Origin: Eledone cirrhosa
Lineage: Eukaryota
NCBI GenBank assembly: GCA_964016885.1
Contig: OZ024746.1
Span: 80,786,001 to 80,850,000 of the forward strand
Direction: 5' to 3'
Length of the DNA: 64,000 bases
Shown here: positions 1-64,000 of the stretch, in pieces
How the letters are laid out: every line of letters begins with the position of its first letter
Position numbering within the stretch: the stretch's first letter is position 1
Translations under genes and position numbers: made by a program
Notes under the pieces: model-generated
Databases searched by the model: none
Seen by the model: only the letters and a program-made list of their open reading frames with translations
Told to the model about the DNA's origin: nothing

Positions 1-979
1 TCTTTCTTTTTCTCTCTCTCTTTCTCCCTATCTTGCACTTACACCCTCTCTCTCTCTCTCTCTGCAACCTTTTTCTCTGAGAAATCTGATGCTGCTTATA
101 TGGCTAATTGAAGCTGACTTAATGATTAAACAACAGGCCACAAGCATCTGTATGGTATGCATTCATTTCATGTATGCTTCATTCTGTACTCAATAAGTTG
201 TTCTATGTGAATACATGCTGCTTTTTCTGATCTGTTCTGTTTTGTTTTGTTCCCTCCAAAATATCTCAGCATATGTGCACTCTACACTACACTGAACCCA
301 CCCCATCCCATCCCACCCTTTAGCAGCAGCCACACCAAATCCTCGAGGAAAGGCCTGCTAGTTTACCTTATAACAAACAGGTAGAGGAAGCAAATATCAG
401 TTATTGCAACAAGTAACAACAACAAACAACAACAAACAAACAAATAAGTCATAGTCTGCTAATCAATTCCAAATACCAGTAAACTTTACATCCAAAAAAG
501 AACTGCTTAAGTAAATATCTAACAACACATACACTGGGATATAGTAATATTTCAACATATGCATCTATAACAAACTACTTATATGCTGCTGCGTTAGAAG
601 AAAACTTTATTACTGAGCAGGAATATCTATCAGTCTGGTTGTATGTTTTAGCATTCATAGATTAATATTCTGGTCATCACATCAGATATTCAGATTCTCT
701 CCAAGAAAATTCTATAAACCACAAAGTATATAAATCAGGTAAGGCCTCTTCTCTCTTTCTCTTTTATATTTACTATATTTCTATGCTTGCCATTTCTTCT
801 TTCTCATTCTTATTCTTTCACTCACTCTCTCTCTCTCTCTTTCTTCTCTATACATATGTTATTTTTCTCTGTCTCTTGTCTCTATTTATCTATCTCCACT
901 CCACACTTTTACTTACCTCTTTCTTTCTCTGTTCTCTACAAATATGTCTCTCTATCTCTCTCTAACATATATATATGTT

Positions 980-1017
<38 letters not shown>

Positions 1018-1056
1018 ATGGTAGCGTGGAAGATGGACGTTAAACGGCGTTGGTGA

Positions 1057-1111
<55 letters not shown>

Positions 1112-1178
1112 CAAACATATATGTATACATATATATATATATATATATATACACATACAAACATATATGTATACATAC

Positions 1179-1209
<31 letters not shown>

Positions 1210-1396
1210 CAGACATATATTTATATACAAACATATATATACATATATATATATATATACAAACATATACATACATATATATATATATACATATATATAT
1301 GTGTATATATAAACATATATATATATATATATGCAGACATATATATATATAGAGACATATATATATATATACAGACATATATATATATATACAGAC

Positions 1397-1427
<31 letters not shown>

Positions 1428-2169
1428 CATATATATATATATATATAAAGACACACATATATATATATATTCTCAACACATGTCACTTTATCTTTCTCTC
1501 TCTCTCATCTACAAATATATCTGTTTATCTCTCTTTCTCTCTCATACACTCATGTCTATTGATCTATTTCTATGTCTATCTCTTTCTCAGTACACATTAT
1601 AGATTTCTTATATAAAACATCTAAGCTGTCTTCCATACATACAAAGGCACTGGAAATTTCTGAATCTTAGAAATAATTTTATTTATTTATTATCATTATA
1701 TTTTGGAATGTGTGTATGGTGGGCAGTGAGCCTATATGCAGCCATTCAATTTGCTAGAAATCACAGCCAAATTCACTAAAATTTTAACATATTGTCTTAA
1801 AGGGAGAAATTTTACCAGTGTATACAAAAAGATGGTCATGGCATTGTTCTTGAATTCTAGAGAGAGAAAAGAAATTGAAAATGAATCAAAGCTGGACAAA
1901 GAAGCTATAGTACCCCCACCACCACCACACACTTTTGTAGTACTTGCTCTGTTTACTTGTCTGAAACAATGCTTGATTCTGTCCTTTCCCCAGTCTCTGC
2001 TTCTTCTTACATTTTGGTGTTCCCTTCTGTTGGTGCTTATGAAGAGGTGTTAAGATTTAAATGGAAGGGGCAAATGGGAGAAGAAGACAACAAAAAGGAG
2101 GGGGTAAAAGATCAATATTGATCTGATTATTGATTTGTATTTATGTTTTTATTCCATTTATTTCACTGA

Positions 2170-2275
2170 TACATACATGCATACACACACGTATATATAT
2201 ATATATATGCATGTATGTGTATATATATATATATATGCATGTATGTGTATATATATATATATATGTATGTGTGTG

Positions 2276-2306
<31 letters not shown>

Positions 2307-2439
2307 ATATATATATATATGTATGTGTGTATATATATATGTATGTATGTGTGTGTAACCCATGCTAGCGTGGAAGAACGGACGTAAAACGGTGATGATG
2401 ATATATGTATGTATGTGTGTATATATATATATATGTATG

Positions 2440-2480
<41 letters not shown>

Positions 2481-2529
2481 GTATATATATATATGTATGT
2501 ATGTGTATATATATATATATATGTATGTG

Positions 2530-2560
<31 letters not shown>

Positions 2561-3129
2561 ATATATATATATATGTATGTATGTGTATATATATATATAT
2601 ATGTATGTGTGTATACATACATATATATATATATATACACACATACATATATATATGTATGTATGTGTGTATATATATATATATATGTATGTATGTGTGT
2701 ATATATATATGTATGTATGTATGTATGTGTGTGTATATATATATGTATGTATGTATGTGTGTGTATATATATATGTATGTATGTATGTGTGTATATATAT
2801 ATATGTATGTATGTGTGTGTGTGTGTGTATATATATATATGTATGTATGTGTGTGTATATATATGTATGTATGTGTGTATATATATATATGTATGTATGT
2901 GTGTATATATATATGTATGTATGTATGTGTGTATATATATATATATATATGTATGTATATATATATATATATGTATGTATGTGTGTGTATATATATATAT
3001 ATATATGTATGTATGTGTATATATATATATATATGTATGTATGTGTATATATATATATATATGTATGTATGTGTATATATATATATATGTATGTATGTGT
3101 GTATATATATATGTATGTATATATGTATG

Positions 3130-3160
<31 letters not shown>

Positions 3161-3179
3161 GTGTATATATATATATATG

Positions 3180-3256
<77 letters not shown>
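2170..3256. repeat. Compound (TA)n/(TATG)n/(TG)n microsatellite, with a short RTE/SINE tail at 2358-2400
   Basis: Direct inspection. Confidence 0.95.
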
Positions 3257-3861
3257 AAATATGCACATAAAGCTGTATATTTTTACATTTAAAAATAATG
3301 ACTATCTACTTATGCCCTTCTTTTTATAAAACCTAGTTTCATTTTTAAAACTAATGCTGTATGAGCATGTGCAGTGCACGTGTTTGTGTCTGTGTGCATG
3401 TTTGTGAGTGAGTCAATGGGTGTGGACCTCTTTGTCTTACTGTGTCTGTCTGTTTGTTTGTGTGTGGAATATATATATATGTAAAGGAATGATCGACTTT
3501 CGTCAAATCGGGCCGAGGAAACAATGTTTCCGTTGGTCTTTCCACTTGCTAGTACTATCTATCGGTCGCATCTCCAGGTAGAATAATATCATCATCATCG
3601 TTTAACGTCCATGTTCCACGCTTGCATGGGTTTGTATATATATATATATATATATATATAGTTATATATATAGTTATATATATATATATATAGTTATATA
3701 TATATATATATAGTTATATATATATATATATTGTTATATATATAGTTATATATGTATATATATATACATATATACATATATATATATGTATATATATATA
3801 CATATATATATATACATATATATATACATATATATATATATACATATATATATAAATACAT

Positions 3862-3957
<96 letters not shown>

Positions 3958-3965
3958 TTATATAA

Positions 3966-4030
<65 letters not shown>

Positions 4031-4031
<1 letters not shown>

Positions 4032-4161
4032 GAAGATCTGCGAAGGTGAAACATTTGTTCTCGGTATGGTGAACTAACTGTTGTGTAACCACTTCTACCT
4101 AACTCACCCCTGGGACTGATTGCTCTACCACTACGGATATTACCTTCCAGTGTTCCACCAC
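4031..4161 (+). mobile_element. Family C element, 5'-truncated copy
   Basis: TGAAGATCTGCGAAGGTGAAACATTTGTTCTCGGTATGGTGAACTAACTG... aligns to 54045-54176. Flanked by TA repeats. Confidence 0.7.
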
Positions 4162-4380
4162 TATATATATATATATATACATATATACACACACACACAC
4201 ATATATATACACACACACATATATATGAGAGAGAGAGAGTAAAAATGCAGCTTCTAAGTTTGTCATCTGATTCACTAAGTCACATAGCCCATAAGTAATT
4301 AGATTTTCCTTTCTCAATAACACCCACTCTCTCTTTTTCTTTCTCTTACTTCCCCATGTATGTGATATATATATATATAT

Positions 4381-4713
4381 CATCATCATCATCATCATCA
4401 TGATTTCATTTTACGTCCACTTTTCCCTGCTTGCAAGGGTGGGACGGGAACTGATTCTGGCTTGATTTCTACAGCTGGATGCCCTTCCTAACACCAACCT
4501 CATTTACAGTGAGTGTTGGATGCTTTTTTTGCCGTGGCACCTCCACGACCACTTTGCAGTGGAATGATAGGGACCCCAGTCCTTATCATCTCATTTCTAC
4601 AGCTGAGTAAACTGGAGCAATGTGAAATAAAGTGTCTTGCTCAAGGAAACAACACATCACCCGGTCTGAGAATTGAACTCACAACCTTTCGATTGCAAGG
4701 CCAATGCTCTAAC

Positions 4714-4716
<3 letters not shown>
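4381..4716 (-). mobile_element. Same tRNA-SINE family
   Basis: Reverse-complement match to 35369-35694. Confidence 0.85.
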
Positions 4717-4758
<42 letters not shown>

Positions 4759-4965
4759 CTCTCTCTTTCTCTCTCTCTATATATATATATTTATTTGCTA
4801 TTGAAATGTTACCAGCTTAACTGTTGGGCAAAGAATCCCTTTAATGATGTCTACACCCTACATTCCTTTTGTCTTAACTAGTAACATCTCATCCATATAT
4901 ATATGTATACATCATCATCATATCTGTTTTTCTATACTCACATGGTTTCGACATGTCCTTCTCAC

Positions 4966-5031
<66 letters not shown>

Positions 5032-5689
5032 TTTAGTTTTCATACAAAAGTGTATAATTTTGCATGTGCACTCCATTTTTTTAAACATTGCATACAGGTT
5101 AAAAGTGCACCTGTGCAACAAATGCAGTTAATATTGCACTCATTCTGTTACTTGCACGCAGTTGCAAGTTCATCACACTTATATATTATATCATAGTATT
5201 TTTTTTTTTTTAAAATTGCAATTTTCATTGCTGTAAATGTAAATGTATTTTGACATATATTCATACAGGCAATATATATGTATTGTCATATATTCATATA
5301 GGCATATATTTATGTGTGGATCTTATTTAATTAGTTGTGCTTCTACTTATAACCATGTGACTAGTGATATGACTAGTTGATGTAGTCTTGTCGACTTTGT
5401 CTCTGTCATCTTAACACACTCTAACACTACGTGTTTCATTAAAGACACGTCAATTACAAAACTACGAAGCCATGTGTTGGTTTATTCTCTAGCTTCTAGT
5501 TGAGATTTAATCAATAACTGCTGTGTTTGTTAAATTCAATTTTGTCTTATAACCTGAAATAACCTTATTAAATGACTTATTACTAACTAGAAAATCTTTT
5601 ATTAGTGAAATACATTAGCACATTTTCTGTGTAATAAATGAATCAAAACAAAAAAGTGTTTAAAAATGTAACAGTCTCATATAATGATT

Positions 5690-6035
5690 TCTGTTTTAAG
5701 CACAAGGCCAACAATTTTGGGGTAGAGGAAAGTCGATTAAATAGACCCCAGTGCATTACTGGTACTTTATTTCATCGACCCTGTAAAGTTAGCTGTGGCT
5801 TGATTTTATAAAAATAGTTTCTGATTTAGGCACAAGGCCAACAATTTTGGGTAAAGGGAAAATCAATTAAATCAACCTCAGTGCATTACTGGTACTTCAT
5901 TTTATTGACCCCGTAAGGATGAAAAGCAAAGCTAACCTTGGCAGGATTTGAACTTAGAATGTAAAGGGACATAACTATCTGCTGCAAAGTATGTTGACTG
6001 ACACTCCTCAATACTGCCAATCCACTGTCCTTAGC
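5690..6035 (-). mobile_element. Second SINE family, with a tandem partial duplication
   Basis: GCACAAGGCCAACAATTTTGGG...CAGTGCATTACTGGTAC block occurs at ~5700 and again at ~5830. Confidence 0.7.
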
Positions 6036-9000
6036 AGTCTCATATAAAGACACTAAGAAATAAATGATAAATGTAAAGTGAATTAAACAGTTTCTGAATG
6101 TTTTTGAGTGACTAAAATGACTCTTCCGCGATGTAATTGGTTTAATTTCAATACACAGTCTCAGATCAAGTCACTTACCAGACAGGTACAATCCTGATAC
6201 ACGTAATGGTCATTTGAGTTAAAATCATTTTTTTTTTTTTCATGCTTATATTTATTATATAATTTACTTCCTTCCACATCTGTCACCATAGCTAAGTGTG
6301 AATTGGCAGAATTGTTAGAGTAAGTGACAAGTTGGTAGTGAATTGGTAGAATAAGTAGAGTTCAAATTCGGTTGAAGTTAACTTAGCCTTTCATTCTTCC
6401 GGGGTTAATGAAATAAAGTACCAGTCAAGTACTGGATTGATTTAACCCTTTAACATTTACATTACTCTATATTTATTATTGTATTTTCACAGTAAATGCT
6501 TTACCTCACATAATTATCTCACATGATATCGAATCTATGAGATTTTGATACTATTTATTTTGAGAACAATACCTTAACGTTGGTATGAGTGGCTGGTTAC
6601 AGCCGGTTTGAACAGAACGAGGTGAGAGAATTCTGGCTGGACATGGGTGCTTTAAATGCTAAACTTTGCCTTTCCCAGAAATTTGATGGCCTTGTGCCTA
6701 AATTAGAAATCAATATCATGTTTAACCGAGGGAAATGAATTGGTAGAATAATTAGAAGAGTTGACAACAACATTTTGCAGTATTTATATTCTGATTTCAA
6801 ATTCCACCAACATCAACTTTGCCTTTTATCTGCCTGGGGTCAATAAAATAAGATATAAGAGTCATGGTACAAAGATCAACTGAAAAGTTCATAAGCTGAC
6901 TAAGATAATCTCAAGGAATGACCAAATGAGGTATATTTTTCAACATAGTCACTGGAAAGAAACAACACAGTTATTAATAAGAAAAGTTGAAATTAATACA
7001 TGCAAGATTTCACAGCTTTAGCATCATTCCTTCATAGTCAGCCTATGAACTTTTCAGCCAATCCTTATATTATGTCTAGTGAAGGTTACTGGATAGGCAG
7101 AGTCATTAGAGCAATGTACAATAGTGTGCTTTATAGTATTTAGTTATAGCCCTTTATGTTTTGAATTTAAATCCCTTTGGTTTTCATTCTTCCAGGGTCA
7201 ATGTCATATAGCAACAGTCATGTACTGGGGTTGATTTAAATGACTATTTTTATTCCAATTCGGTGGTGATTGGTGAAATGTTTCAATCTATATTATGTTT
7301 AGTAGAATTGGTAGAATCGGTAATGAGATAAAGAAAATGGTGTTGGGTTGACAGAATTGGCAGTGTGACAAATTGGTGGTAGGTTGACAGAATTAGTAGA
7401 GGGAGAGATACATTGGTAGTGAATTTGCAGAATTGCTAGGGACAAATTAGTGCTGAATTGACAAAATTGGTAGAGTAAGTGACAAATTTGTGGTGAATTG
7501 GCATCGTTTCTACTGCTGGATGTCCTTTACAATGTGCTGAGTATGTTCTATCTTGGAACCAGTACTACCACTTTGCAGAGTGTACTGGCAGAATTTTTAT
7601 TTTGACACCAGCACTACCAGTTTACAGAGTGTACTGGGTGCACTGTCAATACTCATAGCTTTCAATGTTAATTTCAGGCTATCATTGTTGTTTTTTTTTT
7701 TGGTTGCTGACTGTTCTTTTCTTTGTAGCAAGCTCCCCTTAGAGTGGTTGCCTAGGTATGTAACTTAAAAAGGCACCATTGTTGTTTGTGTTGTTTTTGG
7801 TTAAATAGTCTAAGTATGATGGTCATATGTTTGTCTACCTTTCATTCATTCAGAAGTTATTCTTTTTAGCTTTAGTTTAGCCCTGATCTAACAGACATAT
7901 TTTCAGACATTTCAGCAGTGATCAGAAGTGGATTGTTTCTTAAAACTAACCCAGGAAATCAGGGAACACGTACTAACAAACTGCTAACCAAGTCAGAGGT
8001 GTGTATTCACTGCTCAGTTAAAGCAAGTTCCTTTTTCGTTTTGGTCATTATGCAGCAGCTATGACTTTGGTTTTTCATGACATTTTTTCAGTTCCTTTTT
8101 TTTTTACCCAGCCGAGGGGGTAAAAAATACTCATATAACCCATCCACTTCTGAGTGTAACCATTCTTTCATTTCGTTCTCTTACTTTCTTACATTTTTTG
8201 TTAGACATAATGTATCTAGAAATTGATTATCTCAAATATGTCCTTCTTTTCTCAAGACATCAAGGTGTAATTTCAAGGTGATTGGGCTACTTATTCTAGC
8301 AGGTTTAGTTTATTGCATATCAGTTTCTTTATTGATTCATCATTCAGAGTAGATCAAGCTGGTTTACTTTTAATTCACTTAAAGCCAGTAGCTTTCCTTT
8401 ATAAAAATAGATTTTACATAGTCAAACAAATAAGTTAAATCTTATAATTGGATTTATTAAAAGGTAACACCACTAGGCTATACTTATATTATATTGATAT
8501 CATAACATAACTTCTAACCCAAACACCAATATTGATTTCTTACACAGGTACAAGGCCTCAGATTTGAGAGAGGGGTAAAGGGCCATAACCAAATAATGCA
8601 AGGCACATTGTCCGGTGTTCTAATGGTTCTGTTAGTCTACCCTCCTTTTCAAATTAAGTATAAAATAGTGATTATTTCAGAAACACAGGTGCAGAGAGTA
8701 TCAGTGCTTTCAAATTTACTAGATTAATGGAGTATTGTCTACACATTTATTATTTCATTACACTGTCTCATTAAGCAAGACATGACTTTTCTTGTAGTAA
8801 TATATATGTATACATGGTCCTGTAACTCCTGATAGAGTAGTAGGGGTGCTGTATTGACATATGGCGTTTCTTGGGCATTTTAAGCCTAATGGGGCCCATC
8901 CCTCTCCAGGCTTGAGTACAGCAGATTTCCAGAGAAAGATAGAAAGTGAAGAGAGAGGAAATGAGGAAGATATATAGAAGAAGAATCGACCCCAGTACTA

Positions 9001-9604
9001 GACTCGTCCTTTTTTTATTGACCTTGAAAGGATGATAGTTGATCTCAGTGGGATTTGAACTCGGAGAGAAGAGAGCTGGAATGAATAAATAAAACATTCT
9101 ATCTAACATTCTAACGACTCTGCTAATTCGCCGCCTAATATATATAGTGAAAAATAACTGAGTATTTTTTATAATATTAAGAAAAATAAATTTAAATTTT
9201 TAACTGCTACATTTTAATAAATTTCATAGACAGCTGATTTTTGTAAAGATTCAATTGTCATCCAATGCTTCATTGCGAACAAAAGGAACTAAAGACAAAG
9301 AAAGATTTAACATATTTATTCAACTATGCAGAAATGCAGTAAACCGTAAAAATGCTGATAATAAAGTGTACCCCACAAAGCTTTCTTTCAGATAAATGAA
9401 AGAGAAAACCAAGTTGATAAATCACACCATGTAGATTTACAATGGCCAAGTTGAGATGTTGAAATGGCATCAATTTGCATTACTGCACCATGTATTGTAA
9501 AGAAAGTAATAAACATTACTCTTCCCCATCACCTCTTAAGCCCAATGAGCAGGACTCAACATGGTTGCTCAGCCTGCTAGGAATAGTAAATAAATTGAAC
9601 TCTT

Positions 9605-10194
9605 CCATAAGAGGAATCAAATGCTGTGTGCAGGAGAGGCGGTTGCGTTGGTATGGACATGTGATGTGTATGAAGGATGACAGCTGCATAAAAAGGTGCA
9701 GAGCGCTAGAAGTTAATGGAAACCGCGGAATGTGGGGAGACCCAAGAAGACCTGGGATGAGGTGATAAAAGCCGACCTTACCCAATTACACCTCTCAAAG
9801 GCGATGACACACGACCGTGACCTCTGGCGTCACGCAGTAATACAGAGTACCCGACCTCCCATGGGTACGAGTTGAAGCATATAGATAATATGCCCCCACA
9901 CTCTCCCACTGCAAAGTGGTCGTGTAGGCGCCATGGCAAAAAAGCACCCAGCCCACACTGTAAAGTGGACGTGTAGGCGCCACGGAAAAAAAAGCACCCA
10001 GCACTCACTGTAAATGAGGTTGGTGTTAGGAAGGGCATCCAGCTGTAGAAATCAAGCCAAAATCAGTTCCTGTATGAGCAAAGCATGGTCAGCCGACCAG
10101 ACACTGCCCACAACAGGACTACCCGTCTAACCCATGCTAGCATGGAAGAAAAACCCATGCTAGCATGGACGTAAAACGGTGATGATGATGATGA
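9605..10194 (+). mobile_element. RTE LINE 3' fragment (family RTE-B) with a long 3' UTR
   Basis: IRGIKCCVQERRLRWYGHV..DDSCIKRC. The UTR carries ~45-50-bp repeats. Tail CCCATGCTAGC..GGACGTAAAACGGT(GAT)n. Confidence 0.85.
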
Positions 10195-13100
10195 AGGGAT
10201 AGACAAGAAGTTAATGGCTGAAACACTTGCTTGAGAGAGAGGTTTCTTCTTTGAGGACCTTCTGCAGTCCAGTTTTCCTAAAGAGTATTTTATCAGTAGA
10301 CATGAAAGCTCTCTCTTTTTCAAAGGTGCTGTGCCAAGGGATCCAATAAGGAATAATTAAAGGATTTTATGCAAGTTTCTGCCAGACACTGCAACCAGCA
10401 AGTAGTATCAGCAATGGAAAGACTAATGGAAGTATAGTTTCCTTGGTCCAACTAACAATCTGCTTCTTTTCCTTTTATATTTTTATGCAAGTTCAAAAAT
10501 TAATGGTAGTTCCAAAGATGTGTGTCAATATATGTAAGAAAGACAACTGTAGAGATATTCCTATTGCATTGAAGATGGTATGTTCTTCCTAAAATAAATT
10601 TCAAGCATTTACCATGTATGCTAGAGGACAAAGGTTACATTTTTTATTAGCCAAATTTAACATGAGAGGAGGGTTATCTATGCTAGACAGTAAGCTGAAT
10701 TCCTATATATAACCTCTGTTTGAAGTGTGTAAGCTATACACAGTTAAGATAGCAAATAAACAAAAAAAAGCATCATTAAAAGGGTCAGCCTTGTCACACA
10801 CTGTGTCATGCTGAATTTCCCTGATAATTATGTTAAGTGTACAGATGTCTGTGGAATACTCAGCCACTTACATGTTAATTTCATGAGCGGGTTGTTCTGT
10901 TGATGAAATAACCAGAACACTCATTGTGAGACCAATGAAGGTCCATCGATTGATAAATTATTAAAAGATAAAAAATATAAGTATTCACAAAAATGTATTT
11001 TGTTATTGGCAGGTGATGATAGACAAGCCACTTAATAGGTAGTAATTTACATGATGTATAATAAGATGTTGTAGTTTGAAGCATTGTATATATTATATAA
11101 TGTCAAAAGTGATATAAGGCTAAACAATGCAAAATGGACTGTAAGATGAAAGTATGTTACCTGATAATCTTCGTTTTGTTTTTTTTCTTTGTTGCTGTTA
11201 TTTCTTTCATCCTAATATTTCGGGGCTTGAAATTCCCTTCTTCAGAGTATAAGGAACTTTCAGAGTAAAATGTTCCATTTTATTCATTTTATATTTATAT
11301 TTATACATGATGTATATCAATTATATCAGAATTTTTACTAATTTATTATTTTATCTATCTGTTTATTGTCTGATTAAATATCTATCCTCATTATAAAGAT
11401 GCCTATACGTTTTTTCATAGCATATCCACTGCCTATTATTTTCAAATCATTTTGAAAATAATCAAGAATTTTGTGAGATTTAGTAATATGGTTAATTTTC
11501 TCATTGTCAAGTTGGTGTTTACAATGTAACTCAATTCAGGTTCTTAAATAAAATTGTATTGAAGAATTTTAGATAAATATAAATGCTTTAAAACAAAAGA
11601 AAAAAAAACTGTATCATAGAATCTGAGTGATGGGGTGGTAGGTTTAGGTAGCTTGGTATCAAAAGTTTTGGGAGTACTATGAAGTGATAAAAATAAAAGT
11701 GTGATATGTTAAAAAAAAAGTCATCCAGAAAAGTAAAAGAAAAATATAATATAACTATAAGCTATTAACACCAATCTTGTTAAAGTACATGGAAGTGCTG
11801 AGACCATGTTTTTATGTTTACTGTTCTTTTTTTTTTTCCAAATTTTCTTATCAAATTTGGAGTGCATCTTTGAGGTTGGAGTATTGTCAATGCTGGCAAA
11901 TATAGTAGTTGCTATTAATAGACTATTGCTACAGTTAGATATTACCATGATTGCCATTAACTTTATACCCCCTACCTTGACTGTCATCACCACGGTGACA
12001 GCCCCATCCCTACTACCACCACTCCACCACTGGCTCTACCGTTGCCACCACCATCACCACCAGCACCTGCTCTACCATCATCAACACGGCCACTCCACCA
12101 TCACCACCACTGGCACCACTGTTGCCACCACCATTAGCTCCACCATCATCAACACTGCCGCTAGTGCCACCAGCATCGTTACCAGCACCAGAATTATAGC
12201 CCCCACCATCGCTACATAGTCTGCAATAGATTTTTAGCTTCAACATCTTTATAACTTATATGACATCAAGGAATAAGGAAACTTGCTACTGTGAATAAAT
12301 GTCAAGAAGTTTTGGCTCACTGTACATATGACATTTGCAGTACCATCATAATTCCAGTCACGCACACAAACACACTTTTCTCTGTGAATATCACCAAAGG
12401 AGGCAACAGTATTTATTTAGTTATTTTTTGGGATGAAAATTTATTTGCGTTGGCAGTTGGAAAGTTAAATGTAATAATTGTTTCTACTTCTGGCACAAGG
12501 CCAGCAATTATCCCAGTGTATACTTTATTTTATCGACCCCCGTAAGGATGAAAGGCAAAGTTAACCTCAGTGGGATTTGAACTCAGACCATAAAGGGCCG
12601 TAACTCTTTGCTGCAAAGCAGACCCTCTACCAATACTGCCAATCCACCAATGTAATAATAATCTTTATATATTTTGTACTTTCTTTAAGCCAGCTTTTTA
12701 TTTTACCAGACTTCAGCTTCCCTATTTCTCTCTCTACCTTGATAGATTTATGATTTTAAATATCACAAGCCTTTATTCCCTTCCCACTCCTCAAATGATA
12801 TATACATGTCTTGTATGCATGGGCCCTTACCTCTTGGTACAGTTGTAGAGGAGCCATTGTGACATATGCCATTTAAGCTTGGTGAAAAGAGCCAATTTCT
12901 TTCAAGAACAGATGAGAGCAAGAAAGAAATATAGAGGAAGAATCGGTGCCATTATAAGACTTTAGCAACCTTGAAAGGGTGAAACGCAAAGCGTTGACCT
13001 TTGTAGGAACTCAGAGAGGGCCCGAGACTCTGAATAAATGCTACAAAGCATTCTGTCTGATGTTCTAACAATGAGGTCAATCTACCACCCTCATTTCTGT

Positions 13101-14219
13101 AATCAATTTATGGTTTTTGATTTAGGCACAAGGCCAGCAATTTTGTGGCAGGAAAAATTAATTAAATTGACCCCATCTCTTAAATGGAACTTTATTTCAT
13201 CAATACCAGAAGAACAAAAGGCATAGTTAACCTTGGTAGGATTTAAACTTAAAATGTAAAGAGCTAGAACAAATGTTGCAAAGTATTTTTTCAACCCTAT
13301 CATGATCCTGCTAATCCATCACCCTCACTACTGCCCTCAGATAATGCACACATGCCATAGAATAGTGTAAATTTAAAACTTCCACCCCTAATCTACCTTC
13401 TCAATCACAGCATTAAAGCCAAAGAATGGGTAAAGGAGATAATACACTAACAAAAGAAACTTAAATACAGAAAGCTTTAATACAATTCAGTATTTAGCAA
13501 TGTCAATTTAGGTCCCTCTAATTACTGACAAGCTTTCATTACTGCCCTGACCAATAAAATATCCAACCACCAGTGCTGACCACAAGTATGTTATTTTCAG
13601 CTACACATGCTTTCCTATACAAAAAGAAAACAAAGACACAGCTTAAGAAATGTAACATTCATGCTTTACCTCAGTATTTCAGCTGTATTTCAGCAGGATC
13701 TTATGTATTAAGCATGCCCCTACCCACACTTTACTCTTGTTCTATTATTAGAACTATTATCTTTCATTCATTCTTTCTTTCTTTCTTTGTTCCTATTTTT
13801 CTCTTCTTTTCTTTTCTTGTAAACTAATTACTTGAAATTCTTCTACAGTGACAGACACTACACATTCAATTGACATGTTTTATTTTTTCCCCATTCAGCT
13901 TAAAATTAAAAGCAAATCTCTTCTTTTCAATAAATGCCATTTTGACAAACCCAAATTTACATATAATAGAGTTTAAACCTTTTAGTATCTATCATAATTT
14001 TGTTGTATGCATAGTTTATGCCTTTGGTCGTTTTTCTTAGTGTAACATTTTATAGCTATGGTGTTAACACTGGACTTAATGTTTGTTTTTAACTTTCAAT
14101 CCATTGAGTGCTTTGTGATTGCCTCAAACAAATCGAATAGTACTTGCTGTACTGCAGCTAAAGTTCAATCTACAAATATTATATATATATATACACACAC
14201 ACAAACATACACACATACA

Positions 14220-14253
<34 letters not shown>

Positions 14254-14260
14254 CATATAT

Positions 14261-14982
14261 ATATATAAATACATAATGGGAGAAAGCTAAAAGTGATACT
14301 CCGGCCAAATTCTAACTCACTCAACAAACATTAGGAAATACCTTAGTATATTCCCAATTAAACGTTTGGGATGCTAACTATATTGTATTGTGTGGATAAT
14401 TGGCTGTATTATTTCATATGAGATATATCAAATATATCATTTCCCATATGACTCGTTTCATTATAAGATTTCTACAAGTTGGGTGAAATTATACCAAGTT
14501 ATGTAGAAGCTTGTATAAGATCAACAGATACTTATTCAGTGGGTACCCAATAATATCAATATTGATAATCAAATCGACATCAATATCCAGCGATAATCAT
14601 CATCACTGCTTAAGGGGACTGCTAGGTTGTTAGTCCAGCAGTTCTATAGAAAATCTCACACTTTGTCGAAAATGGGAGGAAGGAGGCTACCGCCAAAAAC
14701 AATACATATGCAGGTCGTTGAATTCTGACAAAAATTCAAGCCACGTGCTAAGAACTCAATTGGATATGAAAAAATAACCATATATGTGCACAGCTTTATG
14801 ACACATATAGATATTTTCACGGGCAAAATAGCAGAATGAGATACAAGAACAAACAATCAATATTCATCTAAAAAATAAACAATGAGAGTCATACCTTATA
14901 TCGGGAAAGTTCATATCTGTTGCTCCAAGAGTAAATATATAAATACATAATCGGAGAAAGCTAAAAGCAATACTCCGGCCAA
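14261..14982. mobile_element. Non-coding element with a ~48-bp terminal direct repeat in (TA)n
   Basis: ATATATAAATACATAATGGGAGAAAGCTAAAAGTGATACTCCGGCCAA at 14261-14308 recurs at 14935-14982. TA tracts flank it. Confidence 0.6.
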
Positions 14983-17900
14983 TATATATATATATATATA
15001 ATATTACCACAGGGCTACTTTTTAATAGGGTAAAGCTTTTTATAGTTTGAATAGCTGATATTAGAATGGAGTTGAAAAAATATTTACTTGAAAAACTCCT
15101 GCAAATACTAGAAACATTTGACAAAACATTACAAGCTTTGCTGACATGTAAAACAATGATGAAATTATTTGTAATATCATCAGCATCACCATCGTTTTTA
15201 CATCTGCTTTTCTATGTTGGTTTGTTTTGGATGATGCTTTTTGAAGTAGTTTTTAATGGCCAGATGCCCTTCCAGATACCAACCCTTACTTTATTTGTAA
15301 GACTGGTATATAGTATACTGATCTATACCTGCCAAACTACTAAGCTACAGGACATAAATAAACATTTGGACAAGTTCTTCAGTCTAAGGATAACTTTCCC
15401 TCTTCTCCCACCAGTTCATTCCTTCTTTAAGTAAAAAAAAAGGAGACAAAAATATAAACAAAACAAAACCAGATTAAGAGTTTGCACAATACATTAGTCC
15501 TTTCAATACCAACACACCCCAAACCACCTTTGGTTTTATAAAACAAAACAACCAATTTTCAAAGGTTCCTAGTTAAATTGAAACCTTCCAACATTATTTG
15601 ATAAATGAACCTTTTGTTATGTTATGTTACAAATACTTTCTTATCTTGATAATGCTTTCTTTATTTATTAATAATGAAATAATTAATACTTTTAGTAAAT
15701 CTTCCAAATCCTTCATTAATAAATCCATATACAGTGTTTCCTTAGAAATATTGTAATGGCAAAAACAACAAAAACAAAGAAATCACATAAAAAAGATTTT
15801 ATTATGATAAATATGGAAATCCAAAAGGGAAATAAAGGATAAATATATAGTAAACTTAACCATTTTTGTGTGTTTAAATGGCTAACAAGTCTCTTCCATG
15901 TTGTCATAGTTTTAGTTTCAACACAGTCTCAAATCAAGCCACTTACCAGACAAATACAGCTCCAAAATGTTCTAACATCATTATGTGCTTCCGCATCATT
16001 ATGTGCTTGCACATTTAGCATATGTGTAGACTGGGATTGTTTAAGAAAAGAAGACCACCTGTGTACGAGTTTGAAGTAGAATCTGCATCTATACTGCTGT
16101 CAGATCCGTACAGCATTGCTTAACTTGGATTCTCAGAAAAGAGAAGCAGTGATACTTAAGAAATTCTAAAGATTTTCTTAATAAATTTTCCTGTTATTTA
16201 TTAAGTTGGTGTTTAGAATACAACTTAGAATACAACTTAGAATACAAAAATGTTCTTACAAAAGATTATTATAATGGAAAGTTTAAATTTAAGTATGAAT
16301 ACTAACGTTTTTGTTACCAACCTGATCAAAACCGGCTTCAGTTCTATGTCGTAAATGGTGAAATTTAAGGTAGGATTAAATTTGATTTTGATAGTTAATA
16401 TCTTTTGTAAATCTGTATATTTAAGTATATAAAGAATATCACCTTTGATTGCACAAATGTGTGCGTGTGTTTGTTTATGTTTGTGCATGTATGTTTTTGT
16501 ATCTATGCCTGCTTTTTTTTTCACCTGTCTTCAATTGTGCCTTGGAGGCTGGTTTTGGACAGGGAGAGGTGGTGAGATACATATCCACACTAGGTGAATT
16601 TTGTCTTTGCACTGGAAAAGGTGTCATCAACTCACACATCTTCTATAATTGACTGATATATTTCATTTAACTGACAAGGATGAAAGTAAAGTTGACCTTG
16701 GTAAGATTTGAACTCAGAATGTAAAGCAAAATTAATTGTTTTTACTTTAGGCACAAGGCCAGCAATTACCCAGTGCATTACTGGTACTTTATTTTATCGA
16801 CCCCGTAAGGATGAAAGGCAAAGTCAACCTCGGCGGGATGTAAAGCAAAATTAATAAATACTAGAATACATCTTTGTCTGCCACTGCACTGCTTTTGCCA
16901 AAATATTAATATTTGTAATGCTGAAAACTGTTGTGAATTAGTAGCTTACTGCCAACATAAAAATTAATGGCATCAGTCAAGGATAGAATTTCTGCTTAAA
17001 GATCTATTAAGATGCTTATATTATTTATGTATGGGAATTCATATGCATACACATATTTCTTTATAGCTCCTCCCTCTTGACTCACACACTCTCTCTCTCA
17101 CACACACAAATGTATGTATGTATAGCTAAATGCACTTGCTATGACCATACATAAGTAGGATACAAACCCCTTAGCCTGTCTTGAAGGTCAGTAGCCATGC
17201 TTCAGTACTGACTTGGTCTATGTACACCCATTCAACTCTTGCTAGCAGGGAAAGTGGATGTTAAATGACGATGATAATGATGATGATATACATACACACA
17301 CTCACATACACATGTACATACATGCACACACACGCATACATGTCTCTATCTATCTATCTATATAATATAAATATTTCAATATATATTTTTACTATCGAGT
17401 AAAGCATCCCAATGTATAAATCATCACTATGAAATAGTTGTGTATAAATTAGAGATACAATCACCTGAGGCAGACAAATGTGTGTATGTGTCTGTGTGTG
17501 TGTACTGGTTTACATGTTTGCATGCAAGCAGGGGTGGAATTCAGTTTTGGTAATTGTATATTGTATATTGTTTATGCAGCTGGATGGTCATCTTACTACT
17601 AAACACTTAAGCAAGAAATGGAAAATAAAACCTGGGTGGGTTGAGACAGAGTAACACCCCTTGTCTAGTAGCACCATGTAATAAATGTTACAAAATTCAA
17701 TTGCATGATTACATTGCTATAAAGCAGTCTAGCATTTTACCTACACAGCTTATCATATCCTTTTATCACCTGTAACATATAAAAGTGATTCACCCAGGAG
17801 AGGTAACTACAGACGTCTTAATCTTTTTGATAGCAAACCATCTGAAACTATCTTTGGTTCTTTGTCGAAAAAAAAAAAAATGCTTGTTTTAAATTTAAAC

Positions 17901-18288
17901 CTTTCATCCTAATTTAATGCAAGAACCTTTGTTAAGTTATTTTCCAAACATCATCTTAATAATGGGAAAGTTATGTTATTTTAGTAAATCTTTTCAAATT
18001 CTTGATTATTTTCAGGATTAGTTGAAATGCATAGGCAGTGTATTTCCTTAAAAAATATGATAACAACAGCATTAAGCCAGTGCTACATAAGATTTTGATG
18101 ATGATGATGATGATCTGTGCTGAGAAAACTAGTACATTTCAATTTTACAAATCCATATATATGTTTACTCCTGCTGTGTGGTACCTTGGAAAAGTGTTTT
18201 CTACTATAGTCACAGATTGGCCGATGCTTTGTGAGTGAACTTTGGTAGAGGTAAACTGCAGAAGCTCTTACCCATATATATATATATA

Positions 18289-18933
18289 TCATCATCATCA
18301 GCATCATTTTACGTCCGCTTTTCCCTGCTTGCAAGGGCGGGATGGGTCTTATTCAGCACAGCATCTCTCCACTCGTCACGGTACTTCGTCATCTCCACCG
18401 TGAGCTTCAATGATATGAGGTCTGTTCTCACCACCTCCGCCCATGTTTTTCGTGGTCTACCTCTACCACGTCTTCCTTCAACTGGCATTTCCTGGCACTT
18501 CTTCACCCATCAGTCATCCTCCATGCGCATCACATGTCCATACCACCTCAGTCTCCTCTCCCGTACACTACATTCTATCCCTCTCAGACACAGTTTCTCT
18601 CTCAACACATTTATGCTGGGTCATTCACGCACATTTACACTGCACATCCAATGGAGCATGCTTGCCTCATTTCTCTCCAGCCATCGCATATCCTCTGCAG
18701 TTGCTGCCCATGTCTCACTACCATGCAGCATCACGCTCCTCACACAGGCATCATACAACCGGCCTTTCGTACGCAGGGAGAAACCCTTCTTCGTCAGCAG
18801 AGGAAGCAGCTCCCTAAACTTCTTCCAACCCGTCCTTATTCTAGATACTATGGCCTCGGAACACCCTCCTCCCATGCTAATCTGATCTCCTAGGTATCGG
18901 AAGCTATCCACCACTTCTATAGCGCCCTCCTTC
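18289..18933 (-). mobile_element. RTE LINE 3' fragment (family RTE-A)
   Basis: EVVDSFRYLGDQI, KGRLYDACVRSVMLHGSETW, RGRGRPRKTW. Tail GCAAGCAGGGAAAAGCGGACGTAAAATGATG + (GAT)n. Confidence 0.9.
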
Positions 18934-18961
18934 ATATATATATATATATATATATATATTC

Positions 18962-19330
18962 ATTCCTTTCATTTTACGTCCACTTTTCCCTGCTTGAAAG
19001 GGTGGGACGGGAACTGCTTCTGGCTTGATTTCTACAGCTCGATGCCCTTCCTAACACCAACCTCATTTACAGTGAGTGGTGGGTGTTTTTTTCTCCGTGG
19101 CGCCTACATGTCCACTTTACAGTGTGGGCTGGGTGCTTTTTTGCCGTGGCACCTCCACAACCACTTTGCAGTGGAATGATATTGACCCCAGTCCTATCAT
19201 CTCATTTCTACAGCTAAGTGAACTGGAGCAGTGTGAAATAAAGTGTCTTGCTCAAGGAAACAACACATCACTCGGTCTGAGACCTTTCGATTGCAAGGCC
19301 AATACTCTAACCACTAAGCCATGTGCCTCC
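18962..19330 (-). mobile_element. Same tRNA-SINE family, with one extra internal repeat unit
   Basis: Reverse-complement match to 35354-35690, with a small deletion in the head. Confidence 0.85.
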
Positions 19331-20392
19331 ATATATATATATATATATAGGAGGTGTTTGGATGGGGGAGAGGAGACGATTTGGTGCTTACTAATGTCCT
19401 CTAGATGTATGTATACATAAGCACTGAATATACACATATATTTACATGCATTCTTAGTATACATATATGTGCATTTTAAAAATTCTTTTATTGGTGTCCA
19501 TTGTTGGTCTGTGACAATGCAGGGGCACCACCTTCATTGATCATAGCAACACTAGCACCCATTTCAGCTTGGTACTTATTTTATGGATCAACTAAGTTGC
19601 CATACCTGTTATTATCTTTATGTTTGTTTCATTTTTCTAAGCAGTGTTACCAAAATATAAAAAAAAAAACAAAGGAAAATAAAAATAAAACATCATTTTA
19701 TTCTAGAATAATAATTGCTTATCCTTTAGTTTGACAGAATAGATATTTCTGTCTGTTCTTAAATTGGAAGAAATAATTTTGGTTTCCAAACTGTATTGTC
19801 TTATGATAAAGTACAAATTTATTACATATACATATCTATAGTCTTTTATTATATTGTTGGTTTCAGTCATTGGACTCTGGCCAAGCTGAGGTACCACCTC
19901 TATATTGATTCCACTACTTATTTCAGTTTTATGCTTATTTCATCAAATTCTATTTATTTAACTTCTGCACTACTGGACAAAAAGGGATACAGTATAAACA
20001 ATAACATCAAGTTTTACAGTATAAACAATAACATCAAGCATAAACAAGTACACACATATATATATATAGAGAGAGAGAGGAAGGAAGGTAAAAACCTGGC
20101 CATGGTGCCTAGTCGTTTTGGCTTGTATTCACCAAGCCTTTTCAAGGGTTTACTTCCCTGATTTGTGGTCTCCTGGTCTCAGGACTGCAGGATGAGCTTC
20201 TACAGTGTTTTTGTTTATTTCACTCAGAAAGTATTGGCCAGCCTGACATTGTATTAGAAGATACTTTCCCAAGATGCCATGCAGTGGGATTGAACCCAGG
20301 ACCATGTGACTAAGAAAGAAAGTTCTTAACCACATAGCCATAATTACATCTATATAGTAATATTTACTCACTTTAACTGGCTCTTCTTGAAG

Positions 20393-20438
<46 letters not shown>

Positions 20439-20939
20439 TCTGCGGTGTCTCTACTGATGTTCACAAAGGAGAGGAAAATTCTCAAGAATTGCTTAGGACA
20501 ATGCTAGATGAAAGAGCAATAGTTCTATACAAAATCAAGGAGGTTGTATTTCTTGAAAAATTAATGAGTTTAGATAAACCTATGTGCAATAGGAAGAAGA
20601 GGTTATTGATATTTTTCAAGTAAAATGAAATTTTCTTCAAAATATATTTATCTCCCCACCCCAAAATGACATTGCTTAAACACTAGTAACCTCTTCTCTC
20701 AGCAGTATATTAACTTAACCAAACTAATGATCTTCACTATATAATGTTTGCCAATACAGACCACCATAATTTCTACAGACCCTGATGATGTATTACTTAT
20801 TTCTTGGTGAATTGAATGTTTTGAGTATATCTGACTTTCTTTCAATACTTTGTCTGTCCATGGGGCGCAGTTGAGACAGACGACCCAGCCAAGGGTATAG
20901 TTTTCCCCTTCCCTTTTCCTTCAATTTTTTTTCCTTATC

Positions 20940-21167
20940 TAACCCTTTAGCATTTACATTACGCTATATTTACTATTATATTTTTTTGTAGTAAAAGGCT
21001 TTACCTCACATAAGCTCACATAACATCAAATCTATGAAATTTTGATGCTATTTATTTTGAGAACAATACTTTAACATTAGTATGAGCTGCCAGTTTTGGC
21101 CAGTTTGAACAGAAAGAGGTGAGAAAATTCAGGCCGGATATGGCTGGTTTAAATGTTAAAGGGTTAA
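20940..21167. mobile_element. MITE with TAACCCTTTAGCATTT-type TIRs
   Basis: TAACCCTTTAGCATTTA...TAAATGTTAAAGGGTTA. Copies at ~6442-6663 and, inverted, at ~52945-53181. Confidence 0.7.
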
Positions 21168-23559
21168 TCTTTCATTCTACCTCTCTACCTTTTGCTCTTT
21201 TCTCTCTCTTCCTGTTTATTATTTTAGTCCTTTTCATAAAAAAATTCAAATCAGTTATCTACTTTGGTTTGTTAATGAATAAAGAATATAACAGACTAAA
21301 ATATAGTTGAGAAAATATATCCAATTTCTATTATTTTCAATATTTTTGTCATAAATTTTACCAAAATTAAATTAAAAAGTCATTCTTTACTGCTGCAAGA
21401 TGATTATGGGAAACTGAAAGAGAAATCAGTTATTTAAAAATTTCTTTTTACCATTCCATATTGCCTAGCTTATACCTCTTTAGGAGAATCAGTTCATATT
21501 TTTATTATAGTTTTCCCTTCATTGCATTTATTTATTTATTCACTCTCTAAAGAAAGAGCCAGGACAAAATAATTAGGGAGAGTGATGCATGGAGGGGTTG
21601 TTGTGTAAACACTCCTAACTTGTGCCAACATAGAATAACAGATGTTGAATATATTTCTGTTGTTGTAGATGGGAATTGGGAATGTAGCAATGTTTTCATT
21701 CCTTGTTGGAACCATTCCATTTTTCATTGCTAATGTCCTTGGAAAATACGTAAACATCTGAACACCTCACCTTCTCTTCTCAAGATGTTTCCTTCCTAAT
21801 TAATTAAATTTTGTATTCTTGCTGTCAAAAATGTCTTTGGTTTCTTCCCTTTGTTGTTATTGTTGATGTTATTTTTGTTGTTGTGTAGTTCTAGATCTGT
21901 CCTGATTAAACAGATTTATGGTTAATAGGGGGGTCATCAAACGAACAGACACAACTCTGAGATATAACATATTGCCATCTATCTGATGATCATGTACACT
22001 CCTATATACATAAGATTATCATATAGTGGTGCAGTGTTGCAGCAGTCTGGCCATATTGTGTAATCTCCTCTGTCCAGTATATTTTAGAATTATGTAACTA
22101 TGAATGTTTATAATGCAGAAAATATTTATATTAAATTTCTTAGTCAAGAATCCTGTGTGTATGTTAGTGTGGGATTGAATAAGAGTTTATTATAAGAGTT
22201 TATAATGACCCAGGATCTCAACATATTGGGTCAATTTATTAGTAGTGTATTACTGGACTTGAGGTGTTAAAAACCAATAAGTAAAGGATTATTATTTACA
22301 AATCTAAGCTACCAAACATGCTTTATAGCCTAAACTGACTCTTTTCTATTGAGTCATACACAATTTGACCTTTAAATCTTGTGGGTAAATAACATCTTTA
22401 TAAACCTTATTGTTTGTTCTATTACATTATAGCTCTAAATATCCTGTTACTTTGTTTTGACTATATCATCATATTGACTAAGACTTAAAACATGTCTTCC
22501 CAGCAATGAATGAGGTAAAAGCATTTTTAGTTTTAAAATATCAGTAGGAAACAAATAGACAGTAGTTAGTATGTAGAACAAAATGGCTTGTAGTATTTGT
22601 TTTGACTTTTAGCTCTCTGAGAACGAATCCTGCTGAGATCAACTTTGCCTTTCATCATTTCAAGGTCAATAAATAAAGTACTAGTCCAGGATGGTAAGAC
22701 CTTTTATTGGTAAATTCTGTTCCAAACATGAAAGTAGTTATGAAAAAGTTATTTTGTTAAATCCCTCTAAATTCTTGATTTGAAAATTATAAGCAGTGTA
22801 CTTCATAGAAATATGGTCGCACAGGGGTTAATGTAAAGATACTTGCTTCAGTAATTCATATATAACAATTCTACAGCTTTGGAAAACTATTCTGCCTATG
22901 ATAGCATAGAAAATCCAATGTAAAACTATTTAAAAGCATTTATTTAGATAGAACTTTTAAATATACTTCATTAAATGTATATGTAGGATCTACAACTGAA
23001 AATGTGTAGCAATGAGATACTAAAAATAGCAATGAGATACTAAAAATAATTGACAAATCCTGGAGTGAAGTTTGGTTTAGGCTGTACCAACTTTTCTGTA
23101 ACAACCTACCCTACCCTCAATTCAGCATATGTTCTTTAGTAGTGTTATCAATTTTATTGACTAAATTAGAGTAGTAAATTTTTTTTTTTTTTCTAGACCA
23201 AATGAAAGTATCTACCAGATGTTTTACTGTGATCAGTCTATTAACACCTTCATTTGAAGGTTTTTGACAACAGATGTTTGATAAGAAATAACTAGAGTGA
23301 GGAAGAGACCAATACTCCCAGATATAAAAAGCAAGGCCAAAAACTGACCCCACCCATATATTAGACAAACACAAGCCAACTCATAGTGTGAGTTGCAAGA
23401 AAGACTACTAATAAAGATAAATCAACAAGCCAACACCCTCCTTACTTCATGTCAGATTCTAAAGGATCTTAGAAGAAAAAGGAAACTTTAATGAAGTTCA
23501 GTGAGATGTGAAACTTAGAGAATGAATAATATTTATGTTGGAATATTTAATGTTATGAT

Positions 23560-24240
23560 TAGGACAACTGTGCATATTTACCTCTACTTACACAAACCCC
23601 AGAGACATATATAGCACGATTATGATATTACCTCTGGATATAAGATCCCAAACACACAACTATAACACAATTATGCATAGTTACCTCTAATTACACAGAC
23701 CCCCTAGAGACATAACTATAGCATAGTTATACATATTACCTCTAGATATACAGACTGCAAACACATAACTATTGGGCAGCTATACTTATTTACTACTGCT
23801 TACACAGACTAAAAACATGCAAATATAGTGCAGTTATATATATTATCTCTAGATACAAAAGACTCCAAACCCAGAACTATAACACAGTTATATATACTTA
23901 CCTCTCTCTACTTACACAGTCTCCAAACATACGACTATAACACAGTTATATATATTTACCTCTAGATATACAGACACATTTACAGTACAGCTACACAACT
24001 TTACATATTTATCTCTATGAATGCAGATCCCAAACACAACTATAACATAGTCATACAGTCTTATTTTCCTCTATACAGACCCAAATTACAGACACCAATC
24101 AAACAACTATATATACTACCTCTAGATACACAGTCTCCAAACATACGACTATAACATAGGTATATATATTACCTCTAGATATACAGAAGTCTAAACACAC
24201 AACTATAGTACAGGTATACCTTTTTACCTTTATATATACA
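23560..24240. repeat. Degenerate ~59-bp minisatellite (~11 copies)
   Basis: Recurring TACCTCTAGATA(C/T)ACAGAC..CCAAACACATAACTATA.CACAGTTATA. Confidence 0.75.
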
Positions 24241-24887
24241 AACTTCAAATTGGTCAAATGGTCAAGTCAGTAAAGCATTATATCAACATTTCTCAGTACT
24301 TACTCTGGCTCTCTGCACTCAAATCACATTAAGGTCATTTTGCACTTTATCCTTTTGAGTTCAATAAAGAACCAGTCCAGTACTGGGTTGGTTATTCCTC
24401 TTGATCACTTTCTCCCCCACCCCCTTCTCTCTCTCTCAAAAATAATTCAGCAGCATTTTGTTAAAGGTGCACATGTCTGTGGAATGCTCAGCTGGTTGCA
24501 CATTAATTTCACAAGGATACTGTTCCATTGTTCAAATAACTGGAACATTCATCATCTGAACTGATGGAAGTCCAACACACAATATATTATATATTAAGCA
24601 AAGTTTTATATGTAACATATTCAATTTTTTGAGTTGAAAAATCATAAATTACAATCTACCCCTTCAAAAACCTTAGAAATTAGGAAATGGGTACTCTATT
24701 TTTTCTTTTACAATCATGTATAGGTAATATTGCTACTACTACCACCACCACCACCACCACCACCACCACCACCACCACCACCACCACCACCACCACCACG
24801 ACAACAACAACAAGATATCTAGCCCAACTTTCTACTACCCAAGTGATGTTCGTCACAATGATAATAATGTTTCCTCTTTATTTTTTT

Positions 24888-25001
24888 AAATATAAACATA
24901 AGGGCAATATACCAAAGAAGCATAATAAAATAAAACAGAGAAATATAAACATAAGGGCAATATACCAAAGAAGCATAATAAAATAAAACAGAGAAATATA
25001 A
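24888..25001. repeat. 53-bp perfect tandem duplication
   Basis: AAATATAAACATAAGGGCAATATACCAAAGAAGCATAATAAAATAAAACAGAG occurs twice. Confidence 0.85.
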
Positions 25002-25187
25002 ACAAAGATAGCCAAACTCAACCCTTGCAATTTTATCTATTATCTTTTCTTCCATAGCCAACAAGCAGAGAAAACCTGGCTGATTTTCTTTACCAAAGGC
25101 AAAGCTGTAGGTAGAACATTCTTACTAAAAGATTAGTTAATAGCCAGGTCTTTCTGATACAAGCATACAAATATACAATATATATAT

Positions 25188-25432
25188 ATGAATGTATGTA
25201 TAGTATATTTGGCAATATACCGTATGTTTAATTAAAAATATTTAAAGGCAGGGGAGTGTATGGTTTTGATAAATGACAAACAGCGAAAAACATACTGCCA
25301 GCCGCTCTCCCTACCTTTGCCGAAAATAAGTAAGTGACATAGTCACTACTTTAAAACTGATAACGAATGGTCTTCAAAGTGTTTTTAATTAAACATATGG
25401 TATATTGCCAAATATAGTATACATACATTCAT
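25188..25432. mobile_element. Small element with ~56-bp inverted arms and a degenerate hammerhead-like core
   Basis: 25188-25243 is the reverse complement of ~25377-25432 with few mismatches. TTAAAA-CTGATAA...CAAA-GTG-TT-TTTAA at 25351-25388. Confidence 0.55.
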
Positions 25433-25484
25433 GTATACATCGCTATTTCAGAGCACCAATCCTAATACCATATCTATATATATA

Positions 25485-25588
<104 letters not shown>

Positions 25589-25836
25589 TACATGTGATAT
25601 CATTTTCGGTTACTCTAGTTCAAGAGTTAAAGTAACTTTTATCGAGAATTGTTTCTGCATATAGTGGTTATTGACTCAACAAGAAGTTTACTTCAGGAGG
25701 TCGATCGTAGGGTTATCCTTAGAGGGTTCTGTAATCAGTAATCCGTGGCATAGTTACAAATAGATCACTAACGATTTACACAGATTAACAATACAGTAGG
25801 ATTTATTTCTAGTATGGATGTTAAATGATGATGATG

Positions 25837-25893
<57 letters not shown>

Positions 25894-25897
<4 letters not shown>

Positions 25898-26035
25898 TCA
25901 TTTTTTTAAAGCTGAATGGGGAATCTTGTTACTGTGGAGTTCCATCTGCCTCTCACAGAGTTATCAGACTCTATGAGAAGCAGGTGAAACTCCAGAGTAA
26001 CAAGACTCACTAACTAGCCTTCATAAAATGAATAT
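25894..26035. repeat. Long imperfect palindrome (inverted PLE-like end) between TA tracts
   Basis: 41-bp arms at 25921-25961 and 25968-26008, plus outer ATATTCATTTT/AAAATGAATAT arms. Contains GAAA-CTCCAGAG-TA. Confidence 0.7.
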
Positions 26036-26132
26036 TTAAACTCTACTTTGGGATTCAGTACTCTTTTCTTTTGTTAATCATCTACATACGGGTATATATA
26101 TATATGTATACATACATAAATGCATATATAAG

Positions 26133-26770
26133 CTGGGCATTATAATAAATCTTCGGTAAACCGATACGTGCATATATATATATGTGTGCATGTATGTATA
26201 TATATACATACTACTGTACGTCTGTATACATATATGTATGTACGTATACATACATACATACTTACATTTAAGTAAGTGCCGTACTAAGAGTGAGAAATAA
26301 AATTTTGTTTCATTCTATTCCATTTATCGTTTTCGGTGTGCCCGGCCGACCGAACTCACTCGATATGCAAAATTAGGTTGCTCAGCCGTTAATATGCATA
26401 AGGAAAGTATATACTTTCAGACGTTTAACCATCTGGCAGGAAGGTATACGATGCTGAAGATAGCTAATAAGCTTGAAACTAGTATATCATTCCTGTGTCA
26501 GTGTTGAACAAAAAGGTGACGTGGTTGCCTAAACACTGTACAGCGTAATTCGGGCTGTTTGTTTGTTTACAAACAAATAAACTGGGCATTATAATAAATG
26601 TTCGGTAAACCGATACGTGCATATATATATGTGTGCATGTATGTATATATATACATACTACTGTACGTCTGTATACATATATGTATGTACGTATACATAC
26701 ATACTTACATTTAAGTAAGTGCCATACTAAGAGTGAGAAACGAAATTTCATTTCATTCTATTCCATTTAT
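26133..26770 (+). mobile_element. Hammerhead-bearing non-coding element, family A (~450-bp unit with ~195-bp terminal direct repeat)
   Basis: 26133-26327 is repeated at 26582-26770. Hammerhead at 26450-26488. A further copy lies at 34824-35095. TA-rich flanks. Confidence 0.8.
26450..26488 (+). ncRNA. Minimal type I hammerhead ribozyme (family A)
   Basis: GATG-CTGAAGA-T AGCT aata AGCT T-GAAA-CTAG-TA-TATC. Extended pairing is possible between CTGGCAGGA and TCCTGTGTCAG. Confidence 0.75.
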
Positions 26771-29700
26771 ATATATATATATATATATAAACATATATAC
26801 ATATATAAACATATATATATAATTATCACTATCACTGTTTTATATGTTTTCCATGTTGGCATGCATTGGATGGGTTATCAGATTTCTATGGCTTAGTTTC
26901 TATGGATAGATGCACTTTCTAACACCAACTCCTTTAGAGCATGTAGTAAGTGCATTTTATCATGACACCAACACTACCACATTAGAGTATGTACTAAGTG
27001 TATTTTATCATGGCACCGGTACTACCACTTTACAATGTGTACTGGGTGCATTCTATCATGGTACCATCGCTGTCGCCTTAAAGTGAGGTTTCGCCTATCA
27101 AATTCACTCACAAGGCATTGGTTGGCCTAAGATTATAACAGAAAATATTTGCTCAAGGTTCCATACAGTGAGATTGAACACAGGACTCAGAGCTACATGG
27201 TTTGGAGCAAACTTCTTAACCACAGATCCATGCCAATACCTATAGATTGGAACTCTTAGTTTATCAATGCCAGATGGTGTAAACAAACAAATCATTACTC
27301 CCAAAGGAGGTTGGAGTATGGATAGACTAATTAATAGAACAGAGATTAATAAATTAATAATGCTAGAATATTGTCAGAATAATCCACAAAAGGTTTTGGA
27401 ATATTTTACCCACTGAATTTGGCTAGTAGTAAGGTCATTAGGATGGACATCTATCCAGAGAAACCATACCAAATATGGATCATATGAGCAAGATGTGGCT
27501 TTCCAGCCCACCTAGTTTCAGAACATGATGACCTGTCCAACCCATGCCAGCGATGATGATGATAGAACATTCTCTAAGAAATTTCAATTTATATTCCACT
27601 CCTTTAAATCCAACTTATTTAGTTGATAATTCCATTTTTCTTTATTTTGAAGAGTTTCCAAATTCTTGTGATGTTTTGATAACATTTTTGCGAGAATTGG
27701 TTTCCACTATTTGTACAGGCTTCTGGGAAAATTAATCGGTTTATAATCCTGCGGCAAACGAAACAAATTACGCACACACAAATACATATATAAACATTCA
27801 AACACACAAATACACACACACAAACATAAATGGATATACACATGAATAAAAGTACAAACACATACACACATGTATATATACACACACAGATATACATATA
27901 CAATCACACACAAATATGTGTGTGCATGTGTGTAATATATATTCCTCTATATACATATATTTGTGTGTTGAGACGTGCAAACATATGCTCATGCACATAT
28001 GTATGCATTAGAAATTTCTGTCTAATAAGGGAATTACATTGATCAAAACAAAAAATTTCAGACACTTGAAATTGCATCATGTCAGGAGGAGATTTGAATT
28101 GTTGCCAAAACCTGAAGATGAAAACAAGCAGCAGCATTTTATTTATCCATCTCTTCAAAAATAATCTTAATTTTAATGTTGCCACTTTGTTGGCAAGGGA
28201 TTCTAGGAGAATTGCTGTGAATGTACTGTTCTCAACTAAGACATTAACATAATGAATGCACATTAGAAAACAATAAAATACAGTTATTTCAACAGTTATA
28301 GAAATGCATGTAAGTGTTATAGACGTGAGTCACATATATATGAACATGTATTTCATTTACAAAGTCCTTGTTAGATGAATTTGCCAATGCTAAAGCAAAG
28401 TAAATAAACAGCAAAGAAAAAACAACATAAAAATAACATAAAACAAAACATTCCTTCATTATCTTTGCCATATATGGCTGGGTGAAGGAATAACTGATGG
28501 AATTGTTGGTAGAATATGTGAATGTAGAGAACTATGAAATTATAAACAGGTGGGTGAAGAAGTAAATATTTAGAAATATTTGGACCTCCATTGGTTCCGA
28601 TAACAAAAGTACCAGTTATTTGAACAATGGAACTGACTGTTTGTGAAATTAACATGTAAGAAGCTGAGGATTCTACAGATGCATTCACCCTTAGTTTAGT
28701 TCTCAGGGAGATTCAGCATGACACAGTTTGTGTGTATATATGTGTGCATTTGGATGTGTGAGACAAGGATGGCCCCTTTGAATTACAGGTACACCTCATT
28801 TTTGCCAGTTGCATCAGATTTATTTATATCAACCTGATGTGTATCAATAAAAATGAATATATTTGTAGATAGAAATCAGGCATGGTGATTGGTTAAATGG
28901 ATAGATTTAAGGATATGCATACTGATGATGATCATCATCATCATTACCATTATTTAAGAATGTGTTCTTTATGTTGGAATGGGTTGAATAGGTTCGCAAT
29001 ACTACATTCATCCATATTGGTTGATCCTGTGTCATCTCATACCATCAGTCAATGAGTCCATCCCACACATGATTGTACATCAGACAACAGTTCTTTCCCA
29101 GTGTTTCTGATTGGTTGCATATTCTTCTGTTTTTCCAATGTCTGATGATAACTTTCAGATCCTCCTCAAAGATTAAGATCGTAGTCTTCCTTGTTTTGTC
29201 TTTTCTTCTTCCAGTGTTTACCTATCCCAATGTTTTTTTCAAATTTGTCATAACCTGTTTGAAACTGCCCTTGGTTGTATGACTCAAAACTGTTTGCCTC
29301 TAAGGGTTCATATTTATCTAAAACTCTTCATCAAAATTTTATGTAAAAATCTTTAAGCTATGTTCGAAACACCAACTTCATAATAAAAATATTAGTTCAT
29401 TACTAAATTGCTTCATTTTAATTATTTTAAAAATTACTTGAAAATCATAGGCAGTGTTTCATTATAAACAACAATTTACAGCATATTATAACTAGCATGC
29501 ACCATCGATTCACATCATGTTCATACTATTTGCTGTTGTCTCATTCATACACCAACAAGTTCTCTTTAGGTAGTTATTTTCGCTGCTCACTGTTAAATTT
29601 CTGCTTTTGTTATTTCTACATGCTCGTTAAATAACCTAATGTACTATTGTGATCATCTTGTTTTCTTATTGCTACTGTTATTTTACTTCCTCTGGCTATA

Positions 29701-30581
29701 CTTATCAGATTCATGTTTCATGAGTTACTAATATAGGCACCAAACAGCTTCATTTCTATATGAGCGATTAAGTTCTCTGCCAATGATGACAGAAATTCTC
29801 AACCTTTTAAGCTATTATAAACTTCAAAACCTTACACTGCACTAGAGACCTCAAACTATTGATTAAATTGGTTAAACAGATGAATGTATCAGCAATCCCA
29901 AGGGAATTAACTCTGTAGTTCATGGTCTTTTGGTCTCAGCCCTATGAAATTTGTTATAGTCATTGATTTTAGAACACTGTCAATAGTTTTCTAGATTAAC
30001 CTATAGAAAATATTTTCTTTGGCATCCATTTGTCTCTTGAGATAATGCAGTTTTCTCACTACACAACTAGTAAAGTCACATAATGTACAGCTACACATTC
30101 CATGTGTCTATTTTTTTGTGTTGTGTACATAAAATAATGTTACTTCTTTTCTAACAGAATGAGTAGAATGTTTTCTTCAACTTTATTAGTTCATAACGGC
30201 TCCAAACATTGATGTCCTTATAGTAACGATATTAACCTAATGTTTTCAATTTCATTATATTTCTTTCTTTATTTCACCATCCATTAAGGTTGCTTTCAGG
30301 GTCAAACAAATAGCATAATTTTAATTACAGGCTGTCTATTTTGATTTTAATAAATCACTGGTGTATTAAGTGTTTTGTTTCAATTTTATACTTTATTATA
30401 GAATATATCTATAAATCTTTTAGCCAACCATGTATGTATAAACAGATGCAAACACCTTGTCTGTATATACAGTATCTCTATGAACAGAGTAAAGAAAGCT
30501 CAGTCGACCTAGTTTCAATCCTGAGTTGAATAGGCACACTCATTAACTATCTGTACTTATAAACCCTCAATTACTAATAGC

Positions 30582-30841
30582 TTAACCCTTTTGATAACAA
30601 ATGAACTGAAACTGCCTCTAGTTCTATGATACAAAACTGATTGTTTTAAAATGGTTATATTTATTTAAAAACCTTCCCTCATAATGTATGTACCCTTGTT
30701 AAGTTATGTTCCAAACAACAGCTTAATAATGAGAAAGTTATTTATTTTACTTAACCCGTCCAAATTCTTGATTATTTTCAAAATTATTTGAAAACTATTA
30801 GATAGTGATTTTTATTAGAAATATGGTATTGAAAGGGTTAA
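30582..30841. mobile_element. TTAA-flanked MITE (piggyBac-like ends)
   Basis: TTAACCCTTT...AAAGGGTTAA ends. Diverged relatives at ~11430-11670, 15495-15760, 17820-18050, 50610-50861, 52272-52515, 57820-58011 and 59290-59468. Confidence 0.65.
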
Positions 30842-33800
30842 TAAAATTGGTAAATTGCATAGATTGTCAAGTAAATTGAATCGACCAATCTCACAAAAGA
30901 AATGACTGGAGACCACAATAAGTGGTTAGAGGCTGTGCTAAAAAAACATATCCAACCCATACAAGCATGGAAAAACAAATGTAAATATGGTGAGGATGAT
31001 GATGATGATGATGATACACTTGCACACATACAAATGTGTTCTCTCCTCACTCTGTCTCTCACCTTTTATTTGTTATTTACGTTGAATGTCAAACATCATA
31101 ATTTATCATCATTTGTTGATCAGGAATGGTCAAGTTGACACAGCATAAAACATTTGCAATAGATAAAAATGATTCAATTGCCAGCTTTTAAAAAAAACTA
31201 TAAAGCAAAGTTTATTTAAAGAAAAAAGTAATTGTGAAAAAAATAGTAAAAACCAAGACTGGAATTTACCATTTACATAGTAATCTTGAACATTTAATAA
31301 TATAGTATAAATATCCATTTGTAATATATGAACTTTACTTAAATATTATACCCCGCCTCATTAATTCTGTATTAGTCATTTTGACAAAATCATAGGAGCT
31401 TCTGGTTCTAAGTGATGCTTTACTTTTGACATCTAATTCAAAATTAAGATTTATCTTTATTTTTCTCTTCCTTTGTTTCATTAATAATAACAATGTGAGA
31501 AAATAGTGTGTTTTATTAGAGAGCAACAGCAATGCAAATGAGACATTAAATGTTAAAAATAATAACAACAAGAATGTTGGAATATTAACTTGAAGTTGTT
31601 TAATCGTCTTTAATATTTTAGAATAAAATCACTCCATCAAAAAAGGAGTTAAAGAAACTAATTTGGAATACCTTGTTGCCGGTAACTTCCATGTGCTCCA
31701 CCTACTTAACCTGTCCTACAAAAGTGACAACAACCCAATGGTATTACCAATATCTCCTGCCATGTCCTTTGTTTTCCCTTTCCTCATATAGTGCAGCACT
31801 AGCCTATGCCTACCTTCTCACCCTATCCATGGTTTTAATTACCAAGCACATACTTCTATACTTAGTTGAAAGAGCATACATCCTGTCACACCTTCACCAG
31901 TGATCCCTTCAAATCTTCTAAGGGAATATGAAGAGGTTCCCTGTGTTTGAAAAATAGAGATATTTCATCTTTCTTATCATCATTTTCTGGAAAAGAAGGC
32001 ATTGTCTGTTTCGACAAACTTCATCCCTATCTTCTCTTTTTCCTGGCTGTTACTGAGCTTTGAAGTATATGTTAGTTAAAAATGACAAAACTAGAAAGAT
32101 TATTAACAGGTTTCACACCAGAAATAACCAAGAAAAACAATGTACAACATTTATACTAGATAAATTTTTGTTTTTGAAATTCAGTCTTATTTGGTACAAA
32201 ATTTGTGTTTTTTTAGAAAACATATTTTTGTGTTTCTTGTGAGAACAATTGCAGGAAAACAAGCAATCTTCTATTTACAAGATGTTTTCCAATGTTGCAG
32301 GTTTAAAAACAATTTAACATATATATGTTTTCTTTAAAATTAAATTCTTATTATTGAATGAATATTTATTTTTGAAAGGAAAATGAAGTCCAAAAAATAA
32401 ATAAATAATAAAATATGTTCTGAAAATTTGACATTATCAAATATGTATTGGTTGTGAATTAAATGACATTCTAAAATCACTAAACAGCTTCTGAACCAAG
32501 CAAATGTTTGTTAGATTCAGACAGATAAGCTGTACATTTTATATTTTTATTTTATTTAGTTGCATTATTGCAATATGACTGATTTCATGGCATTTGATCC
32601 TAGGCTATGAGCAAAGTAAAACATGAAATAAATGTTGATTTTTAAATGTTTACTATGGAATTTAATGCTTTCTTTCTTATGAATTGTTGTTGTCAAAATT
32701 CAAGACAGCCCTGTCTGTGTTCATCTATGGCAAAAGAGAATCTCTCACTATCACCACCATGTTCTTTTCTTGAACCTTGTGTATATAGGACAATATTAGT
32801 CCTTTCCAAGAAAATAGGGTGTAATTTGAGGTAAATTTGGCTGTTCTTTCTTACTTATTAGCTTCAATATTGTGACTCTTCACACTTTTGATTAATTCTT
32901 GGAATATTTCATGAAAATCTGGGCCAGATCAAATCCTTTTGAAGTCCTAAGCACTAAAAAGATTATGGTGAGCACCCTCCATTTATAAAGTCTGCAGAAA
33001 AAAATATTTGGAATAACAAATATATTTAATTCAAATGAAATGGTATTCCTCTTCCTTTGATGTCTTAAGCATGTGCTTATTTTGCTTATTATTGCTGAAG
33101 TAAACTATTCTGAATTAGTTACAAATTAAAGTATTCCAAGACCAGGGATTCATCAAGCCAAAGTTTATTCTGTTTTCATGGGTGTTTAGGGACCTAGAGT
33201 ACATGATGAAATGCCAGTCCATCACAGGGTTAACTTTTCCGCTGCTACTGCTGCTACTCATTTTTTCCAGTTGAATGGACTAGAGCAATGTGAAATAAAG
33301 TGACTTGCTCAAGAACACAATGCACCACCTTTCCCTGCAGTCCAATTCTCTAACCACTCAGCCACACACCTTCACCCCGTCTAAGTTAACACAATGAATA
33401 ATTTGAAAACAGTAAAGAGAATGGAAATGTTGCTAATTTTAGGTTCTAATCAATATAGTGCAGTACAGTGCAGATATTTACTTGTATGCATGCACATGTG
33501 TAAGTGTGTGTGCGCATGTGTGCACTCACATATGAATATGTGTGTATGTATGTGTATATGCATGCATGTGCATGAGTATATGCATGCATGGGTATAAATA
33601 TATGCTTGCATGGGTATGTGTGTATATGTGCACATAGAGATGTGTGTGCATGAGTGTGTGTGTGTGTGTGCACATGTAAACATGTGTATGTATATATGCA
33701 TATGTAAGCATAGGTGCTCACACAAGTATATGTGTGAGTATAAGTGCATACACAAGTATATGTGTGTGTGCACATACATGATCATATGAGTGTATGTAAA

Positions 33801-34440
33801 TGTGTGTAGAAATGTGTTTATGGATGCATTTGTGTCAGCCTGTGCAGCCTCACATATAAATACATAAGTACATGTAAGTACTATTGAAAATTATCAATCA
33901 AAAATGAATTTGTTAAGCCTTCCAATGAACAGATATCTAAGTAGACAATTAGACATATAGACAACTGCTACAGTAAAATAGCCAAAAATATTCCTTCGTG
34001 ATATATTTAGATTACTTCATGTAGAATAATAAGTTCTTCAGAATCTTTATATAGAAATTTTATTCATAAAAAGCAGAATAGATAGAATTCATTTCTTTCC
34101 AAGACATTCCATTATACTTCTCATGGTATATATATGCATTAGATTGTCCCAAAGGAATATAATTTAGCAAATTGTATTTCAGTATACATAGGTAAACTCT
34201 GGCCTTAGAAATGAAAGTAGCTTTAGATTAGATACAATATGTTTATTTCCCATACTGAAAATACTTTTGTTTGTTTTTTGTTTCTTCAAAACATTTAAAT
34301 TGTAAAGGATAGTTTTTTTGTGTGCAAATATATGTGCATGATTGTGATTATGGATGTTAATATAAATGTAAGTATGTATGTATACGTACATTCATATATG
34401 TATACAGACGTACAGTAGCATGTATATATATATATATATA

Positions 34441-34752
34441 TAATGTAGGAGGTGAGTTTTATTGTAGTACAATAAAGCAATGCAGATATCGGATAAGAAG
34501 CACTCTACAGTTTGTGGGACTGGAGTATGCATAATATAAGATCAAAAGATGGTTAAAGGAGTTCCATATATTTTATTATGCGCATTTCAAAATGTTGATT
34601 TAAAACTGCACTATCAACAAGTGTTTTTTTAGCCTTCATATCATGTTCTCCTGTTTTATCTGATGAAAACACAAATATTATTGCTTGATGATGTTTGTTT
34701 TTGAAATGCGCATAATAAAATATATGGAACTCCTTTAACCATCTTTTGATCT

Positions 34753-34760
<8 letters not shown>
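34441..34760. mobile_element. Hammerhead-bearing element family B (inverted-repeat structure)
   Basis: ~60-bp inverted arms at 34531-34592 and 34699-34760. A second copy lies at 56107-56500. Flanked by (TA)n. Confidence 0.8.
34654..34720 (+). ncRNA. Type I hammerhead ribozyme (family B)
   Basis: TTTTAT-CTGATGA-(AAACACAAATATTA..TGATGTTTGTTTTT)-GAAA-TGCGCA-TA-ATAAAA: canonical core, perfect 6-bp stem I and palindromic stem III. Confidence 0.82.
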
Positions 34761-34783
<23 letters not shown>

Positions 34784-35353
34784 CATACAGGCACACATAT
34801 ATATATGTACGTATCAGTTTAGCAAAAAAGGTGACGTGGTTGCCTTAACACCGTACGGCATAAATCAGGCTGTCCGTTTGTAAACAAACGGACAAAGCGA
34901 GCATTATAATAAATGTTCGCTAAACTGATACGTACATATATATATGTGTGCCTGTATGTATATATATATATATATATATATACATGCTACTGTACGTCTG
35001 TATACATATATGTATGTACGTATACATACATACATACATTTAAGTAAGTGCCGTACTAAGAGTGAGAAATGAAATTTCGTTTCATTCTATTCCAATTGAT
35101 GTTAATATATATCTGTATATAACATTATATTAATGTGTAGATGCATGATTAGGTTTGTCTATTTTGCTAATCTTTAGGTAGATTAACCAGTTTCTTAGTT
35201 TATCAAATCCCTCTCTCTCGAATATGTACGTATATATACATACATATATATATACATATATATATATACATATATATATATATTTATACACACACACACA
35301 CACATATATATGTTGTGTTCACATATATGCACACGTGTTGTGTTCACATATAT

Positions 35354-35694
35354 GGAGGCACATGGCTTAGTGGTTAGAGCATTGGCCTTGCAATCAAAAG
35401 GTTGTGAGTTCAATTCTCAGACCGGGTGATGTGTTGTTTCCTTGAGCAAGACACTTTATTTCACATTGCTCCAGTTTACTCAGCTGTAGAAATGAGATGA
35501 TAGGGATCCCAGTCCCTATTATTCCACTGCAAAGTGGTCGTGGAGGTGCCACGGCAAAAAAGCACCCAGCACTCACTGTAAATGAGGTTGGTGTTAGGAA
35601 GGGCATCCAGCTGTAGAAATCAAGCCAGAATCAGTTCCCGTCCCACCCTTGCAAGCAGGGAAAAGCGGACATATAATGAAATGATGATGATGAT
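35354..35694 (+). mobile_element. tRNA-derived SINE with an RTE-derived tail
   Basis: A box TGGCTTAGTGG, B box GAGTTCAATTC, central CCTTGAGCAAGACACTT core, and a 3' tail matching the RTE-A tail + (GAT)n. Four near-identical copies in the window. Confidence 0.88.
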
Positions 35695-36604
35695 ATATGT
35701 GAATAACTTGAAATATATGTTGAATACTTTCTTGTATAATATTGATATTTTGTGAAACTTCTTTATCTGTGTGTGTATTTTTTTCATTTATGTAATGGGT
35801 TTCTGTGTGGAACACTTCAACAAGTTTGTAAGTATATTTCACAAGAAACATGTTGCTGGAATTACTTAACCTTTTGTCACCATATTTCTAATAAAATACA
35901 TAGTCTATGTGTTTCAATTAATTTAGAAAATAATCAAATATTTGGAGGAACCTAATAAAATAACTAACTTTTTCATTAATAAGTTAATATTTTGAATGTT
36001 ACTTAACAAAAATTTATTAAATGATTATGATGGAAAGAAAAGATATAATATAAAGTACATACATTTTAAAATAGTCGTCTTTTTAATTATACATCAAGGG
36101 CTGTTTCAAGGGGTGTGTTATCAAAAACGATAAAAATATATAAAATTGAAGATTGAATAGTAAAAGGTTTATGCAGTAAAAAGAAAAAAAAAACAAAAAA
36201 AAAACACAGTATGTCTAGGCCAAAATAATTTCACAATGTCAATAATTTATGTTTTTATGTTTGTATAATCATCTCCTTTAAAATTACCACTTCTGGCTGA
36301 TTTTTGGTAAAGAGTTTTGTCTGGCGTTATGACAAAACTGTAATTTAACAGAGTATGATAGAACATTGATCTTTGTATAATGAACGTATTATAGAACAAT
36401 GTAAATTATTAATAATCAAAAAGAGAAGCTTAACTGACTGCTGGCCTTCCTAGTAGCAATCACTTTATAATTGAATGTATATATGGTAGATAGTGGATGT
36501 TTGTGTCTGTATTTCTATAGAGATAACTCTGTTTGCACATATCTACAAGTACACTTTAGAAAAGCGAATCTATTTTGTTTAATTTTTTAGATTAAACACA
36601 AAAA

Positions 36605-36792
36605 TAATTGTTTTTACTTTTGGCACAAGGCCAGCAATTATCCCAGTGCATTACTGGTGCTTTATTTTATCAACCCCGTAAGGATGTAAGGCAAAGTTAA
36701 CCTCGGCGGGATTTGAACGTAAAGGGGCGTAACTCTATGCTGCAAAGCATGACGTCCGACCCTCTACCGATACTGCTAATTCACTGCCCTTA
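36605..36792 (-). mobile_element. Second tRNA-like SINE family (GGCACAAGGCC...GACCCC...AGGATGAAAGGCAAAG...GATTTGAAC)
   Basis: B-box-like GTTCAAATCC on the minus strand. Related copies at ~5690-6035, 12478-12650, 13110-13325 and 16735-16840 (minus) and at ~6300-6440, 51440-51590 and 51835-52040 (plus). Confidence 0.75.
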
Positions 36793-39011
36793 AACTCAAA
36801 ATAATGCTCTTTTACATGACTTAAAGGAGCATATCTTGTTTATATATTGTATTTTTAACTTGGTTTTTATGACTAGATGTACATCATCATCATCATCATC
36901 TTCGTTTAACGTCCATTTTCCACGCTAGCTTTACAGAATGTATTGGGTGCATTTTTATAGTGGCACCCTATTCTAGAGAAGTTGCCATGTCCTCACTAAG
37001 ACCAAAGAATTATCTCTACTCCACATTGTCTCCCTTCCTTCATTCTTTAATCCCAAAGCAGTTGTCTCTTCTTCAGAAAAACCAAGGAATCCCCTATTTC
37101 CAGTGTTATCTCTGTTCCTTTGGTCCTTATCCCTCCTCACCTCAATATAACTGGTTTGGAAGAAGAGAGCTAGTGTCAGAGGATGACAAGAGAATGAATA
37201 ACAAAAGAGAATTGGAGTAACAGGGAGTAAAATGTAATAGAAGAGAGAGGGAGAGTGAGAGAGCGAAAGAAAGAGAAAGTGAGAATAACAGAAGAGAGAG
37301 AGAGAGAGAGCTATAGTTAATAAGCAAAACAATAAATGACCAAAAGAATGATGGAATATTTGAAATGTGAATCTTGTAAACAATAATACAATATTTTACT
37401 ACTGTAATTGTCAAATTTGAGAACATAAAAAAGAAAATTGTCTTGGAAACATCATAATTATAATTATGATAGCCTATTTTATGATTATAATAGTCTATTT
37501 TATAATTATAATCGTCTATTTTATGAGTATAGTAGTCTATTTTATTTTTATGATAATCTATTTTTTTAATAAAAATGTCAAAATTAAACAGATTTTATTT
37601 TTCTTAAAATAAATATTATCTAATAACTAAACATAATGAATAAACAAATATTTAGAGCCAAGTAGAATTCTGAGAAAAATCTTTGATGGTTTTGTTGTCA
37701 AGGCTTTCTGCTAGTGGTTAGAGTGTGTGGCTCATTATCATAAGAAGGTGGGTTTAGGTAGAAGGTTGGAAAATTACTTATTCCAACTCCCTGCTTATTC
37801 CACCTCCACCCCTCTATTATTTGGAACCTAGGAGTACTCAGTGTAACATTTATGTTAAGGATAGTATATTGATTAAGAAATGTTGAACTGTTTCTCATAA
37901 AGAATTGGGGTCAACTTTTATGTGAAATACATAGAAAAATACAAATTTTAGAATCACCAAAAAAATAGGCAGCCATCTTTTACTTGGGATCTATTTTTAC
38001 ACATATATGGTATTTATTTATTTTTTAAATGCTAGAAAACTGGGATGGGAGAATTATTCAAAATTAAAAGAGAACAAGCTAAAAACAAACAACAATGTTC
38101 TAACAAACTAAAGATAAAACTAGAGAACAACAATAACAACATAAAGTCTACTGAAGAATCCCATGGGAGAAATAAGTTAAAATCTATTTAGCCTTATCAA
38201 CTTCCTCCATTTAAAAGTGTTCATTTTTTGTGTTAGTGTTTTAGGGTGACATTCAATGTGTGGTGTTTATGGGATTTATAAAAAATGTTCTTGTTTTCTA
38301 AATAAATAGGAAAGGGAGCTGGAGCTAGGGTTTTAGAATCAGGTATTCCACTATTGCTCAAATTAGGAACTAGGTCAAGGGATAAAGTAGTGAATAATTT
38401 TGTTTATTTGGGGGTTTCATCCTTATTATTTGTCACTTGTTCAAGGTTATTTGGTAACAGCTTAAGAGAGGAATTTCATTGTGTAATTTCACGTTTTTGT
38501 TTGTTTTTGTTTTTTATAGAAATCTTACAGTCTATTATTATGTGCTGAATACAGGAAATTGACATCCAGTAGACCTATCATCAAAGGCATTTCATTCACG
38601 GCCATCACATATTTTTTATCTATGACTCATTCTCCAATGTATCTTCACTTTTTTAAGACATTAGGTTATAATATGAAGGAGATTTGGCCACTATTGCTAG
38701 CAGGTCAAGGAGTAACTATGTAGAAACAAAGGAGTATGCAATCATTACACTATGTAGTGTATATTTTTCATCTCTTGTTTATTATGTCTAGATTGAGAAT
38801 TGCAATACTACTTTCAAACAAGTCATTTCAGTAAAACCACATAACTAATGTTATTGAGAAGATATATGGATATAAAAAAAGATTTAATAAGAAAACATTT
38901 TTATTGTTTGGTTGGGGTATGGAAGGACAGTGGTCATTACTCTTTTTAAGATTTCTAAGGATGGAGAGAGGAAGGTATCTTCAAACTGAAGATCAGACCT
39001 GAATGCTTGCA

Positions 39012-39074
<63 letters not shown>

Positions 39075-39083
39075 GTATGTGTA

Positions 39084-39115
<32 letters not shown>

Positions 39116-39173
39116 TGTGTGTGTGTGTATATATGTGTGTGTGTATATATGTGTGTGTGTGTGTGTATATATA

Positions 39174-39208
<35 letters not shown>

Positions 39209-39231
39209 ATATATATGTGTGTGTGTGTGTG

Positions 39232-39274
<43 letters not shown>

Positions 39275-39560
39275 GTGTGTGTGTGTGTATATATATATAT
39301 ATGTATTGGTAAACGGAATAGAAAATGCTGACAAATTGTTCACAGTTGAAAAATGGTTTAATTAGGAATAAAAGAGTATTGGTAATTGTATGGGTTAGTA
39401 TTCAGTTGTGGTTTTAAGTTTTTAAGTTTTTACCGGTTGCGCATTTCTAAATGCTTTTCAAAAATAATTTTGAGATAGAGTGTCCGTGTTGTTTGCTCTG
39501 ATCTGTATATATACATATATATATATGATATTAAATAAATGGAAACTATATTTAAAAACC

Positions 39561-39637
39561 ATATTTATTTCATTATATATATTTCAGGGATATCATATTA
39601 ACAATATGCTATGCCTTCCTCAGACAAAATACAATAT
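39561..39637 (-). ncRNA. Hammerhead ribozyme copy in the inverted 5' pLTR
   Basis: Reverse complement of 42669-42745 (TCCTCAG at 39617-39623). Confidence 0.75.
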
Positions 39638-39663
39638 AGACAGTTTTATAGATAAATAGATTT

Positions 39664-41325
39664 GATCACAAAAGGAATTTTGAAAATGACTTGCCAGTTA
39701 GATTGATCGCACCATCAAAATCGGACCTGGGCAAATTAAGCAAAAACATTCTTGACAGGGTGATACAGCAAATTAAGAACTTGGATTGTTTACCTAACCT
39801 GAGCTTGTGGAAGGGAACTGGAGAGGTTGTTGAGTGGTTTAAGCAAATTAAATATAACAATAATAATAAGTTTATTCAACTTGATATTGCTAACTATTAT
39901 TCTTCTATTACCCCTAATCTACTAAATAAGGCACTAAATTACGCATTCAAACATACAGACCTAACTAGCAATGAAATGCACATTATATTATCGACTAGGA
40001 AAACATTGATAGAATTTAATGACCAACTATGGACCAGAGCAGATAGAGATAGCAATTTTGACATTACTATGGGATCATCCGACTCAGCTCAGGTAACTGA
40101 CCTTGTGGGCTTATTTTTAATCAATTCGCTACATAGGAAAATACCTGGTACTACCGGAGGTTTATATAGAGATGACATGCTTTTACTTATTGATAATAAT
40201 AACTCTGAACTAAATAGAAAAAGTAAACAAATTACACAATTTTTTAATTACTTTAATCTTAAAATAGAAATTGAGAACAACCATAGAATAGTCAATTTCC
40301 TAGATATAACATTAAATCTCAACACATGTCTTCACTATCCTTTTCACAAGTTGAATGAAAACTTAAACTATGTCAGCTTTAACTCTAACCACCCCAGATC
40401 TGTCAAAAACACTATAGTAAACCCTGTTCAAAAACGCATCTCTAGAATCTCGTCTAATAGAAAGATTTTCGACGAAAAAGCCCAGTACTACAATGAAGCG
40501 TTAGCTAGAGCAGGATATAGTGATAAGATTATGTACATAGATAATGATAGACAAACTAAACAAAATAACAACTATTTTAATTACGGCAACAACCTTAACA
40601 ACTATAATAGAAAGCATTACAATAATTCCAAAAGCCAAAAAAGAAATAGAACTAGGAACATAATTTGGTTTGCCCCCCCTTTCTCACTAAACATTAAAAC
40701 CCACATCGCTAAACTATTTTTTAAAGCTCTTGATAATCGCTTCCCTAGTACACATAGGTATCACTCAATTTTCAATAGACATACTATAAAATTAACCTAC
40801 TCATCCACCAAAAATTTAGCACACAATATTAATAGAATAAATAATAGGAACTTAAAACCTAGTGGTAATAGCATAACTAATATACAAGTTAACAAATGTA
40901 ACTGTAGAGATAGATCTAAATGTCCGTTAAATAACAACTGCTTAGTTAAAAATATAATATACAATTGTAATGTTAAAACTGACTCTAATTCTTTTAACTA
41001 CGTCGGTTCCACATCGACGGAATTTAAACTTCGCTATAATAACCACAAGAATTCTTTCACAGATCCAAGCAAAAAATCTTCAACAGCACTATCAGGCGTA
41101 CTCTGGCAACTTAAGCTAGATAACGTTAGATATTCGACGGCTTGGAATATAGTCTCAAGAGGGATTCCTTTTAATTCATCCTCTGAGACATGTGACCTCT
41201 GCGCAGAGGAGATATTCTTTATACTAAAATCTAAAAATTCCCTTAATCTACGGACAAATTTATTCAGTTGCTGCAAACATAGATTAAATTCAACTTTTAA
41301 ATATAAATTTAAATTTAAAATGTAG
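39664..41325 (+). CDS. Penelope-like reverse transcriptase / GIY-YIG endonuclease (N-terminally truncated)
   Basis: The frame opens upstream of the TTG at 39691 as DHKRNFENDLPVRLIAP (PLE RT motif). It continues with FIQLDIANYYSSI, TMGS, LYRDD (YRDD at 40165-40176), VNFLDITL, SNHP, IIWFAPPFS, the CNCx5CPLx3C knuckle (from 40897), IIY..YVG (GIY-YIG variant), RYNNH, CDLCAEE and LN..CCKH. No internal stops. Confidence 0.92.
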   Translation, partial: DHKRNFENDLPVRLIAPSKSDLGKLSKNILDRVIQQIKNLDCLPNLSLWKGTGEVVEWFKQIKYNNNNKFIQLDIANYYSSITPNLLNKALNYAFKHTDLTSNEMHIILSTRKTLIEFNDQLWTRADRDSNFDITMGSSDSAQVTDLVGLFLINSLHRKIPGTTGGLYRDDMLLLIDNNNSELNRKSKQITQFFNYFNLKIEIENNHRIVNFLDITLNLNTCLHYPFHKLNENLNYVSFNSNHPRSVKNTIVNPVQKRISRISSNRKIFDEKAQYYNEALARAGYSDKIMYIDNDRQTKQNNNYFNYGNNLNNYNRKHYNNSKSQKRNRTRNIIWFAPPFSLNIKTHIAKLFFKALDNRFPSTHRYHSIFNRHTIKLTYSSTKNLAHNINRINNRNLKPSGNSITNIQVNKCNCRDRSKCPLNNNCLVKNIIYNCNVKTDSNSFNYVGSTSTEFKLRYNNHKNSFTDPSKKSSTALSGVLWQLKLDNVRYSTAWNIVSRGIPFNSSSETCDLCAEEIFFILKSKNSLNLRTNLFSCCKHRLNSTFKYKFKFKM

Positions 41326-41763
41326 TATATTTAGTTTGATTTATAATTATTTGGGAAACGAGCCGATAAATCTTTCGATTTCTTCTTTTTATTCTTTTTC
41401 TTTTTATTTTTATTTAAACATTCTTCATGAAAAATTAAACTACCCTAAAAGTTGATGTTCCAAATATTTCGAATAAACGTTACACTAGATAAACTTCTAT
41501 ATTAAATATAAGAACGCATGTAGACCAAATGGGCATCCTAAACTTTTTGAAATGATTTTTGCTAGACGCGATTTGATAAATAATTTTTAGCTTTATCTGT
41601 TTTCGACTCTGATGCTTATAATGAACTTGGCAATATATTGTCAATTAATTTTGAAGGGTTGATCTTTGTGGTTTATTTTTATTATTGTAGTATTTTCTAA
41701 TATTTTTACTTTTAATATGTAATATTTTTTCGTAATATTTTTTAGTTTTCTATTTTATTATTA

Positions 41764-41799
<36 letters not shown>

Positions 41800-42668
41800 T
41801 TTTGTTTTTGTTTCTGATATTTTTTTATTAATATATTTTTTATTAATATATTGAAATCTGTTCTCTATTTCTGCTTGATAGATAATCATGTAGAGTAAAG
41901 ACAAGAATAGTATTGTTAAAATTAATATAGACTCTATATATATGTGTATATATATACACATATATGTATACTTAAATTTTTATAGCACAATGAGAATGTT
42001 CTCCGTGTGAAATTGGGGTTTGCAGAGTTGATCACGTAAATTCACATCGATGTTTGTAGTTATCATATAAACATATGAATTTTTAAAACTAAACATAAGA
42101 TCATTACTTTTCACACATTATGGACACGTGTCTCATTCAGGAATACTGATATTTACATTATAGTGCCTGGTTTTTATACATACTAATACTTCTACATTAA
42201 AACATAGGGTTTTTATGCCTCGCCTATGTCTGGTTACTTTTCATTTTTCTCTCTATATAACAGCTGGTTTCTCTCCTAACCACATATATCTCCCTTACAT
42301 TAATACTAGAGCTAAATAAATAAATAAATAAATAAATGTATCATTGATACGTTTATTCAACGGATGTCCATCTACCTACTTTTCTCTATATATATCTATC
42401 TCTATCTATTTCCTCTCTCTATATATATCTCTCTCTGTTTCTTTACATGAAGTTCTTCTCTTTATCTATCTTTCCATCTCTCTATTTTGTTACATGCATT
42501 TCTTCTTTTTCTTCTTTTTCTTCGTTTTCTTTCTTTCTTTTCTTTCTTTCTTTCCTTCTTTCTCTCTTTCTTTCTTTTTGTTTACAATTTTTTCACTGCC
42601 AAATCAACTTTTCAAATACAAGTCGATGTTGAACGGTATGTCAAATCTATTTATCTATAAAACTGTCT

Positions 42669-42745
42669 ATATTGTATTTTGTCTGAGGAAGGCATAGCAT
42701 ATTGTTAATATGATATCCCTGAAATATATATAATGAAATAAATAT
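42669..42745 (+). ncRNA. Minimal type I hammerhead ribozyme in the PLE pLTR
   Basis: Stem I TATTTTGT/ATGAAATA (extended by ATATT/AATAT), core CTGAGGA 42683-42689, stem II AGG..CATA/TATG..CCT, GAAA 42721-42724, palindromic stem III TATATA, UA cleavage site 42731-42732. Confidence 0.8.
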
Positions 42746-42889
42746 GGTTTTATAAATATTGTTTCCATTTATTTAATATCGTAAATATACTCCAAATACT
42801 TGTTGAGTGCTTTTATATCAGTTATAAATATTTACTAGTTGTAACCCAACAATTTAAATATAACTTTCCATATATATATATATGTATAT

Positions 42890-45600
42890 ATATATCACTT
42901 GGTGTCTCTGTCTGTGGCAGATTGTGAACTAACATGACTTAGTTCTTTCCAAAGTGTCCTGTTTTGTATGACTTCATTTATTTCATATAAATTTTGACTG
43001 AATCATTTATTGACATTGTCTCGCCAGCTCCATGGTGGCATACCCCTATTTCTTTTACCCTGAATTTTACCTTCCATACATGTTTTAGAAAGAACATTTT
43101 GTAAACTTTGTACATGATCAAAGAGCTTTATGCCTATTATTGAAACTAGTTTAGCATCTTCTAGCAGATTCTCATGTTTTATATGGTCAATTAGTTTATG
43201 GTTTGTCATGAACCTTGTTTCTTTACAAATCATGGATGAGGTCCAGTTCACACATTCAACCATAAAGATCAACATGTAGGACATACAAGTTATAGATTTT
43301 ACATTTGATATAAAGTGGGATCCGTTTTGAAGTTAAAAGTTCCTTATTTTATCTTAAAAGCTGCCCAGCCTAAGTCTATTGTGATGAATTGCCACAGAAC
43401 CATCATTATTCCTACTTGACAGTTTAAGACCTAGATAGACAAATTCTGAAACTCGTATGGATTTATCATATATTGTAAGATGTAGAGGTTGATTATTCTT
43501 ATCTGTTGACATACATATAGTTTTGGAGATGTTTACTAATATCCCAATTTTTGCTGCATGCCTAGTTAGAGCATCAAGGTACATTTGCAGATCTTCATGA
43601 GAGATGTTTAGACAACTATATCATTAGCATAGCTAAGATTCAAAAGTAGCTGGCCACTGATAAAGAAACCTGAGTTGCATTCTGCTTCTGTTTTCAAAAT
43701 TATGGATGTTATGACAATTCAGAAGAGTAAAGCTGAAAGAATGTCTCTTTGTTTTACACCTTTGAGGATGTTGACATGCCTGGAGATGCCTATGTCTTTT
43801 TTTATTGCTGTCATAGACTTGTCATATGTTTATTTTAGGAGATGTATGTATCTCTTGTTGAGGCTTGTATTATCAAGTAGTTTCCAGAGATTAAGAAGTT
43901 TTACACTATCAAAAGCTTTGGTGAAATCAATGAAAGCTATATACACTGGGTTGTTAAAGTTGATTGATTTTTCAATAATTCCCTTCAAAGCAATTATTTG
44001 TTCAAAAGTACTTTGACCAGGTTTATATGCTGCTTGAGATGCAGAAAAAGATGCAAAGAGATCATCTTTAACATGTGAAGCAATGATACTAATAAACAGC
44101 TTATAAAAATGACTTACCAGACTGATTTGATAGAAATTGCCACAATCTAGTCAGCTATACTTTTTGAAGATAACCACTATAAAAACTTCTTTAAAGGCTT
44201 CAGGTAGTAAACCAGTGATTAGTATTTGATTTAAAAGATGTAATAAAGCATTCACTAAGGGTCCCCCATCAGCTTTGAGATATTCTAAGTAGATGTTATC
44301 TAATCCTTTTACTGCTTTTCAAGTTTTTGAGTGTGAATTCTGCTTTTTATTTTAGAAGAGGAATGGTATAATTTAAAGCATTATCAACAAAAGTTGCAAG
44401 AGTGTCATAAAATTTGGCTGAATGCTCTAAGCTATCATCTTTGCTGGTCAATAAATTACCATTATAGTCATTTTTACTTTGGTTTTACTTTCAACCTTTT
44501 TAAAGCAGCATAATACTGCTTGTGAAGTGACAGAGGGCAAAGGAAATCAATATGCTATTCTATCTGCTTTAACTTGTCTTTTTTAACCAGTTTTAGAATC
44601 AGCTTTAGCTATGCAGTTTGTGTTGATGTTACTCCTAGCTGTACTTTGATTGTATGTTTGTTTGTAATAGCTTTTCGGTTACCTGGGACATCCAGTTAGA
44701 GTATGTGTGATTATTAGAGGCAAGATTTTTTCATTATTGTATCTTGAATTGCTGATGATATGTCTTAATAGTTTTTCTAGTTCCAAAAGTTCTGACAAAC
44801 CAGAAAATCGATTGGAAAGGCTTTTGAATTTCTGGATTACTTGGTCATTCAAGGTGGAATTTTGAAACATGGAGTTGATTGCAATCAAATCATTTCTAGT
44901 ACAGAATTTTGCAAAGAGTTCACTACAGTCACCAGCATTCCCAAGAGTATGTTTATCAATGGAAGATGGAGAAGTTGCATGAAGATTCCCTATTTTATAA
45001 TCAAAATCTTCCATAATAAAAAGGTGATCTCTAGCTGTATGATAACTTCTTCAACAGGATTGCAGGTTGTTGGGAAATAGCATTGTATGAATGTAACTTT
45101 TGAAAACTTTCCCCTCAGACTCAACATAGAAAGTCTGTCAGATATAGGCTCATAGTTACCAATGAAAGGATCATGATTTATAGACAAGAAATCCTGTGCC
45201 ATTCGATCAAGAAATATTGTTGCCAGAAAAAAATAAGTTGACACGCTGACTCTTGAATGGTTTCAATTTTTGTTTCTTTCACCTTTGTTTCAGATAATCC
45301 AATGATACTCCACTTTACTTTTTCTAACTCCAGTGCATGCATGTTTAGGTTGTTTGTTGTACCGGGGTGGTAAGTACATACATTTAAGGTATGATTAGTT
45401 TTGGGTTTTTTAATTCATCTGATTGTTGGTAGCCTACTAGTCCAAGGTTGGTGGCATAATCCCCTGATCATCCCTGTCACACCAATTTGAGGAATGCTGA
45501 TGTGCCCTCTGATTGCATGGCAAGGGTCCAGAGGTAGTCCTCTCTGATCTCAGAATCTTTGATTTGACATTTTCTGTTAGTTTTATCAGCCTACTTATCC
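42890..45600 (-). pseudogene. Decayed near-full-length RTE-like LINE (APE endonuclease + RT), many frameshifts and stops
   Basis: Minus-strand motifs in order: TLNVCT (~45380), WSIIGLSET, VTFIQCYFPT, FCTRNDLIAINSMFQ, IAFIDFTKAFDS (~43905-43940), GVKQRDILS, LSYANDI (~43620-43640), VNISKT, EFVYLG, MEGKIQGKRNRG..WRDNV. End coordinates are approximate. Confidence 0.85.
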
Positions 45601-45651
45601 ATACTGGTTTAGGATAAATTGGAAGACAGTTTTTTTATTTGTGATACCACC

Positions 45652-45690
<39 letters not shown>

Positions 45691-45691
<1 letters not shown>

Positions 45692-46169
45692 GACAGCTGC
45701 ATAAAAAGGTGCAGAGCACTAGAAGTTGATGGAAACCGCGGAGTGGGGAGACCCAAGATGACTTGGGATGAGGTGATAAAAGCCGACCTTACCCAACTAC
45801 ACCTCTCAAAGTCAATGACACACGACCGTGACTTCTGGCGTCACGCAGTAATACAGGGTACCCGACCTCCCATGGGTACATGCTGAAGCATATAAACAAT
45901 ATGCCCCCACTCCCCCCACCGCAAGGTGGTCGTGGAGGTGCCACGGCAAAAAAGCACCCAGCCCACACTGTAAAGTGGACGTGTAGGCGCCACGAAAAAG
46001 CACCCAGCACTCACTGTAAATGAGGTTGGTGTTAGGAAGGGCATCCAGCTGTAGAAATCAAGCCAGATCAGTTCCTGTATGAGCAAGGCATGGTCAGCCG
46101 ACCAGACACTGCCCACAACAGGACAACCCGTCTAACCCATGCTAGCGTGGAAGAACGGACGTAAAACGG

Positions 46170-46200
<31 letters not shown>
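45691..46200 (+). mobile_element. RTE-B 3' fragment
   Basis: Closely matches 9678-10194. DSCIKRCRALEVDGNRGVGRPKMTW. Confidence 0.85.
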
Positions 46201-46253
46201 ATATATATATATATATATAAACACAAACATGCACATACATACATACATACAGA

Positions 46254-46336
<83 letters not shown>

Positions 46337-46351
46337 GCACGTACATAAAGA

Positions 46352-46389
<38 letters not shown>

Positions 46390-46639
46390 CATACATGCAT
46401 ACATACATAAAGATATCTATTATTAAAAGTGACTATTTACTTCAACATTTTGCTAATACTATTGGTTTCTCTTTCGAGAAGGTAATAGCATCAGCAAATG
46501 TTCAAAGTAAACAACCGCTATAAATAATAAATATTATTTCGGTTCTACAGAGAGTTTTGAATTCTTCATTCAATGGAGGTTTAGTATATTTATGCACATG
46601 AAGCTATAAAACAAGCATTAATACATACACATACACAAA

Positions 46640-47241
<602 letters not shown>

Positions 47242-47634
47242 ACATTTTATCAAAAATACTATTAACTGCAAATATACTTATGTTATAAATCGTGGTTTAT
47301 CTTCTAAAGAGTTTATGCTATTTTATAATGGAAAAAGTAAAAAATATAGGCAGAAACTACTTCTGAACTTATTTTGACGTTTGTTTCCTGTAGATATACA
47401 CACTCAAGCACTTTCATACACACATACACTTGCACACATGCATACACATACATACACATGCACGCTTACAAACATCCATACACATATCTTTCCTCTATGT
47501 TATTTTGATTTCTCTTAAATACTTGAATAGAAAGAAACAGTGTGCGTGTGTGTGTGTGGTGACATATGCAACTGTATTTGTTTAATGTACTGAATATATT
47601 GTTTTATATATATATATAAAACAATATATTCAGT

Positions 47635-47678
<44 letters not shown>

Positions 47679-48306
47679 ATATAATCTGGTTATATCAAAC
47701 TTTTTATGGATTCTGGTTGTGTTATATTTTGCTTCCCAGTTTCACTACATTCCATGGTACAAATAAAAATATACAAATTAGCAGTTTTGATTTCTTTGCT
47801 GGTCTGTCTCAGTTCATCATTGGTCCTGATCCTTTACCCCACACTAAGCAAACACATACACACTATACCACAACAACCAACAGCATTTCTAATATATATA
47901 TATATCATCATCACAGTTAAGCATCCATTTTTCCATGCTAGAATGGATTAGATGAGTTGTCCCATCACGAAAAACATGTCTTGCTCATACAGAACTGATT
48001 TGGGCCTGGTTTCTATTCATGGATGCCCTTCTTAATGGCCACCACATTTAGAGTGTACCTGGGCACTTTTTGTCGTGTCACCAACAGGACTACTTTACAG
48101 TGTGGGTTGGGTGCTTTATATATGTTTATTTGTGACTCTATATGTGAATAAATATGAGACTATGTATAGTTTGTATTATTAATGCATAGCTGTGTGTGGT
48201 TATCACCATTGTTTATAGTAGACTGTCTAGGAATGTGTCTGAGATTGTCAACAAAAATAAAAATGCTTTATGTACACACTTTCATGAAGAAGATTTCTGC
48301 TTTCAA

Positions 48307-48341
<35 letters not shown>

Positions 48342-51300
48342 TGATGATCATCATTATTATTATCATTATTGTTGTTATTATTTAGCATTTAAAATCGTCA
48401 TGTTATGTAGATAACACTATTCCAATTATTTTTAGTAAAGACTGACTCAGCACTTTGAAATAAAACACTGGTGATAGAATGGTTAATGTACTGGAATTTT
48501 TATAAAAGTCACAGAAGGCTTGCTATTGTTATAAACAGTTTTAAAAGTCACACACGGTGGTATGTAATTGTTAAACCAGAAACCAGCCCTTGGTTTATGA
48601 TGTGAAGCTCTTATTTTTTTTAAGCATTTATATTTATCTAAAAATCTTCCTTTATAAATTTATGCAAGAAAATTTAAGTGAAGTTAGGCTCCAAACATCG
48701 GCTTAATGATGAGAAAGTTAATTATATTACTAAGTGTGGCCTAGTGATTAGGGGGTTGGATTCACAATCATGTGGTTGTGAGTTTGATTCCCAGACTGGG
48801 CGATGCATTATGTCCTATTATGTCCTTGAGCAAGACACTTTATGTCATGTTGCTTCTACTGCCAGGAGTTGCAACCGGTAGATAGTATTATCAATTGCAA
48901 AGACCTATGGTGACATTGTTTCCTTGGTCTGATCTGATCAGTTCCATCCTTCCAAGCAAATGAGGTTTGGGGTCTTGTCATTCTTTTGAAGAAAAAAAGA
49001 AACAAATCCTTTCAAATTCTTGATTATTTTCGAAAGACTTTGAGATTTATAGACAGTTTCTTTCAATAGGTAATTAAGTGTTGAAGTGTTAGTATACTTA
49101 CAGAAATTCTTGGCGAAATTGCTAGAATTCTGGCAGAATTGCTGTTTTTTTTTATTTATTAGCCAGGGCCAAATCAGTGCTTTAGCATTTTAATTCATCT
49201 AATATTAAAAGATCATGATAACATAGTGAGTGAAATTCATGTGGCTAATATTATTTCATTTGAAGCTTACAGGTTGCTGCTGCTGCTACTGTCCAGCTTC
49301 AGATCAGCCTTGATTAAAAAGACATCTGATCAAATGTATTCCTACTATAACCATCAAGCCTTTTTGTATATTAAGGACTACATCATCCAATGTGTTCTTT
49401 TGTCTTTGAGATGATAGGTGTGGTTTCAGGAAATTTGGCAGCAATGTTTTTTAAGCAGGTAGAACAACTACTTAAAGGCTCCTTCATTAAATTCCTGCTG
49501 GCAGGTGTTTTAGAATGGTGTATACAATTAGTGGAAGGAATAGACTGAAGTTATCTGGACAGGATCTGATCAATTATATAGAACATAAGTAACTGAAAGG
49601 GCAAAGGCAGGTGTATAGAATGGGCTCTTGAGTGACATTGGCAGGTAGATAGCAAAATCAGAGAAAAGTGAGGACTTGTGATATTGGTAAAACATTCAGA
49701 GAAGACATACTTAATATGAATGAGCATTGGTAAAATGAAATCTTCTTAGTGGAGGTGAAAACAAAAAATACTTACAAATATCATTCTTCTATATCAATTA
49801 AGGTTTCATCAGATTAATTTCATTCCATTTTATTAGGTTAGAGCAAATGAAAATAGTAAATGTGAAAGGAAAAATATATTTCAAACACTTGCTCTTTTCA
49901 TTTCAAACACCCTTGAACAAAAAAAACCACAACTGCTATTTCCATGTCAACTACCTTTGAACAAGAAAGAAAAGAAAAGGAAGAAAGAGAGAAAAAATTA
50001 AAATATTTGCTGTTTCTATGTCAACTACCCTTGAACATAAAAAACACAAGATGAAAACAAAAATATATATCAAAAGGACAAAGAATTACATTTAAAAATA
50101 AAGTAAACAATTATACTATTATAAACAATTATGTTACTATGTTGCCAAAATTACAATGATTAATAATGCATTTAAAGTAATTTAAAAGGTTAGCTTAGGT
50201 TGGATGTGATGTGATTAATCTTGGCTTAAATTAATTTACTTCCTATTTTGCTTGGATATGTTTTGTCTTTTTATTCTTTCTTTTAATTCAAATTAATTCT
50301 CCTACCTTTAGTTGTTAAATTGTGATTCATAGCTAACTTGAAAGGTACCTCTAAGATTGATACTTACTAGCACTGTTAATCAGTATACCTTAACTCTTAA
50401 CATCCTGTAATGATTTAGCAGAAAATATCTAAAAACAGGTTTGTTGTTTCAAATGTTTATAGAACATTTACAGTTTATAGAACATTTACATTTGACAGAA
50501 ACTTTGTAGTAAATTTAAGTTAAGGCTAATTTTGAATGTAATGCGGTTATAGTGCTGTTTCATACTTTCCAAGGGTCTCTTGATGGGGTGATTTCATCCT
50601 GTACAGGGTGTTAACATTTTTGATGCCAAATTACTTGAAACTAACCAAGATTCTGTGATACAGAACTGTTTATTTTAAAGTGTTTATATTCATCTAAAAC
50701 TTATTCATCATAATTTTATGTTAAGTTATACCTAAAACACCTTTGTCATAATGAGAATGTTAGTTGCATTATCAATTCCTTTCAAATTCTTGATTATTTT
50801 CAAAAATATTTGATTGTCATAAGCAGTGTTTTTCATTAGAGATATGGTAATGAAAGGGTTAGCTCTTTTATGACCATATTTCTAATGAAATAAACTACCT
50901 ATGTGTATCAACTATTTTTGAAAATTCAAAGAATTTAATAAGATAACTAATCTTTTCATTTGTATACACATTATTTAACAAAAATCTCTTAAATAAACTT
51001 ATAATGAAAGGTGATAATATAAGTTTGAACATTTAAAAATGGTCAATTTTGTATCATAAAATCAGGGTTAAGAGTTAAAGTAGGTAGAAGTTCTTAGTAT
51101 TGGTACATATTCTTTCAAGTAAAGTAGACTACAATAAATAGAAAAAAAATACTCTTTGTCTAAGAATTTTAACTACCTAGCTATTGTGTTTCATATGCCA
51201 GTGTAAATACACTATTAGCTAACCTTGCTTACTTTAGTTTACCTTGCTGATAATAATCTTCACGTCTTTATGGTTGAGTGGTTAGATATTGGGATGGTAT

Positions 51301-51647
51301 TTAGAATAATACTTGTATAGTCTTGGAGCAAGCTTAAAAATACTTGTTCCAACTTTTTGTAATCATCCAAGTTTGCCAAATGCATCCTTCCAATGTAAAT
51401 TCTATATTTCAACTTACAAAGTAAAGATGTACTAACATTGAGCAAAATGTCTTGCAGTGTTGATGATGATGATGATGATGATGATGTTTAGTTGTATCCC
51501 TTTACATTCTGAGTTCAAGTCCTGCCAAGGTTGATTTTTGCCTTTCGTTTTTCCAAAGTCAATAAAATAAAGTACAAGTAAAGTACTGAGATATATATAT
51601 ATGGTTCACCTGATATTTTACCACACCTTTTCTGATATATATATTTA

Positions 51648-51733
51648 TATCATCATTTTACGTCCGCTTTTCCCTGCTTGCAAGGGTGGAACGGGTCCTA
51701 TTCAGCACAGCATCTCTCCACTTGTCATGGTCC
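51648..51733 (-). mobile_element. RTE-A extreme 3' end
   Basis: Matches 18303-18383. Confidence 0.75.
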
Positions 51734-53636
51734 TTATATATATATAATTGATTGTTGCCCATCACTCATCTACAATATTTATGGCCATGTTGCTATATAA
51801 GAAATTATCATTATTTCATGCCTAAAGGTTGGGGGATTAGCAGAATCATTAGAGCGTCTGACAAAATGTCTTGTGGCATGTAGTTAGAGCTATTTACATT
51901 TTGATTTCAAATACTACTGAAATCAACTTTTCAGTCTTCCGGGGTTGATAAAATAAAATACCAGTCATGTACTGGTGTAGATTTAATCAATCCCCACATC
52001 TTATGGAAATTGTTGGTTTTGTGCCAAAATTAGAAATAATTGTTTCATTGCTATATCAAATCTTTCCATTATTTCTGAAACCATCAAAATAAGAAAAAAA
52101 GTTTGAGAATCTGGAATTGTTGTTTGTGAGACTTGAACAAATATAAAAAAAAAAAAAAAAGTGTTGCTATCAAAATTTGCAAAATATTTCTGACAGGAAT
52201 CTCAACAAGAATGCTTTGCTATAATTCCCAGAGATCTTCTAATATGTGAGATTATGAGATAAAACACATGAATCTTTTTGATACCAAATCACCTGAAACC
52301 GCTGCTGGTTTTATAATACAAAGCTGTTTATTTTCATCGAAAAACCCTCAGTCATGATTCTATATAAAACTTTTGTTGTGTTCCAAACACCAATTTACTA
52401 ATGAGAAAGTTAATTATATGACTTAATTCCTCCAAATTCTTGATTATTTCCAAAATTATTTGAAAATTATAGGTAGTGTATTTGATAAAAAAAATGTAGT
52501 AATGAAAGGGTTAAATCAATGCAGAAATTATAATTCCAGATATTTGGGAAAGGTGATAGACAATCATATGTCTCCATCATTTATCTTGGTCAGCAGCTAT
52601 CAACTGAACAAATGCTGCAGAGATTCTTTCTGCTGGCAGGAGACCTTGATTATCGAAATAATAAATAGTTTAAATTTTACCTCTGATATTGCATACTCTT
52701 TCTCCTGTCTGTTATCACTAATGTGTGTGTGCGTGCATGTGTGTATGTGTATGTCTCTCTCTCTCTCTCTCTCTGTATATATATATATATATATATATAT
52801 GACCCTATTAAGAGGAGGAATGGCAGTACTCATGACCTTTTGCAGGGACTCCTTGAATGATAAGGGAACAGGATAAACATATGATTCATGTATTATCCTC
52901 ACACATAGTCTGAATGCTTAGCAACAGACTAGATTTCACTTAACTAACCCTTTAGCATTTAAACTGCATTTAAACTGCCAGTATCCGGTCAAAACTCTCT
53001 CACCTCTTTCTGTTAAAACTGGTTGTTACCAGCTACTCATACTGATGTTAAGTTATTGTTCTGAAAATAAATAATATCAAAATCTAATAGATTTGACTCT
53101 ATGTGGGATAATTATGTGAGGTAAAACTTTTACCATGAAAATATGATAGTAAATATAGAGTAATGTAAATGCTAAAGGGCTGATTCACCCATAAAGCAGA
53201 TGATGGTGTTAAACTGGCAGTCAGATACCACCAGGACTGGACTTTCATCTGCTGAGGCTCTAAACTATATGAAGCCCTTCTCTAAAAAAAGAGAATTGTT
53301 TTTTTTAATATTAATATTAATGATGATAAATAATATATTCCTTATATAGTTGAATATAAGTCAAGGAATATGTAACCAAAAACTCGATGGGAGAAGTGGG
53401 TTTGGCTTATATTTGATGATTTTCACCAACTTCAAATTCTATGTAAATAAGGTTTGGATTTTTGCCCATTTCTCAGCTTATATTCATATCAGATTATATT
53501 CAAGTATATATGGTTTATTTATTATATTTACTGATTTAGTGTTAAAGAATAAAAACTAATGCATTAAGATGGTCTTGATGTGTGTGTGTTTGTGTGTGTT
53601 AGCAACAGCCATGTATTTAGATATTTGAAGGGAGAA

Positions 53637-53677
<41 letters not shown>

Positions 53678-53776
53678 CATGTGTGTGCATATATACATAT
53701 ATATGCATATATATATATATGTGTGTGTGTATGCACACATATACATATATATATATGTATATGTGTGTGTGTATGT

Positions 53777-53820
<44 letters not shown>

Positions 53821-53860
53821 TCATATATACATACATTTATATATATATATATATTTAAAA

Positions 53861-53966
53861 TAGAAATGGCTTCTACAGGACTAAAACTGTTTCATTCGAA
53901 GGAAATCACCAGTAAATTCCTGATCATTTCCTTTAAATGAAACAGTTCTAGTCCTGTATATTTCTA
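53861..53966. repeat. Inverted repeat of two degenerate hammerhead cores
   Basis: 53874-53912 is the reverse complement of 53920-53958. The arms read CTGGTGA/CTGATCA-TTTCCTT..AAT-GAAA-CAG-TT. Confidence 0.6.
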
Positions 53967-54037
53967 TATTATATATTTATACTCTGCTATGTATTACCCC
54001 CTGCTGTGGTTACCCCGATTGAACCCAGGATACACAG

Positions 54038-54176
54038 ACCAAGCTGAAGATCTGCTTAAGGTGAAACATTTGTTCTCGGTATGGTGAACTAACTGTTGTG
54101 GAACTACTTCTACCAAACTCGTCCCATGGACTGACTGCTCTCCTTCTACGGATACAACCCTCCAGTGTTCTACTAT
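54038..54176 (+). mobile_element. Hammerhead-bearing element family C
   Basis: ACCAAG-CTGAAGA-TCTGCTTAAGGT-GAAA-CATTTG-TT-CTCGGT followed by ~95 bp shared with 4031-4161. Ends at (TA)n. Confidence 0.65.
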
Positions 54177-54249
54177 TATATATATATATATATATATATA
54201 TGCATGTGTATATATATATATGTATGTGTATATATATATGCATGTGTGA

Positions 54250-54290
<41 letters not shown>

Positions 54291-54334
54291 TGTGTATATA
54301 TATATATGTATGTGTATATATATATGCATGTGTG

Positions 54335-54365
<31 letters not shown>

Positions 54366-54396
54366 GCATGTATATATATATGCATGTATATATATA

Positions 54397-55091
<695 letters not shown>

Positions 55092-55092
<1 letters not shown>

Positions 55093-55902
55093 ATGATACA
55101 TTTTATTACTAATTATATCTAAATGTTTCTTCTCTCTTCATAATGTATTTTTAACTCTGATACTGGTTCAGTCTAGTTCAACTGAATTGGTCTGTCCCAG
55201 TCATTCATTGAGCAACATCGGTGAAGTTGGCACCCTTAACTCACAGTTGGGTGCGGATGCATTCATGTATATATGTGTGTGTCCGCATGTATCTGTGTGT
55301 TTCTAAATGTATTAATAACTCCCTCTGGTCGAGCAATCTTTGAAGTGTGGGGACAACTGGAAAGCTTCCATTACTCATACTTCTCGCCTTCTTCACTACC
55401 TCTTCTACGGCCCCGATATGAATACCCCCTCCGCCTCCGTGGTATTTTTTTCGTGGTTATAAGAGGCTTAGCTCTGTTTCTCGACCGTTATATCGCGTGA
55501 CTATCTCCCCCTCCGCCTTTTGGGATTCTTTCTCACGTCGTGTAGACGCGTTCTTGAGACTAGTAAAATGAGGTATCCTCTTGATAAGTCGGCAGACCTC
55601 GCAAGGACTCTATATCTTTGATATATTGTTTTTGTTTATGCCACGAAACTACGTAGTCGAGGAATTTAGGAACAGTTTAGGTATGATACATTTTATTACT
55701 AATTATATCTAAATGTTTCTTCTCTCTTCATAATGTATTTTTAACTCTGATACTGGTTCAGTCTGGTTCAAACTGAATTGGTCTGTCCCAGTCATTCATT
55801 GAGCAACATCGGTGAAGTTGGCACCCTTAACTCACAGTTGGGTGCGGATGCATTCATGTATATATGTGTGTGTCCGCATGTATCTGTGTGTTTCTAAATG
55901 TA
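55092..55902 (+). mobile_element. Element family D (~590-bp unit with 220-bp terminal direct repeat, degenerate hammerhead)
   Basis: 55092-55311 is nearly identical to 55682-55902. TCCTC-TTGATAA-...-GAAA-CTACGTAG-TC-GAGGA lies at 55576-55663. Inside (TA)n. Confidence 0.72.
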
Positions 55903-55965
55903 TATATATATATATATATATGCATGTATATATATATATATATGCATGTATATATATATATATGC

Positions 55966-56004
<39 letters not shown>

Positions 56005-56106
56005 TGTATATATATATACATGCATGTATATATATATATATGCATGTATATATATATATGCATGTATATATGCATGTATATATATATATATATATACATG
56101 TATATA

Positions 56107-56500
56107 TGTAGGAGGTGAGTTTTATTGTAGTACAATAAAGCAATGCAGATATCGGATAAGAAGCACTCTACAGTTTGTAGGACTGGAGTATACATAATAT
56201 ATAAGAACAAAAGATGGTTAAAAGAGTTCCATGTATTTTATTATGCGCATTTCAAAAACAAATATCATCATGCAATAATATTTGTGTTTTCATCAGATAA
56301 AACAAGAGGACATGATATGAAGGTTAAAAAACACTTGTCGATAGTTCAGTTTTAAATCAACATATGAGAAGTAGTTTTAGATTGATGTGTGATATTGGGA
56401 AAATATTTTATTTAGAGGGGGGTGGAAAGGATGAAAAAAAAATGCGCATAATAAAATACATGGAACTCTTTTAATCATCTTTTGTTCTTATATATTATAT
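56107..56500. mobile_element. Family B element, second copy
   Basis: Same left end (TGTAGGAGGTGAG) and right end as 34441-34760. Inverted arms at ~56194-56252 and ~56440-56500. Confidence 0.8.
56236..56302 (-). ncRNA. Type I hammerhead ribozyme (family B, minus strand)
   Basis: The plus strand reads TTTTAT-TA-TGCGCA-TTTC...TCATCAG-ATAAAA, the reverse complement of an intact core. Confidence 0.8.
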
Positions 56501-56562
56501 ACATGTATATATATATATGCATGTATATATATATATATATATGCATGTATATATATATATGC

Positions 56563-56603
<41 letters not shown>

Positions 56604-59600
56604 TGCACACACGTGTGTGTAAGTACCCCAACTGAAAGATGTTTACATATTAAGCCAAATTATCCCAACATCCACTCTAATGGGACATCTCTTTTATCTA
56701 ATCAATGTTACTATAGTCATCCTTCACTCTCAGTATTATTATTATATTCTTCCACCTCCATTTCTGTTTTCCTTTTCGTTTTTCATTCACTTGATAGTTT
56801 TACAAGCTCAATTTTTTCTAATGGTTATTCTTAGTCTGTCTGTCTCATTGTTTTTCTCTCCATCTCTTCCCCTTCCTCTATTTATTCAATTAAACTTTAC
56901 TGATAAGCAATCTTTTCTTGCTCTTTCTCTATTTCTTTTTCATTTACTTTTTCTTTCTCTCTTTCTTTCTTTCTTTCTTTCTTTTTCTTTCTTTCTTTCT
57001 TTCTCCTACTCATTCATTCACTCCCACTTGCTCTATCTTTCTCCCTTCCTCTCTCTCGTTTAAACCTAGTTTGGAGTTAGTGTACTGTTATTAAGTATGA
57101 TAGTGATAGAAACTTCCTTTGGTATTAATACTAGGCAGCCCATGTCTATGTAAGCATGCTAGCTTCAGTTTCATCATCAGCAGCACTCCCCCTGCTTCCC
57201 ACCCCCTCCTCTCTTACCAATAGCCGCCTACCAGCTTTTTTTTCTTTTCTTTTTTTTTCTTCTTTTAATATATATTTATTTTTTATATACATTACATGGC
57301 TGCTAAGATTGGTGAAAAATTGTTATGGAATGTAGGCATGGTAGCAGACCTGATGCAGTTAGAGAAAGGGCACACCACTCCGTCGATACTGTGTCTGCTA
57401 CCATTAGATGTTTGCAGTATTGGATACAGATAGATAGATACAGTCTAGCAAGCTCACACAAGTTATTCTGCCACAACCACTGTTGCTGAAAGAGGGGAGG
57501 TTTGTGTGTGTGTACGTATGGTTTTTTTCCTTACGCTGCTGACTCCATTCTGCAGCAGAGAAGAGGAATTAACAGATTGAATTTGGCTCCAAGATATCCA
57601 TCTGTCTTGTTTTTGTTTTTTCGACTCTAAACATATTCTGATATGTTTTGGTATGTTTACACTTTATTCTATCTGTTTTATTAGTTTGTTTGGTTATCTT
57701 TTAAAATTGAAAATTAATAATAATTGCTTAACAAAAAACAAAACAAGGGATAGTAGGGTGGGAGGTGAGTAAAAAACAACAACAAAAACCGAGGGAAATA
57801 CAAGAGTTAGATATTACTTATTTGTTACCAATCCACCCAAAGTCGTATGTTTAAATTAATTTGATACAAAATCATTTTCATAAATCATGTATGTTATAAA
57901 TACAATCTTAATAATGAAATAATTAATACTTTTAGTAAATCTCTCCAAATTCTTCATTACTTAAAAGACATACAATATATATCATTAGAAATATGGTAAT
58001 GAAAGTGTTAACAAAAAATAACAAACATAGATAGTTGGGGGCGGGGGAGATAAAAAAGGAGGGAAATATAATAGTTTAACCTTAATGAAAATAACATAAG
58101 TAACTTTAATTTTTTTCTAATAGAATATCAGTCTGTTTGCTTTTTCTGATTACTAACATAAGGAAATGCTTAATTGAAGGCAATCTGTTAAGTAGTTTTC
58201 TCATTTAGTTTCTTTTTATATGAACATGTTTTATTCTGTTGACTCCTGTTGATAAGAGAGTTTCTTTTTTATCTTCTTTTGCATAAGAGTTACATAGGTT
58301 TTTACTTTCTTTTATCCACGTGCATGTTTGTGTGTGTCTGCATTTATGTTTCATGGCACACACATATATTATGTATGTTCATGCCAGCACGATAAAGTAA
58401 ACATAAAATGATGATATATTGATATAATGTGCGTGTATATGTACTAACATATAGAATATCTGATTCAAAGAGTACTCTTTCACACCATTTCATAAATTTG
58501 TTGCACCCTTTAGAATACCATATCAATACCACATCTCCAAATTCTGTTCATGTAAGATTATCCATTATTAATTTTAGGGAATGATTTGTAGTTTCATCAA
58601 GTCACATTCTGTGGGGTTACATAATTACCATATTGAAGTTACCGAAGGTCTTAGTGCATAGTTTTGTAAGGTTCTGAAGGGAGTAATTCCAAAGTATGAA
58701 TCAATTTTGATTACCCTTTTTTCTTAGCTATTTCCCCTTATAATTCACACTGTCTGTTTTCTACTATTTTTCATGTAGATCCCTGAATCTTTTCCTATGG
58801 TGCAAAATGGGACATTTAAAATTTTTCTTTTATATTGCAATTTATCATTAAAATTATTGTTTTATAGCAAACTATTATTTATTCTAGTATTTATTAAAAA
58901 GAAAAAGAACAAAAGGATTGTACAATCACATAGTGTATTTTTCTTTGTCTAGATATCAAGAAGGTACCAGTTCCAAATTCAATTAAACCTTTTTGATACC
59001 AAATCGCCTGTAACCACCCTTGGTTCTTTGATACCAGATTGTTTATTTGAAAGTGTTTTTCATTTAATTGAATAATCTATTAATGTATTTTTTAAATGAA
59101 TTAAATAATTTATCAAATATTTAGTGAAATAATTTAAATAAATAATGGCTAAGCAGAAAAGATTTATTAATTTCTTCTATTCTTTTTACATATCATGAAT
59201 GTGAGTTTCAATATGCACTCCTACCCAACACTACTACCACCACCACTCACCACTCACCACCACCACCATCACCACCACCATCACCACCAATTATTTTGAA
59301 ACTAATCAAGAATTTGGAGGGATTCAGTAAACCAACTTTCTCATTATCTGGTGTTCTTATATAAAATTATGATGGAAGAGTTTTTTAGATAAATATAAAC
59401 ACTTTAAAACAAGTTATGTCTCATAGAATCAGGGACAGTTTTAGGTAGTTTGGTTTCAAAAGAGTTAATACTTAGTACCTACAAGAAAGACATAAATGTC
59501 ACATCTTCCCATTTTACCACCCATAGGCTTCATAACTCTGTAAAATAAATTGTTTTATTTGACTGTAAAAAAAATAATAATAAAAATTAGATCAAGTTTT

Positions 59601-59841
59601 TACATATTTCATGTTTATCCCAGAATAGGTACATTATATCCCACTCTGCATGTAACCAGAGGTAACTAAAATGGTTGGTGTCAGGGATGGCATCCAGCTA
59701 AAAAACAGTGCCTCAAAAAATCCTATCCAAACCATGCTATGATGTAAAATCAATGATGATGATGACAATGATAATGATGATGATGACAATGATGATGATG
59801 GTGATGATGATGAGGATGATCATCATGATGTTTATGACAAT

Positions 59842-60600
59842 CGTCATCATCATCATCATCGTTTAACGTCCATCTTCCACGCTAGCATGGGTCTGGACAG
59901 GAATTTTCCCACTTGAGGCAAGATTGGTTGTCCTGCTCATATAGGACTGTCTGGCAGGTTTTCTACAGCTGGATGCCCTTCCTAACACCAACCACATTTA
60001 CAGTGTGGACTGGGAGGTTTTTACCATGTTACCTACACAGACACACATTACAGCATGGACTGTGTGTTTTTTGTCTTGACACCTACACAACCTCATTTAT
60101 TAGGACTGGATGTTGTGGTACCAACATAACTTTACAGAGAAAGGGGTGGTGTAGATGGGGGTGGGGTAGGGGTAGTGGGACGGGGGTGTATTTTGGTTAA
60201 GAGGTGCCTACTAACTGTAGGTTTCACTTTGTACTTAGGCAAGGCGGGTCTTCTGTATTACTGAGTAGCGCCAAAGATCTCGGTCCAGTGACATTGTCTT
60301 GGAGAGGTGTAAGTGTGTGAGATCGGAATTTATCAAGTCATCCCAGGTTTTTCTGGGTCTGCCTACTCCGTGGCTACCGTCTATTTTTATCGTCCTGCAC
60401 TTTTTTATACAGCTGTCGTCTTTCATGCGCATCACGTGGCCATACCAACGTAGTCTTCTCTCAAGTAAACAGCATCTGATCCCTCTTATTCCTAATTTCT
60501 CACTTAGTTCGCGTATATTACTATTACACATCCAACGGAGCATGCAAGCTCCGTTCCTCTCCAGTCTGCGTAGGTCCTCTGCACACAAGGCCCATGTCTA
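59842..60600 (-). mobile_element. RTE-B-related 3' fragment (more diverged)
   Basis: ORF 60235-60588: RRLERNGACMLRWMC..RRLRWYGHV..GRPRKTW. The UTR block and GACGTTAAAC(GAT)n tail follow. Confidence 0.8.
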
Positions 60601-61077
60601 TCATGATGACGACAATGATGATTATGAGATTCTAAAAGAAAAGAAAGTGGTAATGGGGGTTGCATCAAATGTTAGAATTTCTCTTTCAGGATTAGAACTT
60701 AAAATGATGTGGTATTTTAAGACTGGATAATGTAATATCTATAAAGGATTAAACCATCAGTATTTTTTTTATTTTTTTTTTATTAAAACACTTTTTTTTC
60801 TCTCTTATGAGAGAAGGAATAATTCTTGATGTCATACCTAATAAATTATAATATTAATTGCAAATGTTAATATCCATTATTTTATTGTTGTTCCAAGTGA
60901 TTCATTAGAACATTTGGTAGAATTAAATTTAGTGGCAGATAATGGGGTAGGGGAGTAGGATAATTAACTGTCTTTTAATGTTTCAAAATTGTTAGAAATG
61001 TCTTTAGGGCTAAAATATTTTAGAATTCTATACATTACAACAACAACAACAACTACTACTACTATTACTACTACTAT

Positions 61078-61112
<35 letters not shown>

Positions 61113-61194
61113 AACCCATTGTTTTACAGATGGAATAAATAATATTTGGATTCAGTTTCTTCATCAAATTGTAACAAAGTTATATTTGTGTATG

Positions 61195-61224
<30 letters not shown>

Positions 61225-61225
<1 letters not shown>

Positions 61226-61563
61226 CATCATCATCATCATCATACATCCACTTTTTCCCTGCTTGCAAGGGTGGGACGGGAACTGATTCTGGCTTGATTT
61301 CTACAGCTGGATGCCCTTCCTAACACCAACCTCATTTACAGTGAGTGCTGGGTGCTTTTTTGCCGTGGCACCTCCACGACAACTTTACAGTGGAATGATA
61401 TGGACCCCAGTCCCTATCATCTCATTTCTACAGCTGAGTAAACTGGAGCAATGTGAAATAAAGTGTCTTGCTCAAGGAAACAACACATCACCCGGTCTGA
61501 GAATTGAACTCACAACCTCTCGATTGCAAGGCCAATGCTCTAACCACTGAGCCATGTGCCTCC
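61225..61563 (-). mobile_element. Same tRNA-SINE family
   Basis: Reverse-complement match to 35354-35694. Confidence 0.88.
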
Positions 61564-61591
61564 ATATATATATATTTATATATATATATAT

Positions 61592-61655
<64 letters not shown>

Positions 61656-61916
61656 GTATGAGTATTGACATATATGGGACACAAACTCACATCTTTGTAT
61701 ATATAGAGCCCAACCCATGTCAGCATAGAAAACAAATGTAAGATAATGTGTACTTGATTTAGAATAGGCACATCATTATAAGAGGTGAGAAAAATGGTTA
61801 GCACGAGGAAGGGCATCCAGACATAAAAACATTGTCTCAAAATAATAAGTATGATTAAGCCGATCATGTTGTTCACATGAGTCATACCTGCTTTAAAATG
61901 CTTCTTGTTGTTATCG

Positions 61917-62640
61917 TTAATATAGTGCAATTTGATGGAGTTTGGCTGCTATTTTTAGCAAATCAAGTAACCACCTACAGTCCTAATCTTTGTTGTATCT
62001 GTTGTTGTTGTTGTTATTAAGGGTGTTGTTTGGGGGATGGGTGGTGAAGTTCATTGTTGTCATGGCTACTATACTTGTTCTTGTTAATATAGTGTGATTT
62101 GATGGAGTTTGGCTGCTATTTCTAGCAAGTCAAGTGACCACGTACAGTCCTAATCTTTGTTGCATCTGTTGTTGTTGTTGTTGTTGTTGTTATTAAGGAT
62201 GTTTTTTTAGGGGGTGGGGAAGTCCACTGTTGTCATGGCTACTATACTTGTTCTTGTTAATATAGTGTGATTTGATGGAGTTTGGCTGCTATTTCTAGCA
62301 AGTCAAGTGACCACGTACAGTCCTAATCATTGTTGCATCTGTTGCTGTTGTTGTTGTTGTTATTAAGGATGTTTTTTAGGGGGTGGGGAAGTCCACTGTT
62401 GTCATGGCTACTATACTTGTTCTTGTTAATATAGTGTGATTTGATGGAGTTTGGCTGCTATTTCTAGCAAGTCAAGTGACCACGTAGAGTCCTAATCTTT
62501 GTTGCATCTGTTGTTGTTGTTGTTATTAAGGATGTTTTTTTAGGGGGTGGGGAAGTCCACTGTTGTCATGGCTACTATACTTGTTCTTGTTAATATAGTG
62601 TGATTTGACGGAGTTTGGCTGCTATTTCTAGCAGATTGAG
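61917..62640. repeat. ~168-bp tandem repeat, ~4.3 copies
   Basis: TTAATATAGTG unit starts at 61917, 62084, 62257, 62426 and 62590. Length varies mainly in an internal (GTT)n. Confidence 0.9.
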
Positions 62641-62787
62641 TGACTTGGTATAAAGCCTTCTTCACTGTTGCATCTGTTATCCTTGTTATTGTTGGCATTG
62701 TTGTTTTCAAAATAGCTAATTTGTGTGCAAATGATCAAGCCAGACTGAATGTATTATAAAGATCTAGTTTAGGCCCCAGCATTCTTT

Positions 62788-64000
62788 ACCATCACTACAA
62801 CCACTGCTACAACCACCACTACAATCACTACTACAACCACCACCACCAATACTACTACCACTACCACTACCACAATCATGGTGGTCACTATCATCATCAA
62901 TACCACCACCACTGTCATCACTACTACCACCACCACCACCACCACCACCACCATCACTACTACCACCACCACCACCATCATCATCACCACCACCACCATC
63001 ATCATCACCACCACCACCACCACTGTCATCACTACTACCACCACCACCACTACCATCACTACTACCACCACCATCATCATCATCACCACCACCATCATTA
63101 TCACCACCACCACCACCACCAATACTATCATCATCGTCAACAGCACCACCACCACCACCACCACCACCAATACTATCATCATCAACAGCACCACCACCAT
63201 TAAGACCATCACTATGACCACCACCAATACTATTATCATCAACAGCACCACCACCATTATGACAACCACTATGACTACTACCACCACCACCATCATTATC
63301 ATCACTACCACCACTACCACCACCTCCACCACTACTACCTCCGCCACCACCACAACTACCACCATCATTATCATCACTACCACCACTACCACCACTACTA
63401 CCACCGCCACCACCACTACCACTACCACCATCATTATCATCACTACCACCACTACCACCATCATCATCATCACTACCACCATTATGACCGCCACCCTTCC
63501 CACCATCACCACTGCCACCACCACCAATACCACCATCATTATCATCACTACCACCACTACCACCACCGCCACCACCACTACCACTACCACCATCATTATC
63601 ATCACTACCACCACTACCATCATCATCATCATCACTACCACCACCACCACTACCACCATTATGACTGCCACCCTTCCCACCATCACCACTGCCACTACCA
63701 CCCTCATTATCATCACAACCACCACTACCACCATCATCATTACCACCACCACCACTACCACCACCACCACCACCACCATTATGACCGCCACCCTCCCCAC
63801 CATCACCACCACCACTACCATCATCATCATCATCATCACTACTACCACTGCCACTACCACTACCACCCTCATTATCATCACAACCACCACTACCACCACT
63901 ACCACCACTACCACTACCACCACCACTACCACCATTATGACCGCCACCCTTCCCACCATCACCACCACCACCATCATCATCATCATCACTACCATCACCA
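62788..64000. repeat. Mosaic (ACC/ACT/ATC)n trinucleotide array
   Basis: Continuous triplet periodicity with recurring ACCATTATGACCGCCACCCTTCCC higher-order blocks. Confidence 0.9.

What the first reader, a model, noticed from the sequence alone, without database searches (positions are those of the whole stretch)
26133..26770. Family A: 1.4-mer terminal redundancy around a single hammerhead, the expected footprint of reverse transcription of a circular or multimeric RNA
Seen: the last ~195 bp (26582-26770) are repeated at the start (26133-26327), giving a ~449-nt monomer with no ORF. One hammerhead lies in the unique part. The 3' end (…TTCATTCTATTCC) is the same in the copy ending at 35095, and it is not the cleavage site. 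Inference: RT primed at a fixed site and ran more than once around a ~450-nt circle or through a concatemer, as proposed for retrozymes. A partial-tandem pLTR of a PLE is the alternative.
Basis: partly seen in the sequence, partly recalled or inferred. Interest (0 to 1): 0.75.

Follow-up and report, generated by a model that had tools for sequence, protein, structure and literature searches.

The report
Penelope-inserted hammerhead retrozyme copy
This is one decayed copy of a very abundant 442-base non-coding repeat with a predicted self-cutting RNA motif; its insertion ends match those of Penelope-type jumping genes, and its doubled end was likely made by copying one RNA unit more than once, probably a circle, which is a known kind of element whose copying route is still untested.

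Summary
About 195 bp are repeated 443-449 bp apart (93.5% identical) around one type I hammerhead. The copy belongs to a family of more than 13,000 units with no ORF.

One correction: there are two 3' ends about 60 nt apart (55 and 41 of 111 arms), both running into (TA)n. Back-to-back arms paired one end of each kind in 25 of 25 intact cases, as in an autonomous PLE insertion of this genome.

Reverse transcription does not pause or scar at the ribozyme cut (3 stops in 96 passes, 4.8 expected). Both repeats of this copy share an allele found in 1.3% of units. That favours one unit read more than once. A circle is likely (~55%), but an uncleaved multimer is not excluded, and no RNA run was available.

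Each unit carries an snRNA-promoter-like block. This copy has a damaged stem I, a damaged promoter box and only one ribozyme, so it is probably dead. The partner PLE was not identified. This scan reported the same layout before on other DNA of this genome.

The parts
26128..26327 (+). 5' partial unit (unit positions ~250-442); 5'-truncated end of the insertion, abutting (TA)n
   Evidence: 93.5% to 26577-26770
26328..26770 (+). One full unit, younger subfamily S2 (17 substitutions from consensus over the whole copy)
26364..26413 (+). snRNA-promoter-like block: octamer-like box 26364-26376 (1-nt insertion in this copy), TCAG 26382-26385, TATA box 26407-26413; predicted start near 26438
   Evidence: function inferred, not tested
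26438..26494 (+). Type I hammerhead: 6-bp stem I plus extension, 4-bp stem II, palindromic 2-bp stem III; predicted cut 26484/26485; two stem I changes in this copy
   Evidence: cleavage not tested
26707..26770 (+). Optional ~60-nt tail between 3' end site B (~26707-26713) and site A (~26764-26770), followed by (TA)n
34363..34821 (-). Inverted arm of the second insertion (34770-34821 and 34363-34439), ending at site B, split by a hairpin element at about 34440-34770
34811..35097 (+). Direct arm of the second insertion (unit positions 167-440), ending at site A

Best explanation
This is a one-armed, decayed insertion of a high-copy, protein-free 442-nt hammerhead repeat (a non-LTR retrozyme, i.e. 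a non-autonomous Penelope-like element) that was likely pasted into a (TA)n tract by a PLE protein, which likely primed inside the RNA and read one RNA unit about 1.4 times, probably round a circle. Shown: family size, two fixed 3' ends, the A+B rule for inverted arms, (TA)n flanks, read-through of the cut site, and shared rare alleles. Inferred cycle: a tandem copy with two ribozymes is transcribed from the snRNA-like promoter in the upstream unit; dimeric hammerhead cleavage releases a cut-to-cut monomer, which is ligated; a PLE RT/GIY-YIG protein nicks (TA)n and primes at site A on one strand and site B on the other; each arm stops at random. Odds: PLE-mobilised retrozyme ~0.9; single-unit template read repeatedly ~0.7; covalent circle ~0.55.
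For: 13,728 exact hits of a 38-mer and 15,065 of a 25-mer. Ends: A 55, B 41, other 15 of 111 arms; TA-rich flank after 46 of 55 A ends and 34 of 40 B ends. Of 35 back-to-back pairs, 25 are A+B, 0 A+A, 0 B+B, 10 have a broken end; same subfamily in 34 of 35. An RT+GIY-YIG PLE insertion (L112) is a 3.27-kb palindrome with the tail on one arm only; two long ORFs of related families hit RVT_1 and GIY-YIG. This matches the published PLE tail and two internal RT starts. 80 of 111 arms cross the cut; 3 stops in 96 passes versus 4.8 expected; 1 indel in 2,760 aligned positions at the cut, no higher than elsewhere. Both window repeats carry G257 (198 of 15,263 exact pattern hits). Among loci picked for G257, 9 of 23 multi-unit insertions have it in every unit, in both subfamily groups, and 13 of 35 other units carry it. 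Stem I pair 123-159 stays paired as UG/AU/GU/CG/UA in 78 of 81 units; the core is intact in 67 of 78.
Against: No RNA evidence exists here. In the one biochemically studied PLE, ribozyme cleavage was not needed and unprocessed RNA was the main template. 14 of 23 G257 insertions are mixed; most fit later mutation, but L285 (2 of 3 units) fits a heterogeneous multimer as well as a reversion. No A>G editing excess: 157 vs 127 T>C, p=0.10; shared alleles 9 vs 6. The hammerhead has U.U where G10.1-C11.1 is usual, and only one of nine Xenopus retrozyme dimers cleaved in vitro. No PLE family sharing sequence with the unit was found among 50 GIY-YIG loci, of 10,595 candidates. T4-T7 runs would stop Pol III before a full circuit.
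Confidence: 0.7

Rival explanations
1. Same element and same PLE enzyme, but the template is an uncleaved linear multimer from tandem source copies; the ribozyme only trims or is dispensable.
For: Anole Poseidon uses unprocessed RNA in vitro. Tandem copies are common: 9 of 111 arms cross the cut twice or more. A 60-kb array exists. Smooth read-through of the cut is predicted equally well.
Against: Linear copying alone cannot spread a new allele to all units, yet subfamily alleles and G257 are shared across units and arms. The 60-kb array is not the source: four alleles at 97-100% in its 130 scored units occur in only 1-2 of 166-288 dispersed segments. Other arrays were not tested.
Confidence: 0.28
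2. The template is a cleaved linear monomer, and RT jumps from its 5' end to the 3' end of the same or another monomer.
For: It also passes every base through a one-unit bottleneck.
Against: No pile-up of 5' ends at the cut (3 vs 4.8 expected) and no indel excess there. Stem I partner alleles on either side of the cut stay matched.
Confidence: 0.12
3. It is the 3' pLTR remnant of a 5'-truncated autonomous PLE.
For: Partial tandem, tail, inverted arms and hammerhead are all pLTR traits. Autonomous families here have a similar U-stem-U hammerhead.
Against: Upstream of the unit lies the unit's own tail. Only 22 genome hits have the tail followed by something other than the unit start or TA, all different and none leading into a PLE ORF in the same orientation. 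No arm in the tested loci continues into a PLE ORF. An ancient origin from a pLTR remains likely.
Confidence: 0.05
4. Locus-specific duplication or assembly artefact.
For: The flanks are microsatellites.
Against: The repeats differ by 6.5%, and the same layout with variable 5' length recurs at dozens of loci.
Confidence: 0.01

Closest known systems
Metazoan non-LTR retrozymes (Cervera & de la Pena 2020, PMC7229834: passages and Discussion read; Li, Clavereau & Pollet, bioRxiv 10.64898/2026.07.22.740005: parts 1-3 of 5 read)
   Same: Non-coding tandem unit, low GC (38%), one type I hammerhead per unit, monomers to large arrays, co-occurs with PLEs; predicted highly paired circle (z about -7.5 vs 40 shuffles).
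   Different: Unit 442 nt versus ~170-400 nt in the 2020 paper (within the 51-972 range of the preprint). circRNA and cleavage are untested here. The parts read do not analyse insertion ends, inverted arms or an internal promoter.
EN+ Penelope-like elements: pLTR, tail and inverted copy (Craig et al. 2021, PMC8557442: passages; Frangieh et al. 2024, PMC11167929: parts 1-2 of 4; Cervera & de la Pena 2014, PMC4209133: passages)
   Same: Partial tandems, 5' truncation, inverted 5' arm, tail at one end only, two internal RT starts, AT-rich target, palindromic helix III. Circles as templates for more-than-unit RT were already proposed in 2014.
   Different: No ORF; tail ~60 nt versus 30-40 nt; no sequence link found to a partner family.
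Newt satellite 2 and schistosome Sm-alpha repeats (seen only as cited in PMC2220036 and PMC6765202 passages; Coats 1994 not held)
   Same: Hammerhead repeat with a promoter inside the unit, snRNA-type in newt; single copies cannot propagate.
   Different: Here the boxes resemble both host U6 (octamer-like, TATA) and U1 (TCAG) upstream regions; polymerase undetermined.

Membership tests
Non-LTR retrozyme | Short non-coding tandem unit | tested here: met
   442 nt, longest ATG ORF 38/75 aa; dimers to a ~136-unit array
Non-LTR retrozyme | Type I hammerhead in each unit | tested here: met
   Core intact in 67 of 78 units, stem I covariation; U.U at 10.1/11.1 is atypical; no Rfam hit
Non-LTR retrozyme | At least two consecutive ribozymes (Li et al. 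'active' criterion) | tested here: not met
   Not met by this copy (one ribozyme); met by 9 of 111 family arms
Non-LTR retrozyme | Self-cleavage and circular RNA in vivo | not testable with these tools
   No RNA holder listed
PLE-mobilised element | Partial tandem with variable 5' truncation | tested here: met
   41 of 111 arms exceed one monomer; 5' ends spread over the unit
PLE-mobilised element | Optional tail, present at one end of inverted insertions | tested here: met
   25 of 25 intact pairs are A+B; same in L112
PLE-mobilised element | AT-rich/microsatellite target | tested here: met
   80 of 95 scored A/B ends have TA-rich flanks versus 3 of 15 other ends
PLE-mobilised element | Sequence shared with a partner PLE's pLTR | tested here: inconclusive
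   None among 50 GIY-YIG loci, a small part of 10,595 candidates
Autonomous PLE | RT + GIY-YIG ORF | tested here: not met
snRNA-promoter repeat (newt satellite 2-like) | Host-like proximal promoter boxes at the right spacing | tested here: inconclusive
   With TATA set at -31: TCAG at -56 (U1 genes -56/-57), octamer-like box at -73 (U6 genes -77 to -79); transcription untested

The most novel reading that the evidence does not exclude
A self-promoting 442-nt RNA circle is copied by a dimeric Penelope RT that primes both strands of a (TA)n break at two fixed, different sites on the circle and rolls past the ligated ribozyme junction, so that each insertion records rolling-circle reverse transcription directly in the genome.
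Probability: 0.45. Interest if true: 0.7.

Novelty: new member of a known kind. Interest (0 to 1): 0.42.

Why it matters
Circular templates for retrozyme and PLE insertion have been proposed since 2014-2020, and the one in vitro PLE study found cleavage unnecessary. A family with more than 13,000 units, mapped priming sites, a strict A+B arm rule and long-ORF PLEs in the same genome offers a defined substrate to test circle against multimer. The locus itself is an ordinary, probably dead copy, and the class is known.

Tried and rejected
Rfam scan: no hammerhead hit at gathering score. The repeat finder was swamped by microsatellites. Partner search: no shared sequence in 50 GIY-YIG loci. A 19-nt match in L061/L068 lies inside an RT ORF and was treated as chance. 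Adjacency to PLE fragments at L039, L155 and L177 was read as separate insertions. An apparent pile-up of 5' ends at unit position 1 vanished on realignment to concatemers. A mild cluster of 5' ends at positions 100-128, near the predicted start site, was seen afterwards and not tested. RNA-editing scars: not found (the script failed at its last lines, after these counts were printed). The 60-kb array as source: rejected. Whole-region alignment of U1/U6 upstream DNA to the unit was not significant for the likely functional genes; only the short boxes and their spacing match. The 0 of 20,000 shuffle count uses a pattern chosen after seeing the match. Literature searches found no paper on cephalopod retrozymes, a strict A+B rule or retrozyme U6-like promoters; subscription journals are mostly not covered and no supplements were read.

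Full report
Observation. Positions 26128-26327 repeat 26577-26770 at 93.5%, so the insertion is about 1.44 units long and sits in (TA)n. A type I hammerhead core lies at 26454-26484. The window is C6:80,786,001-80,850,000 of a 3.0-Gb genome.

Family. The unique part gave 3,155 first-look candidates, of which 40 were scored. Exact patterns give 13,728 and 15,065 hits. Clustering 132 near-full units gave subfamilies S2 (442 nt, 4.9% mean pairwise, includes this copy), S4 (~429 nt, 8.1%) and S3 (~417 nt). A 60-kb array of about 136 units lies on C2, with a truncated 5' start and a normal 3' end into (TA)n.

Ends. I sampled by position: the first 100 exact 38-mer hits on C1 gave 82 loci, 5 removed as overlaps, and 2 with no scorable arm. 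Of 120 arms, 9 were dropped as locus-edge, split or duplicated pieces. Of the remaining 111, 55 end at site A, 41 at site B about 60 nt upstream, and 15 elsewhere. A and B ends run into TA-rich DNA in 80 of 95 scored cases; other ends in 3 of 15. There are 35 back-to-back inverted pairs: 25 A+B, none A+A or B+B, and 10 with one broken end. The second copy in the window is such a pair, split by a hairpin element. Craig et al. describe partial tandems, inverted 5' copies and a tail at one end only as PLE traits (passages). Frangieh et al. map the tail to two internal RT starts and show cleavage and extension of both target strands. In this genome an RT+GIY-YIG insertion (L112) is a 3.27-kb palindrome with the tail on one arm only. 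PLE mobilisation is therefore strongly inferred, though no enzyme was tested.

No autonomous form. No arm continued into a PLE ORF in the loci tested. Only 22 genome hits show the tail followed by neither the unit start nor TA; they are heterogeneous. No partner was found among 50 GIY-YIG loci out of 10,595 candidates.

Ribozyme. The consensus has a 6-bp stem I, 4-bp stem II and palindromic 2-bp stem III, the metazoan layout thought to work as a dimer (passages). The core is intact in 67 of 78 units, and one stem I pair switches among UG, AU, GU, CG and UA while staying paired in 78 of 81. On 17 distinct rows chosen partly for an exact core, 98.2% of cells pair (relatedness inflates this). U.U replaces the usual G10.1-C11.1. 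This copy has two stem I changes; constrained energy is -1.9 versus -9.5 kcal/mol for consensus.

Template. 80 of 111 arms cross the predicted cut and 9 cross it twice or more. Stops within 8 nt of it number 3 in 96 passes against 4.8 expected, and indels there are not raised. This argues against a cleaved linear template. Differences within insertions are mostly private: 1,052 private, 58 shared by all units, 59 partly shared, in 104 insertions. Both repeats of this copy share the haplotype with G257, seen in 0 of 206 other sampled units as the full two-change form and in 1.3% of exact hits as G257. Of 36 loci picked for G257 (39 fetched, 3 overlaps removed), 23 have two or more units covering the site. 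Nine, including this copy, carry it in every unit, across subfamilies; 14 are mixed, mostly single units. A recurrent allele fixed across units and arms implies that one unit was copied repeatedly at some generation. A ligated circle explains that and the clean junction together. Against: homogeneous tandem sources could give the same pattern, L285 is mixed 2 of 3, there is no editing signal, and the anole enzyme preferred unprocessed RNA. The known 60-kb array is not the source.

Promoter. Host U6 genes have an octamer-like box at -77 to -79 and TATA at -31 (3 of 4 shown); U1 genes have TCAG at -56/-57 (6 of 6 shown). With TATA set at -31, the unit has TCAG at -56, the box at -73 and +1 at the base of stem I (window 26438). 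Positions 30-91 are unchanged among the three subfamily consensuses, which otherwise differ from S2 at 28-29 sites each. The spacing is 4-6 nt short of U6, T-runs conflict with Pol III, and this copy has an insertion in the box (no match). Newt satellite 2 is the precedent (citation only). A promoter was already hinted in titles returned before I ran this test.

Verdict. A new member of a known class: non-LTR retrozyme, proposed to be a non-autonomous PLE. The quantified A+B rule and promoter block were not found in six paper searches, but the one-end tail is in print, and this scan has reported both features for sister families and probably for the older subfamily of this one (unchecked notes; a sequence look-up returned nothing). 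Supplements were not read and could hold this family.

Noticed in passing
window 52169-52240 (-): HDV-like (Rfam CPEB3 model, 37.8 bits, cut-off 35) ribozyme candidate followed by a T run; context not resolved.
   Followed up: partly
window 54044-54080 (+): Second hammerhead core of a different repeat family that runs into (TA)n; related motifs seen in L109 and L112.
   Followed up: no
window 39652-41322 (+): 557-aa stop-free frame, weakly similar to PLE RT-EN proteins (E 2e-7), no Pfam hit, with YRDD and a C-terminal YVG motif; probably another PLE clade, with relatives at many loci.
   Followed up: partly
window 34440-34770: Hairpin element inserted in the TA tract of the inverted arm; related copies at 56106-56504 and in several loci, sometimes as inverted pairs.
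   Followed up: partly
G000:C2:382,983,656-383,043,846 (L201-L094): 60-kb array of about 136 units with array-specific alleles fixed in nearly all units, yet 5% pairwise divergence.
   Followed up: partly
L097, L099: PLE ORFs of 930 and 1,025 aa with RT and GIY-YIG; their 3' ends carry non-canonical hammerhead-like motifs starting TTGA and end in (TA)n.
   Followed up: partly
L227-L249 upstream regions: Host U1 and U6 genes share a distal TTACCTCCCTTG-like motif about 255-290 nt upstream; not seen by eye in the repeat consensus.
   Followed up: no
L197 and L198: The same two-armed insertion appears twice, about 0.93 Mb apart and inverted, suggesting a segmental duplication.
   Followed up: no
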